From an uncultured delta proteobacterium (GTDB lineage: Bacteria > Myxococcota_A > Polyangia > Polyangiales > Polyangiaceae), in assembly GCA_963850305.1 (NCBI GenBank), contig CAWKKR010000009.1:1-64000 (forward strand): 64,000 bases of DNA. The letters are read 5' to 3'. Numbering within the stretch: the stretch's first letter is position 1; the number at the start of each line of letters is the position of its first letter. The notes beneath the pieces are model-generated. The model was not told where the DNA came from and ran no database searches. It saw only the letters and a program-made list of their open reading frames with translations. The position numbers were made by a program, and so were the translations under genes. Shown here piece after piece: positions 1-64,000 of the stretch.

Positions 1-1308
1 CGCGTTCGATGCCATGCTTCGCGAATGCCGCGAGTTCGCTGGCCTGCTCCGAGGACGCCCAGCGCAGTACCGCGTGCAGGCGATGGGTGAGCGGTTGTCC
101 CGCGGTCGATCGGAACGATTGTGCCAGCTTCTCGCGCCATTCGTCCGGGTAATTCCGGTCGATCGCGTCCCGGAGCTTCTGCTCGATGCGGCGAGAGATC
201 GTCCCGACGTAGGCATCGATCGCGCGCAACATGGCCGGATGCTTCTTCAGGCGCGTCACCACGGCGGGCGTGTCGTCCGAATAATTGGTCGTCAGCTCCG
301 GGACGTGAGCGACGCGGAGCTTTTTTGCCCACGTCTGATACGTGCGCACCGAAACACCGTTCACCTCGAGCGCAGGGAGGACCTGCGCGATGTACCTCGC
401 GAGCGCGTCGTTGAAGACCACCACCAGCATCTTGTCGGGGCGGAACCGACGCTTGTCCTGGAACGCGAGGTACGCCAGGCGGTGAAGCCCGATGGTCGTC
501 TTTCCGCTGCCGGCGCCACCCTGAATCACGACGAGACCCGAATCCGCGGCGGTGATCAGCTCGAACTGTCGCGCGTCGATCAGACCGGTGATCTCCTTCA
601 GGTGCTTGTCCTCGCCGAGCGCCGCGTCCGCGCCAAGGCCGAGCTTGCCGGGACGGTGGTACTGCTCGGCGCGGAGGGCGCTTCCCTGGCCGCCGGTGAG
701 TCGTGACCCCGGCCCCGCGCGTCGCCAATCGCCCCTGTCGTTGCGCACGAACATGCCGTCCGGCGTGACGATCCGCCGCAGCACGCCGTCGACGATCGAA
801 ACGCTGCGCCGGACCACTACGTCGCCGTGCACGTCGCGTTCACCGAACGTCTCATCGTACTCGTCGCCCTCGGCGTAGCGGTAATAGAGCCGACTGATCG
901 GCGCGTCGCGCCAGTCCACGATGCGCACGCCCGCACGGGAGTCCACGTAAGTGGTCCGTCCGATGAGCACTTCGCGCGTCCGTCCGTCCTCGCGAAGCAC
1001 CATGCGTCCGAAGTAGGGCGAGCGCGGATCCGCGTGGCCTTGCGAAAATCACGTTGCCGCACGGCTAGCCCCTGGAGACGCTCCATCGCTTCCAGGAGCG
1101 GAGGCACGTCCTCCAGGCGAGCCGCAGCGATCTGATCGCGGAGACTCAGGAGCTGGCTGTCATAGTCGATCGCCTGACGCTTCGGCCGGTGCCGCGCCTC
1201 TTCGAGGTGCTCCAGTACGCGAGCGAGGCACTTTTGTTCTTCCGAGACGACGCGAAGGAGTTCCGCATCGTCGAAGTCCTGGGTTGGGGCAAGCTCGCGT
1301 TCTACCAA
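1..1308 (-). CDS. HelD/UvrD-like SF1 helicase-family ATPase, N-terminal part (runs off the left edge; frameshift near 1046)
   Basis: Joined minus-strand frames read ...DPRSPYFGRMVLREDG...EVLIGR...IVDWRDAPISRLYY...IDARQFELITAADSGLVVIQGGAGSGKTTIGLHRLAYLAF. These are the HelD-family PYFGR and IVDWR-APIS motifs plus a Walker A. One base is missing in a T-run at ~1046. Start is approximate. Confidence 0.8.
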
Positions 1309-1454
1309 AGGGCCAGTCGTCCTTGAAATGGAGTGCCGCGCGCTCGGGTTCGCTCGCGGAACGGACGCCACTACCATCTTTCGCGCAGGCGAGCATCACC
1401 GACGAGGTACGGGCGCTTCCCCGAATCCGAGGATCGGGGGACAATACCCGCCAG

Positions 1455-2456
1455 ATGCGCGCGATGGTACTCGACCACCCGGGCCAGCCCCCGAGATTCA
1501 CCGAGATCCCGACGCCGGAACCCGCCGAAGGTCAGGTGCGTTTGCGGGTCCGAGCGTGCGGTGTCTGTCGAACGGATCTTCATATCGTTGACGGCGAGCT
1601 CTCGCGTCCAAAACTCCCTCTCGTCCTGGGGCACCAAATCGTCGGCGTGGTGGATCGAGTGGGCCGCGGAGTGACGGGGATTGCCGAGGGCGCGCGCGTG
1701 GGTCTTCCGTGGCTCGGGAGCACTTGCGGCGAATGTGAGTATTGCAAAACCCATCGCGAGAACTTGTGCGACCGGCCATCGTTCACCGGATATGACCGGG
1801 ATGGGGGGTATGCGGACTTCACCCTGGCGGACCCGTCGTATTGTTTACCGTTGCCCGCGGCGCTCGGAGACGTGGAAGCCGCGCCGCTGCTCTGCGCCGG
1901 TCTCATCGGCTACCGCGCGTTGCGGTTCACGGGCGATGCGAAGAGCATCGGTCTCTACGGGTTCGGCTCGGCAGCGCACATCGTGGCGCAGGTGGCTCGT
2001 CACGAGGGGAAGCGAATCTTTGCCTTCACTCGGCCCGGCGATTCCGTCGCGCAGACATTCGCGCGTTCGCTCGGTGCCGAATGGGCGGGCTCGTCGACGG
2101 AGAAGCCCCCGGAACCGCTGGACGCGGCCATGATATTTGCAAGCAGTGGCGCCCTGATTCCAGCGGCACTCGCGGCGGTCGCCAAGGGCGGCGTCGTCGT
2201 CTGTGGCGGCATTCACATGAGCGACATTCCGTCGTTCCCGTATTCTCTCCTGTGGGGCGAGCGCCACGTCCGATCGGTGGCCAACCTGACGCGCCGGGAT
2301 GGCCTGGAATTCCTCGAACTCGCCTCACGAGTTCCGATCGTCACGACAGTGACGCCCTACGATCTCGAGCACACCGGAGACGCGCTGGAGGATCTCCGCG
2401 CCGGACGTCTTTCCGGCAGCGCGGTCGTCCGTGTCGACTCTTCAGCCCGCAGGTGA
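1455..2456 (+). CDS. Zinc-dependent alcohol dehydrogenase family protein
   Basis: CGVCRTDLH, GHQIVG, structural Zn motif CGECEYC...C, PLLCAGLIGY, GLYGFG. Confidence 0.92.
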   Translation: MRAMVLDHPGQPPRFTEIPTPEPAEGQVRLRVRACGVCRTDLHIVDGELSRPKLPLVLGHQIVGVVDRVGRGVTGIAEGARVGLPWLGSTCGECEYCKTHRENLCDRPSFTGYDRDGGYADFTLADPSYCLPLPAALGDVEAAPLLCAGLIGYRALRFTGDAKSIGLYGFGSAAHIVAQVARHEGKRIFAFTRPGDSVAQTFARSLGAEWAGSSTEKPPEPLDAAMIFASSGALIPAALAAVAKGGVVVCGGIHMSDIPSFPYSLLWGERHVRSVANLTRRDGLEFLELASRVPIVTTVTPYDLEHTGDALEDLRAGRLSGSAVVRVDSSARR

Positions 2457-3170
2457 CGCGACATCACGCACGAGCTTGGCGAGCGCATCGAGAGCACTTC
2501 CGACGATGGTGTGGGCGCCGCTGAACTCGACCCAGCGAACGTCAGCCCCGGCCTCGCGCAGCAGGTCCCTCAAGCGGACGGCCGCATCGAAGGGGAGCAA
2601 CGGATCGGAACGGCCGTGACTCTGCATGACCGGCACCCCGCGCAATTTCGGGAAGGCCGGGGTCCATTCGTCGAGCGCCACGATCGTGCCGCTCATGAGG
2701 GCGAGCCCTGCAAACGGCGTGTCCGACCGCAACGCCACGTCCATCGAGAGCATGGCGCCCTGCGAGAAACCGCCCAGGATGGTCTTGCTTCGCGTCGCGC
2801 CGAGCATTGCACCGAGCGCGTCGAGCTGAGCCGTCACGGTTGCCCGAGCCTCGGCGAGCCCGTCCGGGACCGCGCGCGAACAATCCGCGCGATTCCCTGA
2901 CATCAGGATCATCGGATCGATCATCCACCACGCGCGCGCGCCGGCGTAACCGGGTCCCAGCGGTCCCGCCAGGTCGAGAGGCGCCTCGGGAAACGCGAAG
3001 CGGACGTTCGATGGGACGTCGAGTTGCCGATGGATGGGCACGAGGTCGTCCCCCGGTGCGCCGAAGCCGTGCAACAGCACCACGAGCGGCCCGTCGCCGC
3101 CGCCTTCGCGATCCGCCCCGCCGGTGATTCGGACCTTGGATCCGAGGATGACTTCTTGCCGCATCTTCAT
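2442..3170 (-). CDS. Phospholipase/carboxylesterase (alpha/beta hydrolase)
   Basis: LLHGFG, GFSQG nucleophile motif, HGRSDPLLP, C-terminal GAH. Confidence 0.9.
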   Translation of the reverse strand: MKMRQEVILGSKVRITGGADREGGGDGPLVVLLHGFGAPGDDLVPIHRQLDVPSNVRFAFPEAPLDLAGPLGPGYAGARAWWMIDPMILMSGNRADCSRAVPDGLAEARATVTAQLDALGAMLGATRSKTILGGFSQGAMLSMDVALRSDTPFAGLALMSGTIVALDEWTPAFPKLRGVPVMQSHGRSDPLLPFDAAVRLRDLLREAGADVRWVEFSGAHTIVGSALDALAKLVRDVASPAG

Positions 3171-3252
3171 TCTCCCGAGACCCCGCTCTAAACGAGGGCT
3201 CGCGTGTTCGGCAACTGATCTCTTGCGCGCGCCTCCGGGCTATACTGCGCCG

Positions 3253-3891
3253 ATGCAGCTCCGATCCGTCGTCGAGCGGTCGATCGCCTGGGTCGTGAAC
3301 CATCCGGAGGACGTACTCGGTGCGGCGAAGAACGCCCTCGGTCTCCGTCTGACCGTACCCCTCGATGTCCTCAGGTTCCTGGCGTCGCAAGCGAAGGGGA
3401 GGCGCGCACCGGCGGACGTCATCATCGACGCCGCTCCACCCGGGCTTTCGCTCGGCGCCACGCTCGACGTGATGAAGACGAAGCTCCGCGCGACCGCGTC
3501 CGTGCACGTCGACGAGGTTCGGATTGGGCGGGGGGAATTCCGGCTCGTAGTGCGCTTGCGCGACGTCGCGCTGTCGGTCCTCGGGCAATCGGACAGTCCG
3601 GTCGCGGCTTTGATCCGCTCGGGGGCGGTAGACCTGAGCAAGCCTGGAAAGCTCGTTGCCATTCTGCCGAAGCGCCCGCTCTTCATCGTGGAGGCGGACG
3701 ACGACCGCTTCGTCCTCGACCTCATGCGAGATCCGAACCTGGCGAGGAAGCTCGGGAAGGTCGTTTCGCTGGTGACACCCCTCGTCACCGTGAGCGCGAT
3801 CGAGTCCACCGGCGACGCGCTCGCCTTTCAGCTGTCGTGCCTGCCGAACGGGCTCATGAGTGCGCTCGGCTCGCTCAGGACGGCGCGCTGA
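3253..3891 (+). CDS. Hypothetical protein
   Basis: Open frame with GC3-biased codons from ATG 3253; TATACT lies just upstream. Confidence 0.7.
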   Translation: MQLRSVVERSIAWVVNHPEDVLGAAKNALGLRLTVPLDVLRFLASQAKGRRAPADVIIDAAPPGLSLGATLDVMKTKLRATASVHVDEVRIGRGEFRLVVRLRDVALSVLGQSDSPVAALIRSGAVDLSKPGKLVAILPKRPLFIVEADDDRFVLDLMRDPNLARKLGKVVSLVTPLVTVSAIESTGDALAFQLSCLPNGLMSALGSLRTAR

Positions 3892-5567
3892 GGGCCTTCG
3901 GTTCGCGATCGCCCCGAAGAAATGCGTGAAGCCGCTCGAGGGTGAAGGGTCGCGAGTACGCCCACAACATGAGCAGGCCCATCGTGTAGAAGAGATAGCT
4001 CTCCGCCGTGTACTGATCGTCGATGAAATAGAAGCTGCGCAAGATGATCTGGCTGGCGCCTGCGGTCACGAGGAGCGCCGGCGCGAGCGCCGGCACGGGC
4101 AAGATCAGCGGAATCGTGATCAGAAACATGCAGTAATAGTAACAAGTCAGATTCGTCAGGGAGATGACGAGGGGGATGGACAGTCCCGCGGCGATCCAGA
4201 GGGACTTCGTCCGACGGAGCGCCCAGATCATCCAGAGAAGAACCGCGCCGCTGATCGCCAGGAAGATCGGCATTCGCTGGTGGAAGCGATCTTCGCGGCC
4301 TTGCTTCCAGAGCTGGAACGGGTCATCGAGAGTCGCGTCGCGCGTGAAGCGCATGCGGCCGCGCCACGTGTGCACGAGCATCGTCTCGAGCCCCATGTGA
4401 TTCGTGAGCGGGGTCCGGTTGTGAACGCGGATGTGCGCGATGAAGTTTCGGTAAGACTCGGGCCCGGCGACGGCCACGCTCGCCGGAATCAGCAAACCCG
4501 CCGCGATGATGCATCCCCCGATGACACGCCGATGATCGGGATGCAGTGCTCGCTTCTTCACGAGATGAATCGCCATCACGATGGCCCAGCCGGCAAAGGC
4601 GATGAGCGGAAACACGCGGAGCAATGACGACCAGGTGAGCGCCGCGCCGGATAGGGCAAACTTCCGTTTTCGCGCAAGGCACATCGCCGCGACCATCAGA
4701 AACACCCAGTCCTGACGCAGGAACGCGCCGCCGGTCCAGTAGAAGTTCGCGGGCGCGTTCGTGCCCCAGAAGACGCTCGCCACCGCCATCACGCGCCACC
4801 CGAAAGCCCACCCCATCATGACCAGCGCGCCGATCTGAAGCCCGATGTCGAGCGTGGAGAGAAGCTTGAAGAACGTGTCGCCGGCGGAGCCGAGACTCGA
4901 GAACAACTTGCCCTCCGCGGTCCAGACGGGGGGAGGGTTGTATCCGTGGTCTTGCTGCATGTTCTCCCAGTAGTTGCCGCGGGAGACGCTCTCGAACCAC
5001 GCCACGTCTTTCTTGAAGGCCGTCCATTCAGCCGGCGAAAAGCGCTTCTTGCACTCGTTCGGATTCTTGAAGACGTTCGTTTCCGTCACCGGACGGATGA
5101 GGTTCACGGTCAGATCGCGGATCTCCCGCTTCTTCACCTCCGCGCCGTGGCCGTTCTCGACCTCCGCCACCATCGTGCACTCGTAGAGGTGCGTGTAACC
5201 GAGCGCGTCCGAGTACTTGGCGCCGAGGTAGTAGTGATAAAATTCGTGCCGGTGGTAGTAGTTGACGTACCTGACGTTCGGGTTGAAGAAATCGGAAATA
5301 GGTGAAAAACCCGACGATCGTGAAAGCGATGCCGATGCGCCTCAGCGTCTTTTCGGGGAGCCGTTCGCCGAACTTTCGGGCCCGCGCCTCGATGAGGAGC
5401 AATCCTGCCGCAACGAGCGCGAGCCCGATGCGGAAGAAGTCCATCGCATGCTCCCAGTTATCGTGGGCGAATATGTCCGTTCCGAGGAACCGGAAGCTCC
5501 ACGGATGAAAGAGGAAGTCGAAGGGGTTCAGTGACGCGGCGAGCGCGATGGTGTGGGAGAAAAGCAT
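3875..5567 (-). CDS. Multi-pass membrane protein, GT-C/GT87-like glycosyltransferase candidate (frameshift near 5295)
   Basis: Joined frames give ...YFDFFNPNVRYVNYYHRHEFYHYYLGAKY...HGYNPPPVW...WTGGAFLRQDW with many hydrophobic helices. The GYNPPP motif resembles the GT87 YxYPP motif. One extra base at ~5295. Confidence 0.65.
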
Positions 5568-5619
5568 TGGCTCCGGATTGTCCGCGACCTCTCGGACGGT
5601 GCGGCGCGGAGGGTAGTCC

Positions 5620-5661
5620 AAGAAAGAAAGGCCGGGTGCGTCACTTCGCACCCGGCCTTTC
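5620..5661 (-). terminator. Intrinsic terminator
   Basis: Perfect 15-bp inverted repeat (5626-5640 / 5647-5661). On the minus strand it reads as a GC stem followed by TTTCTTTCTT. Confidence 0.8.
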
Positions 5662-6062
5662 CGTTATCGCCCCTTATCCAGGCTTTCGTCGCGGTGGCTG
5701 CTAAGCGGGTCACCCCCGAGGGCGCGACCCAGGCCGAGCGAGCATCCGTCCTACCAGGTGGGGCTTGCACCTCCCGCGCTCGCGCGCGGGGCAGGACGGC
5801 AGATTACCCCGGACGAACCTCCAGGTTAGGGGAACAACTTAATTGCATGCTGCTGCCACCTCCTCCGGGTTGCCCCGGACACCCCTGCGGGCTCTCGCCC
5901 CGATACGAGGCGCCTACCACGCGGCAAACGCGAGAGCATCGAAGCGCAAGCCTCGGTGCGGGGTGTTTCCTGCTTCGAGCCCGATTGAACGCGGGCTCCT
6001 CCGTCTAGTGCAGAGCGCCGGGGTGCTCCCCAGCCGGCCAATTCCGAGAGCAAGGCTCTTCC

Positions 6063-6079
6063 CTGCACGTTGGTTCAGA
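6063..6079 (+). promoter_or_regulatory. LexA-box-like site
   Basis: CTGCACGTTGGTTCAGA, two mismatches to the Myxococcus xanthus LexA consensus CTRHAMRYBYGTTCAGS. Confidence 0.4.
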
Positions 6080-6220
6080 ACTAACACGCTTCTCCGCGAC
6101 TCGCCAAAGGATCCCGGCGCCCGGCACTAAAATATCACGCAGACGCGATAAATCCGGGCCTTGGCTGCCTTGACCCCCGCCGGTTTGACAGCCTGGCGGG
6201 TCAGGTTGAAGGCAACGTGG

Positions 6221-6973
6221 GTGCGTCGCCGTCGACCGTTCGGAACCTTCCTAGAGACTGGCTGGACGCCCTTCGACCAGCGACTGTTTCTCCGGACGGT
6301 CGCCGCTGGTCTTCTCGCGTGGGTCGCGTGCGCCGGCGTCGTGGTCACCACCGACGAGGCCACGAGCACGCTCGGCATGCGCGTCGCGCGGCTCGCGGCT
6401 CTGACGCCACTCGTGGCGGCGGTCGCGGCGCTGCTCGTCACGGCGCACGCCCGCGTCCGGGGCGAGTTGCGGGCGCTCGAATCGCTCGGGCATCCACCGT
6501 GGATCGCGGCACGCGGCGCGGCCGCGGCGGGAGCGATCCTCGTGCTGCTGGGCGCCGCTTTCCTCGTTTCCCCCTTGGCTGACGCTTCGAGTCTGTTCCC
6601 AGCCGTGCGCGCCGCCGTCGATTGGCACGTCGATGCAGGCGGATTCGTCGCGCGCGCGGCCGGCGTGGTGCTCATGGATGACGGCGCCGTCCACGTTCAT
6701 CGCGCGTCGGTGGTGGGAAGAGCGCCGTCCATCTCCGCGTGGGCCGCACTCCCTTCGCTCGGAACGATTGGCCTCGCCGTCCCGTCCTGGGCCGTCACTC
6801 CCATTCGGCTCGCGTCGCGGCTCGCGAGCGTGGGGCTCACGTTCGCGTTGGTGGTCACGGGGCTGCACCTGGTCGCCGCAGGCCGAGCGCCGGCGTCCGT
6901 TGGATTTCTTTCCGCCGCGCCGTTATTTCTGACCACTGCGCTCGCCAGGCGCGCCGCGCGAGACCGAGGTTAA
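6221..6973 (+). CDS. Short, divergent LptF/LptG-like membrane protein
   Basis: About six TM segments; RGELRALESLG resembles the LptF/G coupling helix (xELxAxxAxG); short beta-rich loop between TM3 and TM4. Start is uncertain. Confidence 0.55.
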   Translation: MRRRRPFGTFLETGWTPFDQRLFLRTVAAGLLAWVACAGVVVTTDEATSTLGMRVARLAALTPLVAAVAALLVTAHARVRGELRALESLGHPPWIAARGAAAAGAILVLLGAAFLVSPLADASSLFPAVRAAVDWHVDAGGFVARAAGVVLMDDGAVHVHRASVVGRAPSISAWAALPSLGTIGLAVPSWAVTPIRLASRLASVGLTFALVVTGLHLVAAGRAPASVGFLSAAPLFLTTALARRAARDRG

Positions 6974-7131
6974 GACGAGGACTCTGCCGACGGTTCGGGC
7001 TTGGCCTTGCGGGCTGCCGCTGCTTCGATGCCGAGCCGCACGCGCTTCCGCTTCTTCAGGTGCTTGCCTTTGAGCGGCGTCGCCATCCACTCGTGCTTCT
7101 GCCGGACGGTCCAGATACAGCGGTTCGCCAT
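6970..7131 (-). CDS. Small basic protein, 53 aa (MANRCIWTVRQKHEWMATPLKGKHLKKRKRVRLGIEAAAARKAKPEPSAESSS); not in the ORF track
   Basis: ATG at 7131 to TAA at 6970, GC3-biased codons, sigma70-like promoter directly upstream, stop overlaps the convergent gene's stop (TTAA). Confidence 0.75.
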   Translation of the reverse strand: MANRCIWTVRQKHEWMATPLKGKHLKKRKRVRLGIEAAAARKAKPEPSAESSS

Positions 7132-7142
7132 TTGGGAGGGCG

Positions 7143-7171
7143 GTCATAGCCGCCGGAGCCCGGCTTTTCAA
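7143..7171 (-). promoter_or_regulatory. Sigma70-like promoter of the 53-aa gene
   Basis: TTGAAA-17 bp-TATGAC, with the -10 ending 11 nt before the ATG. Confidence 0.6.
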
Positions 7172-7274
7172 GGGTTCATGGCACGCGCGCCCGGGACTCG
7201 CGTCGTCCTTGACACGTCGAGCAGCGTTTTCTAGACCCGCTTGCTGAAAGTGACTTTCACTTTCAGTTCCATCC

Positions 7275-7607
7275 ATGCCCCGACTGCTTCTCCCGGCGAT
7301 TCTAGCTGCTCTTTCGATGGCCGCATGCGCGAACCCAGGCGGGCCGCCGCGAGTTCCCGATCCGGCGTGGGCTGCGGACCAATGGCCAGGCACGACGGGC
7401 CAAGACCTCACCCGTGGGCGAGACCTCTTCGTCGCCCGGTGCCAGACGTGCCATGCGCTCCCCGTGCCCGCGGCCAAGGCCCCCGACGTCTGGCCGGATA
7501 TCGTCGCGGAGATGGCCGATCGCGCGCATCTCTCGCCGGACGATCGCGTCCTGGTCCAGCATTATCTCGGCGCGGCCAGCCAGGAAAGCCGCGCAACGGG
7601 TGGGTGA
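7275..7607 (+). CDS. Monoheme c-type cytochrome lipoprotein
   Basis: Signal peptide with lipobox-like MAAC, heme motif CQTCH, distal Met in WPDIVAEM. Confidence 0.85.
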   Translation: MPRLLLPAILAALSMAACANPGGPPRVPDPAWAADQWPGTTGQDLTRGRDLFVARCQTCHALPVPAAKAPDVWPDIVAEMADRAHLSPDDRVLVQHYLGAASQESRATGG

Positions 7608-7647
7608 GGCCACGAGGAGCGCCCGCCGGGTTCAAAGGTTGGACGCG

Positions 7648-7742
7648 TTCAATCGACCGTTGGATAGGGCGTCGTGGATGGCTTCAAGGGCGCATTGAAT
7701 GCCTTCAAGGGCGTCGTGGATGGCTTCAAATCGACCATTGGA
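7648..7742 (+). repeat. 21-bp tandem repeat tract
   Basis: GGGCGTCGTGGATGGCTTCAA / GGGCGCATTGAATGCCTTCAA / GGGCGTCGTGGATGGCTTCAA at 7667-7729, flanked by two ATCGACCRTTGGA copies. Confidence 0.8.
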
Positions 7743-7843
7743 CTCGAAGTCCGGACCCTTGCGGTCCGCCTTCAGGGAGTACGAGTCAACGGCCCGGCAG
7801 ACGCCACCAAGAGCAACTTCACGTCGAGCCGGGCCGGGGCGAG

Positions 7844-7917
7844 TCGGGGTGACTGGATTTGAACCAGCAACAACCTGCACCCAAAGCAGGTCCTCTACCA
7901 AGTTGAGGTACACCCCG
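7844..7917 (-). tRNA. tRNA-Pro (anticodon TGG), CCA not encoded
   Basis: CGGGGTG acceptor stem, CCTC/GAGG D-stem, anticodon arm CCTGC-TTTGGGT-GCAGG, T-loop TTCAAAT, discriminator A; extended -10 TGcTATAGT upstream. Confidence 0.95.
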
Positions 7918-7973
7918 GAACGACGTGTCCGAGCGCCCCACCGACTATAGCATCCGCCCCGCGCGTTCAAGCT

Positions 7974-8287
7974 CTAGTCGGGGATCGGTACGAGCTTGAT
8001 CTCGAGCCGGATGGCGTCATGGCCGGCAACGACGAGCTTGTCGTAAGGAAAGTAACCTTCGCGCTCGACAGTGATGCGGTGCTCACCCTTCGGCAAGCGG
8101 ACGCCGCGAGCGGCGACGTATCCGAGCGGTCCGATGTATTGCTCGTCGATGGTGACCGAAGCGTCGTAGGGCGTGTGCGGCTTACGCACCACCCGGAGAC
8201 TGACGGCGGCACGCAGCTGCGGCATACAGCCCGGCGCGGTCATCGCGAGAGCGAGAGCGACGATCGCGCGAGGGGCCAGGCGGCTCG

Positions 8288-8291
<4 letters not shown>
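7974..8291 (-). CDS. PEGA-domain lipoprotein
   Basis: Lipobox-like [15 protein letters not shown]...[19 protein letters not shown] pattern; ATGA overlap with the guaA stop. Confidence 0.8.
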
Positions 8292-9838
<1,547 letters not shown>

Positions 9839-9959
9839 GCCTCGAACTAGCATGAGCCGCGACGGCGGAAAAGCGGCGCTCCCGATGTTCTGCGGGGAAG
9901 GCGAGTGCTTCCAGGGACGCCGTGTGCGAAGCTCTCGCGGCGCGGCACTCCTCACTCCC

Positions 9960-11225
9960 ATGATTCCCGGTCGCACGCCGTCTCGTTTTCGCTTCGCGGC
10001 GTGGTCCGGCGCGCTGGGGCTCTGCGTCACCGCGTGTGTCGCCGTCGCGTGCGGGCAATCATCGCAGAGCTCGAACGCGACGAGCTCCATAGACGAAGCA
10101 ATCGTCGGCGGGACTCTGGATCGTACGACCACGGGCGTGGTCGCGCTCGTGCTTCCGCAGCCGCCCCAATACGTCGAATACTGTAGCGGTTCGCTCATCG
10201 CGCCGAACCTCGTCATGACGGCGCGGCACTGCGTCGCGAATATCGAGGACGATCCCAACGAGGAGATCCAGTGCGGCGTCGCGCAATTCTCTGCGCCCTA
10301 CGATGGAAGTCAGTTCTCCTTCTCCGCCGACGCGGTTCGTCCCGCGTCGCTCCGCGATCCGAGCTTCGTCCAGGGTGCGGAAGTGCGTGTCCCGCCCACG
10401 GGCACGGAGTTCTGCGGCAATGACGTCGCGCTCGTCATCCTCGCGGGCAAGGGTTTTTCGTCGAGCGAGGCGGCTCCGCTCGTCCCGCGCCTAGATATCC
10501 CTCCGTCGCTGGACGAAGTATTTGCGTCCGACGGTTACGGCTTGACCGACCCGAACACGACGGATACCGACGGCCAGCGGATGCGCGCCAGTGGCAATTC
10601 CGTGACCTGCGTCGGTACCGACTGTCGCTCGGAAAACCCGCTGGTCGGCGCGTCGGAGTGGCTCAGCCTGGACGCGCAGATCTGCCCCGGAGATTCCGGC
10701 GGTCCCGCCCTGGACGCGAACGGACGCGTGATGGGCGTCGCTTCGCGCGGGGCGGATGGCTGCTCCGCGGCGATCTACGGCAACGTCTCTTCGTGGAAGG
10801 CGTTCATCATCTCGACCGCCAAGGACGCGGCCCAGATGGGGGGCTACGACGCCCCTTCGTGGGTCTCCGACTCCACGGCTCCCGCCACGTCCGGTGCGTC
10901 CGGCGTCGATGCAGGTTCGCTCGTCCCGCCGTTCGGCGAATCGTGCAGCGCTCCGTGTGCGGACGACTACGCCTGCTACTCCGACAGCGGTGATCCTCCC
11001 GGCATCTGCGTCCCGCGTTGCAGCGCCGTCGACACCACCTGTCCCATCGGTTACGCCTGCGCCGCGCAGCTCCAGGTCTGCGCCCCGAACGGCAGCGCCG
11101 CGCTTCCCCACGAGTCGTCCGGTTGCGACATTGGCGCGAGAGGCGACGCGAGCAACGGTGCGCTCGCGCTGGCGCTGGGATTGGGGTTCGTTACACGTCG
11201 CAGACGGCGCGGGGCAGTGCGCTGA
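9960..11225 (+). CDS. Trypsin-like (S1) serine protease with Cys-rich region and MYXO-CTERM-like tail
   Basis: Catalytic triad motifs TARHC, NDVAL, GDSGGP; C-terminal GC...hydrophobic...RRRRR sorting signal. Confidence 0.9.
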
Positions 11226-11286
11226 CGGACGAGGCGGCGGACGGATCTGCGGCGAACGCGACGTTGGCTCGATGGGATTGGCTCGG

Positions 11287-13641
11287 TCAGCGCTCTTTCG
11301 GGAGGACGACGATGTGCCGCTCCGGAGCGAGGGTGGCTCGCTGAAAGCGGCGGAGTGCGGCAAGGTCCGGCAGGACCGGGTCGGGTGCGCCAATCCACAG
11401 TCGGACGACGCGCTCGCGCGGATCGACGGCGCGCTCTGCCAGAGCAGCATCGTAGGAAGCATTCGCGGCCGCGAGGTCCTCTGCCGTCGCTGCGCCTTCG
11501 CTGAGCCGCGCCAGCACCGCCCGGACCTGCGCCACCGCTTCACGCGCCTTGTCTTCCGTTCCGACGATCTCGATCGCGAGCGCGGCTGCATCCTTGCCGC
11601 CGAGCAGCGTCGCATCGGCGTGCACGGCGAGACCTGGCACTCGCACGGAACGCTCGAGCCAGCCGTTCGGGCGATTCAGCAGATACGCGGTCCACTCCGC
11701 CTCCAGGGGGATCCCGGCGGGCGTGGGGGCAACGGCGACCGCCACGAGCGCGTGCGTGCCGGAAGGAGCGGTCGCGGAGTCGACATCGTATTCCGCCGGC
11801 TCTGCCACGAGCGGCGGTGATGCGGGGCACGCCACATCGTCGGTGCGGGCCGGCTTGAGCCAGCGCTCGATCGCCTGTTCCACGTGATCGGCCTGCGCCG
11901 GGGCTCCGTTGGAGATGACCGCGAGCCGCAGCGCGCCGCGCACGAGGGCGTCGCGCTCGAGCTCCGCCGCGCGCGTCGAGATTTCGGTGATGGATTGCCA
12001 GGTGCCCCGAGGGTCGAGCAAGCTCGGGTGCCCCGGCGCGACGGCCTGCAGCGCAACGGGCCAGAGGAGCTGCGTCTCTGACTCGAGCTCGGATTGAAGC
12101 CGGAGGCGAGCCGCCGCGACGGTCTGATCGGTGATCTCGGTCGCGGCGAAGGCGCGTCCGAGCGCATCTCCGAGACGTGCGGCGTACGCCGCAGGCGCCT
12201 CGTCTGCATTTTCGCGCGGCCCGTGCGCGAGCAGCCCGATGCCGCTCGTCGAGACCCAGGGCTCGACGCGGACGCCGTCCCGGTCGGCATTTTCACGCGC
12301 CATCGCGCGAACGGCGAGCGCGGCGAGCCCGGCGTCGCGATTCGATTCGTCGAGCGTCGCGCACGGACTGGCGAGGAGCGCCCACGTTTCGCCCTGCCCG
12401 GGTTCCGACGCGCGGCGGATCTGGACGGAAGCGACGTCGCGAGCCCGCTCGGCGCGGTCGAACGCGGCAGCGAACGCGGCGTCTCCGCCCGCTGCGGGAG
12501 ATCCGCCGGCATAGTTTACGAACGTTCTCGTCGTTCCTGGTGTGAGGTGTGCGCCGAGGGCACCCCACGCGGCCACCGCGGCCGCGTCGCGGGGATCCGT
12601 GGCTTCCAGGATGGCGCGGTCGAGGTTCCACGCTCCGTTGTTGGCCTCCGCGAGCGCCCGCCTGGCTTCGTCCACGGCGAGTGCGGCCACGCCGCCGACG
12701 GTGTCGCTCGAAGACGTGCTGGCGGTGCCGGCGAGATCCACCCGCAAGCACGCGCCGCGGGCGCGAGTCGTGGCCAGGACGCGCGAGAGGCTCCACGAAG
12801 GCTCGAGCGCAGCCGCGTGCAGCGAAAGGGCCGACGCGGGGTCTCCGAGCGATGCCGTCGCGCCGAGAGCCCGCGCCGCATCGCCCACGCGTAGCGCGAT
12901 TGACAGCGTGGGAGCCCCGCCGCCCGGGGGGCTTCGGCCGACGACGTCGGAGGTCGGCCACGGATTGCTCACGGTGTCGGAGGTCGGCCACGGGCTGGTG
13001 TCGCGGAGCGCGACTGCGACGCCTTCGAGCAAGGGACGCGCGCCCACGGCGGCGAACGCGGTCGCGCGCGCGGAAAAGATGGCCTGACGGACGCGCTCGA
13101 CGTCCGCGAGCCCCGGCGGTTTCGGCGGCGTTCCAGCAACGAGCTCTCCGACGCAGTCGCCGATGGCCTCGTCGCTGGCGCTCGTCGCGGTGCGCACCAT
13201 GGCTCCCTGGGTGACCCGCTCCGTCAGGGTCGCGAGCTCTGCCGAGGTGGCCGGCGCGGCAAGGGCGTCGCGCGCTGCGCGCACGAACGCGGCGGCCTGG
13301 TCCGCCGAGCCGATGCGCGCGCGCAGGACGAAGCCATTGCCACTCGGCCGCGACTCGATCCGGGCGCCCGTCGCGCGCTCGATGCGGCTCGCGACGAGCG
13401 CGGCAACCCAGAGCGACGACTCGGCGCCCGCATCGTCCGTGGCCGCGAGCGCAATCCCGGCGAAGGGGTCGCCGTCTCTCGCGACCAGGCTCAGGGATGG
13501 ATGATCGCCCGCGGCGCGGACTTCGAGGGGCGAGGGAAGGCCGGTCGCATTGCTCGCTCGCGGCTGGCAGCCGCAAAGCGCGAGCGGCCACGCGAGTCCC
13601 GCGATTCGGCGGAGACGTTCGGATGCCGAGCTCGCGCGCAC
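11287..13641 (-). CDS. Large lipoprotein, M16 peptidase-like fold, probably non-catalytic
   Basis: Lipobox-like LCGC; C-terminal WLERSVRVPGLA...AVLARLSEGAATAEDLAAA resembles the M16 C-domain; no HXXEH motif. Confidence 0.5.
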   Translation of the reverse strand: MRASSASERLRRIAGLAWPLALCGCQPRASNATGLPSPLEVRAAGDHPSLSLVARDGDPFAGIALAATDDAGAESSLWVAALVASRIERATGARIESRPSGNGFVLRARIGSADQAAAFVRAARDALAAPATSAELATLTERVTQGAMVRTATSASDEAIGDCVGELVAGTPPKPPGLADVERVRQAIFSARATAFAAVGARPLLEGVAVALRDTSPWPTSDTVSNPWPTSDVVGRSPPGGGAPTLSIALRVGDAARALGATASLGDPASALSLHAAALEPSWSLSRVLATTRARGACLRVDLAGTASTSSSDTVGGVAALAVDEARRALAEANNGAWNLDRAILEATDPRDAAAVAAWGALGAHLTPGTTRTFVNYAGGSPAAGGDAAFAAAFDRAERARDVASVQIRRASEPGQGETWALLASPCATLDESNRDAGLAALAVRAMARENADRDGVRVEPWVSTSGIGLLAHGPRENADEAPAAYAARLGDALGRAFAATEITDQTVAAARLRLQSELESETQLLWPVALQAVAPGHPSLLDPRGTWQSITEISTRAAELERDALVRGALRLAVISNGAPAQADHVEQAIERWLKPARTDDVACPASPPLVAEPAEYDVDSATAPSGTHALVAVAVAPTPAGIPLEAEWTAYLLNRPNGWLERSVRVPGLAVHADATLLGGKDAAALAIEIVGTEDKAREAVAQVRAVLARLSEGAATAEDLAAANASYDAALAERAVDPRERVVRLWIGAPDPVLPDLAALRRFQRATLAPERHIVVLPKER

Positions 13642-13734
13642 CGGTTCGCACGTCTAGCACGAGTGGGCCAGCCGTCCGTCATGTCTCTGTTGCGCGCCGA
13701 GCGCGCCGCCCCGCGCGCCCCCTCCCGGCATGGG

Positions 13735-14370
13735 CTAAGCGGCGTCCTTTTCCAGCAACGCTTCGAGGCGGCTCTGGAGCTTGTGCTTCTTCGAGTACAC
13801 GGTACCGACGCTGATTCCCATGCGCGCAGCGACCTGGTCGGGGTCGAGCCCCTCGCCGTAGTAGAGCTCGAGGAAGAGCCGGTCCTTGTCGGTGAAGCCG
13901 CTCAGGAGCGTCTCGACGAGCCGCGCTCGCTCGCTCCGTTCGCAGAGAGTGCACGGGTCCGGCGCGCGGGAGACCAGGGTATCGGCGTCGATCGCATCTT
14001 CGCTCCTCGGTTCGCGGCGAAGGCGGCGGAGGTAGTCATAGGCGGCGTGCGACGCGAGCATCGCGATCCATGTGCTGAAACGGACGCCGCGGTCGGGCTG
14101 GAACGCGCGCAGCTTCGCCTTGTCGTTCGCGACCAGCTCGACGGCGAGCGTCGCCTCGATTTCGCGCACGACGTCCGAATCCCCGGCGAGCCGGAAGCGC
14201 CGAACGATGCGCGCGATGGTCGCGAAGATCAGTCGCCCGTGCTGGTTCGCGAACTGACGCCACGCCGCTTCATCGCCGAGGACGAGCGCCTCTCGAAGCG
14301 TGACGTCTGCGTCTCGGCGTAGCGTGGCTTCGGTCGTCGTGAAGGGGGAGGGGCATTTATTCGGGAACAT
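13735..14370 (-). CDS. ECF-type sigma-70 family RNA polymerase sigma factor
   Basis: Region 2 FSTWIAMLASHAAYDYLRR; region 4 LFLELYYGEGLDPDQVAARMGISVGTVYSKKHK. Confidence 0.9.
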   Translation of the reverse strand: MFPNKCPSPFTTTEATLRRDADVTLREALVLGDEAAWRQFANQHGRLIFATIARIVRRFRLAGDSDVVREIEATLAVELVANDKAKLRAFQPDRGVRFSTWIAMLASHAAYDYLRRLRREPRSEDAIDADTLVSRAPDPCTLCERSERARLVETLLSGFTDKDRLFLELYYGEGLDPDQVAARMGISVGTVYSKKHKLQSRLEALLEKDAA

Positions 14371-14639
14371 GGCGGGCTCCTTGGCGGCGCCCGGCGTCTT
14401 GCCGGGCCGGGATGGCGCTAGAGCACCTGCCGTGCCGGCAAAGAAGTTCAATGAACTCCGCTGGTTATGCGTGACGATACGGCGTAACGCCGTGACGCGA
14501 GACGCGAGACGGTGTGACGGCCCCTCGCGAGATCTTACGGGGTTGGTTGGCGCGACCTTCCTGACGGCGCCCGAGCCGCCGGCGTCGCGCTCTCGACGCG
14601 CACGGAAGGCCGCGCGTGTCATGTTAGCTTGGGATCTCC

Positions 14640-15113
14640 GTGCCCCCTCGGCTCAAGGCTCTCTTCCTGCTCGGGCTCGCGCTCGTGCGGACCCTCGTGC
14701 TTCGGTTGTTCGGCGGCGGGCGCAGAGGCATCGCCGCGTTCCGTGAGAACTACGCCGCGGACGGCCTGGCGCCGATCAGCGTCGCGCAGCGAGACGCGAT
14801 GCCGGAATTCGGGCGCTGCATCGCGTGCGGCCTCTGCGATCGCGGTGAGCTAGGTCGAATCGCGCGTTCTGGCGGCGCCTACGCGGGCGTCATGGAACTG
14901 ATGCTGGCGGCAAGCCGGAGCTTGCCGGACTTCGGTGCCGCGGCCATCGCGTTCGCGCACGTTCCCGATGACGTCCTGGCCGGAAAAGAGCTCGTGTGTC
15001 CCACGCGCGTCCCCATGCGAAAGATAGCCGCGTTCGTTCGGGACAAGGCGGGCGAGTCTCGAGTGTCGCTCCCCGTCGCGAGCGCGAACGCGCTACCGGC
15101 GCCGGTGGCCTGA
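14640..15113 (+). CDS. Small putative Fe-S binding protein
   Basis: CIACGLC plus distal CP (CPTRVP); hydrophobic N-terminus. Confidence 0.55.
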   Translation: MPPRLKALFLLGLALVRTLVLRLFGGGRRGIAAFRENYAADGLAPISVAQRDAMPEFGRCIACGLCDRGELGRIARSGGAYAGVMELMLAASRSLPDFGAAAIAFAHVPDDVLAGKELVCPTRVPMRKIAAFVRDKAGESRVSLPVASANALPAPVA

Positions 15114-15127
15114 TCCGGGCTAGCGGT

Positions 15128-17420
15128 TCAGCGCACCAGCGTGAGCCGCGCTGCGGTGCCGAACGCCGCCAGGTGACCGCTGTCCTCGCCGACGTAGACG
15201 CTGCAGCGCTCGTCGACGCGTAACAGGTCAGCGATGAGATCCGAAGGAACCGTGCCGATGATGTCGCCATCCGTGGGGCGCACGACGAACACCTGGTGCT
15301 GCGGGACGAAGAGCGCGCCGCTGCGCAGCACGGGGTCCAGGCGCCGCGGCTGGTCGGTCCCGGGCGAGCCAGCGAACACGTGATTGTACCGCACGTCGCC
15401 CGTCTTCGCGTCGAGGCACAGGAGGACGCCGGCGCCACTGTTCGCGATGATCGCGTCGTCGACGACGAGCCAGGCCGTCAGGGGCGACAGGAAGCCCGGC
15501 GCCTGGCTCCAGAGCGGCGAGCCATCGGAGCGGCGAAACGCGCGCATTCCGGTGCCGGACGCGTCGCGCGTCGGTACGGCGACGACGTCGGCAGTCACCA
15601 GCGGCGGCTGCGTCGCCAGCGGCGCGTCATCGAGCGCGACGTTGTAGCGGACCTCGCCCGTCCAGGGATCGATGTGGTGCAAGCGAAACCTGCCGCCGGG
15701 CGCTCCGCTCACGATGAAGGCGGAGTCGTGATCGAGAGTCATCGTATGCGCGAAGGGGAGGCGATCGCGGACGCGCCACACGACATCGCCGGTGGAGACG
15801 TCGAGGGCGACGAGCGCGGAGTCCCCGCCGGTCACGAGGAGCAACTTGCCGGCACGTCGCATGCGGTACGCGGCCGGACGCGGCCCCGTGTGGCGCCAGC
15901 GGACGTCGCCAGTGACGAGATTCGAGCGCGGTGATCTTCCGATCGCTCTCGGCAACCACGAGGAGCTTCGGGAGACCGGGAGTGTGCACGACGGCACCGG
16001 TCGCGCCCCCGGCCGTGCGCGGCGTGATGCGCGCCGTGAACCGGACCTCGCCGGACTCGACGTCGCGGAGGACGATCTTGCCGTCGGGTTCGATGCGCGC
16101 GATGCCCGACGGCGTCGCGATGCTACCGCCCTTCGCGGTCGGTGCGCGCCACTGGACGGCGCCTGTGTTGCGATCGAGACACGCGATCTCGCGCGTGGCG
16201 CCGACCACGATGCGCTCACCGCACAGGAACGTCGATTTGAGGTCGATGTTGGGGACGGTCGCGACCCACCGCGGCGAAAACCGCATCTTGCCGCCGTGCG
16301 CCCATGGACCTCTGGCGTGCGCGACGGGCCCGCCCCCAATGGAGAAGGTCTTGTAGCTGTCAGGCTCCGGGTTCGTGATCGAGTCGTCTTCCTCGCTGTC
16401 GTTCACGCGGTCCGAAAGCGCGTCCGCGGCGGTCAGGAGGCACTTGAGGCGGAGATTGCGCTCGTGGGAAGCGTCGTTTGCCGTGAAGGCTTCGCCGAGC
16501 CGGCGAGCGAATGCGACCGTCGCGGCGGCGAAGTCGAGGGCGGAGATGGCGGGGAAGGTGACGGATTTCCCGGCGTCCATGCCGGCGCTGCCGCCAACGG
16601 TGACGTCGAGCGGGCCGTCGCCAGGGCCGCGGCGTACTCCGATGCGGCATTCACCGAGCTGAATGCGACGGAAGAGCGCGCGGCCTCCCTGCCAGGCGTC
16701 GAGGGTCTCGTCGGCGAGCTGGAGCAAGCGTTCGGCGACCAGAAACGGAAAGGAGCCGGGGATCTTCGCGACCCGGTTTCGAGCGACGACGGCGAAGTCG
16801 CCGCGCACGAGCAGCGCGTGGAGATCGGCGCGCTCCACGGCCGTGCCGCGCGAAGGGACGGCGCGAGCTCGCGGCGCTCGTCGAAACGACGCTTCCGCGC
16901 TCCAGCCGAACCCGCCGCGCGGCGCGGGCGAGACGGAGACCGTCGAGCGATCCACGCGCGGGTGCGGCGTGGGCGGCCACGTCGCTTCGAGCGCGGCCCG
17001 TCCGGCGAGCAGCGCGTGCCGGACGGTTCCCTGCGCGCCGCTCGTGACGCTCGTTTCGGAGAGCGCCGTGACGAGGCCAGCGCGGAGAGCCTGCAGCGCG
17101 ACGCGGCGCTCGTGAACGGCGACCTCCGGCGCGGGCCCCGAGCGAAACACCGTCAAGAGCACGTCGTCGGCGTCGCGCTCCAAACCGAGCTCCCAGACGT
17201 CGTCCTCGGCGTAGAGCTGAATGACGGTTCTGTCCGTCCGCGCTGCCGCGAGGCTCGCGACCGCGTGTGCGAGGTCCGCGAGCAAGGACAGCGAGAAGCC
17301 GTCCGTGACGCGCGCCGTGACGTTGATGCCGTCGACGACGACATCGAAAAGACCGTAGAGTGGGGCGAGTGCCGGACGTGGCTCGGGGAGCGGCCGGACG
17401 ACGACATGGAAAGCCGACAT
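15128..17420 (-). CDS. PQQ-like beta-propeller repeat protein with unknown N-terminal domain (frameshift near 15921)
   Basis: Repeated xLDxxTGxVxW blades (CLDRNTGAVQW, ALDVSTGDVVW, CLDAKTGDVRY); one extra base splits ITALDLVTGDVRW. Confidence 0.75.
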
Positions 17421-17492
17421 ACGTGGGCGCAATCGTAGAAGGCGGCGCCGCGATGCCGAACTTTTCAGGTCCGATAGCGGAGGAGTGGACAT

Positions 17493-18890
17493 TTGTCGTC
17501 GCGAAAGGCTAGGCGCGCCGGGGCCGTCGCCGGAGCGGTCGCGGCGCTGGTGCCGATGGTGTGGCTCCGCGGTTTCACTGTCGACGATGCGCTCATCACG
17601 GCGCGAGTATCGGCCCACATTGCCGCGGGATTCGGGCACAGGTTCAACCGAGGCGGTCCCGTCGTCGACGCGGTGACGCCGCTCGGTTTCGAATATTTTC
17701 TCGCGCCGTTCTCCCACGGCGATCCCTTGCGGGCGTTTTACTTCGCGAAGTGGTTCGGGGGCGCCGTGTGGCTGGTCGCGGCTGCGTGGCTCGGAAGTGA
17801 AGTCGCGCGCATGGACGGATCGCGACGTCGCTTCGGAGTGTTCGCGGTGTTCGCGCTCTGCTTGCCGCTCGCGGCGTGGGCGGTCGCGGGCATGGAGACG
17901 GGCCTCGTGATCGGGCTAGCGACGCTCGCGATTTCCGGGAGCTCCTGGGCGCCGCTTGCGGGCGGCGTCGCGGCGGCGCTCCGTCCGGAACTCGTGCCAT
18001 GGGCGGTCGTGCTGGCGGCGGCGCGGACGATTCCCAGGCGCAATCCAGCGTCGATTGCGCGCTCGCTCGCGCTGGCCATGGCGCCGGCGGGCATCGTCGC
18101 GCTCGTGCGCGTCCTTGCGTTCGGGCACGCCGTGCCGCTCGCGTTCTACGCGAAGCCGTCCGACTTCGAACACGGGCTTCGATATGTCGCCGCCGCCGCG
18201 ATCTGGACCGGCGTTCCCGTCCTCCTCGTCGCGCCCCGAAGACTATGGGCGCTCCGGGCGAACGAGCGGGCGATCGTCGCCGCCGCGGTGGCGCACGCGT
18301 TCGCGCTGATTCTGGCCGGCGGCGACTGGATGGCGTTCTTTCGTCTTTTCATGCCGGTCCTGCCGGGGCTGTTGCTCGTCGCGGCGCGTGTTCTGGCGAC
18401 GTCCGGCGCGCTGCTCGGGCTCCTGCGACTTTCGGTCGCGTGCGGGTTGTCGGCGATCCTCTTCTTCCAGAAGGGGCGGGCAGCTCGCGGCATCGGCGCG
18501 CAGCGACTCGAGCTCATCGAGCGAGCGCGACCGATCCTCCGTGAAGCGAAGGCCGTTGCTGCACTCGACGTCGGATGGGTCGGCGTGGCCACCGACGCCG
18601 ACGTGGTGGACCTGGCGGGCGTCACGGACGAGGTCATTGCGCACCTCCCCGGCGGGCATACGTCGAAGCGGGTCCCCTCAGCGCTGCTCGAGAACCGGGG
18701 GGTCGACGCGCTCGTTCTCCTGGTCAGCGGCCCGCTGCCATTGGACTGGTCGCGCGCCCGCTTTGTCCGGACGGTCGAGGCTAGAATAGCATGGGAAGCC
18801 GCGGATCTCGGCTTTGTCATTCATGGAATGCTCGAGCTTGGCGGGACGTCCGAGACGTATCTCGTCCTGGGATTGCAAAATCGCCCATAA
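17493..18890 (+). CDS. Polytopic membrane protein, GT-C-like glycosyltransferase candidate
   Basis: TVDDALITAR first-loop acidic motif, GMET, RPE, GGDWM..RL, C-terminal DVGWVG...VDLAGVTD. Confidence 0.65.
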   Translation: MSSRKARRAGAVAGAVAALVPMVWLRGFTVDDALITARVSAHIAAGFGHRFNRGGPVVDAVTPLGFEYFLAPFSHGDPLRAFYFAKWFGGAVWLVAAAWLGSEVARMDGSRRRFGVFAVFALCLPLAAWAVAGMETGLVIGLATLAISGSSWAPLAGGVAAALRPELVPWAVVLAAARTIPRRNPASIARSLALAMAPAGIVALVRVLAFGHAVPLAFYAKPSDFEHGLRYVAAAAIWTGVPVLLVAPRRLWALRANERAIVAAAVAHAFALILAGGDWMAFFRLFMPVLPGLLLVAARVLATSGALLGLLRLSVACGLSAILFFQKGRAARGIGAQRLELIERARPILREAKAVAALDVGWVGVATDADVVDLAGVTDEVIAHLPGGHTSKRVPSALLENRGVDALVLLVSGPLPLDWSRARFVRTVEARIAWEAADLGFVIHGMLELGGTSETYLVLGLQNRP

Positions 18891-18910
18891 TGGAACGAAA
18901 GGACGACCGA

Positions 18911-19405
18911 ATGAATGCCCGGGGCCTCGGCTGGATGCTCGTCGTCCTCATGACGGCTTCCGTCCTTGGCGTGGTCGATTCGCCCCCGGCAGCCCGCGCC
19001 TCGAGCCTCGGCATCGTGGACGGAGAAGAGCTCGATGTAGCCGCGGACCGCGTCGACGTGGACGTGGCGCGCGGGGTCGCGAAGCTCGACGGAGCCGTGA
19101 CGGTGCACCTCGGCGATCTCGAGATGCACTGCCCGACGGCGGAGATTCGCTACGATAAGTCGCCTCGCGTCAGCTTCGCGCGCGGGTCCGGCGGCGTCAC
19201 GGCCAGGTTTCAGGGGATCGACGCGACCGCAAGCTCGGTCGAGTTCGATGCTTCGGCGCGAACCGTAGCGCTCCAGGGCGCCGTTCGGCTGACGCGGGGA
19301 CGGGGCTGGATCACCGCGGACCGGGCGACGGTGGACCTTTCGAGCAGCAAGGTCGCACTGGAAGGTGTGAAGGGGTCGATCCCTGTCGATCCGGGACGCC
19401 ATTGA
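18911..19405 (+). CDS. lptA: LptA/OstA-family periplasmic protein
   Basis: Signal peptide, beta-jellyroll pattern (VAADRVDVD...LQGAVRLTRG...ITADRATVDL), directly upstream of lptB. Confidence 0.7.
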   Translation: MNARGLGWMLVVLMTASVLGVVDSPPAARASSLGIVDGEELDVAADRVDVDVARGVAKLDGAVTVHLGDLEMHCPTAEIRYDKSPRVSFARGSGGVTARFQGIDATASSVEFDASARTVALQGAVRLTRGRGWITADRATVDLSSSKVALEGVKGSIPVDPGRH

Positions 19406-20130
19406 CGGCGGCTCCGCTCGCGATGGCGACGCTGGCCCTCCGAGCGGACGGCATTCGAATCGTGCTCGGCGGCACGGAGGTGCTGCGCAGCGTCGACGTT
19501 TCTGCGGACAGCGGCCGGGTTCTCGGCATTCTCGGTCCGAGCGGCGCCGGAAAGACGACTCTCTTTCGAGTGCTGTCCGGCGAGATCGTCCCTCCGGCTG
19601 GAAGCATCAAGCTCGCCGGGATCGACGTGACGCGGATGCCGTTATGGAAGCGCGCTCGCCTCGGTCTTGGTTACGTTCCGCAAGCGCCGAGCGTGCTCCT
19701 CGATCTCACGGTTCGGGAGAACGTACGCACGTTCGAGCGCGTCGCCGGCGTGAAGCCAATGCCGCCGGAGGAACGTGCAGCGAAATTCCAGCTCGGCGGC
19801 CTCCTTGGCGTCCGCGCCCGCGATCTGTCGGGTGGGGAGCGCCGTCGGCTCGAGTTGCTTCGCGCCCTCATGGCAGAGCCCCGCGTCCTCATCTGCGACG
19901 AACCCTTCGCCGCGGGCGATCCGGCGCACGTACGACTGCTCGCCGCAGCGCTTCGGGCCCACGCAGATCGCGGGGGCGCCGTGGTCCTCGCAGATCACCG
20001 GGTCGCCGATGCCCTCGCGATCTGCGACGATGCCGTGCTCATCGTCGACGGTAGCGTACTCTTTCGCGGTCCGGCCGCCGAGTTCGCGGACCACCCGGCC
20101 GTCCGCAGAAGATATTTGGGAGCGGTGTAG
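19402..20130 (+). CDS. lptB: LptB-like ABC ATPase
   Basis: GPSGAGKTT, LSGGERRRLE, DEPFA, C-terminal VRRRYLG; lptB-rpoN synteny. Confidence 0.85.
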   Translation: MTAAPLAMATLALRADGIRIVLGGTEVLRSVDVSADSGRVLGILGPSGAGKTTLFRVLSGEIVPPAGSIKLAGIDVTRMPLWKRARLGLGYVPQAPSVLLDLTVRENVRTFERVAGVKPMPPEERAAKFQLGGLLGVRARDLSGGERRRLELLRALMAEPRVLICDEPFAAGDPAHVRLLAAALRAHADRGGAVVLADHRVADALAICDDAVLIVDGSVLFRGPAAEFADHPAVRRRYLGAV

Positions 20131-20290
20131 ACAAAGAGAAGCGCATTCCGCGCGCGTGGGCCATGCTGAGCTTGCGGTGCGGGTGTCACCAGCGGAAATC
20201 CGCGGCTTTGCCGCCGTCGATTCCGCACTCCCGCCGGGCCTTGGTGTTACACTGAGCCCGGGACAAAGGTCCTGCCCGTCCGGGAAATCG

Positions 20291-21798
20291 ATGGAACTGA
20301 AGCAACAGTTACGCCTGACGCAGCAGCTGGTGATGACCCCCCAGCTCCAGCAGGCGATTCGGCTGCTTCAGCTGTCCCGCCTCGAGCTTCAGGACGAGAT
20401 TCGGAAGGAACTCGACGACAACCCGATCCTGGTGGAGGAAGAAGCCGAAGGGCGGGGTCGGGAGGCGACGGATAACCCCGAGGGCGGCGGCGGAGAACAT
20501 CGGAAGTCCGCGACTCCATTCGAGGAAGACTTCGGGCGTGCGACCGACGACAACCGTCAGTCCGAGAAAGCCACGCGCGAGGTCGACTGGGAGAAGTTCC
20601 TCGAGAACCGGACGCTGCAGCAGGCGCCGGCCGTAAACCGCGGCGGCTTCGACGATCTGCCGCCGATCGAGCAGAACCTGACGAAACCGCGGAGCTTGAA
20701 GGACCACATGCTCTGGCAGCTCCAGATGGGCGACTTCACCGACGACGAGCGACGGTTCGCCGAGCTCGTGATCGGCAACCTCGACGAGAACGGGTACCTC
20801 GACCTCGAAGGCGTGGAGCGGCCTGACGGGACGCGCACCCCGGACCTGACGATCGAAGACCTCGCGGAAGAAGCTGGGCTCGACCCGGACGATGCGCCGT
20901 ACGTGCTCGAGATGATCCAGAACTTCGATCCGCTCGGCGTGGCGGCGCGCGATCTTCGCGAGTGCCTGCTGATCCAGGCCGAGGGCTTACGGCTACGACG
21001 ACATCGAGGTCGACATCATCGACCAGCATCTGCCACAACTCGAGAAGCACAACTACCAGGCGATCGCCCGGGAGATGAAGGTGCCGATCGAGGAGGTTTA
21101 CGAGGCCGTCAAGGAGATCCAGAAGCTCGAGAGCCGCCCGGCGCGCAACTTCACCGAGGTCGACGACAGGACGATCGCTATCACGCCGGACGTCTACGTC
21201 ATCAAGGACGCGCGAGCAGTTCGTCGTCTGCGACAACGATCGAGGCATTCAGCGGCTCTACATCAACGAGAAGCTCACGCAGCGCTGCTTCAGGGATCCG
21301 ACCGCGAAGGAGTTCATCGGCGAGAAGCTCCGCAACGCGCAGTGGCTGATCCGCGCGATCGAGCAGCGGCGGAAGACCATCATCCGCGTGACCGAGTGCA
21401 TCGTCGAGAAGCAGCGTGAGTTCTTCGAGCAGGGCGTCGCGCACCTGAAGCCGATGATCCTGCGCGACATGGCGGAGACCGTCGGGATGCACGAGTCCAC
21501 CATCTCTCGCGTGACGACGAACAAGTACGTCCACACTCCGCAAGGGCTCTTCGAGCTCAAGTACTTCTTCAACTCGACCATCCGCCGCGTGGCGAACGAG
21601 GACATCGCGAGCGAGAGCGTCAAGCAGGCGATCAGGAAGATCATCGACGGGGAGGACAAGAAGAACCCGCTCAGCGATCAGGCGATCGTCGAACTCCTCA
21701 AGCAAAAGGAGGGGATTCAGATCGCCCGCCGAACGGTGGCCAAATACCGGGAGATGCTGGGTATCCTGGCGTCCTCGAAGAGAAAGAAGGTATTTTAA
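20291..21798 (+). CDS. rpoN: RNA polymerase sigma-54 factor (two apparent single-base insertions, ~20983 and ~21211)
   Basis: MELKQQLRLTQQLVMTPQLQQAIRLLQL, HESTISRVT, RpoN box ARRTVAKYRE. Confidence 0.95.
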
Positions 21799-21877
21799 GA
21801 GGTTGCGTCCGTCTAACTTTGCCCTTCACAACGAGAACGAACGAGACCGAGAACAAATCGGATCTACCGGAGGATGC

Positions 21878-22282
21878 ATGAACATCACCGTTACTTTTCG
21901 GCATGTGGATGCAAGCGAGGCCATCAGAGATCGCGCGACGGAGAAACTGGCGAAGCTCCAGAAGTTTCTTCGCCAACCGATGACCGCGAAGGTGACCGTT
22001 TCCCTCGACAAGCTGCTTCATCAAGTTGAGGCCCGCGTCTCGAGCGGTGGAGAACGGTTCGAGGCGAGCGAGGTCACGGAGGACATGTACGCGTCGATCG
22101 ACAAGGTGCTCGACAAGCTCGAGCGCCAGATTCGGGGCACCAAGGGAGCAGCGCAGGCCAAGAAGCGGCGCGGCCCAACGCTGCGGACGGCGGGTGCCGA
22201 AGCCGCGCCCCCGCCCGCGAAATCGTCTCCTCGGGTCGTGCGCCCCCTGACGATGAAGACGGCGATGGCCAAGTCGAGGTAG
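21878..22282 (+). CDS. hpf: Ribosome hibernation promoting factor (HPF/RaiA family)
   Basis: MNITVTFRH...EDMYASIDKVLDKLERQIR; follows rpoN. Confidence 0.92.
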   Translation: MNITVTFRHVDASEAIRDRATEKLAKLQKFLRQPMTAKVTVSLDKLLHQVEARVSSGGERFEASEVTEDMYASIDKVLDKLERQIRGTKGAAQAKKRRGPTLRTAGAEAAPPPAKSSPRVVRPLTMKTAMAKSR

Positions 22283-22326
22283 CGTCGCGCTCGGCTTCTT
22301 GCGTTTGGGGGACGGATGGCGTCGAC

Positions 22327-22800
22327 ATGCGGATTACCGACATTCTTCCTAAGGAAAGCATCTACGTGGACGAGCTAGGCGCCGTCGTTCACGGCAAATT
22401 CGACGCGCTCCGGATCTTGTCCGAGTTGCTCGCGCCCGCGCTCGGCTGTGAAGGCGAGATGATCGAACGCCTTCTGGCCGAGCGCGAGCGACTCCAGAGC
22501 ACCGGCATCGGGGATGGCGTCGCGATTCCGCACACGTCGCTCGATGCCGCGGGCCGTCGCGCCGCGGCCCTCGTCGTTTCGCCCCAGGGCATCCCGTTCG
22601 ATGCCATCGACGGCGCAAATGTTCACATCGTCCTTGGTGTGATCGGGCCCAAGGATGCGACGGGAGAGCACCTGAGAGTGCTCGCGCGGATCAGTCGCAT
22701 GCTGCGCGACGAAGGGACGCGGAAGGCTCTCGCTCACGCCCGAAACCCGACGGAAGCCCTCGGTGTGATCGAAGCGCGCGAGCAACAGCTCGGCGGCTAG
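22327..22800 (+). CDS. ptsN: PTS EIIA(Ntr)-like protein
   Basis: ERERLQSTGIGDGVAIPH, HLRVLARISR. Confidence 0.9.
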   Translation: MRITDILPKESIYVDELGAVVHGKFDALRILSELLAPALGCEGEMIERLLAERERLQSTGIGDGVAIPHTSLDAAGRRAAALVVSPQGIPFDAIDGANVHIVLGVIGPKDATGEHLRVLARISRMLRDEGTRKALAHARNPTEALGVIEAREQQLGG

Positions 22801-22803
22801 TCC

Positions 22804-23877
22804 ATGAGCGCCGCCGCCCGCCGCCCGACCCACCCCGGCATCGCCGTGCGTGAGTTGCTGGAGGATCGGGGGCTTGGTCTCACGGTGTACCTGGTCTCGG
22901 GTGCCACGGGGGTTGGACGTCGCATCGCGCACGCTCGGATTCAGAAGTCGGGGTTGGTGCTCGTCGGGCACGTCCATGGCCTCGTGCCGGAGCGGGTCCA
23001 GATCCTCGGCGAGACGGAGCTGTCCTATATCGAAGCACTCTCGGTGGATCGCCAGCGCGAAGCCGCGGAACACATGTTCTCGCGCTCGCCCGCGCTCGTT
23101 CTGGTGACTCGCGGTGCGGTGGTTCCGGGTCCGTTTCTCGAAGCGGCCGACCGCACCGGGACACCATTGGTCGTCTGCGCCGAAGACACGTCGTATGCGA
23201 TCACCGAGCTTCACACGTATCTCGACGAACGGCTCGCGCCGCGAACGCGCATCCACGGGGTGCTCGTGGACGTCTTCGAGGTCGGGGTGCTCCTGCTTGG
23301 CAAAAGTGGCGTGGGGAAGAGCGAGTGCGCCCTCGACCTGGTTCAGAGGGGTCATCGTCTCGTCGCGGACGACGTGATCGAGTGCGATTACCGTCCCCCG
23401 GGAATGGTGTTCGGGGAGCCGGCGGCTCTCCTGAAGAATCACATCGAGGTTCGAGGGCTCGGCATTCTCGATATCAAGGAGCTCTTCGGGGTCACGTCGA
23501 TTCGTGATCGGAAACGGATCGACCTGGTCATCCAGTTCGAGGAAGCCGGAACCGAGCCGGCCCTCGATCGCCTCGGTGTGGACGGGCGTTCGCGCGAGAT
23601 TCTGGGGGTTTCGATCCGGGAAGTGGTTCTGGTGCTGAGGCCCGGCAGAAGCACGAGCTCGCTCATCGAAATGGCCGCGCGGAATGAATTGCTCCGCGCG
23701 ACTGGCAAGGATACTTCCCTCGAACTCATCGATCGGATCGATCGGTCGCTCGTGCGTCGCCCGAACGAGAGCGGAGCCATGCATGCCGTGGTGCCCGTGC
23801 CGAGAAGCGCGTCCGCGCCCGGTCAACGCTCGGATTTCGAGAGTCAGTCCCCGCCTCCGCGGAGGAACGAGAAGTGA
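22804..23877 (+). CDS. hprK: HPr kinase/phosphorylase
   Basis: HGVLVDVFEVGVLLLGKSGVGKSECALDLVQRGHRLVADD, IEVRGLGI. Confidence 0.96.
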   Translation: MSAAARRPTHPGIAVRELLEDRGLGLTVYLVSGATGVGRRIAHARIQKSGLVLVGHVHGLVPERVQILGETELSYIEALSVDRQREAAEHMFSRSPALVLVTRGAVVPGPFLEAADRTGTPLVVCAEDTSYAITELHTYLDERLAPRTRIHGVLVDVFEVGVLLLGKSGVGKSECALDLVQRGHRLVADDVIECDYRPPGMVFGEPAALLKNHIEVRGLGILDIKELFGVTSIRDRKRIDLVIQFEEAGTEPALDRLGVDGRSREILGVSIREVVLVLRPGRSTSSLIEMAARNELLRATGKDTSLELIDRIDRSLVRRPNESGAMHAVVPVPRSASAPGQRSDFESQSPPPRRNEK

Positions 23878-24842
23878 CCGGTCCGAACGCGTTCACGCTC
23901 ATCGTCACGGGCCTGAGCGGAGCCGGCAAATCGACGGCTCTGCATGCGCTCGAGGATCTGGGCTTCTTCTGCGTGGACAATTTACCGGTGCCGGTCATGG
24001 CGGCCACGCTTGCCGCGTGCGATGCCGGAGGAGTCGCGCGGGTGGCCGTCGGAATCGACGTGCGGGTACGTCGCTTTCTCGATCGCGCGACCGACGTGAT
24101 CGAATCTCTGCGGGAGCCCGGACGTCGAGAAGTGGATATCTTGTTCCTCGACGCGGCGGACGAGGCGCTTCTCCGCCGGTTCAGTAGCACGCGCCGCCCG
24201 CATCCACTGAGTTACGCGCTCGGGCCCGATAGCGCCCGCGCCGCGATTGCCGTCCTCGACGGAGTGCGACTCGAACGCGAGCGGCTCGCGCCCCTCCGCG
24301 CTCGGGCAAAACAAGTCATCGATACCACGGAGCTTAGCGTCCACGATCTGAGGCGCCGGATCCTGGAGGTCTATGGCCCGGGCGCCGGTGGGCAGCCGAG
24401 GATGACCACGCGCGTCGTTTCGTTCGGATTCAAATACGGAGCGCCCGTCGATGCCGACATCGTGCTCGACGTGCGATTCCTGCCGAACCCGTTCTTCGTG
24501 GGTTCGCTCCGGGCAATGTCGGGCCTCGATGCCGCCGTTCGGGAGTACGTGCTCGGGACTCCCGACGCGCAAACATTCGGCGAAAAGGCCATCGAGTTTC
24601 TGGAGTTCTGTCTGCCCCGCTACGAGCGCGAGGGGAAGAGCTACCTCACCATCGCCGTCGGGTGCACGGGCGGCCGGCATCGCTCCGTGGTGCTCGCGGA
24701 GAGCCTGTCGAAGGACCTGGCGGAGAAGACTGGGCTCGGGATCGAAGTCGTTCATCGTGACATCATGCGCGACGTCGCGGTCGCCGCACGCGGAGAAGCG
24801 GGACAGACGGAATCATTCACGGAAGGTCCTACGTCGAAATGA
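23874..24842 (+). CDS. rapZ: RNase adapter RapZ (YvcJ family)
   Basis: TGLSGAGKS, VDNLP, SFGFKYG, DVRFLPNP, GCTGGRHRSV. Confidence 0.96.
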   Translation: MTGPNAFTLIVTGLSGAGKSTALHALEDLGFFCVDNLPVPVMAATLAACDAGGVARVAVGIDVRVRRFLDRATDVIESLREPGRREVDILFLDAADEALLRRFSSTRRPHPLSYALGPDSARAAIAVLDGVRLERERLAPLRARAKQVIDTTELSVHDLRRRILEVYGPGAGGQPRMTTRVVSFGFKYGAPVDADIVLDVRFLPNPFFVGSLRAMSGLDAAVREYVLGTPDAQTFGEKAIEFLEFCLPRYEREGKSYLTIAVGCTGGRHRSVVLAESLSKDLAEKTGLGIEVVHRDIMRDVAVAARGEAGQTESFTEGPTSK

Positions 24843-25114
24843 GCATTGCGAGAGGAACGTTCCTCGTGAGGAACAAGCTCGGTTTACACGCGCGGGCGGC
24901 AGCGAAGCTGACCCAGCTCGCCTCCAGGTTCCCCTGCGACGTTTCTGCCCAGAACGAAGAGCAAGCCGTGAACGCAAAGAGCGTCATGGGCTTGCTCTTG
25001 CTCTGCGGTGCGAAAGGCACGGAGCTATCGATCGAAGCGAACGGAGAACGCGCAGAGGAAGCCGTTCAGGCTATCGGCGAGCTCATCGCTGCCCGATTCG
25101 GAGAAGAGGAGTGA
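24839..25114 (+). CDS. ptsH: HPr-family phosphocarrier
   Basis: NKLGLHARAA (His15) and NAKSVMGLL (Ser46). Confidence 0.93.
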   Translation: MSIARGTFLVRNKLGLHARAAAKLTQLASRFPCDVSAQNEEQAVNAKSVMGLLLLCGAKGTELSIEANGERAEEAVQAIGELIAARFGEEE

Positions 25115-25115
25115 C

Positions 25116-26891
25116 GTGACGCGAAGCGGGGGACGCGCGCCGGTCATCCTGGACGGCATCGCGGGATCGCCGGGCCTGGCGATCGGTCGCGCGCTGGTCA
25201 TCGACACGCGACGGCCGGGCGTCGTCCGGCGACGCATCAAGAAAAATCAGGCGGAAGAAGAGCTGCGTCGCTTCGATGCCGCGGTCGTTCAGGCCGTAGA
25301 AGGACTCGCGGTGGTGTCGGGCGGCGCGTCGCGTCGTCTGTCGAAGGCGGAGACGTCCATCTTCGAAGCGTACCGCTTGATGCTCGCGGATGAAACGCTA
25401 CGCGACGAGATCGAGCGCCGCGTTCGCATCGATCTTCTGTGTGTCGAGTGGGCGGTCGACGGCGCGACCGACGAGCTCGCGAAGCAACTCAGTGGCGGTG
25501 CGGACCCGTATCTCGCGGAGCGCGGTCACGATATCGTGTTCATCGCGGACTTGCTACAACGTGCGCTGAGCGGTCGCACCCGTGCGCCGTCGCTCCCCGA
25601 AATCCAGGAACCGAGCATCGTCGTCGCGCGCGACCTGTCTCCGGCGGAGACCGCCGCGCTCGCGAAGGATCGGGTGCTCGCCATCGTGACCGAGGTGGGG
25701 ACGCGCACGTCGCACACCGCCATCCTTGCCCGTGCGCTCGAGATTCCGGCGGTCGTCGGCGTTGCGGGCGTCGTTTCGAAAATCGGAAGCGACGATCGCC
25801 TCGTCGTCGACGGATTTCGCGGCCGTGTGACGATTTCGCCGACGCGAGCGATTCTCTCAGCGGCGTCCGCGCGCGCGGAGCGTCACCTTGCTCTCTCGCG
25901 GGATCGCCAGCCTTGGCGTGACCGCCCATGCGTCACCAAGTGCGGCGTGAACATCGAGGTACGCGCGAACATCGAGCTGCCCGCGGAGGCGAACATCGCG
26001 GTTTTCGAGGGTGCTCGCGGGATCGGGCTCTATCGGACGGAGTTTCTCTACATCGATCGCGCCGATCTTCCGGGCGAGGACGAGCAGTACGAGGTATTTC
26101 GCACCGTCGTCGAAACGGTGTCCCCATTGCCCGTGACGCTGCGCACGTTCGACATCGGCGGAGACAAGTTCGTGTCCGCGTTCCAGGCTCCCGCGGAAAT
26201 GAATCCAGCGCTGGGACTCCGCGCGGTGCGGCTCGCGCTCTCTCGCCCCGAGCTCTTCCTGACTCAGCTCCGCGCGATGGTCCGCGCGTCCGCACACGGT
26301 AGCCTCCGGATCATGATTCCGATGATCGCGTCCGTTTCCGAGCTCCGGGCGGTGCGAGAATTGCTCGATCGCGCGATCGTGGAAGTGGACCGAGCGGGCC
26401 AGAAGCGCGCCGAGCACATTCCGCTTGGAATCATGATCGAAGTGCCGGCGGCGGCGATCATGGCGAACGAACTCTGCGCCATTGCGGAGTTCATGAGCAT
26501 CGGCACGAATGACCTGATCCAGTACGCGCTCGCCGTGGATCGGACGAGTCAGACGCTCGCTGAGCTCGGCTCGCCCTTCGACCCAGCCATTCTGCGCCTG
26601 ATTCGTCAGGTGGTGGAGGCCGGCGAGCGTCATGGTCGACCCGTCTCGGTTTGCGGCGAGATGGCGAGCAACCTCGTGGCGTCGGTTCTCTTGATCGGCA
26701 TGGGCATTCGTGAGCTCAGTATGGAAGCGTCGGCCGTCGCCGAGGTGAAAGAAGCCCTCGGGCGAGTGACCGTACAGGAGAGTCAGGCCATCGTGCTCGA
26801 AACGCTCGGCATGGTGACGGCGCGGGAGATAGAACAGGCCGTTAACGAAATCATCGCACCACGATTCGCGGATCTCCTTCAACCGGAATAA
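25116..26891 (+). CDS. ptsI: PEP-protein phosphotransferase (Enzyme I), no GAF domain
   Basis: TSHTAILAR, GIGLYRTEF, NPALGLRAVR, SIGTNDLIQY, CGEMA. Confidence 0.95.
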   Translation: MTRSGGRAPVILDGIAGSPGLAIGRALVIDTRRPGVVRRRIKKNQAEEELRRFDAAVVQAVEGLAVVSGGASRRLSKAETSIFEAYRLMLADETLRDEIERRVRIDLLCVEWAVDGATDELAKQLSGGADPYLAERGHDIVFIADLLQRALSGRTRAPSLPEIQEPSIVVARDLSPAETAALAKDRVLAIVTEVGTRTSHTAILARALEIPAVVGVAGVVSKIGSDDRLVVDGFRGRVTISPTRAILSAASARAERHLALSRDRQPWRDRPCVTKCGVNIEVRANIELPAEANIAVFEGARGIGLYRTEFLYIDRADLPGEDEQYEVFRTVVETVSPLPVTLRTFDIGGDKFVSAFQAPAEMNPALGLRAVRLALSRPELFLTQLRAMVRASAHGSLRIMIPMIASVSELRAVRELLDRAIVEVDRAGQKRAEHIPLGIMIEVPAAAIMANELCAIAEFMSIGTNDLIQYALAVDRTSQTLAELGSPFDPAILRLIRQVVEAGERHGRPVSVCGEMASNLVASVLLIGMGIRELSMEASAVAEVKEALGRVTVQESQAIVLETLGMVTAREIEQAVNEIIAPRFADLLQPE

Positions 26892-26900
26892 AATCGGAAA

Positions 26901-28586
26901 TTGGGAGAATGCTCGGACCGACCGGAGCAGGTGCCGGTCGAACGTTTTCGGGAAATAGTTGTTCGCGCATCCATCGTGCTGTGTCTCACCTCGAGTGGTT
27001 GTGGGCGCCGTGCGCTCGACGCGAATCGCTCAGGACGGAGAGTGATCACGCTTCTTCATATCGCCGATGTCCATTCGCATCTGTTTTCGGAACCGATGGT
27101 CATCGGTGAGTTCGACGCCGCGTTGGGGCTCGGCGTCGAGGGGCAGTCATCCGTCGTCGGTGGTGTCGCGAGGCTCGGGACTGCGATCGAAGAGGCAAGA
27201 GACGATGCAGATCGTTCGGTGACACTCGATTCAGGCGACATTTTCGAAGGGACGGACGTCTTCAACGAGTTCGGCGGTGTTCCGGAGCTGCGGTCGCTCG
27301 GGATACTGGGAGTGGACGCGACGACGCTCGGGAATCACGACCTGGCCCTTGGAGCGAGTCAGCTCGCGTCGCTTCGCTCCACATGGGTCGGTTTTCCGCT
27401 CGTCGCCGCCAATTTACCCTCGGAGCTTGACGAAGGTCTCGTCGTGAAGTCGGTGCTCATCGATCGCCAGGGGGTTCGCGTGGCCGTGATCGGCGTTGGC
27501 TACGATCCGGACCATGCGCCGGACGTCAATGACGCGGCTGCATCCGTGCAAGCGCAAATCGATGCGGTTCGGTCCGGGACCGACGTGGTCGTGATCCTGT
27601 CGCATATAGGAAGCGACCTCGATCGACAGCTCGTTCCACTCACGACCGGCGCCGATGTCGTACTAGGCGGCCACACGCACGATGTTCTCGCGCCGCCGGT
27701 ATCGGTTCTGGACTGTGGCGCTGCGCTTTCCCGGAGTCGCGGTTGTCGCCGGCATCCGGTCCTCGTCGTGCATTCGGGGGCTTATGGCCGGTACCTCGGA
27801 CGCGTTGACCTCGAGCTCTCGGACGAACCCGCGGACCTTGCGACTGTGGATTCCGTTCGTCCGACCGTCGTTGTGGGCGTCCGTTCGACGCTCATTCCGG
27901 TCAACGATGCGGTGCCGGTCCGCACCGATGTTTCGCAACTCCTCGCGCCGTACGCTGCGGCACTCGCTAGCGCGGGGCTGACCCGCCCCATCGCGTTCGC
28001 TCCGAAGCTCGTGTCCCGTGATGAGTCCGGGGGAGGGGACTCGGCGCTCGGCAACTTCGTCACGGGCCTGATGCGGACCGCGACCGGCGCTGACGTGGCG
28101 CTGACGAACTCCACGGGCATTCGAGCAGACATTCAACCCGGGAACGTCGACCAAGGCGCCATCTTCGAGGTGCTTCCCTTCGACGACCGCCTGATTGTTG
28201 GAACCGTGCCCGGCTCGACGCTCCTTCGCGCGTTGACGCTTGCGTCGAAGGCTTCGTGCTCACGGGACGAGCAAAGCCAGCTCGTCGTGGACGGCGCGCG
28301 GGTCATTCTCCACTGCGACGGCCCGGAGACGGCCGACGATATCACGGTCGGCGGGCAGGCACTCGACGTGTCGGCGACATACCGAGTCGCTGCCTCGTCA
28401 TTTCTCACCGGCGGCGGCGGGTGGGTAGGAATGCCCCCGTCGGCGACCGATACCGGAACCGTTCGCGACGCCGTTCTGGCAACGCTCCGCTTACTGCCAC
28501 ATTGTCCTTCCGGCGTGGGTGCTGACTTTCCCTGTATCGACGTGAGTTCCGGGGCCGCGGTCGACGGCCGGATCGGCTGGCACTGA
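26901..28586 (+). CDS. Bifunctional metallophosphatase / 5'-nucleotidase
   Basis: DVHSH, DSGD, GNHD, LSHIG, GGHTH and a 5'-nucleotidase C-terminal domain (NSTGIRA, LPFDD); start uncertain. Confidence 0.88.
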
Positions 28587-28675
28587 CCCGACAAGCCAGA
28601 AAAGGGACGACTCCCGCATCCGGCGGCGTTTGACCCCAATATCCCCGTTCCCGGAACCCCCAAGAGAAAGCTCGG

Positions 28676-28703
28676 TTGACCGAGGAAGGCCGCCAGATAT
28701 ACT
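28676..28703 (+). promoter_or_regulatory. Sigma70-like promoter of rpsO-pnp
   Basis: TTGACC-16 bp-TATACT. Confidence 0.65.
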
Positions 28704-28737
28704 CCCGCACCCGTTCAACCGTTCAGAAAGAAAAGCA

Positions 28738-29007
28738 ATGTCGTTGGAATCGGACGCTAAGCTTGGCGTCATCACGAAATTCCGGCTCCATGAGTCGGAC
28801 ACGGGCTCGCCCGAGGTACAGATCGCGCTGCTGAGTCAGCGGATTGAGTATTTGACGGAGCACTTCAAGGTTCACAAGAAGGACCACCATTCCCGCCGTG
28901 GGTTGCTTGCGCTCGTGAGCCAGCGGCGAAGTCTCCTGAACTACCTCAAAGGCTCGGATATCGAGCGCTATCGCAAGGTCGTGGGCTCGCTCAATCTGCG
29001 CAAGTAG
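28738..29007 (+). CDS. rpsO: 30S ribosomal protein S15
   Basis: [12 protein letters not shown]...[12 protein letters not shown]. Confidence 0.98.
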
Positions 29008-29170
29008 CGCGGATCGCAGGAGCCATCCCAATCCGATTTTTCCGGATGCGAGGCGCCGACACACTTCAACTTCGCTTCGTGAGCTCCACGGCAGGTCTCG
29101 TGGCATTCAGGAACCGAGGCTGAAGGTCGCACTCGCGTCTGGCGTCATACCGCACGTAGCGGTTCGCGCT
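29007..29170 (+). promoter_or_regulatory. Long double-stranded pnp leader (probable RNase III processing stem)
   Basis: GCGCGGATCGC/GCGGTTCGCGC and CCGGATGCGAG/CTCGCGTCTGG pair with G-U on the plus strand. The analogous rpsO-pnp stem in E. coli is an RNase III site. Confidence 0.55.
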
Positions 29171-29185
29171 GGGAGCGCTGTCAAC

Positions 29186-31378
29186 ATGTTCGTTCGTGAA
29201 TCCGTGGTAGTCGGCCAGAAGACGCTGACCATCGAGACTGGTCGCCTAGCAAAACAAGCGCACGGTTCCGCCCTCATCAGCTGCGAAGGCAGCGTCGTGC
29301 TCGTCACTGCCGTCTCGACCGACGAGCGGCCAGGCTTGGATTTTTTCCCGCTCACCTGTGAGTACCAGGAAAGAACGTATGCCGCCGGGAAGATCCCGGG
29401 TGGCTTCTTCAAGCGAGAGGGACGGCTGCGCGAAGCCGAGATCCTGACGTCGCGCATCATCGATCGGCCGTTGCGGCCGCTATTCCCCGACGGTTTTCGC
29501 AAGGACACACAGGTCATCGCGACGGTGCTGTCATCGGACAAGATCAACCAGACCGACGTCATGGCGCTCACGGCCGCGTCCGCAGCCCTTCACGTTTCGG
29601 ACATACCCTGGGACGGGCCGATCGCAGGTATCCGCGTGGCCCGGGTGGACGGCGAACTCATCGCGTACCCTACGTTCGAGCAAACGGAGGCTTCGGACAT
29701 CGATCTGGTCGTTGCCGTCAGCAAAGACGCGATCGTCATGGTCGAGGGCGGCGCCGAGGAGGTAACGGAGAGCGACCTCATCGACACGCTGATGTTCGCG
29801 CACTCGCAGGGTCAGATTGTCATTCAGCTCATCGAGCGTCTGCGGGCCGCGGTGGGCAAACCGAAACGCGAGTTCAAGATCGATAAGATCGATCCGGGGC
29901 TCGCCGGTCGCATTGCCACGCTCGTGGACGGAGGCATCCGTGAAGCGTGCGTCATTCGCGAGAAGCACGCGCGTTACGACGCGTATTCTGCCTTGAAGAA
30001 GAAACTGGTCGAGACACTGACCGCCGAGATCGGGTCCGAAAAGTTCGATGCCGTGGCGAAGCTCGTGAAGGATGAATTCGAGAATCGCAAAGCCGAGGTG
30101 GTCCGGAATCTCGTGCTCGACACGGGCCGACGGATCGACGGCCGGGACATGCGAACGGTCCGCCCGATCGCGTGCGAAGTAGGGCTCTTGCCGCGTGTCC
30201 ACGGTTCGGGGCTCTTCCAGCGAGGCGAGACGCAGGCGATCGTCACCACGACGCTCGGGACGGCTACCGACGAGCAAAAAATCGACGCGCTGATAGGGGA
30301 GTCCTGGAAGAGATTCATGCTCCACTACAACTTCCCACCGTACTCGACCGGTGAGACGAAGCCGCTGCGCGGCCCGGGTCGTCGTGAGATCGGTCACGGC
30401 GCTCTCGCCGAACGCGCCCTCCGCCGCATGATCCCGCCGCACGAGCAATTCCCGTACACGATTCGAATCGTGAGCGAGATCCTGGAGTCCAACGGTTCCA
30501 GCTCCATGGCGTCCGTATGCGGAGGCACGCTGAGTCTCATGGACTGCGGCGTTCCGATCCGACGTCCCGTTGCGGGCATCGCAATGGGTTTGATCCAGGA
30601 AGGGAAACGGGTCGCTATCCTGAGCGACATTCTCGGGGACGAGGATCACCTCGGGGATATGGACTTCAAGGTGTGCGGCACGGAGCGCGGCGTCACCGCG
30701 ATCCAGATGGACATCAAGATCCAAGGACTCGACAGGGCGATTCTCGAGCGGGCGCTCGATCAGGCGAAGGAAGGGCGCCTCCACATTCTCGGCAAGATGC
30801 TCGAGACCTTGCCGGAAGCGCGCCCGGAGCTGAGCGAGTTCGCTCCACGGATCACGACCATCAAGGTGCGACCCGATCAGATTCGCATCATCATAGGGTC
30901 CGGCGGCAAGACCATCAAGGGTATCACCGAGCAAACCGGTTGCATGATCAACGTCGAAGACGACGGAACCGTTGCCGTCGCGTCGGAGAATGCGGGCGCA
31001 GTGAAGCGCGCCATCGAGATCATTCACAGCCTCGTCGAAGAGCCGGAGGTAGGGAAGGTCTACAAGGGCACGGTTCGACGGATCGTAGACTTCGGGGCGT
31101 TCGTGGAGATCATTCCGGGTACGGAAGCGCTTCTCCACGTTTCGGAGATTGCGCATACCCGAACGGAGCGCGTGGAGGATGTGTTCAAGGAAGGCGACGA
31201 GATCGAGGTGAAGGTGCTCAGCGTCGAGCGCGATGGGAAGATCCGCCTCAGTCGCCGCGCGCTGCTCCCGGTTCCGGAAGGAATGGAGCCGCGTCCCGAA
31301 GGGAGCGGCGGACAGGGTGATCGCGGCCGGGATCGGGACCGCGGTCGGGATCGCGGTCGGGGTCGCGGTCCACGCTGA
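29186..31378 (+). CDS. pnp: Polyribonucleotide nucleotidyltransferase
   Basis: FFPLT, GKIPGGFFKREG, RREIGHG, SNGSSSMASVC, GDMDFKV, KH and S1 domains. Confidence 0.98.
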   Translation: MFVRESVVVGQKTLTIETGRLAKQAHGSALISCEGSVVLVTAVSTDERPGLDFFPLTCEYQERTYAAGKIPGGFFKREGRLREAEILTSRIIDRPLRPLFPDGFRKDTQVIATVLSSDKINQTDVMALTAASAALHVSDIPWDGPIAGIRVARVDGELIAYPTFEQTEASDIDLVVAVSKDAIVMVEGGAEEVTESDLIDTLMFAHSQGQIVIQLIERLRAAVGKPKREFKIDKIDPGLAGRIATLVDGGIREACVIREKHARYDAYSALKKKLVETLTAEIGSEKFDAVAKLVKDEFENRKAEVVRNLVLDTGRRIDGRDMRTVRPIACEVGLLPRVHGSGLFQRGETQAIVTTTLGTATDEQKIDALIGESWKRFMLHYNFPPYSTGETKPLRGPGRREIGHGALAERALRRMIPPHEQFPYTIRIVSEILESNGSSSMASVCGGTLSLMDCGVPIRRPVAGIAMGLIQEGKRVAILSDILGDEDHLGDMDFKVCGTERGVTAIQMDIKIQGLDRAILERALDQAKEGRLHILGKMLETLPEARPELSEFAPRITTIKVRPDQIRIIIGSGGKTIKGITEQTGCMINVEDDGTVAVASENAGAVKRAIEIIHSLVEEPEVGKVYKGTVRRIVDFGAFVEIIPGTEALLHVSEIAHTRTERVEDVFKEGDEIEVKVLSVERDGKIRLSRRALLPVPEGMEPRPEGSGGQGDRGRDRDRGRDRGRGRGPR

Positions 31379-31382
31379 CCGT

Positions 31383-32222
31383 TCAGACGACGCGCAGCGA
31401 GCGTCCAGCCAGGATCTCGTTGTGCGAGCCCTGGCGGTAGCCGGCAAGGTCGAGCGTTACGAATGAAAATCCGTGACGCTTGCCGGCGGCGACGGCGGCC
31501 TGGCGCACGTCAGGATCGATCATGCGCATCAGGTCCGTCGGATCGACTTCGATCCTCGCGATCCGTTCGTGCCATCTCACGCGGAGGTGCCGGAACCCAA
31601 GGGCTCGCAGATCCCCCTCGAACCCGGCGATCTGCGCGAGCCGCTCGCGCGTGACCGCGGTCCCATAAGGAATTCGACTGGACAAGCACGCAGCAGCGGG
31701 TTTGTCCCAGATGGCCATGCCGAGCGCGCGCGCTGCCTCGCGAACGTCTGCCTTGTCGAAGCCGGCGTCTATGAGCGGGCTCTTCACCCCGGCTCGCTTC
31801 GCCGCATCGAGACCCGGACGATAATCGCCGAGATCATCGAGGTTCGTGCCGTTCACGATTTCCCGCAGACCCCACTCGTGCTGCTTCGTTCGGGCAATAT
31901 CGTAGAGTTCCGTCTTGCAATGGAAGCACCGATCGGGTCCGTTCGCGACGTAAGCGACGCGCTCCATCTCCCTCGATTCCACGAGTCGATGATCGGCGCC
32001 GAGTTCCTTCGCGATGCGGATCGCCTCGTCGCGTTCCGAGGTCGGTAGACTGGGGCTGATCGCCGTCATGCCCACGGCGCGCCCCCCGAGTTGCTCGGCG
32101 GCGATTGCGAGTACCAGCGCGCTGTCGATGCCGCCGGAGTAACAAATGAGAACGGATTCCAGTCCGCGGATGACCCGGCGAAGTTCGTCGAGCTTCACGG
32201 ACGATTCGTGCGCGGTCGCCAT
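31383..32222 (-). CDS. larE: ATP-dependent sulfur transferase LarE family
   Basis: PP-loop SGGIDS, RCFHCK, DYRPG, ACLSSRIPYG, LDLAGYRQGS. Confidence 0.9.
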   Translation of the reverse strand: MATAHESSVKLDELRRVIRGLESVLICYSGGIDSALVLAIAAEQLGGRAVGMTAISPSLPTSERDEAIRIAKELGADHRLVESREMERVAYVANGPDRCFHCKTELYDIARTKQHEWGLREIVNGTNLDDLGDYRPGLDAAKRAGVKSPLIDAGFDKADVREAARALGMAIWDKPAAACLSSRIPYGTAVTRERLAQIAGFEGDLRALGFRHLRVRWHERIARIEVDPTDLMRMIDPDVRQAAVAAGKRHGFSFVTLDLAGYRQGSHNEILAGRSLRVV

Positions 32223-32252
32223 TATCGAAAATCTAGCGCAGTCCCCGTCGCA

Positions 32253-33260
32253 TCACCAATGTCCGACGAAAGTCAGTCCTCCGTCGGCGGACGGCGCACC
32301 AGCCAAGAGCGCGGCGGCGGGCTGGCCTTTTGGCGTCTGTGTGGTCCCGATGACGAGGAGCGTCACGCCTCCGGCAATCAGCGTGCCGCCGCCGAACAGC
32401 AGGATGTTCGACGCCGTCGTCAGATGACGGATGGTGCTTTCGTCGTCCTCGTACTTCTGCGGGGTGTACGAGCCCTTGGGAGGTTGTTCGCAAACGTCGT
32501 TCGGGCAACCTGACCTGAACTCGTTGAGGCGACTGTTGCGCGACAGAAGCGTCACCGTGCCGGCAACGAGCGCTACGGCGCCTGCCGCCGCGGTGGTCCA
32601 GCCGATCACGCCGAACGGCGGCGAGGAGGCTTTGGCAGGCGCTTCCGTCGGCGCTGGGCTCTCGGTCGATGTCGATGTCGATATCGGCGTCCCGAGATCG
32701 ATGAGTAGCGCCGCGCTGCCGCCCGCGGGCAGCGTCCATTCTTTCGACCATTCGCGATATCCGGGCGCGCGGGCCACGAGTCTGTGCGTGCCGGGATCGA
32801 TGACTTGCGAGGCGCCCACGAGCTCGGGTGGCAGCGACGTGCCGTCGAGCGACAGTACGAGATTCGGGTACGCCGCGGCGGTTCGGAGCGTCGTGCTGGC
32901 CAGTTGGGGGAGTGTCTGTTCGAGTTTCGCCGTGGCTTCCGTGAGCGCCTTCACGACGGCGGGAGACGACCCCGTGGGTGCTCCCTCGCGCACGATGCGC
33001 CGCCACATCTCCGTGGCGGCCACGAGGTGGCCGGAGGCGGCGCGGCAACGCGCTAAGTACTGCAGATGAACGGACGCGTGATGAAGCTCCTCGGCGCGCT
33101 CCAGGAGCGGTTGCCCCTTCTTGCAATTTCCAGATTCAACCAGATCGATACCCGAGATCGCCAGTTGACGCGCGGTGGCGACCTCGGACGCCTGCGCGCG
33201 AGCCACGCCGGGCACGAAGATGAGCATGAACGTCGCGATCGCGCATCGACAACGGAACAT
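32253..33260 (-). CDS. Secreted TPR + PEGA-like protein with C-terminal hydrophobic helices
   Basis: Signal peptide, helical repeats, DPGTHRLVARAPGY PEGA pattern; coupled to the upstream kinase. Confidence 0.7.
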   Translation of the reverse strand: MFRCRCAIATFMLIFVPGVARAQASEVATARQLAISGIDLVESGNCKKGQPLLERAEELHHASVHLQYLARCRAASGHLVAATEMWRRIVREGAPTGSSPAVVKALTEATAKLEQTLPQLASTTLRTAAAYPNLVLSLDGTSLPPELVGASQVIDPGTHRLVARAPGYREWSKEWTLPAGGSAALLIDLGTPISTSTSTESPAPTEAPAKASSPPFGVIGWTTAAAGAVALVAGTVTLLSRNSRLNEFRSGCPNDVCEQPPKGSYTPQKYEDDESTIRHLTTASNILLFGGGTLIAGGVTLLVIGTTQTPKGQPAAALLAGAPSADGGLTFVGHW

Positions 33261-33271
33261 CCGGATCGAGA

Positions 33272-34717
33272 TCAGTACCCTACGTCACGGCCGATCGGGA
33301 CGATCTTCGGTGGGGACAGGGTCGCTGGCGGGCGCATCACGGAGCTCGCCAGAATCGGTTTCGCGGGAGGGAGGGTTGCTGCAGGCGGGTGACTTGAATG
33401 TACGATCTTAGCCCGCCGGTGAACGCGTTCGGGCATGGTCACGGGTTCCGAATCCGAATCTGCGGGGCTGGCGGCAGCGCGAACACTCGCGGGTGGCGCC
33501 GGGACGGGAGCCGCTGGCGGGAGCGCGGCGGCCCGAGGTGGGTTCGCCTGGACGTGGTTCGGTGGGGGCACGTGGGCCCTCGGCCAGACCGCAATCGCGA
33601 GAACGGCGGCTACGGTTGCGAGCGCTCCGCCCAGAAAAAATGCCATTCGCCGTCCTGTGTCCGCGATGGTCGTGGATGTGGGCGGGTGCGCGCCATCGGC
33701 GACCGTCAGCTCTGCCGCGTTGCGAAGCGCGGCTCCGTTGAGTGGCAAAGGCGCCGTCGAGATGGGCCCACGCACGGGTACCTTGCTCACCCGCACGACG
33801 GGTTCGCTTGCGGTGGGATCGCGTTCGAGCTCTGCGAGCGCAAGCTCCAGATCGCGCCGCATTTCTGCGGCGGTCTGATACCGATCCGTTTGATCGAACT
33901 CGCAGGCTCCGTCGATCACCGTTGCGATCGACAGGGGAAGCCCGAGTTGACGTTCCGCCATTTTGCGCGCTGGAGTCCAGGCGGCGCGCACCATGATTTC
34001 CTGCGCGCTCTCGCCTTCGTGAAGGAACTCCCCGGCAACCAGGAAAAGGAGAGTCGCCCCGGCCGAATAGAGATCGCTTCGCGTCGATACTTCGCTCGGT
34101 CGCCCGCGCGCTTGCTCGGGCGACATGTACGCGGGGGTTCCGAGCATCGTTCCGGTGCGGGTGACGGACGACGAGGTCCCGTCGAGCGCGCGTGCGACGC
34201 CGAAATCGAGCACCTTGAGCTTGTTCTCGTCCGTGAAAAACAAATTCTCGGGCTTGATGTCACGGTGCACGACGCCTTTTTCGTGCGCGACGGCGAGGCA
34301 ATCGGCAAGCTCGATCATCTTGCGCGCCGCCTCGAGCGGCGACAGGGGCCCGGTGCGTTCCACGCGCTGCCGCGCCGTCTCCCCCTCGAGGAGCTCCATG
34401 ACCAAGTAGGCATATTCGCGTTCGCGATCCAAATGGTCGTCGAGTACTCGCACCACCGCAGGGTGGCCGATCTTGTTCGCGAGGTATCCTTCACGCAAAA
34501 TTCGCTCTGCGAACTCGACGCTCGTCGTCACGGAGAAGGGGAAGAGCTTGATCGCGGCGCGAGCTCCGTTCCGGTGCGTGCCTTCGTAGACGGCGGCCAT
34601 GCCGCCGACGCCTAGCAGACGCTCGAGCGTCCACTTGCCGTCGAGAACCGTGCCCACGCGTCGAGAGGCCGGGTCGAGATGGCTCGGAGCTGGCAAGGAA
34701 GGCTCCTCCCCGGTCAT
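33272..34717 (-). CDS. Membrane-anchored Ser/Thr protein kinase
   Basis: GVGGMAAVY, HRDIKPEN, DFG, GTPAYMSPEQ, one TM segment, Pro-rich tail. Confidence 0.95.
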   Translation of the reverse strand: MTGEEPSLPAPSHLDPASRRVGTVLDGKWTLERLLGVGGMAAVYEGTHRNGARAAIKLFPFSVTTSVEFAERILREGYLANKIGHPAVVRVLDDHLDREREYAYLVMELLEGETARQRVERTGPLSPLEAARKMIELADCLAVAHEKGVVHRDIKPENLFFTDENKLKVLDFGVARALDGTSSSVTRTGTMLGTPAYMSPEQARGRPSEVSTRSDLYSAGATLLFLVAGEFLHEGESAQEIMVRAAWTPARKMAERQLGLPLSIATVIDGACEFDQTDRYQTAAEMRRDLELALAELERDPTASEPVVRVSKVPVRGPISTAPLPLNGAALRNAAELTVADGAHPPTSTTIADTGRRMAFFLGGALATVAAVLAIAVWPRAHVPPPNHVQANPPRAAALPPAAPVPAPPASVRAAASPADSDSEPVTMPERVHRRAKIVHSSHPPAATLPPAKPILASSVMRPPATLSPPKIVPIGRDVGY

Positions 34718-34726
34718 GAGGATCGA

Positions 34727-35296
34727 TCAGCGGCCCCAGACCTGGAGCGCGTAACGTCCCGAGCCGCGATACACACTCACCTCGAGCATGTACAGCCCTG
34801 GTTGGGGGAAACAGACGGGTTCGCGCGGGGGCAGGACGGGCCAGGAGTCGTGGGTGACGTCTGCGACAACGGCATCGCCTGAGGGGCCGCGGAGGAGGAG
34901 ATCGAGATCCTTCACGCCCGAGTCAGCGGCAGCGTAAACGCGATAACATTTGCCCGGTAGCGGAGCTTCGAACGTGTATCGATCCACGGGATCTTCCTCG
35001 GATTGGGTCCCGATACGAACGTCCGTCATCGCGCGCATTCCGCCTGTGGGTCCGCAATCGCGAACGAGATGCGCGAGATCGGCGTCGGAGTTTCCCGTGG
35101 GGCGGAATGTCGAGTAGCAGTTCTCCCAGGGATTTTTGGGTGGGGTGCTCTGAGCGTCTTCGATCGTCCCCGTGGGGACCTGGGATTCTGTCGCCGGGTG
35201 TCCGGTCGAAGCAGGACCGCAGCCCGTCGTTCCGGAAATCACTACTGAAATCACGACGCCAAGAGCGCCGACGGCCGTTTTCCGCGGGCAAAGCAT
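34727..35296 (-). CDS. Hypothetical Cys-containing lipoprotein
   Basis: Hydrophobic segment then TGC; C-terminal beta domain CYRVYAAAD...DLDLLL...YMLEVSVYRGSGRYALQVW. Confidence 0.6.
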   Translation of the reverse strand: MLCPRKTAVGALGVVISVVISGTTGCGPASTGHPATESQVPTGTIEDAQSTPPKNPWENCYSTFRPTGNSDADLAHLVRDCGPTGGMRAMTDVRIGTQSEEDPVDRYTFEAPLPGKCYRVYAAADSGVKDLDLLLRGPSGDAVVADVTHDSWPVLPPREPVCFPQPGLYMLEVSVYRGSGRYALQVWGR

Positions 35297-35417
35297 CAGA
35301 TCATCATCGTAGAGCGTCTCCCCGGCACAGGGAACACGCGAAAAGCCCAGTCGCCTCGAAGTTTGCTCGGACATTACATGTCCGTTGAAGGGGTTCGCGC
35401 TTTGCGATTTCGCGTGA

Positions 35418-35434
35418 CTGATACTATGTTCAGC
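35418..35434 (+). promoter_or_regulatory. LexA (SOS) box upstream of imuA
   Basis: CTGATACTATGTTCAGC, CT-N8-GTTCAG pattern of the Myxococcus LexA box, immediately before the imuA ATG. Confidence 0.65.
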
Positions 35435-35436
35435 TA

Positions 35437-36174
35437 ATGGCTTTGCCAGCACATCTCCTGGAGAGACTCCCTGCTGAACTGCAATGCGGACAGAACATTG
35501 CCCAGAAATCCATGGGGTTTCTGCCTTTTGGGCTTCCTGGTATGGATGAGGTTTTGCCGGATCGGGGGATCCCGCGCGGAGCCGTCGTGGAACTTGCGGT
35601 TTCGGGAGGGGTATCGCTTGCGACCTCTCTTGCTCTAGCCGCGTGTCGAACGGCTCAGAAAGAAGCAACGCTTTGCGGCGGAGAAGTCCCCTGGTGCGCA
35701 TTCGTCGATCCGTCAGCGACTCTTTACGCTCCCGGCGTCGTGGCTGCTGGCGTCAAATTGGATCGTCTTCTCGTCGTCCGGCCTTCCATGGAGGCACTGG
35801 AGCGCACGGCCATCCGTCTGGTGGGGTCCCACGCGTTTTCGATCGTCGTCGTGGACACGATGGGCGTTCCGGGGAGTGGCCTCAGCGTCGCGCTGGGTGC
35901 TTGGCCAAGAGTCATTCGTAGACTCACGCTTTTGGCAGAGGAGTCGAGCGGGTGCGTGCTGCTCGTCACGGACGGTGAAGTGCGTCGCCCATTGCCACTC
36001 CCCGTCGCAATGCGGCTGGAACTCGCGCGGCCTTCTCAAGATCGCTTGTGGGTTCGAGTCGCAAAAGATCACCGCGGCAGGGTCACAGTGCCGCGTCTCG
36101 TCACCTGGGCGAGGCCACGTGCCAAGCCTCTCAGCATCGCGCCAGAGGGGGAGCAGAAAGCGCAGGCGTCGTGA
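35437..36174 (+). CDS. imuA: ImuA (RecA/SulA-like mutagenesis protein)
   Basis: GIPRGAVVEL with degenerate Walker A, AFVDP, LDRLLVVRP; first gene before imuB-dnaE2. Confidence 0.85.
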   Translation: MALPAHLLERLPAELQCGQNIAQKSMGFLPFGLPGMDEVLPDRGIPRGAVVELAVSGGVSLATSLALAACRTAQKEATLCGGEVPWCAFVDPSATLYAPGVVAAGVKLDRLLVVRPSMEALERTAIRLVGSHAFSIVVVDTMGVPGSGLSVALGAWPRVIRRLTLLAEESSGCVLLVTDGEVRRPLPLPVAMRLELARPSQDRLWVRVAKDHRGRVTVPRLVTWARPRAKPLSIAPEGEQKAQAS

Positions 36175-37802
36175 TGGAGTCCGCAGCACGGCGGATCATC
36201 GCCATCGTATTGCCGAACCTACTGTGCGAACTGGTGAGCGTTTCGTTCGGAGCTCCTCGAATTCGCTCTGCGGATGCGTCGAAGCACGAGAGGAAGGTTC
36301 GAACACCGCCGCCGCTTGCCGTCCTCGTGGTGGATGAACAGCCCCAAGAGGCGATCGAAACGAACGTCACCATCGATGCAGTGAACCCATCGGCGAAGAA
36401 ATGTGGCGTTCGGGTCGGTCAAACCGTAGTCGAAGCTCGGGCCTTTGTCGGGCATCTCGTTGTGCGTGAGCTGCCGCGAGAGTGCGTGCAAGCCCGGCTC
36501 GGAGAAATTGCGGAGATGACGCTGAGCTTCGGGCCTACGGTTTCCATAGAAGCTCCGGATACCGTATGGGTGGACGTTACGGCTGCCGCACACCTGGCTG
36601 GAGGAGAAGAGGCTCTCTTGCTAGAGCTGGTTGCACGGGTTCGAGGGCTCGGGCATGCGGCGAACGTTGCCGTCTCGGACGGGCCGCGTCTCGCGCAGGC
36701 GTTCGCTCGCTTCGGACGAATGAATGTAGAAGGGTGTCTCGTCGTCCCTCGAAATGAAACGGCGTTTGCCCTTGGAACATTACCCCTGCAGGCGCTCGGT
36801 CTGGATGGGGAACGCGCGGCTTGGTTTGGGCGGCTGGGTGTACTCACGGTTCGCGAGCTGAAGCAGATTCCTCGCGGAGCGACTGCATCCCGTATCGGCA
36901 ACGACGCAGGGCGTGTGCTCGACCTGGCCGAAGGGAAGGACGACTCGCCGCTCGTGATGTATTCGCCGCCCGCGTTGCCCCAAGAAGAAACGATATGGGA
37001 CGAGCCAGTTTCCGGAATCGAACCGCTGCTGTTCGTACTCCGCGGTCTCGTTTCGAGATTGAGTGCGCGACTCGAAGGGCGAGGCGAGGCGGTGCAAGCA
37101 CTCACCCTCATCGTCCTTCACGATCGTGCGACGGCTCGCTTCGAAGGCGTCGCAAAGGAGACCGTACTCTATTTCGAATTTGCCTCGCCGCTCTATCGAC
37201 CCGAGGAGCTCACACGGGTACTTTCTTCTCGGCTCGGCCGACTCGATTTCTCTGCTCCGTCCGTGGGGTTGCGGCTGGAAGCGAAAGCCATCACGCGTGC
37301 TCTCGCTCTCCAGCTCGCGCTGTCCCGTTACGCTGCGGGTCTTGGCGGAACTGCGACGAAAGGTCCGGAGACTCTCCCCGTCGTTCTTGCGGAACTCGTT
37401 GCCGATCTCGGAAAAGAAAAGGTTGGAGTTCTCCGGCTGGAAAATTCGCATCGACCGGAGAAGAAAAGTCGTCTCATCGCCGTCGATCCCATGAGCAAAA
37501 GAACGCAGCCCCGACCGAGAACTGCGGAAGCTCAAGCTACGCCCTCGAGACTTTTGCTACGAGCAGTGCCGGTCGAGGGGCCTTTACGACGAGGCACGAC
37601 GCTCTCTCTCGATCACCGGCTTTACACGGTCGAACGAGTGGAGTTCGATCACCGAATCGCCTCGGTGGAGTGGTGGACGGGAGAGCCAGTCACGCGCGAC
37701 TATCTTCGGATCTGGCTTCAAGGGGCGAGTGGGGGGTTAGAGGTTATCGCCTATGTCGACAGGAAGAACCTAACTCGAAGGATTCAAGCTATTTGCGATT
37801 GA
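36174..37802 (+). CDS. imuB: ImuB (inactive Y-family polymerase-like protein)
   Basis: AVNPSAKKCGVRVGQ, FGPTV, QLAL clamp-binding-like motif, C-terminal EWW...RDYLR. Confidence 0.88.
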   Translation: MESAARRIIAIVLPNLLCELVSVSFGAPRIRSADASKHERKVRTPPPLAVLVVDEQPQEAIETNVTIDAVNPSAKKCGVRVGQTVVEARAFVGHLVVRELPRECVQARLGEIAEMTLSFGPTVSIEAPDTVWVDVTAAAHLAGGEEALLLELVARVRGLGHAANVAVSDGPRLAQAFARFGRMNVEGCLVVPRNETAFALGTLPLQALGLDGERAAWFGRLGVLTVRELKQIPRGATASRIGNDAGRVLDLAEGKDDSPLVMYSPPALPQEETIWDEPVSGIEPLLFVLRGLVSRLSARLEGRGEAVQALTLIVLHDRATARFEGVAKETVLYFEFASPLYRPEELTRVLSSRLGRLDFSAPSVGLRLEAKAITRALALQLALSRYAAGLGGTATKGPETLPVVLAELVADLGKEKVGVLRLENSHRPEKKSRLIAVDPMSKRTQPRPRTAEAQATPSRLLLRAVPVEGPLRRGTTLSLDHRLYTVERVEFDHRIASVEWWTGEPVTRDYLRIWLQGASGGLEVIAYVDRKNLTRRIQAICD

Positions 37803-37805
37803 TTC

Positions 37806-37833
37806 TTGATACTAAGCACCCGTTCAGTATATT
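37806..37833 (+). promoter_or_regulatory. Internal promoter with LexA box upstream of dnaE2
   Basis: TTGATA-16 bp-TATATT; the spacer carries CTAAGCACCCGTTCAG. Confidence 0.7.
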
Positions 37834-37843
37834 GTGAACCCCC

Positions 37844-40800
37844 TTGTTTTCGGAGCTCCTCGGGCAATCCGCGTTTTCGTTCCTCAGGGGCGCGTCGAAG
37901 CCGGAAGAAATGGTGGAGCAATCGAAGGCGCTCGGACACAGCGCTCTCGGTTTGTGTGATCGCAATGGCATTTACGGCGTCGTGCGCGCGTTTGCGCAGG
38001 CGCAAGAAATCGGACACCGGTTGATCGTGGGCGCGGAAGTATCGCTTGCGGTCTCGAAACGGAGGATGGAGCGGACGGAGTTGCCGACACGGGCGCGTCA
38101 CGTTCGCGTCGAGCATTTCGACGCGCCGACGCTCGCACTGCTCGTACGCGATTCGAGGGGGTACGAAAATCTTTGCCGTCTTCTGACTAACGCTCACGCA
38201 GATTTGCCGAAAGGTGAAGCAGTTCTCGATTTGAAGACACTCGCGGTGCATCAGGAGGGGCTCGTTGCAGTGGTGCCTGGTGCGACTTATCCCGGAGCTT
38301 CCGATACGCCACCCGAAGAACTCTTCGACGTCCTGATCGACGCATTCGGTCGTGACCACGCGTACGTCGCTGCGTTCCGGAGATTCGACGGACATGACGC
38401 TGCTCGACTCGAATCGGTGGAAGCCTGGTCGCGCCGGTACGGCCTTGATGTCGTTGCGAGCGCGCGCCCGCTCTATCACTCGCCGGACAGGAAGCCGCTC
38501 GCGGACGTGATGCATTGTATCCGGAAAAGAACCACGCTCGACCAAGCTGGGCAAGAACTCGGGCCCAATGCAGAGGCGTATCTGCGCGCCGAAGAAGGGA
38601 AGGGCGGGATGCGAATTCTCTTTCGTGAGCGCGAGCACTGGGTCTCGCGTGCCGGAGAGGTCGCGAATCTGTGCGTATTCTCTCTCGATCGGATCAAATA
38701 CGAATTCCCGTGCGAGCTTTCGCCGGGTGAGACCGCAGATGAGGCGCTCGAGCGACTCGTCGAAGAAGGGGCGCAGCGTCGGTATCCGAGTGGCGTCCCT
38801 TCGAACGTGGGAGCACAAATCGACAAGGAGCTTCGCTTGATCGCGGAACTAGAAGTGGCTCCGTATTTTTTGAGCACGTACGAAATCATCGAGATGGCGC
38901 GGGCCAAACGCATCTTGTGTCAGGGCAGGGGTAGCGCGGCGAACAGCGCCGTCTGCTACGCGCTAGGCATCACCAGTGTCGATCCAGCCCGTAGCAATCT
39001 CCTGTTCGAGCGCTTCCTGAGCCATGAACGCCGCGAGCCTCCGGACATCGACGTGGATTTCGAGCACGAACGCCGCGAAGAAATCATCCAGGAGATTTAC
39101 GAGCGCCATGGTCGCGATCGCGCCGCGATGGTGTCGGAAGTGATTTCCTATCGGGGAAAGAGTGCGCTCCGCGAGGTAGGACGAGCGTTCGGCCTCTCGA
39201 GCGAACAGATCGAGCGATTGAGTGGGCTCCTCACACACTGGGATTCACTCGATGAGAAGGAAATTCGCGCCGACGCTCTCGGGTTCGACATGAACGATCC
39301 GCGGGTTCTCGAGATCTTCAAGAGAGCGAAGGAACTCGAGGGGTTTCCCCGGCATCTGTCCATACACGTGGGCGGGTTCGTTCTCTCCGCGCGGTCGCTA
39401 TCCGAAGTCGCTCCCGTCGAACCGGCGCGCATGAAGGGGAGAACCGTCATCCCTTGGGACAAGGACGACATCGACACATTGCGGTTCTTCAAGGTGGACG
39501 TGCTGGGCCTCGGGATGCTGTCGGCGATCAGAAAATGTCTCGCGATGATCCACGACGATGGGGTCCTCCATGCCGAGTCCGCAACGAGGCCAGACGCGAA
39601 AGGCGCCCAACCAAAAATCGAAGAGAGATTCGACCCTATCGACGTGCTTGCTCGAGTTCCGAGCGAGGATCCGGCGGTGTACCGGCTCGTTTCGGAAGCG
39701 GACACGGTGGGGGTTTTTCAGATCGAAAGCCGTGCGCAGATGGCGATGCTGCCCCGTCTTCGACCACAGAGATTTTACGATCTCGTCGTCGAAGTCGCGA
39801 TCGTGCGTCCGGGGCCGATTCAAGGGGGAATGGTCCACCCGTATCTTCGCCGACGAACGGGGAGTGAAGCCATCACGTATCCACACGAAAATCTCGTACC
39901 GATTTTGAAACGGACGCTCGGCATCCCGCTCTTCCAAGAACAGGTGATGCAGATCGCCATCACGGGCGCAGGTTACGGCGGGGGCGAGGCAGATCAGCTT
40001 CGTCGGGACATGGCGGCATGGAAGAAGAGCGGCAAGCTACTCCGGCATCGAGAGAGGTTGCTCGAAGGGTTCGCGAGATCCGGCATCTCACGGCAATTTA
40101 GCGAAGCATTGTTCGAGCAAATCAAGGGATTCGGGGATTATGGGTTTCCCGAATCGCACGCGGCGTCCTTTGCGGTGCTCGTCTACGCATCGGCCTGGCA
40201 GAAGGCTCATTTTCCCGCTCATTTCGCCTGCGCCATTTTGAATTCACAGCCAATGGGATTTTACTCGCCGTCGTCGCTGGTGAGGGACGCGCAGAAGCAC
40301 GGTGTCGAGGTTCGGGAGGTGAACGTCGTCTCCAGCGGGTGGGATTCGATGCTGGAGGCTCCGAGCAAGGCATGTCGCGTCAAGAGCGTGTTCCCGCAAG
40401 CTCGGAAGTCGCTGCGCCTCGGGCTTCGGCTCGTCAAGGGGCTCGGGGAGAGGACAGCGCGAGCCATCGAGAAGGCTCGCGAAGAGTGCGCCTTTTCGAA
40501 CCTTCACGATCTCGTGCTGCGAGCGAGGCTCGAGAAAGACGAAGTGGAGGCACTCGCGGAAGCTGGCGCGCTCGAAGAACTGGTGCACGGAAGACGACAG
40601 GCGCTTTGGTCGGCGCGCGCCCCACGTACGGAAGGACTCTTTGCCCGTCAAGATACGTCCGAACCGGCTGTGACGCTCCCCGCGCTTTCTCCCATGGATC
40701 AGTTGCTCTTCGACTATGGGCGGACCGGTCTTTCGGTGAGCGACCATCCGCTCCGACACGTCAGAGAAGAGCTGTGCAGAAAGAAAATCGTCACGATGGC

Positions 40801-41134
40801 GGAGCTTCAGAACACGAACGAGGAGCGAGCAAGCGTCGCTGGTCTAGTTTTGACGAGGCAGCGGCCTGGAACGGCGAGCGGCATCGTGTTCATCACGCTC
40901 GAAGACGAAACAGGCATTGCGAACCTGGTGCTCTATAGTCGTGTGTTCCACGAGCATCGCGTTCTCGCGCGTCAAGCTCCGCTCCTCGTCGCTCACGGCA
41001 AGGTGGAGCGCCATGTGACGGAGGCGCGTCCCGGAGAATTCGGAGCTACGACACCGATCGTGCATCTTCTGGTCGAAAAGTTGGAGCGACTCGATATTCC
41101 GGGCATCGAAAAGTCGTCGCGCGATTTCCACTGA
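37844..41134 (+). CDS. dnaE2: Error-prone DNA polymerase DnaE2
   Basis: [39 protein letters not shown]-terminal SRDFH signature. Confidence 0.97.
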
Positions 41135-41137
41135 GGC

Positions 41138-41490
41138 CGCTTCGATCTCAGCGACTACTCGAGCCCACACGAGCGCACGCAACGCACGCTCGTCGCCTTC
41201 ACCGATCTCGACTAAGGTGCGTGTCGTCGACGGCAACGACGTCCTTGTGACGCACGTGCGGTGCTGGGACCGTGCGCAGCAGATCGAGCAGCCGGAGCAC
41301 CTCCAGCGGCTGGTCGACGAGAAGCAACACGCCCGCGAGCATCGCGGGCTCGATCGCCTCGCACGCGCGGCCCGCACACGCGTTCCTCCGTATCGTCGCC
41401 GAGCGCGGAGGCAACGTCGGGAACCCAACCGCTCGCTTGTTCGTCGTTCTCGACGCCGTCGGCGCCGCGCCGCGGCAAGAAGCACTGACC
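41138..41490 (+). mobile_element. istA: Degraded IS21-family transposase (IstA) fragment
   Basis: [10 protein letters not shown]...RTLV...[51 protein letters not shown] / [13 protein letters not shown] resembles IstA C-terminal regions; contains a stop and frameshifts. Confidence 0.75.
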
Positions 41491-41618
41491 CCACTTCACC
41501 GGTGAACGTCACCGGCACGAGCCGCGTTCTTCACCAGTGAAGGTCACCGAATTCCCGCGGGCTCACGCGATCGTCAACAGCGCACGCAACCAGAGACTCG
41601 TTCTGGCCGAAGGGGGGC

Positions 41619-42684
41619 ATGACGCGAATGCTCGCCCTCCGTTCCACGCTGCTCGTTGTTGCTCTCTCGGGGAACGCGATGGCGAACGTTCCTGGTCTCG
41701 TCCTCGCAGGGAACTCCGCCTGTCGAGTGACGTTGACGAAGGTGAGCTACGACACGCCCGGGGCGGACGCGTCGGAGTTCGTGGAGCTCCATGCAGATCC
41801 CGTGGGAATGCGGCTGGCGATTCCGGATCGTCACCCCTTGGATGCCGGCGCGGACGCTTCCGACGCAAGCGCCCTGGACGCCGGAGCCCCGACCCTGGGA
41901 GATTGTGGCCTTTCGGCGCTGGCGCTCGTCGATGGCAGTGGTGACGCCTGCAACATCTACCGGACGATTCCGCTCGCCGTCACCCCGATTCCCGCGGATG
42001 GGTACATCGTGTTGTGTGCCAACGGGACGGCGTTCGATTCTCGCGTCGCATTGCGATGTAACTTACGCCGGTCGCTCGGCGCTGAAGAATGGCTGGCTCC
42101 AGAATGGCCCCAACGACGGCCTGCGGTTCGAAACCGGGTCGGGCAACGTCGATGTTGGTTACGAAGGCGCGCCCTCGTGCTTTTCGACGTCGGCCGCGGA
42201 ACTCGTCACTGAAACGGGCGAAGTATCCAGCGGGATGGGCGCAACGGAAGATGACGTGAATGCCTTTTGCGCCGGCCGGTTTCAGTTGCTGCCCGCGAGT
42301 GAGGCGACGCTTCGCTCGATTCCCGATTGCCCCACCCCCCCGATCGGAGGAGGTGCTCGCGACGCATCTCCGGAATCGTCCGGAGACGCTACCATGGTCG
42401 TTGAACGCATTCCGGATACCGGTTCCGGAGGTGCCCCGGCGCTTTATGAGTCAGGATGGTTCGACGCAGCCGTGCTTGGAACCCCCGACCCGTTGCCCGG
42501 GCCGCCCTCGCCGCCTGGTTGCGCCATCGGTCACGAAGTCGGTTCCGGGGCGTCGCCCCTGACGGCGACCCTCGTCACCTTGGGTTTCGCGTCGCTCATG
42601 CTACGGAGGCGACGGACTCTTCTACCGGTGTCTGGGAGTCCAATCGTCCGCGCCGCTCGCTCCGGTTCGTCGCCTCGTCGTTGA
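41619..42684 (+). CDS. Secreted lamin-tail-like domain protein with MYXO-CTERM-like tail (frameshift near 42038)
   Basis: VSYDTPGADASEFVEL, GYIVLC, LQNGPNDGL lamin-tail-type motifs; ends GCAIG...hydrophobic...RRRR. Confidence 0.6.
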
Positions 42685-45600
42685 CCTTGACGCTGACGAT
42701 CCGCGACACGCCGGGCTCACCCATTGTGACGCCGTAGAGGACATCGACCGATTGCATCGTGCTCTTGACGTGCGTGATAACGATGAACTGCGAGCGATCA
42801 GTCATGGATTTAATAGCGTCGTTGTAGCGCCGCACGTTCGCCTCGTCGAGCGGCGCATCGACTTCATCCAGGACGCAAAACGGCGATGGCCGATGCCGGA
42901 AGATTGCGAAAATGAGCGCCGTTGCGGTGAGAGCCTTTTCCCCGCCGCTCATTAGTTCGATGTTCCCGAGGCGCTTGCCTGGTGGCTGCGCCGCGATGTC
43001 GACGCCGGTCTCGAGCATGTCCTCCGGATTCGTGAGCAGCAACTCCGCGCGGCCCCCGCGGAACATCTCGTGAAAAGTCTTCCGAAACAGCTCGTTGACG
43101 GCGTCGAAGGTTTCCTTGAAGCGCCGCCGGGATTCCCGATTCATGTGCTTAATGGCACGCTCGAGATCCGCCAGAGCCTTTTCGATGTCGTCCTTCTGCG
43201 CCGTCAGATCGACATAACGTTTCTCGGCTTCTTCGAACTCCGTCTTGGCGTCGAGGTTTACCGGCCCCATGCGCTCGATCAGCTTCGACAGTTCGTCGAT
43301 GCGCCGGCGATGTTCCGTGTCCACGGCTGGGCGCGCGTGATATTTCCCGATGACCCGTTGCAATTCGAGGCCACGGAAGCGCTCCCGGACGCCTCGAAGC
43401 AGATGCTCGCGCTCGAGTTCCAGCTTCTGGACTCTGAGTTCGTGCTCCCGTCCGCGCTCCTCGGCGGAAGTGAGCGTCGAGCGGAGAGTCCGGAGGGTCG
43501 CTTCGCGGGCGCCGAGAGCGGAGCGAATCTGCTCCAAGAGGCGGCGGACGTCGTCGTGCTCGCGATGAAGAGCTCGGGCGACGTCATTTGCCGCGCGCAG
43601 TGATTCGGTCACGCGCATCATGATCGCCGCAGTCTCGCCGAACCCACGCGCGGACTCGACCGAATCGCGCTCGAGTTTCGCGATCCGATCTTCGTGTTCG
43701 TCGATCGACGCAGCGAGACGTTCGGCGGCGCCCCGCGCGGCGTCCAGCTGTTCGCGCACCTGCGCGAGCCGCACCTTGCGTTCGGTCACGAGGGCCGCAT
43801 GCGCCGAGACCCGGTCCTTCCACGCCGTCGCTCCCTCGGAAGCGCGCGCGAACGCGACTTGCGATTGCTCCTGGCGGTGCTCGAGCGCATCCAGCTCGGA
43901 CCGTGCGCTCGCCTCTTCTTGCGCCGACGACTCGATCGAGCGTCCGAGTTCGGCAAGCTCGAGTTCGAGCGCGGTCCTTCGCCGAGCGGACCGTTCGACC
44001 TCGCTCAGTGTGCGCGACAGATCTTTCTCTGCGCTCACGTGCGCGATCTCATTCTCCACGGCGCCCGCCCGCGCCCGATCGAGGGAGGCGCCCAGCTCTG
44101 TCATGCGCGCCCGAATAGCTCGATGAGCGTCGGCGGCGTCGTGAACTTGCCGCTCCAGCCGCTCCACGTCGTGGGTGAGCTGACGGATCTCGCGCTTCTG
44201 TTCGACCATCGCCGAGGCGACATCGTCGCTAGATCCGCCGCTTATGAGCCCCCCCGCCCGCGCGACCGTGCCGTCCAACGACACCGCCGTGGCGTGGTGC
44301 GCGCGAGAGAGGCAAACGGCGTCTTCGGCGGTCCGACACAAGATCGCGTCGCCTACCAATCCGCGAACGAGGTCCTCATGCTCCTCCGTATAGTGCAGGA
44401 AGTCGATCACGTAACCGAGCGCGTCTGGTGGTTCGGGTGAAAGGATTCTCGGAGCTCCGGCGATGTAGCGTGGATTCGCCGGCACCACCGTCGCTCGCCC
44501 GCGGCCCGTCGAGCGCAAACCATCGAGAAGGGCAACTCCACGTTCAGGGTCCGAGACGATGACGCACTGAAGCGTGTCACCGAGCAGACCGGCGAGGGCA
44601 GCCGTGTGGACCTCGTCGACCTCGATGCGGTCCGCGACCATGCCGAGCACCCCGGCATCTCCCGACGACAGGAGCGCGCGAACGCCGGTACCGACGCCTT
44701 CGAGACGTCGGTGCAGATCTTCGAGCGCGCGCAAGCGGTTGCGACGGAGTCCGAGCTCATTTTTCGCCGAATCGAGCTGCCGCTCGGCATCGAGGGACTG
44801 CGGGCGCAACGCCTCACGCTCGCGTTCCAAACCACCGAGTTCCTCAGCGCTCAGGCGCTTTCCTTCGGCTCTCTCCGCGACGCTGCGTCGTAGGGCCGCC
44901 TCGTGCGACGTCAGATCCGCGATCTCCTCGGCTATCCGCTCGAGTTCGGTCAGGGTGCGAGCCCTGCGTTCGCGCGTCTCTTCGGTGCGTCGGCGAAAGC
45001 CGTCCAGGCGTGCGCGGAGCGCGGCGGACGAGGTCGTGGCACCGGTAACGTCGGCTCGCGCCGCCTCGGCCACTTCATGGGCGGTCGCTTCTTCGGCCTG
45101 CAAGGCGACGAGCGCCTGCTCTTCACCCGAAGCATCAGCTTCGCGGGCTTCTGCGTCGCGTCCGAGGGACTGCATGCGTCCGGCGAGTTCGCCACGTTCC
45201 GCGACGAGTTGGGCGAGCTTGAGGCTCAGACTATCGTGCGCCGAGGCAGCCGTTTTCAACCGATCGTCCAGATGAGCGAGGTGATCTCGCGAGCGCGTCA
45301 GTTCGGCTTGCAGCGTACTCACGTCGTTGTCTGCTCCGAACGCCGCTCGGGAAAGCTCCTCCGATTTTTCTTCGACGTTCCCTGCCTCGTTGCGCGCCGC
45401 GATGAGCGCAGTTTCGTCAGCCTGCACGCTCTCCCTCGCGTCGCCAGCCTCCATCGCCGCGGACGTCAGCGCATCGCGTTCCACTCGTTCCAGGACGATG
45501 AGCTCGAGCAGTTGATGACTGCTCTGGTGCAAACTCAGTTCTTCCAACTCCTCGCGGTAGGTGACGAAGCGTTCCGCCTTCGCGGCTTGACGCTTGAGCG

Positions 45601-46231
45601 ATGCGCGGGTTCTGTCGATTTCAGCCACGATGTCGCTCACGCGAAGCAGATTTTGCCGCGTCTGCTCCATCTTGCGCTCGGCATCGCGCCTGTGTTTCTT
45701 GTATTTGGTGATCCCTGCAGCTTCTTCGATGAAGAGCCTTCGATCTTCGGGACGAGCCGTCACTATCTGCCCAATGCGGCCCTGTTCGACGATCGAGTAG
45801 GCCTTCGTTCCCACCCCGGTTCCGAGGAAAAGATCTTGCACGTCGCGCAGGCGAACCTGGGTTTTATTGATGAGATATTCGCTCGTTCCGTCGCGGAAGA
45901 GCCGCCGAGAGACGGCGATTTCGGGGTATGCCGCAAACTCAGGCGGCAGCGTCGCTGCATACGCCTTGTCCCCGTTATCGAAGGTCATGGTGACTTCGGC
46001 GAACCCATGCGGCCCACGGGATTCGGAGCCGTTGAAGATCACGTCCTCCATGGACTTACCGCGTAAGTGTTTGGGGCTTTGCTCGCCCATGCACCAACGG
46101 ATCGAGTCGACGATGTTGGACTTACCGCAACCGTTCGGGCCGACGACGCCAATGACGTCGTGGTCGAAGTGGATTACCGTGCGGTCCACGAAGGACTTGA
46201 ATCCGCAGATCTCCAGCTTCTTGATGTGCAT
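42596..46231 (-). CDS. smc: Chromosome segregation protein SMC
   Basis: GFKSF, GPNGCGKSN, coiled coils, hinge GG motif, MSGGEKAL, LDEVDAPLD. Confidence 0.98.
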   Translation of the reverse strand: MHIKKLEICGFKSFVDRTVIHFDHDVIGVVGPNGCGKSNIVDSIRWCMGEQSPKHLRGKSMEDVIFNGSESRGPHGFAEVTMTFDNGDKAYAATLPPEFAAYPEIAVSRRLFRDGTSEYLINKTQVRLRDVQDLFLGTGVGTKAYSIVEQGRIGQIVTARPEDRRLFIEEAAGITKYKKHRRDAERKMEQTRQNLLRVSDIVAEIDRTRASLKRQAAKAERFVTYREELEELSLHQSSHQLLELIVLERVERDALTSAAMEAGDARESVQADETALIAARNEAGNVEEKSEELSRAAFGADNDVSTLQAELTRSRDHLAHLDDRLKTAASAHDSLSLKLAQLVAERGELAGRMQSLGRDAEAREADASGEEQALVALQAEEATAHEVAEAARADVTGATTSSAALRARLDGFRRRTEETRERRARTLTELERIAEEIADLTSHEAALRRSVAERAEGKRLSAEELGGLEREREALRPQSLDAERQLDSAKNELGLRRNRLRALEDLHRRLEGVGTGVRALLSSGDAGVLGMVADRIEVDEVHTAALAGLLGDTLQCVIVSDPERGVALLDGLRSTGRGRATVVPANPRYIAGAPRILSPEPPDALGYVIDFLHYTEEHEDLVRGLVGDAILCRTAEDAVCLSRAHHATAVSLDGTVARAGGLISGGSSDDVASAMVEQKREIRQLTHDVERLERQVHDAADAHRAIRARMTELGASLDRARAGAVENEIAHVSAEKDLSRTLSEVERSARRRTALELELAELGRSIESSAQEEASARSELDALEHRQEQSQVAFARASEGATAWKDRVSAHAALVTERKVRLAQVREQLDAARGAAERLAASIDEHEDRIAKLERDSVESARGFGETAAIMMRVTESLRAANDVARALHREHDDVRRLLEQIRSALGAREATLRTLRSTLTSAEERGREHELRVQKLELEREHLLRGVRERFRGLELQRVIGKYHARPAVDTEHRRRIDELSKLIERMGPVNLDAKTEFEEAEKRYVDLTAQKDDIEKALADLERAIKHMNRESRRRFKETFDAVNELFRKTFHEMFRGGRAELLLTNPEDMLETGVDIAAQPPGKRLGNIELMSGGEKALTATALIFAIFRHRPSPFCVLDEVDAPLDEANVRRYNDAIKSMTDRSQFIVITHVKSTMQSVDVLYGVTMGEPGVSRIVSVKVNDEATNRSERRGRLDSQTPVEESVASVA

Positions 46232-46395
46232 TCGACTGTCGTTCCTCTGACACGACCATCCGCGCCCCGCGAACCGAAGGGTACGCGCGATTCTCGCTGG
46301 CTCCAGCGAGCGTGACGCTTCGATGGTCGCTCGTTTTAGTTAACCGTTCCCTCGGTGCGCTTCGATGAAAGCGGCAAGTCCTGGCTTCGCCGTCA

Positions 46396-46530
46396 GCATG
46401 TGATGTATGGTCACGTCAGCTCACCCTGAAAGGATTAGCACCAGTTTACGGTTCCTCACAAGGTAATCTTGCACGGGTTTTCCCCGGGGCGTCCGCCGGC
46501 GGTCGAGGTACGCATGTGATTGATGGTCAC
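46396..46530. promoter_or_regulatory. Two near-identical operator-like sites
   Basis: GCATGTGATGTATGGTCAC (46396-46414) and GCATGTGATTGATGGTCAC (46512-46530). Confidence 0.6.
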
Positions 46531-46622
46531 TTGAATCGACGGTCTCGCGGCGACGGCGCGTTGACAGGAGTGGGTTCGCTGAACATCAATGACCGGGGTA
46601 GAATGATTACCGGAGAGTTCCG

Positions 46623-46946
46623 ATGACCTATGAGTACGCCTGCGCCGCCTGTGGCCACGAATGGGAGGCCGAGCAGTCCATTCGAGCTCAGGCTCTGAAA
46701 AAGTGCCCCAAATGCGGAAAACTGGAGGCAAAGCGCCAGATCTCCCGGGGGGCTGGCTTCATCTTGAAGGGCGGGGGGTGGTATGCCGACGGCTACGGAT
46801 CGGCCGGGTCGAGTGCCGGAAAAAAAGCCGGCAGCGAGAAAAGTGAGGGCTCGACGTCCGGCGGTTCGGGTGGCGACAAGGGATCGAGTTCGAGCGCTGC
46901 CACGGCGCCCTCCGGAGATTCGAAGAGCAAGACCGCAGCGGCCTGA
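46623..46946 (+). CDS. FmdB-family zinc-ribbon protein
   Basis: YEYACAACG...CPKCG...FILKGGGWY and a low-complexity Ser/Gly tail. Confidence 0.9.
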   Translation: MTYEYACAACGHEWEAEQSIRAQALKKCPKCGKLEAKRQISRGAGFILKGGGWYADGYGSAGSSAGKKAGSEKSEGSTSGGSGGDKGSSSSAATAPSGDSKSKTAAA

Positions 46947-46967
46947 AAGCTGGGTAGGCTCGAACCG

Positions 46968-48032
46968 ATGGATGGGAAAACGCGGCTTAACGAGATCCGG
47001 GCAAGCATCACCGCGCTCGATCGACAGCTAGCTCGCGTTCTCGAAGAACGGGCGAAGCTTTCGCGTCAGATCCAGGCGCTTGGTGAGATCGGTGGTGTCG
47101 CAACGGACGCCGAGCGGGACGTGCTCCGCTTCTTGAACGAGGAACCGGAAGGGGAGCTTCCCAAGGAAGCTCTGCGCGCGATATTCGCTCAGGTGGCGGC
47201 GACGTCCCGCGCGCTCGAGCGATCGCTGAGAGTCGCGTACGTCGGTCCCGAAGGCGGCTTCGGGCATCAGATGGCAAAGCTCCACTTCGGCCCCGGCGCA
47301 GTCTTGCTCGAGAGCGCGACGGTCGCCGATGCTCTCGAGGAGGTTCTTCGACAACGAGCGTCGTTCTGCGCATTTTCGTTCGATACCTCGGTGGATGGAT
47401 TGAGTCTCCCCGCGGTCTCGGCGCTCGCAGAGACGGAGCTGGTGCTCGTCGGTGAGCGCACATTACCCGCCAAGCTTTGCCTCATGAACATGGCCGGGAC
47501 CGGTCCGATCGGACGGCTCTATTCCACGTCGACTGGCCACGCCATGTCGGAGAGGTTCAGGAAGCGCGAATATTTGCAGGCCGTCGTGCTGGACGTGCGC
47601 TCCCCGGTCGAAGCGGTGCGCCGCGCGAAGGAAGAGCCAGGTGCTGCAGCGGTCGTTCCAGAAGCCTGCGGCCGCGAGCTCGGTCTCGAAGTCGTCAAGG
47701 AGAATGTCGGCGATGAACCTGCATTGCGGTGTCGCTACGGCATCGTCGGAACGCGCCCCGCCAGCCGATCGGGGAGCGACACGACGTGCTTGCTTTTCAG
47801 TCTGGACGACGCGCCGGGTACGCTGTTTGAGGTACTCGGGCACTTCGCCGAGCGCGGCATCAACTTGAAAAAAATTCAGTCACGCCCGGTGCGCGGAGCG
47901 AGCTGGGACTACATCTTCTACGTGGAGGTCAGCGGACACGTCACCGACCGCGCCGTTGTGACGGCGATCGAGGCCGTCAAGGGCTCGACGAAATACCTGA
48001 AGCTCCTCGGATCCTTTCCGACCGAAGTGTGA
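46968..48032 (+). CDS. pheA: Chorismate mutase / prephenate dehydratase-like protein with ACT domain (divergent)
   Basis: N-terminal AroQ-like helices, VAYVGPEG, ACT domain GINLKKIQSRP...WDYIFYVE; pheA-hisC-aroA-cmk synteny. Confidence 0.85.
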   Translation: MDGKTRLNEIRASITALDRQLARVLEERAKLSRQIQALGEIGGVATDAERDVLRFLNEEPEGELPKEALRAIFAQVAATSRALERSLRVAYVGPEGGFGHQMAKLHFGPGAVLLESATVADALEEVLRQRASFCAFSFDTSVDGLSLPAVSALAETELVLVGERTLPAKLCLMNMAGTGPIGRLYSTSTGHAMSERFRKREYLQAVVLDVRSPVEAVRRAKEEPGAAAVVPEACGRELGLEVVKENVGDEPALRCRYGIVGTRPASRSGSDTTCLLFSLDDAPGTLFEVLGHFAERGINLKKIQSRPVRGASWDYIFYVEVSGHVTDRAVVTAIEAVKGSTKYLKLLGSFPTEV

Positions 48033-48099
48033 GCGGGAGAGCAACCGGGGCGTTCGGACGAGCTGCCCCGCGCGTGCTTTGGTGTACGCTCCGCGCCGC

Positions 48100-49182
48100 A
48101 TGAGCCTCGAAGTCACCCCGACCATCGCCCGGCTTCGTCCTTACGAGGCGGGCAAACCGCTCGAGGAGCTCGCGCGCGAGCTCGGAATCGCCGATGCTAT
48201 CAAGCTTGCATCGAACGAGAACCCTCTGGGGCCTTCGCCGAAGGCGGTCGACGCCGCCCGCGCGGCTCTCTCGGCTGCGCACCGGTACCCTGACGCGAGC
48301 GCCCACCATCTCAGGGCACGCCTTGCGGCGAAGCTCGGTGTTTCGACGGAGGAGGTCATCCAGGGGAACGGCTCGAACGAATTGCTCGAGCTGCTGGTCC
48401 GCACGTTCACCACACCGGCCGACCACGTCGTGTTCGCCGACCCGTCGTTCGTCGTCTATCAGCTTGCGTGTCTGGCGCACGGCGTCTCCTTCACCGCCGT
48501 GCCGCTCGTGCATGACGTCCACGATCTGTCGGCAATGGCCGCTGCAGTCACGCCGAAGACGCGACTCATCTTCGTCGCAAATCCGAATAACCCGACAGGT
48601 ACCTACGTCGGGCGCCGCGCGATGGAAGAGTTCTTGCGTTCGATTCCTGGACACGTCCTGGTCGCTCTCGACGAGGCGTATTGCGAATACGCCGACGCCC
48701 CGGACTATCCCGACGGGGTGGAACTTCGACGGGTGAACGAGCGACTGGTCGTGTTGAGGACGTTCTCGAAGGTCTACGGCCTGGCGGCGCTGCGAGTGGG
48801 ATACGCCGTCGCGATGCCAGAAATCGTCGACTACATGAATCGCGTGCGGGCACCCTTCAACGTAAGTTCGCCGGGGCAGGCAGCAGCTCTGGCGGCTCTG
48901 GATGACGTCGAGCACGTCGCGCGCAGCGTCCGCGAAAACGCCGTGGAGCGGACGCGCATCGGTCGTGAGCTCGCGTCGATGGCCGTTGGGGTGACTCCGA
49001 GTCAGGCCAATTTCGTGTATTGCGAATTCCGACGGCCGGCACGCGCGATCTACGAGGCGCTTCTGCGGAAAGGGGTCATCGTGCGACCGTTCGGCTCTTT
49101 GCCGACGAAGTTGCGCGTCACGGTCGGAACGGGCACGGAGAACGATCGCTTTCTCGGGGCGCTGCGCGAGGTGCTGTTGTGA
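48100..49182 (+). CDS. hisC: Histidinol-phosphate aminotransferase
   Basis: KLASNENP, NPNNPTG, DEAY, RTFSKVYGLAALRVG. Confidence 0.95.
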   Translation: MSLEVTPTIARLRPYEAGKPLEELARELGIADAIKLASNENPLGPSPKAVDAARAALSAAHRYPDASAHHLRARLAAKLGVSTEEVIQGNGSNELLELLVRTFTTPADHVVFADPSFVVYQLACLAHGVSFTAVPLVHDVHDLSAMAAAVTPKTRLIFVANPNNPTGTYVGRRAMEEFLRSIPGHVLVALDEAYCEYADAPDYPDGVELRRVNERLVVLRTFSKVYGLAALRVGYAVAMPEIVDYMNRVRAPFNVSSPGQAAALAALDDVEHVARSVRENAVERTRIGRELASMAVGVTPSQANFVYCEFRRPARAIYEALLRKGVIVRPFGSLPTKLRVTVGTGTENDRFLGALREVLL

Positions 49183-49216
49183 ATTCGGGGCTCCATCCGT
49201 CTCGGGGAGGCCGACC

Positions 49217-50569
49217 GTGAGCCGTGTTCTGGTCCGTCCGGCGGAAAGACCGCTGAGCGGCGGCGTCCCGGTTCCGAGTGACAAGAGCATCGGCCACCGG
49301 TCGTTCATCTTCGCGTCGCTCGCAAAGGGAACCTCGATCGTCAGGAGCTTTTCGTACGGCGAGGACAACGTCGCGACGATGAAGGCGTTCGCGTCGATGG
49401 GCGTGGGCGTAACCGACGATGGCTGCGGTACCGTGACTGTCGAGGGGCGCGGTCTCGTCGATCTGGCGGCGCCGCGGGACGCGATCGACTGCGGCAATTC
49501 CGGCACGACGATGAGACTCCTCGCGGGCGTTCTCTCCGCGCAGCCGTTTCGGTCGCGCCTGACGGGAGATGCCTCGTTGTCGCGGCGTCCGATGGGGCGC
49601 ATCGCGAGGCCGCTCCGTGCCCGGGGCGCATCCGTCGAGGGTGCGCCGCACGCCACGCGCAAGGAGGAGATCACGGCGCCCCTCGACGTCGGGCCGCTAG
49701 CTCCCGGCGCTCGGCTCGCGGGGCTGGAGTACCGTCTGCCCGTCTCGAGCGCGCAGGTGAAGAGCGCTCTGTTGTTATCCGGATTGTTCGCGTCCGGACC
49801 GACGATTCTTTACGAACCACTCGCATCGCGGGATCACACGGAGCGCATGCTTGCGGCCCTCGGCATTCCGCTTCGCGCGGCGGGTACGATGGTGAGTCTC
49901 GAGCCGCCGGAGCGTGCGGACGCGATCCGTGCCTTCGACGTCGATCTCCCCGGCGATCTGTCGGCGGCGGCATTTCTTCTCTGCGCTGCCGAGATCGTCG
50001 AAGGAAGCGTGGTCACGACGCGGCGCACCGGCCTGAATCCGACGCGCGCGGGGATCCTCGACATCATTCGCATGCTGGGCGGTTTTATCGCCACGGAGCC
50101 ACAGGGGGACGTGCTCGGGGAGCCGTTCGGTCTCACGACGGCAAGGTTCTCCGAACTCCATGCGCGACCGGTCGGTGGAGAACTCGCGACACGCAGCATC
50201 GACGAGATCCCCGTGGCGTGCGTGCTGGCGGCACGCGCCGCAGGGACCACGGTCTTCAGCGACGTCGGAGAGCTACGGGTCAAGGAATCGGACCGCATCG
50301 CCCGCGTCGTGGCGCTGCTGCGCGATTTCGGCGTCGAGGCAGAGGAGAGTGAGGATGGGTTTTCCGTGCTCGGCCGGCCCGAGGGGCGTCTCCGCGCCGC
50401 CCGAGTGACGAGCCACGGCGATCACCGAATCGCGATGACCGCCTGCGTGCTCGGGCTGGTCGCGGAGGGCGAGACCGTCGTGGAGGACGCGGATTGCATC
50501 GGAACCAGCTTCCCTCGGTTCGTCGGGACGCTCCGCGCGCTCGGGGCCGACGTCGAGGTCCGGCCGTGA
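49217..50569 (+). CDS. aroA: EPSP synthase
   Basis: DKSIGHR, GNSGTTMRL, SAQVKS, RDHTERML, KESDRI, DHRIAM. Confidence 0.97.
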   Translation: MSRVLVRPAERPLSGGVPVPSDKSIGHRSFIFASLAKGTSIVRSFSYGEDNVATMKAFASMGVGVTDDGCGTVTVEGRGLVDLAAPRDAIDCGNSGTTMRLLAGVLSAQPFRSRLTGDASLSRRPMGRIARPLRARGASVEGAPHATRKEEITAPLDVGPLAPGARLAGLEYRLPVSSAQVKSALLLSGLFASGPTILYEPLASRDHTERMLAALGIPLRAAGTMVSLEPPERADAIRAFDVDLPGDLSAAAFLLCAAEIVEGSVVTTRRTGLNPTRAGILDIIRMLGGFIATEPQGDVLGEPFGLTTARFSELHARPVGGELATRSIDEIPVACVLAARAAGTTVFSDVGELRVKESDRIARVVALLRDFGVEAEESEDGFSVLGRPEGRLRAARVTSHGDHRIAMTACVLGLVAEGETVVEDADCIGTSFPRFVGTLRALGADVEVRP

Positions 50570-51279
50570 CGATGCGTGAGCCCCGTATTGCGATCGACGG
50601 TCCGGCGGGAGCCGGCAAGAGCACGGTGTCACGACGCGTCGCCGACCGGCTGGGGTATCTGCTTCTCGACACGGGCGCGCTTTATCGATGCGTCGCGCTC
50701 GCAGCGAAGGACGCGACCATTGCGTGGACTGACGAAGCACGAGTCGGCGATCTTGCGCGCGCCATGGCTCAACGTGAAGCGATCCGGTTCGAAGCTGCCG
50801 CTGGAGGTCAGCGGATTCTGCTCGACGGAAGGGACGTCTCGAGCGCCATCCGAACGCAGGACATAGCGGAGGGGGCGAGCCAGGTGAGCGCCCTGGCTCC
50901 GGTGCGCGAAGCTCTGCTCGACATGCAGCGAGCCGCGGCTCGCGCGGGTGGCGTGGTCCTCGAAGGGCGCGACATAGGCACGGTCGTCCTCCCGGACGCG
51001 GAAGCGAAGTTTTTTCTGACCGCCTCGCTCGAGATCCGGACGGCCCGGCGCGTTCGCGATCTCGAAGAGCGTGGCCAACATGCCGTGCCGGAGGACATCG
51101 AACGCGAGGTCCGCCAGCGGGACGCGCGCGACACGATGCGAGCGGTCGCGCCGCTTCGGCAGGCGACGGATGCCTTTCTCGTCGACAGCACTCACATGAC
51201 GATCGAAGAGGTTGTCGATGCGATTGTCTCTCGCATCGCGGAAATCCGGTTCGCGCGGGCGTCCGAGAAGGCCGAGTGA
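50566..51279 (+). CDS. cmk: Cytidylate kinase
   Basis: IAIDGPAGAGKST, DTGALYR, EGRDIGTVV. Confidence 0.97.
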   Translation: MTMREPRIAIDGPAGAGKSTVSRRVADRLGYLLLDTGALYRCVALAAKDATIAWTDEARVGDLARAMAQREAIRFEAAAGGQRILLDGRDVSSAIRTQDIAEGASQVSALAPVREALLDMQRAAARAGGVVLEGRDIGTVVLPDAEAKFFLTASLEIRTARRVRDLEERGQHAVPEDIEREVRQRDARDTMRAVAPLRQATDAFLVDSTHMTIEEVVDAIVSRIAEIRFARASEKAE

Positions 51280-52223
51280 CGCTCGCGTCGCGTCCGGCTC
51301 GCATTGTGGCGGCGGGGGCGCTCATGATCGGGGTCGTCTCCTGTGTGGCGCGGATCCCGCCGCCACCCGCGGCTGCACCGTCCCTGGACCGGCCGAGCGC
51401 CGCGATCCCAGCAGATCTCGACGTCGCATTCCGGGTGGATCTCGACGCGGCGAAGCGATTCTTCGGGCCGAGCGTCGCTCGAGCGCTGCGGGTCAATCTG
51501 GTCGATCCTGCGACGGATCCCGCCATGGCAGCCTTTCTCGCCGACGCACTCGCAAGGACATCGACGGTGTGGGTCGCGCTGCGCCCGGGGCTCGCGGCCG
51601 ATGCAGCGGACAACGTCCTGATTCTTCGAGGCGCGTTTGGACAGCTCGAGCCAGGCGCGGACAGCGGCTTCGAGCCGCCCGTGGATCTGGGTGCGGCATT
51701 CCGGAGGTACGATCGCCCCGTTCCGAAGCGCCGCTCGGCGCCGGCTCGCGTCTATGCGCGCGCGAACGACTGGCTCGTCTTCGTGTCGAGCGCGGAGCTC
51801 GACAGCACCGCGCGCTCGCTCGATCGAGGGAGCAGTGATCCTCACCTCGATCCTCCGGATCGCGGCCTGTTCTCGCTGTCGGCGCGCGTCCCGCCGCTGG
51901 TCCCATTGCTCCTGCCGGGTTACCGTCCGCTCGCGGAGGCGCTCGCGGGCGCGACGATGCTCGACGCCAGCGTGCTCGCGGACGATCGCGGGCTGCGCGT
52001 GAACGTCGATGTTCGCTTCGAAACCGGCGGTGCGGCCGTCGAGGCTCGCGATCGCGCTCGGCTTCTGTTGGCGGTGCTCGGTCGCGCGACGGGGCTCGTC
52101 GGAAAACTTGCCCGAGGAGCCGTCGCAGACGCGGAAGCGACTACGCTTTTCGTGAAGATCGAGCTCGATGCCAGGGGTTTGTCCGAGGTAATAGGTTGCC
52201 TCACCGGAGCGAGCTGCGAATAG
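51276..52223 (+). CDS. Hypothetical lipoprotein
   Basis: Lipobox-like VVSC; translationally coupled to cmk. Confidence 0.65.
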   Translation: MTLASRPARIVAAGALMIGVVSCVARIPPPPAAAPSLDRPSAAIPADLDVAFRVDLDAAKRFFGPSVARALRVNLVDPATDPAMAAFLADALARTSTVWVALRPGLAADAADNVLILRGAFGQLEPGADSGFEPPVDLGAAFRRYDRPVPKRRSAPARVYARANDWLVFVSSAELDSTARSLDRGSSDPHLDPPDRGLFSLSARVPPLVPLLLPGYRPLAEALAGATMLDASVLADDRGLRVNVDVRFETGGAAVEARDRARLLLAVLGRATGLVGKLARGAVADAEATTLFVKIELDARGLSEVIGCLTGASCE

Positions 52224-53230
52224 TGCCCGCGCCGAGCCATTTGCCCGCCAACGGAACACCCCATCGAGATCGGCGCGGGCATTCGTTCCGGACGGTGGCA
52301 ATCGGCGGAGGGGTGCTCGCGGCCGTGATCGTGTCGGTGCTGATCGCTCTCTACGTCCGGTTCCTTCGCTACGAGCGCGTCGCGGTCCGTCACGTTCCCG
52401 AGGGGGCCGCATTTGTCGTTCGTCTCGACGTTGCGCAGGCGCCCCTCTATGAGCCCGTGCGACGGCGTCTGCTACCGCTGCTCGGTGGTCCGCTCTCCCT
52501 GCCGTCGGAAGGGGACGCTCGACTGTTCCGGATCGAGGAGCGCACCGATCTGCATTCCAGCGATCTGCGGGAAGTCGTCGTCGCGTTCGGGCCTGCCACG
52601 GCCGATTGGGTGATCGTGCTCGGCGGCATCTTTCCCGCGGGGCCGGGGATGGCCGTTCTCGCGGCGGCCCTGCACGCCGAGAGCCCGCGGTGGGCGGCGA
52701 GCTCGGACGGCGTGGCTTCGGTCTTCGACGGTCGAACCGCGATTGGTCGTGGGCGGGACGCCACCGTCGTGATCGCTTCGAGCGAGGCGTTGCTCCGGCG
52801 CGCCCTCGTTCCAGGGGGGGCGTACTCGGAGCTCGGTCTGTCGAACGAGGGCGCGGGAGCCCTGGCCGCCACGGCCGCGGGCGTGGGCGCTTTAACCAGG
52901 ATGGTGGGGTTGTTGCCTGCGCTCACCACCGGGCTCACGCACCTCACCGGCCAGCTGACGCTCGGCAATCGGCTAGAGTTGAAGCTCGTGGGGACGGACT
53001 CCGGCGACGGACACGCCGGCCGCGACGCTCGCGACGCCCTGGCCCGCGCGCGGGACTTCCAGCGCGGCGACTCTTCGCCCACCTCCACGTTGGTGGGCGC
53101 TCTGGCAGACCGAGCGGTGCTCCTCGCTCCCACGCCCCGCTCCTCGGCGGTTGTCCTCGTTTGGGAGCTGGAAGAGGTGGATCAGGCGTTTTCCTTGCTG
53201 GCCGACTCCGTTCGTGACCGATGGCGATAG
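52223..53230 (+). CDS. Hypothetical membrane-anchored protein
   Basis: Single N-terminal TM segment; overlaps the previous stop. Confidence 0.6.
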   Translation: MPAPSHLPANGTPHRDRRGHSFRTVAIGGGVLAAVIVSVLIALYVRFLRYERVAVRHVPEGAAFVVRLDVAQAPLYEPVRRRLLPLLGGPLSLPSEGDARLFRIEERTDLHSSDLREVVVAFGPATADWVIVLGGIFPAGPGMAVLAAALHAESPRWAASSDGVASVFDGRTAIGRGRDATVVIASSEALLRRALVPGGAYSELGLSNEGAGALAATAAGVGALTRMVGLLPALTTGLTHLTGQLTLGNRLELKLVGTDSGDGHAGRDARDALARARDFQRGDSSPTSTLVGALADRAVLLAPTPRSSAVVLVWELEEVDQAFSLLADSVRDRWR

Positions 53231-53371
53231 GCCTGGCCGGCGGTCCGAGCTGTTGACTCGACCGGGGGCGTGGGGTACCTGAGCCCCGCCGGCTCTTCGA
53301 CCCTCTCGAGCTCCGACTCGAGGCGGCTTCGCTCACGCCGAGATTCCGACGGAAGGTTCTCTACAATATCC

Positions 53372-55117
<1,746 letters not shown>

Positions 55118-55193
55118 TCGCGCTCGACGAACACCCCTGTGGATGGCCCGCCGGGGAAGACGGGGCGAAGGAGAGCTTGTCGATGCGGCCACG

Positions 55194-56486
55194 ATGACCG
55201 AAAGCTCTTTGCCGCCACCCCTGTCCGGCTGGACGCGACGGCGCATAGTCTTTCTTGCCGTCAGCGGAGTCATCACCGTCGCGGTGCTCGTCGCCACGTC
55301 GGAAGTGCTGTTGCCGTTCCTGCTCGCGTGCATCACGGCGTACGTCCTCACCCCTGCCGTGGCGGCTGCCGAGCGCTTCAAGATACCGCGAGGGAGCTCG
55401 ATTCTCCTGGTTTACGCCGTCACGCTCGGCGCCCTCTACGGTGGGATTGCGACGATCGCGCCGCGGATTTCGTCGGAGACGGAGAACCTCGTCGAGGAGA
55501 TGCCGACGATGATCCGTCGTCTCGTCGCCGAGTGGGCGCCCATGCTCGAACGCCGTGCGCGCGTCGTGCTGGACCCCGTCGGTGAACCCGTGCCCGAGCC
55601 GGCGGACTCCGCGCCCGCGTTCGAAATATCGAAGGGCCCCGACGGTTCGGTGAGTGTCCGCATCACGGGCGGCATGGACATCGTCCAGGATGGACCGAAG
55701 GTCTGGAAGCTGAAGCCGTCACGACACCGCTCCGAGACGTTCAGCGTGGCCGGGTTCGTCAGTGAAGCGATTGCGGATACCGCCAGCTACTTGCGGCGAA
55801 ACGCACTCGAGTTGCTCCGGGTCGGACAGGCCGTCGTGGGGAAGGTGACTCACGGCATCTTCCTGACCTTCATGACGCTCATGGTCGCAGCGTACGTGAT
55901 GTACACGCGCGAGGGCATCATCGAATTCTTCCGGTCCCTTGCCCCGCCATCCGCGAGAGAGAGCTTCGATCGGCTTCTCTACCGGGTCGACCGGGGGTTT
56001 TCGGGCGTCGTTCGTGGGCAACTCGTCATCATGCTCCTGAACGGTCTGCTGTCGGCGGTCGGGTACTGGATGTTCGGGCTCAAGTACTGGCCGATCCTCG
56101 CGCTGGTATCGGGGCTCATGAGCATCATTCCGATCTTCGGCTCGATCATGAGCAGCGTGCCCGTCGTCATGGTGGGTCTCACGCAGAATTTCTGGACGGC
56201 CCTGTGGGTCCTCCTGTGGATCCTCGGTATCCATCAGGTCGAGGCGAATCTCTTGAATCCCAAGATCATCGGCGCAGCCGCGAAGCTCCATCCGGTGCTG
56301 ATCATTTTTTCGCTGCTGGTCGGCGAGCACTTTTATGGAATCTGGGGCGCGCTCCTCGCGGTCCCGGCGCTCTCGCTCGCGCAGAGCATCTTCAATCATT
56401 TCCGCTTCGAGTCTTTGCCGGACGCCGCGCCGGACAGCGTTATGCTTCACGCTGCGCTGCGTTCCCGAGCGACTCCGCGCGAATAG
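55194..56486 (+). CDS. AI-2E family transporter
   Basis: PFLLA.I.AYVL.P, VVRGQL, IPIFG, QVEANLLNPKIIG, LHP, GALLAVP. Confidence 0.92.
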   Translation: MTESSLPPPLSGWTRRRIVFLAVSGVITVAVLVATSEVLLPFLLACITAYVLTPAVAAAERFKIPRGSSILLVYAVTLGALYGGIATIAPRISSETENLVEEMPTMIRRLVAEWAPMLERRARVVLDPVGEPVPEPADSAPAFEISKGPDGSVSVRITGGMDIVQDGPKVWKLKPSRHRSETFSVAGFVSEAIADTASYLRRNALELLRVGQAVVGKVTHGIFLTFMTLMVAAYVMYTREGIIEFFRSLAPPSARESFDRLLYRVDRGFSGVVRGQLVIMLLNGLLSAVGYWMFGLKYWPILALVSGLMSIIPIFGSIMSSVPVVMVGLTQNFWTALWVLLWILGIHQVEANLLNPKIIGAAAKLHPVLIIFSLLVGEHFYGIWGALLAVPALSLAQSIFNHFRFESLPDAAPDSVMLHAALRSRATPRE

Positions 56487-56549
56487 CTTTTGGCCCGGTT
56501 CCGGCCCGGGGTTGCGCGCGGCCGGCTCCCGGAGCTAAACACCCCTCAG

Positions 56550-57455
56550 ATGTCCAACAAGGCGAAGCGGAAGCTCGCGCAAAAGCCCGCTCAGCGCGTC
56601 GAAGTCCCGGACCCGTTCAGCCGGGACAACATGAGGCAGGTCGCGCTCCGCCTGGGACTGCCGCTCATGGCCGTCTGGATCATTGGCGGGTGCATCGCGG
56701 GCATCAGTCAATCTCATGGCACCATCGTCGCCGCCCTCGCGATTCCGGGTGTCATCACCGTCTTGCTCGCCGGGATCCTCGTGTGGGGCGTCGGCCAGGC
56801 GCGTAAAACGAAGAGCGTCGCCGGGCTCCTCTCCAAGGCGGAGACCGCGGAAGACCGCAAGGCAGCGCTCGAGAAGTTGGACCAGGACTACGGGAAGAAG
56901 GATCCGGCCGCCGTATTCGCCAAGGCGCAGCTCTTCTTGCAGGATAACGAGCCGCGGAAGGCGCTGGAGGTGCTCGAGCAGATCGAGCTCGGCAAGGTGC
57001 TAGCCCCTGTTGCGGATGAAGCGCGTGCCCAGCGCGCCATGATCCATCTTCTCATAGGTGAGGTGACGCCGGCTCGCGACCTTGCGGACGGAATCGATCT
57101 CTCTCGGCAGCAGGACGCGAAGGCGCGCGCCATGATGGCGTCGGTCGTCGCCGAAGCGTGGGCCCGGACCGGACAGGCCAGGAAGGCGGCCGAGACCATC
57201 GAGCTCTTCAATCCGGACGATCCCGAGTTCGAGCCCATCCGGGCGCAGCTCTACCGGGCACGCGCCTACGTCTTTGCTGCGACCGGGGACGCGAAAGGCA
57301 TGCGACGGGCGCTGAAGAAGCTGATCGAGCAGGACGCACGCCTGCTCGGCGGTTTCATGACGAAGCGCACACATCCCTTGCTTCAAAAGGAAGCGAAGAA
57401 GATGCTGGAACAATCCGGCCAGGCGCCGCGCAAGATGATCATGCAGCGACACTGA
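56550..57455 (+). CDS. Membrane protein with TPR-like helical domain
   Basis: Two TM helices followed by helical repeats. Confidence 0.65.
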   Translation: MSNKAKRKLAQKPAQRVEVPDPFSRDNMRQVALRLGLPLMAVWIIGGCIAGISQSHGTIVAALAIPGVITVLLAGILVWGVGQARKTKSVAGLLSKAETAEDRKAALEKLDQDYGKKDPAAVFAKAQLFLQDNEPRKALEVLEQIELGKVLAPVADEARAQRAMIHLLIGEVTPARDLADGIDLSRQQDAKARAMMASVVAEAWARTGQARKAAETIELFNPDDPEFEPIRAQLYRARAYVFAATGDAKGMRRALKKLIEQDARLLGGFMTKRTHPLLQKEAKKMLEQSGQAPRKMIMQRH

Positions 57456-57523
57456 CCCTGAAGCTCGCGCCGACGAGGCGCGATGAGCGGGGTTCTCGGC
57501 GACATGTCGAGCCCCGTCCGGTG

Positions 57524-59434
57524 TCACAGACCCGCGAGCGTCGCCCGGGCGCGCGGCGCAATGGTCACTTCCGGCAACAGCTCCGCGAACGATACGACGC
57601 GCACTCGCGGGAGCTCCGCTTCGAGCAGATGGCGCACGAACCGACGGATGTCCGGGCGGGTGAGCACGATGGGGTGCTCGCGCCCGATGCTGTCCGCGCA
57701 CTCGATCGCACGGCGGACGGCGCTCACGATGTCGCGTGCCGCCGCGGGCGCCATCGCCAGGAAGCGTCCCGACGAGGTGTTCGAGATCGCAGACCTTATG
57801 GCTTCTTCGACGCCCGGATCGAGCAAGATGACGCCGAGCTCGGGCGCGCCGCGCATCAGTGTGAAGGTGAGGGGTCGTTTGAGCTCCGCTCGGACGTGTT
57901 CGGCGAGGGATGCGGGATCGCGCTCGTTCGGCCGTGCACGCGGCAACGCCTCGAGGATCGCCTTGAGATCGCGAATGCTCACGCCTTCGCCGACCAGCCG
58001 CCGCAGAACTTCGGACAGATCGGCGACGTCGACGACCCTGGGAACGATCTGACGGACGGTCGTCGGCGCGATGCGCTCGAGCCCGTCGAGTAGCGCCTTC
58101 GTCTCGCTGATGCCGACGAAATCCGAAGCGCGATCGAGCAGTATCGCCCTGCACTCCTCCTCGATCGAGCGCACCAGGCTCTCGTCGGAAACGCCCATCG
58201 ACGCCGTCCGCACGAGCGCCGGCACCTCGTGGATCGAGAGTACGAAGGCCCCGTGGGCAAGACCGTCATCCACGAACACCCGGCACTCGGGAAGCGGGAC
58301 CCCTCGCTCGCGTTCGACGCCGCTCCTGAGCCGCTCGGCGAGCTCGTCCAGGGCTCGGGCGCCGATCCTGGCGGCAAGCCCGGCGCTCGCGGCGAGTGAC
58401 CAGGGGGTGATGGGGTTTGCTGGTGCGTCGTGGAGAGCGGCGGGCCCCCGGTACCTCGACCGTGCCGGCCCACGTCGCGAGAGCGCGATGAGGACGATTC
58501 CGATGACGAGAAAAGGCAGCGTCGGTAGCCCCGGTACCAGCGCGAAGCCGAGCACGAGAACACCCGCGACCCCGAGAGCCCGCGGCACGCCGAGCAACTG
58601 CGCCGAGAGCTCCGAGCCGAGCGCGGTCCGAGGATCGTCGCTCGCCACGCGGGTGACGAGGATGCCCGCCGACGTCGCGAGCAGCAGGGCCGGGATCTGC
58701 GTCACGAGGCCATCTCCGATGGTGAGCAGCCCGAAGCGACGCAGCGCCGCGCCGAAGTCGAGCCCGCGTTGCCCGACGCCGATGGCGACGCCGCCCACGA
58801 GGTTCACGATCGCGATGAGCACCGTCGCGATCACGTCGCCCTTGACGAATTTCACCGCGCCGTCCATGGCGCCGTAGAAATGACTCTCGCGTTCCAGCTC
58901 CCGGCGAAGGCGCTGCGCCTCCCCCGGTTCGAGGTTTCCGGCACGGAGATCGGCGTCGATCGACAGCTGCTTTCCCGGCAATGCGTCCAGCGTGAACCGC
59001 GCCCCCACCTCGGCAACCCGCTCGCTCCCTTTCGCGACGACCACGAACTGGATGATCGTGAGAATCAGGAAGATGACGGCGCCGACGGCGAAATTGCCGC
59101 TCACGACGAACGTACCGAACGCGCGAATGACGGCGCCAGCGTCCGCGTGGAGCAAGATCAATCGCGTCGAGGACACGTTCAACGCGACGCGCACCAGCGT
59201 CGTGATGAGCAGCAGGGTGGGAAAAGCGCTGATCTCGAGCGCGCTCCCCACGTAGAGGGTCACGAGCAGAACCGCGACCGAGAAGGCGAGATTCCCCGCG
59301 AGCAATATGTCGAGGAGCCACGTCGGCAGCGGCACAACCATGAGCGCGACGATCGCGACGACGACGACGGCGAGAGCGGCGTCCGCGGTCCGGAATCCGA
59401 ACGGGGTCGACGACGACCGACGATGATTCGCCAT
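57524..59434 (-). CDS. flhA: FHIPEP-family export gate (FlhA/SctV)
   Basis: FPTLLLITTL.R..LNVSSTR, KGSERVAEVGARFTLDALPGKQLSIDADL, GAMDGAVKFVKGD, GDGLVTQIP, VVSFAEL. Confidence 0.92.
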   Translation of the reverse strand: MANHRRSSSTPFGFRTADAALAVVVVAIVALMVVPLPTWLLDILLAGNLAFSVAVLLVTLYVGSALEISAFPTLLLITTLVRVALNVSSTRLILLHADAGAVIRAFGTFVVSGNFAVGAVIFLILTIIQFVVVAKGSERVAEVGARFTLDALPGKQLSIDADLRAGNLEPGEAQRLRRELERESHFYGAMDGAVKFVKGDVIATVLIAIVNLVGGVAIGVGQRGLDFGAALRRFGLLTIGDGLVTQIPALLLATSAGILVTRVASDDPRTALGSELSAQLLGVPRALGVAGVLVLGFALVPGLPTLPFLVIGIVLIALSRRGPARSRYRGPAALHDAPANPITPWSLAASAGLAARIGARALDELAERLRSGVERERGVPLPECRVFVDDGLAHGAFVLSIHEVPALVRTASMGVSDESLVRSIEEECRAILLDRASDFVGISETKALLDGLERIAPTTVRQIVPRVVDVADLSEVLRRLVGEGVSIRDLKAILEALPRARPNERDPASLAEHVRAELKRPLTFTLMRGAPELGVILLDPGVEEAIRSAISNTSSGRFLAMAPAAARDIVSAVRRAIECADSIGREHPIVLTRPDIRRFVRHLLEAELPRVRVVSFAELLPEVTIAPRARATLAGL

Positions 59435-59438
59435 GGAT

Positions 59439-60575
59439 TCAGCTCGGCGCTGCGAAGAGCGCAAACACGCCGGTGTAAAGGTGCATCGTAGGCCGTCCGG
59501 AATACGGCGCGATCTCGAACGACGAGGAGAGTCCGGCGAACGGCAAGCCCGGGAACCGAGCCCGGAGGATCTTGGTGTCCACGTCGGGGGCGCCGTACAA
59601 AGTCGATCCCCGACCACTGCAGTTGACGTAGATGCCGAACCGCGGCGCCGCGCCGGCGATATCGCGCTCGAGCTCACGGGTCATCGCTTCGAAGTCCTCG
59701 CGCGCCGCTCGTCCGTCGCGCACCGCAAAGGTGACGCGCATGCCCTCCCGCAGCTCGTCCGACACGACGATGGCGCCGCGGTCGGGATCGACGCCCTGGA
59801 TCCCCCGGACGACCAGGGACGGCCGGGCGCCCTCGCTCGGCTCCGGCTCGTCGGCGAGGACCAAGAGGAGCAGCGGATGGTCCGCGAGCCCCTCGGCATG
59901 CCGCGCGAGCACGTCGAGGGCCGGCTCGCCGTCGATACCAGCGAGCAAGGCCCCGCGGCATTCCGTCACGCGACGGAGCGGCCCGAGCAGCCGGCATGAG
60001 TGCGTCGTGCGAATCGCCGGAGTTGGCATGCCGCGCAGGATCATGGCGATCGAGCCGCTCAGCCGGCGCCCGGTTTCGTCGATACCGAGCACCCCCGGAC
60101 GGCCGAGGCTACCAGCGCCGAACACGTAGCGAGTGGTTCGCAAGTCGCGGAGGGGCACGAGTGTCGAGGGGCTGAAACCCTCCGGATCGAGAAGGAGCAG
60201 CACAGTCGGGGTGGTCTTTCCGGTGCGGTCGCCGAGGACGTGCGCGAGGGATTCCCCGACGTCACCGTCGTCGGAGACAATTTCCGTGAGCTCCACGCGG
60301 CCACCCGACCACACCAGGCCCGCCGCTGCCGTCTGATCTTCGATCTCGCCGCGCTCGGTCAGCACGCCCCCACCTCCGGCCAGCGCGATGGGGATCTTCG
60401 GATGCAGCCCGGCGAGCGCACCGGCGATGGACTCGAGGTTGTCGGCAAGTCGTCCGCTAGCGAACACGAGCGCGCCCGAGGGAGCCCGGATCTGGCCGAG
60501 CGCGTGCGAAAACACGCTCGCCACCCGTTCTGGGCTGGCGGTCTTCACGTCCCAGCTCGCCGCTCCGGCGCCCAT
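59439..60575 (-). CDS. FIST signal transduction domain protein
   Basis: IDGEPAL, VVRGIQGVDP, YVNCSGRG, GLSSSFEI, LYTGV. Confidence 0.88.
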   Translation of the reverse strand: MGAGAASWDVKTASPERVASVFSHALGQIRAPSGALVFASGRLADNLESIAGALAGLHPKIPIALAGGGGVLTERGEIEDQTAAAGLVWSGGRVELTEIVSDDGDVGESLAHVLGDRTGKTTPTVLLLLDPEGFSPSTLVPLRDLRTTRYVFGAGSLGRPGVLGIDETGRRLSGSIAMILRGMPTPAIRTTHSCRLLGPLRRVTECRGALLAGIDGEPALDVLARHAEGLADHPLLLLVLADEPEPSEGARPSLVVRGIQGVDPDRGAIVVSDELREGMRVTFAVRDGRAAREDFEAMTRELERDIAGAAPRFGIYVNCSGRGSTLYGAPDVDTKILRARFPGLPFAGLSSSFEIAPYSGRPTMHLYTGVFALFAAPS

Positions 60576-60691
60576 CCGGGGACCGACGCTAACATTAAGT
60601 TGGGGTCCGGTGGGAGAAGGGCAGAATCCCCTCCGGGGAGGCTTCTTTCGCTTCCAGGACGAAGGCGATTTCTCTAGCCTATAGCCTGGCC

Positions 60692-61456
60692 ATGAGCGCG
60701 ACCGCCCTGATGATTCGATCGGTCGGCGGCTCGGACGTCGGTCGCAGGCGCCAGAGCAACGAAGACGCCTACCTGCGAGACGACGAGCTTGGGCTCTGGA
60801 TCGTCGCCGACGGCATGGGCGGTCACGCTGCCGGCGAAGTGGCGAGCCAGGAGGCGGTCGATACCATCTACGGCATGGTCAAGCGGGGGAAGCGCGCGTC
60901 CGTGGCCACGGGGGATCTCGATTCGAGGTTGCGCGCGGGCGCGCGGTTGCTGGAGGGCTCGGTGCAGGCCGCGACGTACATGATTTACGCCATGAGCGAG
61001 CTCGATGCGCGAAAGTCGGGGATGGGCACGACCATCAGCGCCATGATGACGATGCATGGTTACGTCATCACCGCGCAGGTCGGCGACAGTCGAATCTACC
61101 AGGTGCGCGAAGGTTCGGCGATGCAGCTCACGGAGGACCACACCCTCATCAACTGGCAGCTCAAGCGTGGGATCATCACCGAGGAAGAAGCGAAGACCAG
61201 CCGCCACAAGAACGTGATCACCAGGGCCGTCGGCAACCGTGATTACGTGCAGGTCGACACCGGGATGGTCGAGGTCGCCCCCGGCGATCGGTATCTGCTC
61301 TGTTCGGACGGCCTGCACGGCTATCTGCGCACCGAGGAGATCCCGGACCTGGCGGCGCTCGGCGGACGGGAGTCCGTGCGGCGCCTCATCGATCTCGCGA
61401 ACAATCGGGGCGGCAAGGACAACATCACCGCCGTGCTCGTCGAAGTCGACCTCTGA
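60692..61456 (+). CDS. PP2C-family Ser/Thr phosphatase
   Basis: RQSNED, VADGMGGH, GDSRIY, LCSDGL, GGKDNIT. Confidence 0.95.
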   Translation: MSATALMIRSVGGSDVGRRRQSNEDAYLRDDELGLWIVADGMGGHAAGEVASQEAVDTIYGMVKRGKRASVATGDLDSRLRAGARLLEGSVQAATYMIYAMSELDARKSGMGTTISAMMTMHGYVITAQVGDSRIYQVREGSAMQLTEDHTLINWQLKRGIITEEEAKTSRHKNVITRAVGNRDYVQVDTGMVEVAPGDRYLLCSDGLHGYLRTEEIPDLAALGGRESVRRLIDLANNRGGKDNITAVLVEVDL

Positions 61457-61549
61457 TCGCGTAGCGTCGCGGAAGCGCCGGGGCCGCATCGGCGTTCCTG
61501 ACGGCATCGTGCCTACTTTTTTGGCCCTCCAGCGTGCGTTTCAGTACGG

Positions 61550-62566
61550 ATGGGCGTGATGAAAAGCCCCCGAATCGGCGTTCTGATGGGAGGAACCTCG
61601 GCTGAACGGGAGGTGTCGCGGCGCTCCGGCGAAGCCGTTCTTGCCGCTCTCGTCGATGCGGGGCGCGACGCGGTCGCCGTGCTTCTCGGGGACGGGATCG
61701 ACCCCCTCCGCGCCATCGCGAGCGCGGGCATGGACGTCGCGTTCCTCGCGCTTCACGGCCGTCATGGCGAGGACGGCTGCGTTCAGGGCCTGCTCGAGAT
61801 CCTGGGGATCCCGTACACCGGGTCCAGCGTCATGAGCAGCGCCCTGGCGATGGATAAGCTGAAGGCCAAGGAGCTGTTTCGCCTGCACAACGTCCCCACA
61901 CCCCCCTACTACGTGCTCGAAAGTCGCGGTGCGTTGAAGGACCTGGCGGAGATCCACGGCTCGTTCGGATTTCCGGTGGTCGTGAAGCCGCGCAGGGAAG
62001 GCTCGAGCATCGGCGTGTCCAAGGCGCACGACGCCATCGAGCTCGAGGCCAGCGTGACGCGCGCGTTCGAGCACGACGATTCGGTGCTCGTGGAGCGGTT
62101 CATCGCGGCCAGGGAGATCGCCGTGGGGCTCCTCGACGGTCGGGTTCTCGGTGCCGTGGAGATCGTCCCCAAGAGCGGCTTCTACGATTACGCGGCGAAA
62201 TACACGTCGGGTGCCACGGAGTACTATTGCCCCGCGCGCCTGCCGCCGACCCGCATTCGCGGAGTCCTGAACCTCGGTGAACGAGCGGCTCAGGCGCTCG
62301 AGACGTCCGGCGCGGTGCGGGTCGATCTGCTCGTCACGGAGGCGCAGAACGAATACGTGCTCGAAGTGAACACCCTCCCGGGCATGACACCCACGAGTCT
62401 CTTCCCGAAGATTGCGGCGTCCGTTGGCTTCTCTTTCCCGCAACTCTGCGTCGAGATGGCGGACCGAGCACGCCTTCACACGATGCCCGCCACCCGGCCC
62501 GCGACGTTGGTGACGGCCCTGCCGGAGCCCGTCGCGCCCACGTTGCACGACGTCAGAGTCGCGTGA
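61550..62566 (+). CDS. ddl: D-alanine--D-alanine ligase
   Basis: GGTSAEREVS, LHGRHGEDG, GSSIGV, YDYAAKY, EVNTLPGMT. Confidence 0.95.
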   Translation: MGVMKSPRIGVLMGGTSAEREVSRRSGEAVLAALVDAGRDAVAVLLGDGIDPLRAIASAGMDVAFLALHGRHGEDGCVQGLLEILGIPYTGSSVMSSALAMDKLKAKELFRLHNVPTPPYYVLESRGALKDLAEIHGSFGFPVVVKPRREGSSIGVSKAHDAIELEASVTRAFEHDDSVLVERFIAAREIAVGLLDGRVLGAVEIVPKSGFYDYAAKYTSGATEYYCPARLPPTRIRGVLNLGERAAQALETSGAVRVDLLVTEAQNEYVLEVNTLPGMTPTSLFPKIAASVGFSFPQLCVEMADRARLHTMPATRPATLVTALPEPVAPTLHDVRVA

Positions 62567-62575
62567 TCGCGGGGT

Positions 62576-63238
62576 TCACGGTGAGGCGGCGGCGCAGGCG
62601 CGCCGCACGGCCCGGTTGTGCTTCTCGGTGAGCTCTTCGACGGCCTTTCAATCGTCGGGAGGGTCCAGGAACACGTAGCGCGTCGCCTGCGCGTCGGTTC
62701 GCTCGGCATTCGACGGATTGACCACGAGCCCGCCGATGCCGAGGCCGAAGCCGACACCGACCAGGGTGCCGCCCCAGGCTGCCTTCGTGCCATCCACCGG
62801 GTTCGAATCGTGTCGATTCCCTTGGGCGTCGACGGTCGTCTTGCTGCCGAATGCGTTCACGAACAACACCGTACCGATCGCAATCGCAGCCACACTCGCG
62901 ACGCCGAGCGTCCCGGCGATGATCTGCCGTCGATGGTACGCCGCGAGGGCATCGCGCTTCCGCTCGATGAGCTCCGATTCGGGAAAATCCGACAGCGAGG
63001 GAATCGACTCGGGATCGTCGCTGCCGACGTGATACAGGCCGAGCCCGTTCACCGCGTGACTCGTCCCCCTGGGTTCATCCGCGACCCGGGCGCGCGTGGG
63101 TGCGAGAACCAGCCAGTCCCTGGCCTCACAGGGCGTCTCTGCCTCGCCCGCGGGAGTGATGGGTGCCCCTTCCATGCGGAACACCGTCGTCCCGCAACCC
63201 GGGAGTCCGAGCGCCGCGACGGCCAGTAGTAACCGCAT
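62576..63238 (-). CDS. Hypothetical lipoprotein with two hydrophobic helices (in-frame TGA at 62648-62650)
   Basis: MRLLLAVAALGLPGC lipobox; the frame continues coding-like for 23 codons after the first TGA. Confidence 0.7.
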
Positions 63239-63335
63239 TTCGGGGCACCGTAACATGTCGAGATCCGTCCGTCATGCTGGTCGCGCCGCGGCCCGAGCAC
63301 GAGGATCGTGCGTGCGAGAGCGAAACTCCGGGACA

Positions 63336-64000
63336 TTACTTTGCGAGTGGACTCGAACCCGTGACCTCGAGCGCGGCGACCTCATTCGCGTCTCGGTAGG
63401 TCCTGATCTTCGCGACGAGCTCCTCGCGGGCCCCCCACGGGAGCACGTTTCCGCGCGGCGTTTCGTACTCCAGAAACAGGTTGTCGTCGGTCGACACCAT
63501 GTCCGAGAGCGACTCTCCCGAGTCCTTCGCCGCATCCTCCAGGAATCGATCGAGCGCGCCGTCGATCACCAGCATGTCGTCGGCGAGCACGGTCAGCGGG
63601 CGTCCATCGGGCAGCGTCGCGGCCACGCCGGGCGTCGCAGTCAACCGCGCGGCGCGCTCGTAGGACCACCCGAGGGGCTTCTCGGACGCGACCAGGATGC
63701 CCTGTCCGCCTCCGAGGAACAGCGCAACGTGCGAAAACTCGCGCCGGAGCGTGTTCACGAGCGTCGCAAACACCGGACGATAGACGTGGTGGAGCTGCAC
63801 CCATTGCTGGAACACGCCGTGCTCCTTCAAGTGTGCGTGGACCAGCTTGTAGTACTCGGCGCTGTAGAGCGACGACGCGCCCGCGAACCAGACGCTCGAG
63901 AGCTCCATGCTCACCAGATCGTACTTCCCGTCGTGGACGAGCAGGTGGTTCCGCGCATCGTCGAGCGTCACGTGCACGCGGGGGTCTTCGAGCACGCCGC
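63336..64000 (-). CDS. Spermidine synthase-like / SAM methyltransferase C-terminal part (probably a fused membrane protein; starts beyond the right edge)
   Basis: DPRVHVTLDDARNHL...YDLVSME...LYSAEYY...GVFQQW...STDDNLFLEY. Confidence 0.8.
   Translation of the reverse strand, partial: GVLEDPRVHVTLDDARNHLLVHDGKYDLVSMELSSVWFAGASSLYSAEYYKLVHAHLKEHGVFQQWVQLHHVYRPVFATLVNTLRREFSHVALFLGGGQGILVASEKPLGWSYERAARLTATPGVAATLPDGRPLTVLADDMLVIDGALDRFLEDAAKDSGESLSDMVSTDDNLFLEYETPRGNVLPWGAREELVAKIRTYRDANEVAALEVTGSSPLAK

Follow-up and report, generated by a model that had tools for sequence, protein, structure and literature searches.

The window analyzed here comprises the first 64,000 nucleotides of contig CAWKKR010000009.1 (assembly GCA_963850305.1) from an uncultured delta proteobacterium of the family Polyangiaceae. 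On its minus strand, upstream of a gene for a GT87-like membrane protein, lies a unit which comparison with its relatives identifies as a conserved and folded RNA gene. It is approximately 450 nt long, has a terminator of its own and a predicted promoter, and carries an open reading frame (ORF) of 14 codons (Table 1). An earlier note had proposed an undescribed large non-coding RNA at this place. Conservation, covariation, the lack of an Rfam match and contigs from metatranscriptomes speak for an undescribed large structured RNA, but strictly non-coding it is not. In a search of the source genome the stretch was found to be single-copy.

Table 1. Features of the RNA gene and its surroundings (window positions)
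Feature	Position	Strand	Remarks
RNA	5620..6071	-	~452 nt; 5' end predicted, 3' end is the terminator; fold z -5.47
Putative -35-like element TTGGCG	6102..6107	-	TTGGC/CTGGC aligned in 8/9 sequences
Putative extended -10-like element TG-n-TAGTTC	6078..6086	-	GTG-n-TA invariant in 9/9
Candidate LexA (SOS)-type operator	6063..6078		overlaps the -10 and the predicted start; one clade only
5' four-way junction	6008..6068	-	P1 6068-6062/6013-6008, P2 6059-6047, P3 6046-6035, P4 6034-6017
Hairpin P5	5977..5998	-	variable sequence; 7/7 pairs; in fold; seen by eye in homologs
Helix P6	5879..5966	-	5966-5960 with 5885-5879; encloses a variable stem-loop domain
Hairpin P7, CCGG-loop-CCGG	5865..5878	-	abuts the Shine-Dalgarno sequence; sequence almost invariant
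Shine-Dalgarno AGGAGGU	5858..5864	-	complement of the 3' end of the source genome's 16S rRNA
14-codon ORF MQLSCSPNLEVRPG and stop	5804..5848	-	5' strand of helix P8
Internal SD-like GGAGG	5818..5822	-	11 nt before the stop codon
Variable 3' domain	5683..5803	-	genus-specific; holds the CUCG hairpin and three-way junction of the earlier note
P8 3' strand	5663..5682	-	pairs with ORF codons 4-9
Intrinsic terminator, GGCCGGGUG stem and U tract	5620..5660	-	hairpin in fold
GT87-like (GT-C-like) membrane protein gene	3875..5567	-	neighbour outside the unit, downstream of the RNA

The 510 nt delimited in the earlier note are indeed packed with helices, as their minus strand folds with a z score of -6.32, which was equalled by 0 of 100 shuffled sequences, and the choice of the minus strand is borne out by its better folding compared to the plus strand (z -3.63). 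The RNA itself is shorter than the ~510 nt given there, and the 5' arm of the helix 6006-6022/6113-6129 falls outside the predicted transcript. Folding of 5620-6071 gives a structure which agrees with the comparison of homologs, and RNA lengths within the Polyangiaceae range from 320 to 642 nt with a median of 432 nt (78 RNAs). In an alignment of nine sequences, conservation opens at TTGGC (6107), followed by GTG-n-TA (6087-6082) and then by the RNA; the start at ~6071 was placed 6–7 nt past the -10. Most of 24 homologs keep the -35-like element at equal spacing, and TGnTA stands near the start in 89/97 homologs, a partly circular count as ~55 of them had their start placed by TGnTA. The conserved promoter thus predicted at 6107-6102 and 6086-6078 replaces the TGaTATTTT motif that had been suggested before. 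A scan of 5300-6500 for consensus promoters and terminators, which overlooked both the real promoter and the real terminator of the RNA, returned no promoter on either strand. Upstream of the promoter there is also a G+C-rich inverted repeat (6168-6204) with a weak match to abiF (E 1.1).

Homologs were gathered by several routes. Starting from the neighbouring protein gave 30 loci, to which sequence matches added three, and the RNA is present in 24 of these 33. A pattern scan of GTDB returned 91 loci, of which 50 were judged real by profile score and 41 were dropped as chance. When 151 Polyangiaceae genomes were searched with a covariance model built from just the 5' domain, 75 of them matched, each with a single match except for one genome; among the 52 of 76 matches that were read, 46 show the full anatomy (including three variant Shine-Dalgarno sequences read by eye and two loci cut by contig ends), four are duplicates and two (L200 and L204) were dropped as chance, one of these being the second match. 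L213 and L214 were dropped as chance as well. With a rebuilt 5' model there were matches in 14/23 family genomes, and family f7 contributed one real copy; a model of P7, Shine-Dalgarno sequence and ORF brought up shorter forms from further families of the class (18/25 loci read are real) and one homolog, L253, from another class. A search of the phylum, from which 14 loci were read, yielded two homologs within the class, L253 and eleven chance matches. Among 28 genomes of the family of L253, judged by E value, there was no other match better than E 0.002, and L253 may be sporadic or mis-binned.

The collection amounts to 112 distinct homologs (distinct ORFs), 91 from Polyangiaceae, 20 from ten other families of the class, which we take from the GTDB hierarchy to be Polyangia, and one from outside, all of them kin, so that counts over them overstate independence. 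As the distant homologs were chosen by visual inspection, with the short ORF as one criterion, they are not an unbiased sample of it. Real homologs occur once per genome. All six other genomes of the source genus match at 73–81% identity, 3/54 more distant genomes show short matches, and cultured Polyangiaceae probably carry the RNA. Ten viral pattern matches were considered as possible viral copies and rejected, none of them having the anatomy of the RNA. The class-wide core is P6-P7-SD-AUG-short ORF-GGAGG-stop-P8-terminator, with a 3' domain that varies freely.

In 38 homologs 91% of the cells of the four-way junction are paired and 15/21 pairs have changed on both sides, compared to 40–52% for slid controls and 0/500 shuffles as good; left out of this test were L030, two incomplete homologs and 14 whose inserts are large or whose domains diverge. 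P1 is its weakest helix (81% paired), and a single-sequence fold of 5620-6071 reproduces the junction. Helix P6, which is preceded by a purine-rich GAA linker, shows compensatory changes and pairs 6/6 in 57/112 homologs versus 4% for shuffled and 16% for swapped strands, a count in which some 5' strands were mis-picked. The four pairs of P7 are kept in 111–112/112 homologs. In P8 the ORF serves as the 5' strand and pairs with the strand just before the terminator (5682-5663); the own partner beats shuffled strands in 40/48 and swapped strands in 36/48 cases. Across families P8 beats the swapped mean in 16/19 representatives, in six of which the own partner is the best of all, and is weaker than the swapped mean in three. 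The distance from stop codon to terminator varies from 20 to 263 nt in the 19 representatives, and the terminator stem shows compensatory changes among homologs.

Several stems named in the earlier note were confirmed base by base, namely 5977-5983/5992-5998 and 5879-5885/5960-5966 with 7/7 pairs each and 5746-5755/5790-5799 with 9/10 pairs and one G-U; the GCAA hairpin at 5865-5878 has a stem of 5/5, and the hairpin of the terminator (5620-5661) is present in the minus-strand fold. Two long-range helices fared differently. The pairing 6006-6022/6113-6129 exists in the sequence (15/17 Watson-Crick pairs and one G-U) but is not conserved, with -35 kcal/mol in the source genome versus -6.6 to -16.0 in 8/8 relatives; being private to the source genome, with its 5' arm upstream of the -35, it was rejected as a closing helix. 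The helix 5693-5701/5852-5860 has 8/9 pairs in the sequence but is absent from both minimum-energy folds and appears in alignments of the source genus only, the conserved long helix being that of the ORF with 5682-5663. In L248 and L265, the P7-SD model weakly matches a stretch of 16S rRNA, presumably the helix 40 region, which resembles P7 and the Shine-Dalgarno sequence; mimicry of rRNA is a lead, and a chance likeness to a Shine-Dalgarno sequence is equally likely.

Although no convincing protein ORF had been seen at the locus before, the Shine-Dalgarno sequence (5864-5858) and the 14-codon ORF (5848-5804) are among its most conserved features. A Shine-Dalgarno-like 9-mer occurs in 112/112 homologs, with 17–22 nt between the 3' arm of P7 and the start codon; in equilibrium folds the Shine-Dalgarno sequence is unpaired to 35% on average, which is not above the whole RNA (32%). 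Translation would start at ATG in 109 and at GTG in three homologs. The ORF spans 12–21 codons, and 12–16 codons in 103/112 homologs versus 9.6% in shuffles. As the model of the 5' domain contains neither Shine-Dalgarno sequence nor ORF, the loci that it found allow an unbiased test, and here 39/41 closed ORFs have 12–15 codons. Stop codons are TAG in 74, TGA in 24 and TAA in 14 homologs, with TAG making up 17% genome-wide. Within the ORF, AGT encodes 30/32 Ser, TGT 33/33 Cys and GAG 47/47 Glu, while genome-wide these codons account for 4.5, 16 and 71% of the codons of their amino acids. The codons, including rare ones, are fixed at the nucleotide level. Four loci (L183, L191, L193, L194) have the motif out of frame, and their ORF still counts 13–14 codons.

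A GAGG whose end lies 8 or 11 nt ahead of the stop codon was found in 82/112 homologs compared to 47/1354 long ORFs of the source genome; 17/112 ORFs lack GAGG and 13/112 have it at other spacing. In 15 of 22 length-variant ORFs it stands 11 nt from the stop codon and therefore tracks the stop rather than the start. The internal GGAGG pairs with CCUCC in P8 in many clades and for this reason may be kept for structure. With a mean GRAVY of -0.69 (maximum 0.41, n=112), the encoded peptides are hydrophilic; they drift and differ across families, while the length of the ORF and its ribosome signals are kept.

Relatives of the RNA are present in eight soil and leaf-litter metatranscriptomes from eight studies. 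Among the 23 pieces listed of 24, 22 lie within 5622-6056 and none crosses 6071, and contigs of three datasets (X3, X4, X6) end at ~6056-6061. One contig (depth 2.8) runs on from 5622 with an A-rich tail which is apparently non-templated, as the genomic DNA of the relatives read does not match it. The contigs, which hint at a discrete RNA but do not prove it, are unstranded and come from runs chosen with 5400-6400, RNA contigs only being considered; coding DNA of the relatives may be below 80% identity, so that bare flanks are no evidence of silence.

The GT87-like gene contains a one-base frameshift near 5295 in this assembly, possibly an assembly error, and is intact in relatives. By its features and predicted fold the protein resembles GT87 clusters, an assignment to be taken as a lead only, and searches of Pfam and NCBIfam returned nothing for the GT-like, the lipoprotein-like and the upstream membrane proteins. 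A small basic ORF, which starts with MSNRALWNVRL in L034, recurs near the locus in several genera (L034, L038, L042), where it is located upstream of the GT-like gene. In L044, L090, L100 and L114 there is a conserved upstream block of an asparaginase-2 gene, a membrane protein and a lipoprotein-like ORF, the last of which is absent between the RNA and 6161 in the source genome. Farther away in the window lies a tRNA-Pro(TGG) at 7843-7917 (-).

The candidate LexA-type operator at 6063-6078 deviates by one mismatch from the first 16 positions of the delta-proteobacterial consensus CTRHAMRYBYGTTCAGS, as given in bioRxiv 2020.12.14.422803. Eight sites with an exact GTTCAG reach one mismatch in the source genome, the box of the RNA among them; the SOS boxes of dnaE2, lexA, recA1 and recA2 have 1, 2, 2 and 4 mismatches. 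A box with at most two mismatches stands at a fixed place in 31/97 homologs and, because it is found in these only, SOS control of the RNA looks like an addition of one lineage. The window also holds imuA-like, imuB-like and dnaE2 genes at 35503-41134 (+), with an SOS-type box (37812-37827) directly before dnaE2, and at G000:C8:399284 a further SOS-type box (one mismatch) separates two divergent ORFs, one Ku-like and the other LigD-like by sequence.

A covariance search of Rfam 15 gave four matches, the best with E 0.023 and none anywhere near the gathering score, and for five distant homologs there was no Rfam match for the RNA either. RNase P, tmRNA and SRP, whose hallmarks the earlier note did not see at the locus, have their canonical copies on contigs C1, C7 and C8, respectively, and an SRP-like reading of the GUCCGG...GGA..GCAGC stretch was given up with the SRP on C8. 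A replacement of 6S RNA was considered and rejected, since 9/11 family genomes, carriers of the RNA included, have 6S; the source genome showed no 6S match and no room for 6S after zapA. No match to CsrA was found in the source genome (95% complete), and a Csr/Rsm sponge was discarded on this ground and as the GGA motifs of the four-way junction and P7 are mostly in stems of the fold. Both tmRNA (RF00023) and the RNA are structured with a short internal ORF and, as may be supposed for the latter, act on the ribosome, but the RNA has no tRNA-like domain and entry would occur by Shine-Dalgarno sequence and AUG. With OLE, ROOL and GOLLD it shares the size class, many covarying helices and an open function, but it carries a Shine-Dalgarno sequence and an ORF in 320–642 nt with variable inserts and lacks an Rfam match; the likeness to OLE and ROOL drawn earlier does not extend beyond size. 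Pxr of Myxococcus xanthus, described from Cystobacterineae with three stem-loops and a predicted sigma-54 promoter (PMC5684412), is likewise a myxobacterial RNA gene, whereas the RNA has no Rfam match. No published description was found; the main texts of two large motif surveys (PMC8632094 and PMC11109978) lack all six myxobacterial terms looked for, and the supplement of the latter may list such a motif. Each RNA family compared has at least one defining trait that the RNA lacks.

The class-wide features all face the ribosome while the peptide drifts. For this reason we tentatively favour, at somewhat less than an even chance, that the RNA works as a ribosome decoy, loading and holding ribosomes, and not via its peptide. 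Since the Shine-Dalgarno sequence and the AUG are outside P8, a 30S subunit could load, and P8, starting near codon 4, would slow entry to elongation. Unwinding of P8 by the ribosome would then expose the internal GGAGG. At the very moment at which the stop codon occupies the A site, this GGAGG would base-pair with the tail of the 16S rRNA and delay release or recycling. The RNA would thereby park or meter ribosomes, and its level would increase on DNA damage in the clade that has the LexA-type box. Strong 16S pairing 9–22 nt before stop codons is selected, holds ribosomes at the stop and lowers read-through according to bioRxiv 2020.07.24.220731; pausing at internal Shine-Dalgarno-like sites is disputed (PMC4943179). 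Against ribosome holding, a single-copy gene may yield too little RNA to sequester ribosomes, and the model leaves the four-way junction unexplained.

That the RNA is an attenuating leader of the GT-C-like gene, as suggested in the earlier note, is very improbable and largely refuted, even though Shine-Dalgarno sequence, short ORF and terminator precede the GT87-like gene on the same strand in 42/112 homologs. In the others the RNA is followed by tRNA-Gly (15) or an opposite tRNA (1), lies divergently from a GT gene on its upstream side (7) or stands in other contexts (36), eleven loci being too short, and several GT orthologs have no RNA upstream. Furthermore, the GT87-like gene has its own -10-like TACCCT at 5615-5610, and TA[ACG]CCT follows the terminator in 19/39 GT-linked loci. 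In folding models of 25 RNAs the terminator has a mean pairing of 0.98 in each of three states, free, with an initiating ribosome or with the stop region blocked, and in 20 RNAs the ribosome state leaves the nascent 5' arm as it is. The trpL and hisL leaders are ribosome-mediated leader-peptide attenuators. The RNA shares with them a short ORF whose translation, not its product, seems to matter and a terminator downstream, but it has no fixed downstream gene, antiterminator or regulatory codon run, and its terminator is insensitive to ribosome position in the models. The downstream gene varies and the modelled terminator ignores the ribosome, which argues against an attenuator; together with the confinement of the RNA contigs to the unit, this argues for a stand-alone RNA. 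The RNA might also be a type I toxin mRNA under SOS induction, of the kind of tisB, which is LexA-repressed (PMC13159721), or dinQ, with which it shares a LexA-type box at the promoter (in one clade), a long structured leader and a small ORF. This we consider barely credible, as the peptides are short, hydrophilic and unconserved, most homologs lack the box, and neither multiple copies per genome nor viral copies were found; moreover, the Shine-Dalgarno sequence and AUG are not locked by a conserved helix as in tisB/dinQ.

In a translation-gated riboregulator, passage of the ribosome would open P8 and set processing, stability or the exposure of a strand acting in trans on mRNAs or protein. 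Across families the ORF is locked in P8, a folding model of the source genome's RNA rearranges its 3' half once the stop region is blocked, and Hfq-independent sRNAs act in M. xanthus (bioRxiv 2025.09.11.675593). We nevertheless regard this as unlikely, given that there is no conserved seed (the 3' domain is unconserved, and changes in the P8 3' strand follow those in the ORF), that neither Hfq nor CsrA was matched in the 95% complete source genome, and that switches between the Shine-Dalgarno sequence and an anti-Shine-Dalgarno element were rejected as no better than controls, both with the 3' strand (27/48 and 21/48 versus swapped) and with the C-rich linker (42/87 versus shuffled). The RNA could also be a tightly controlled mRNA for a functional peptide of 13–16 residues. 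SgrS/SgrT, RNAIII/hld and rnTrpL/peTrpL are dual-function sRNAs with a small ORF and, like the RNA, stand-alone transcripts with Shine-Dalgarno sequence, small ORF and intrinsic terminator. Start, stop and frame are kept, length changes in whole codons (+1, +7), Glu stands near the end in 47/48, and changes between close pairs fall mostly on third positions (38 versus 23 and 25). Conservation is at the nucleotide level, though, with 50 non-synonymous versus 20 synonymous codon changes in close pairs, frame-slipped variants giving unrelated peptides and peptides differing across families; unlike the dual-function sRNAs, the RNA has an unconserved peptide and an ORF paired with its own 3' strand, and no conserved seed, Hfq match or Rfam similarity was found. 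A functional peptide is thus distinctly improbable.

The reading that the RNA holds ribosomes can be extended to a dedicated, class-wide ribosome trap, in which the Shine-Dalgarno sequence loads, the helix over a content-free mini-ORF slows and the second Shine-Dalgarno sequence holds at the stop, so that Polyangia would park or throttle ribosomes by RNA alone, with a connection to the SOS response in one lineage; in this full form it is doubtful, if conceivable. Conserved ribosome-facing parts with a drifting peptide fit none of the families tested, and the retention of the RNA as one copy in at least 11 families of a class, without an entry in Rfam, suggests a core function that has gone unrecognised. 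If the RNA holds ribosomes, it would represent a new RNA-based translation control and offer a natural test of whether Shine-Dalgarno pairing at a stop codon delays release.
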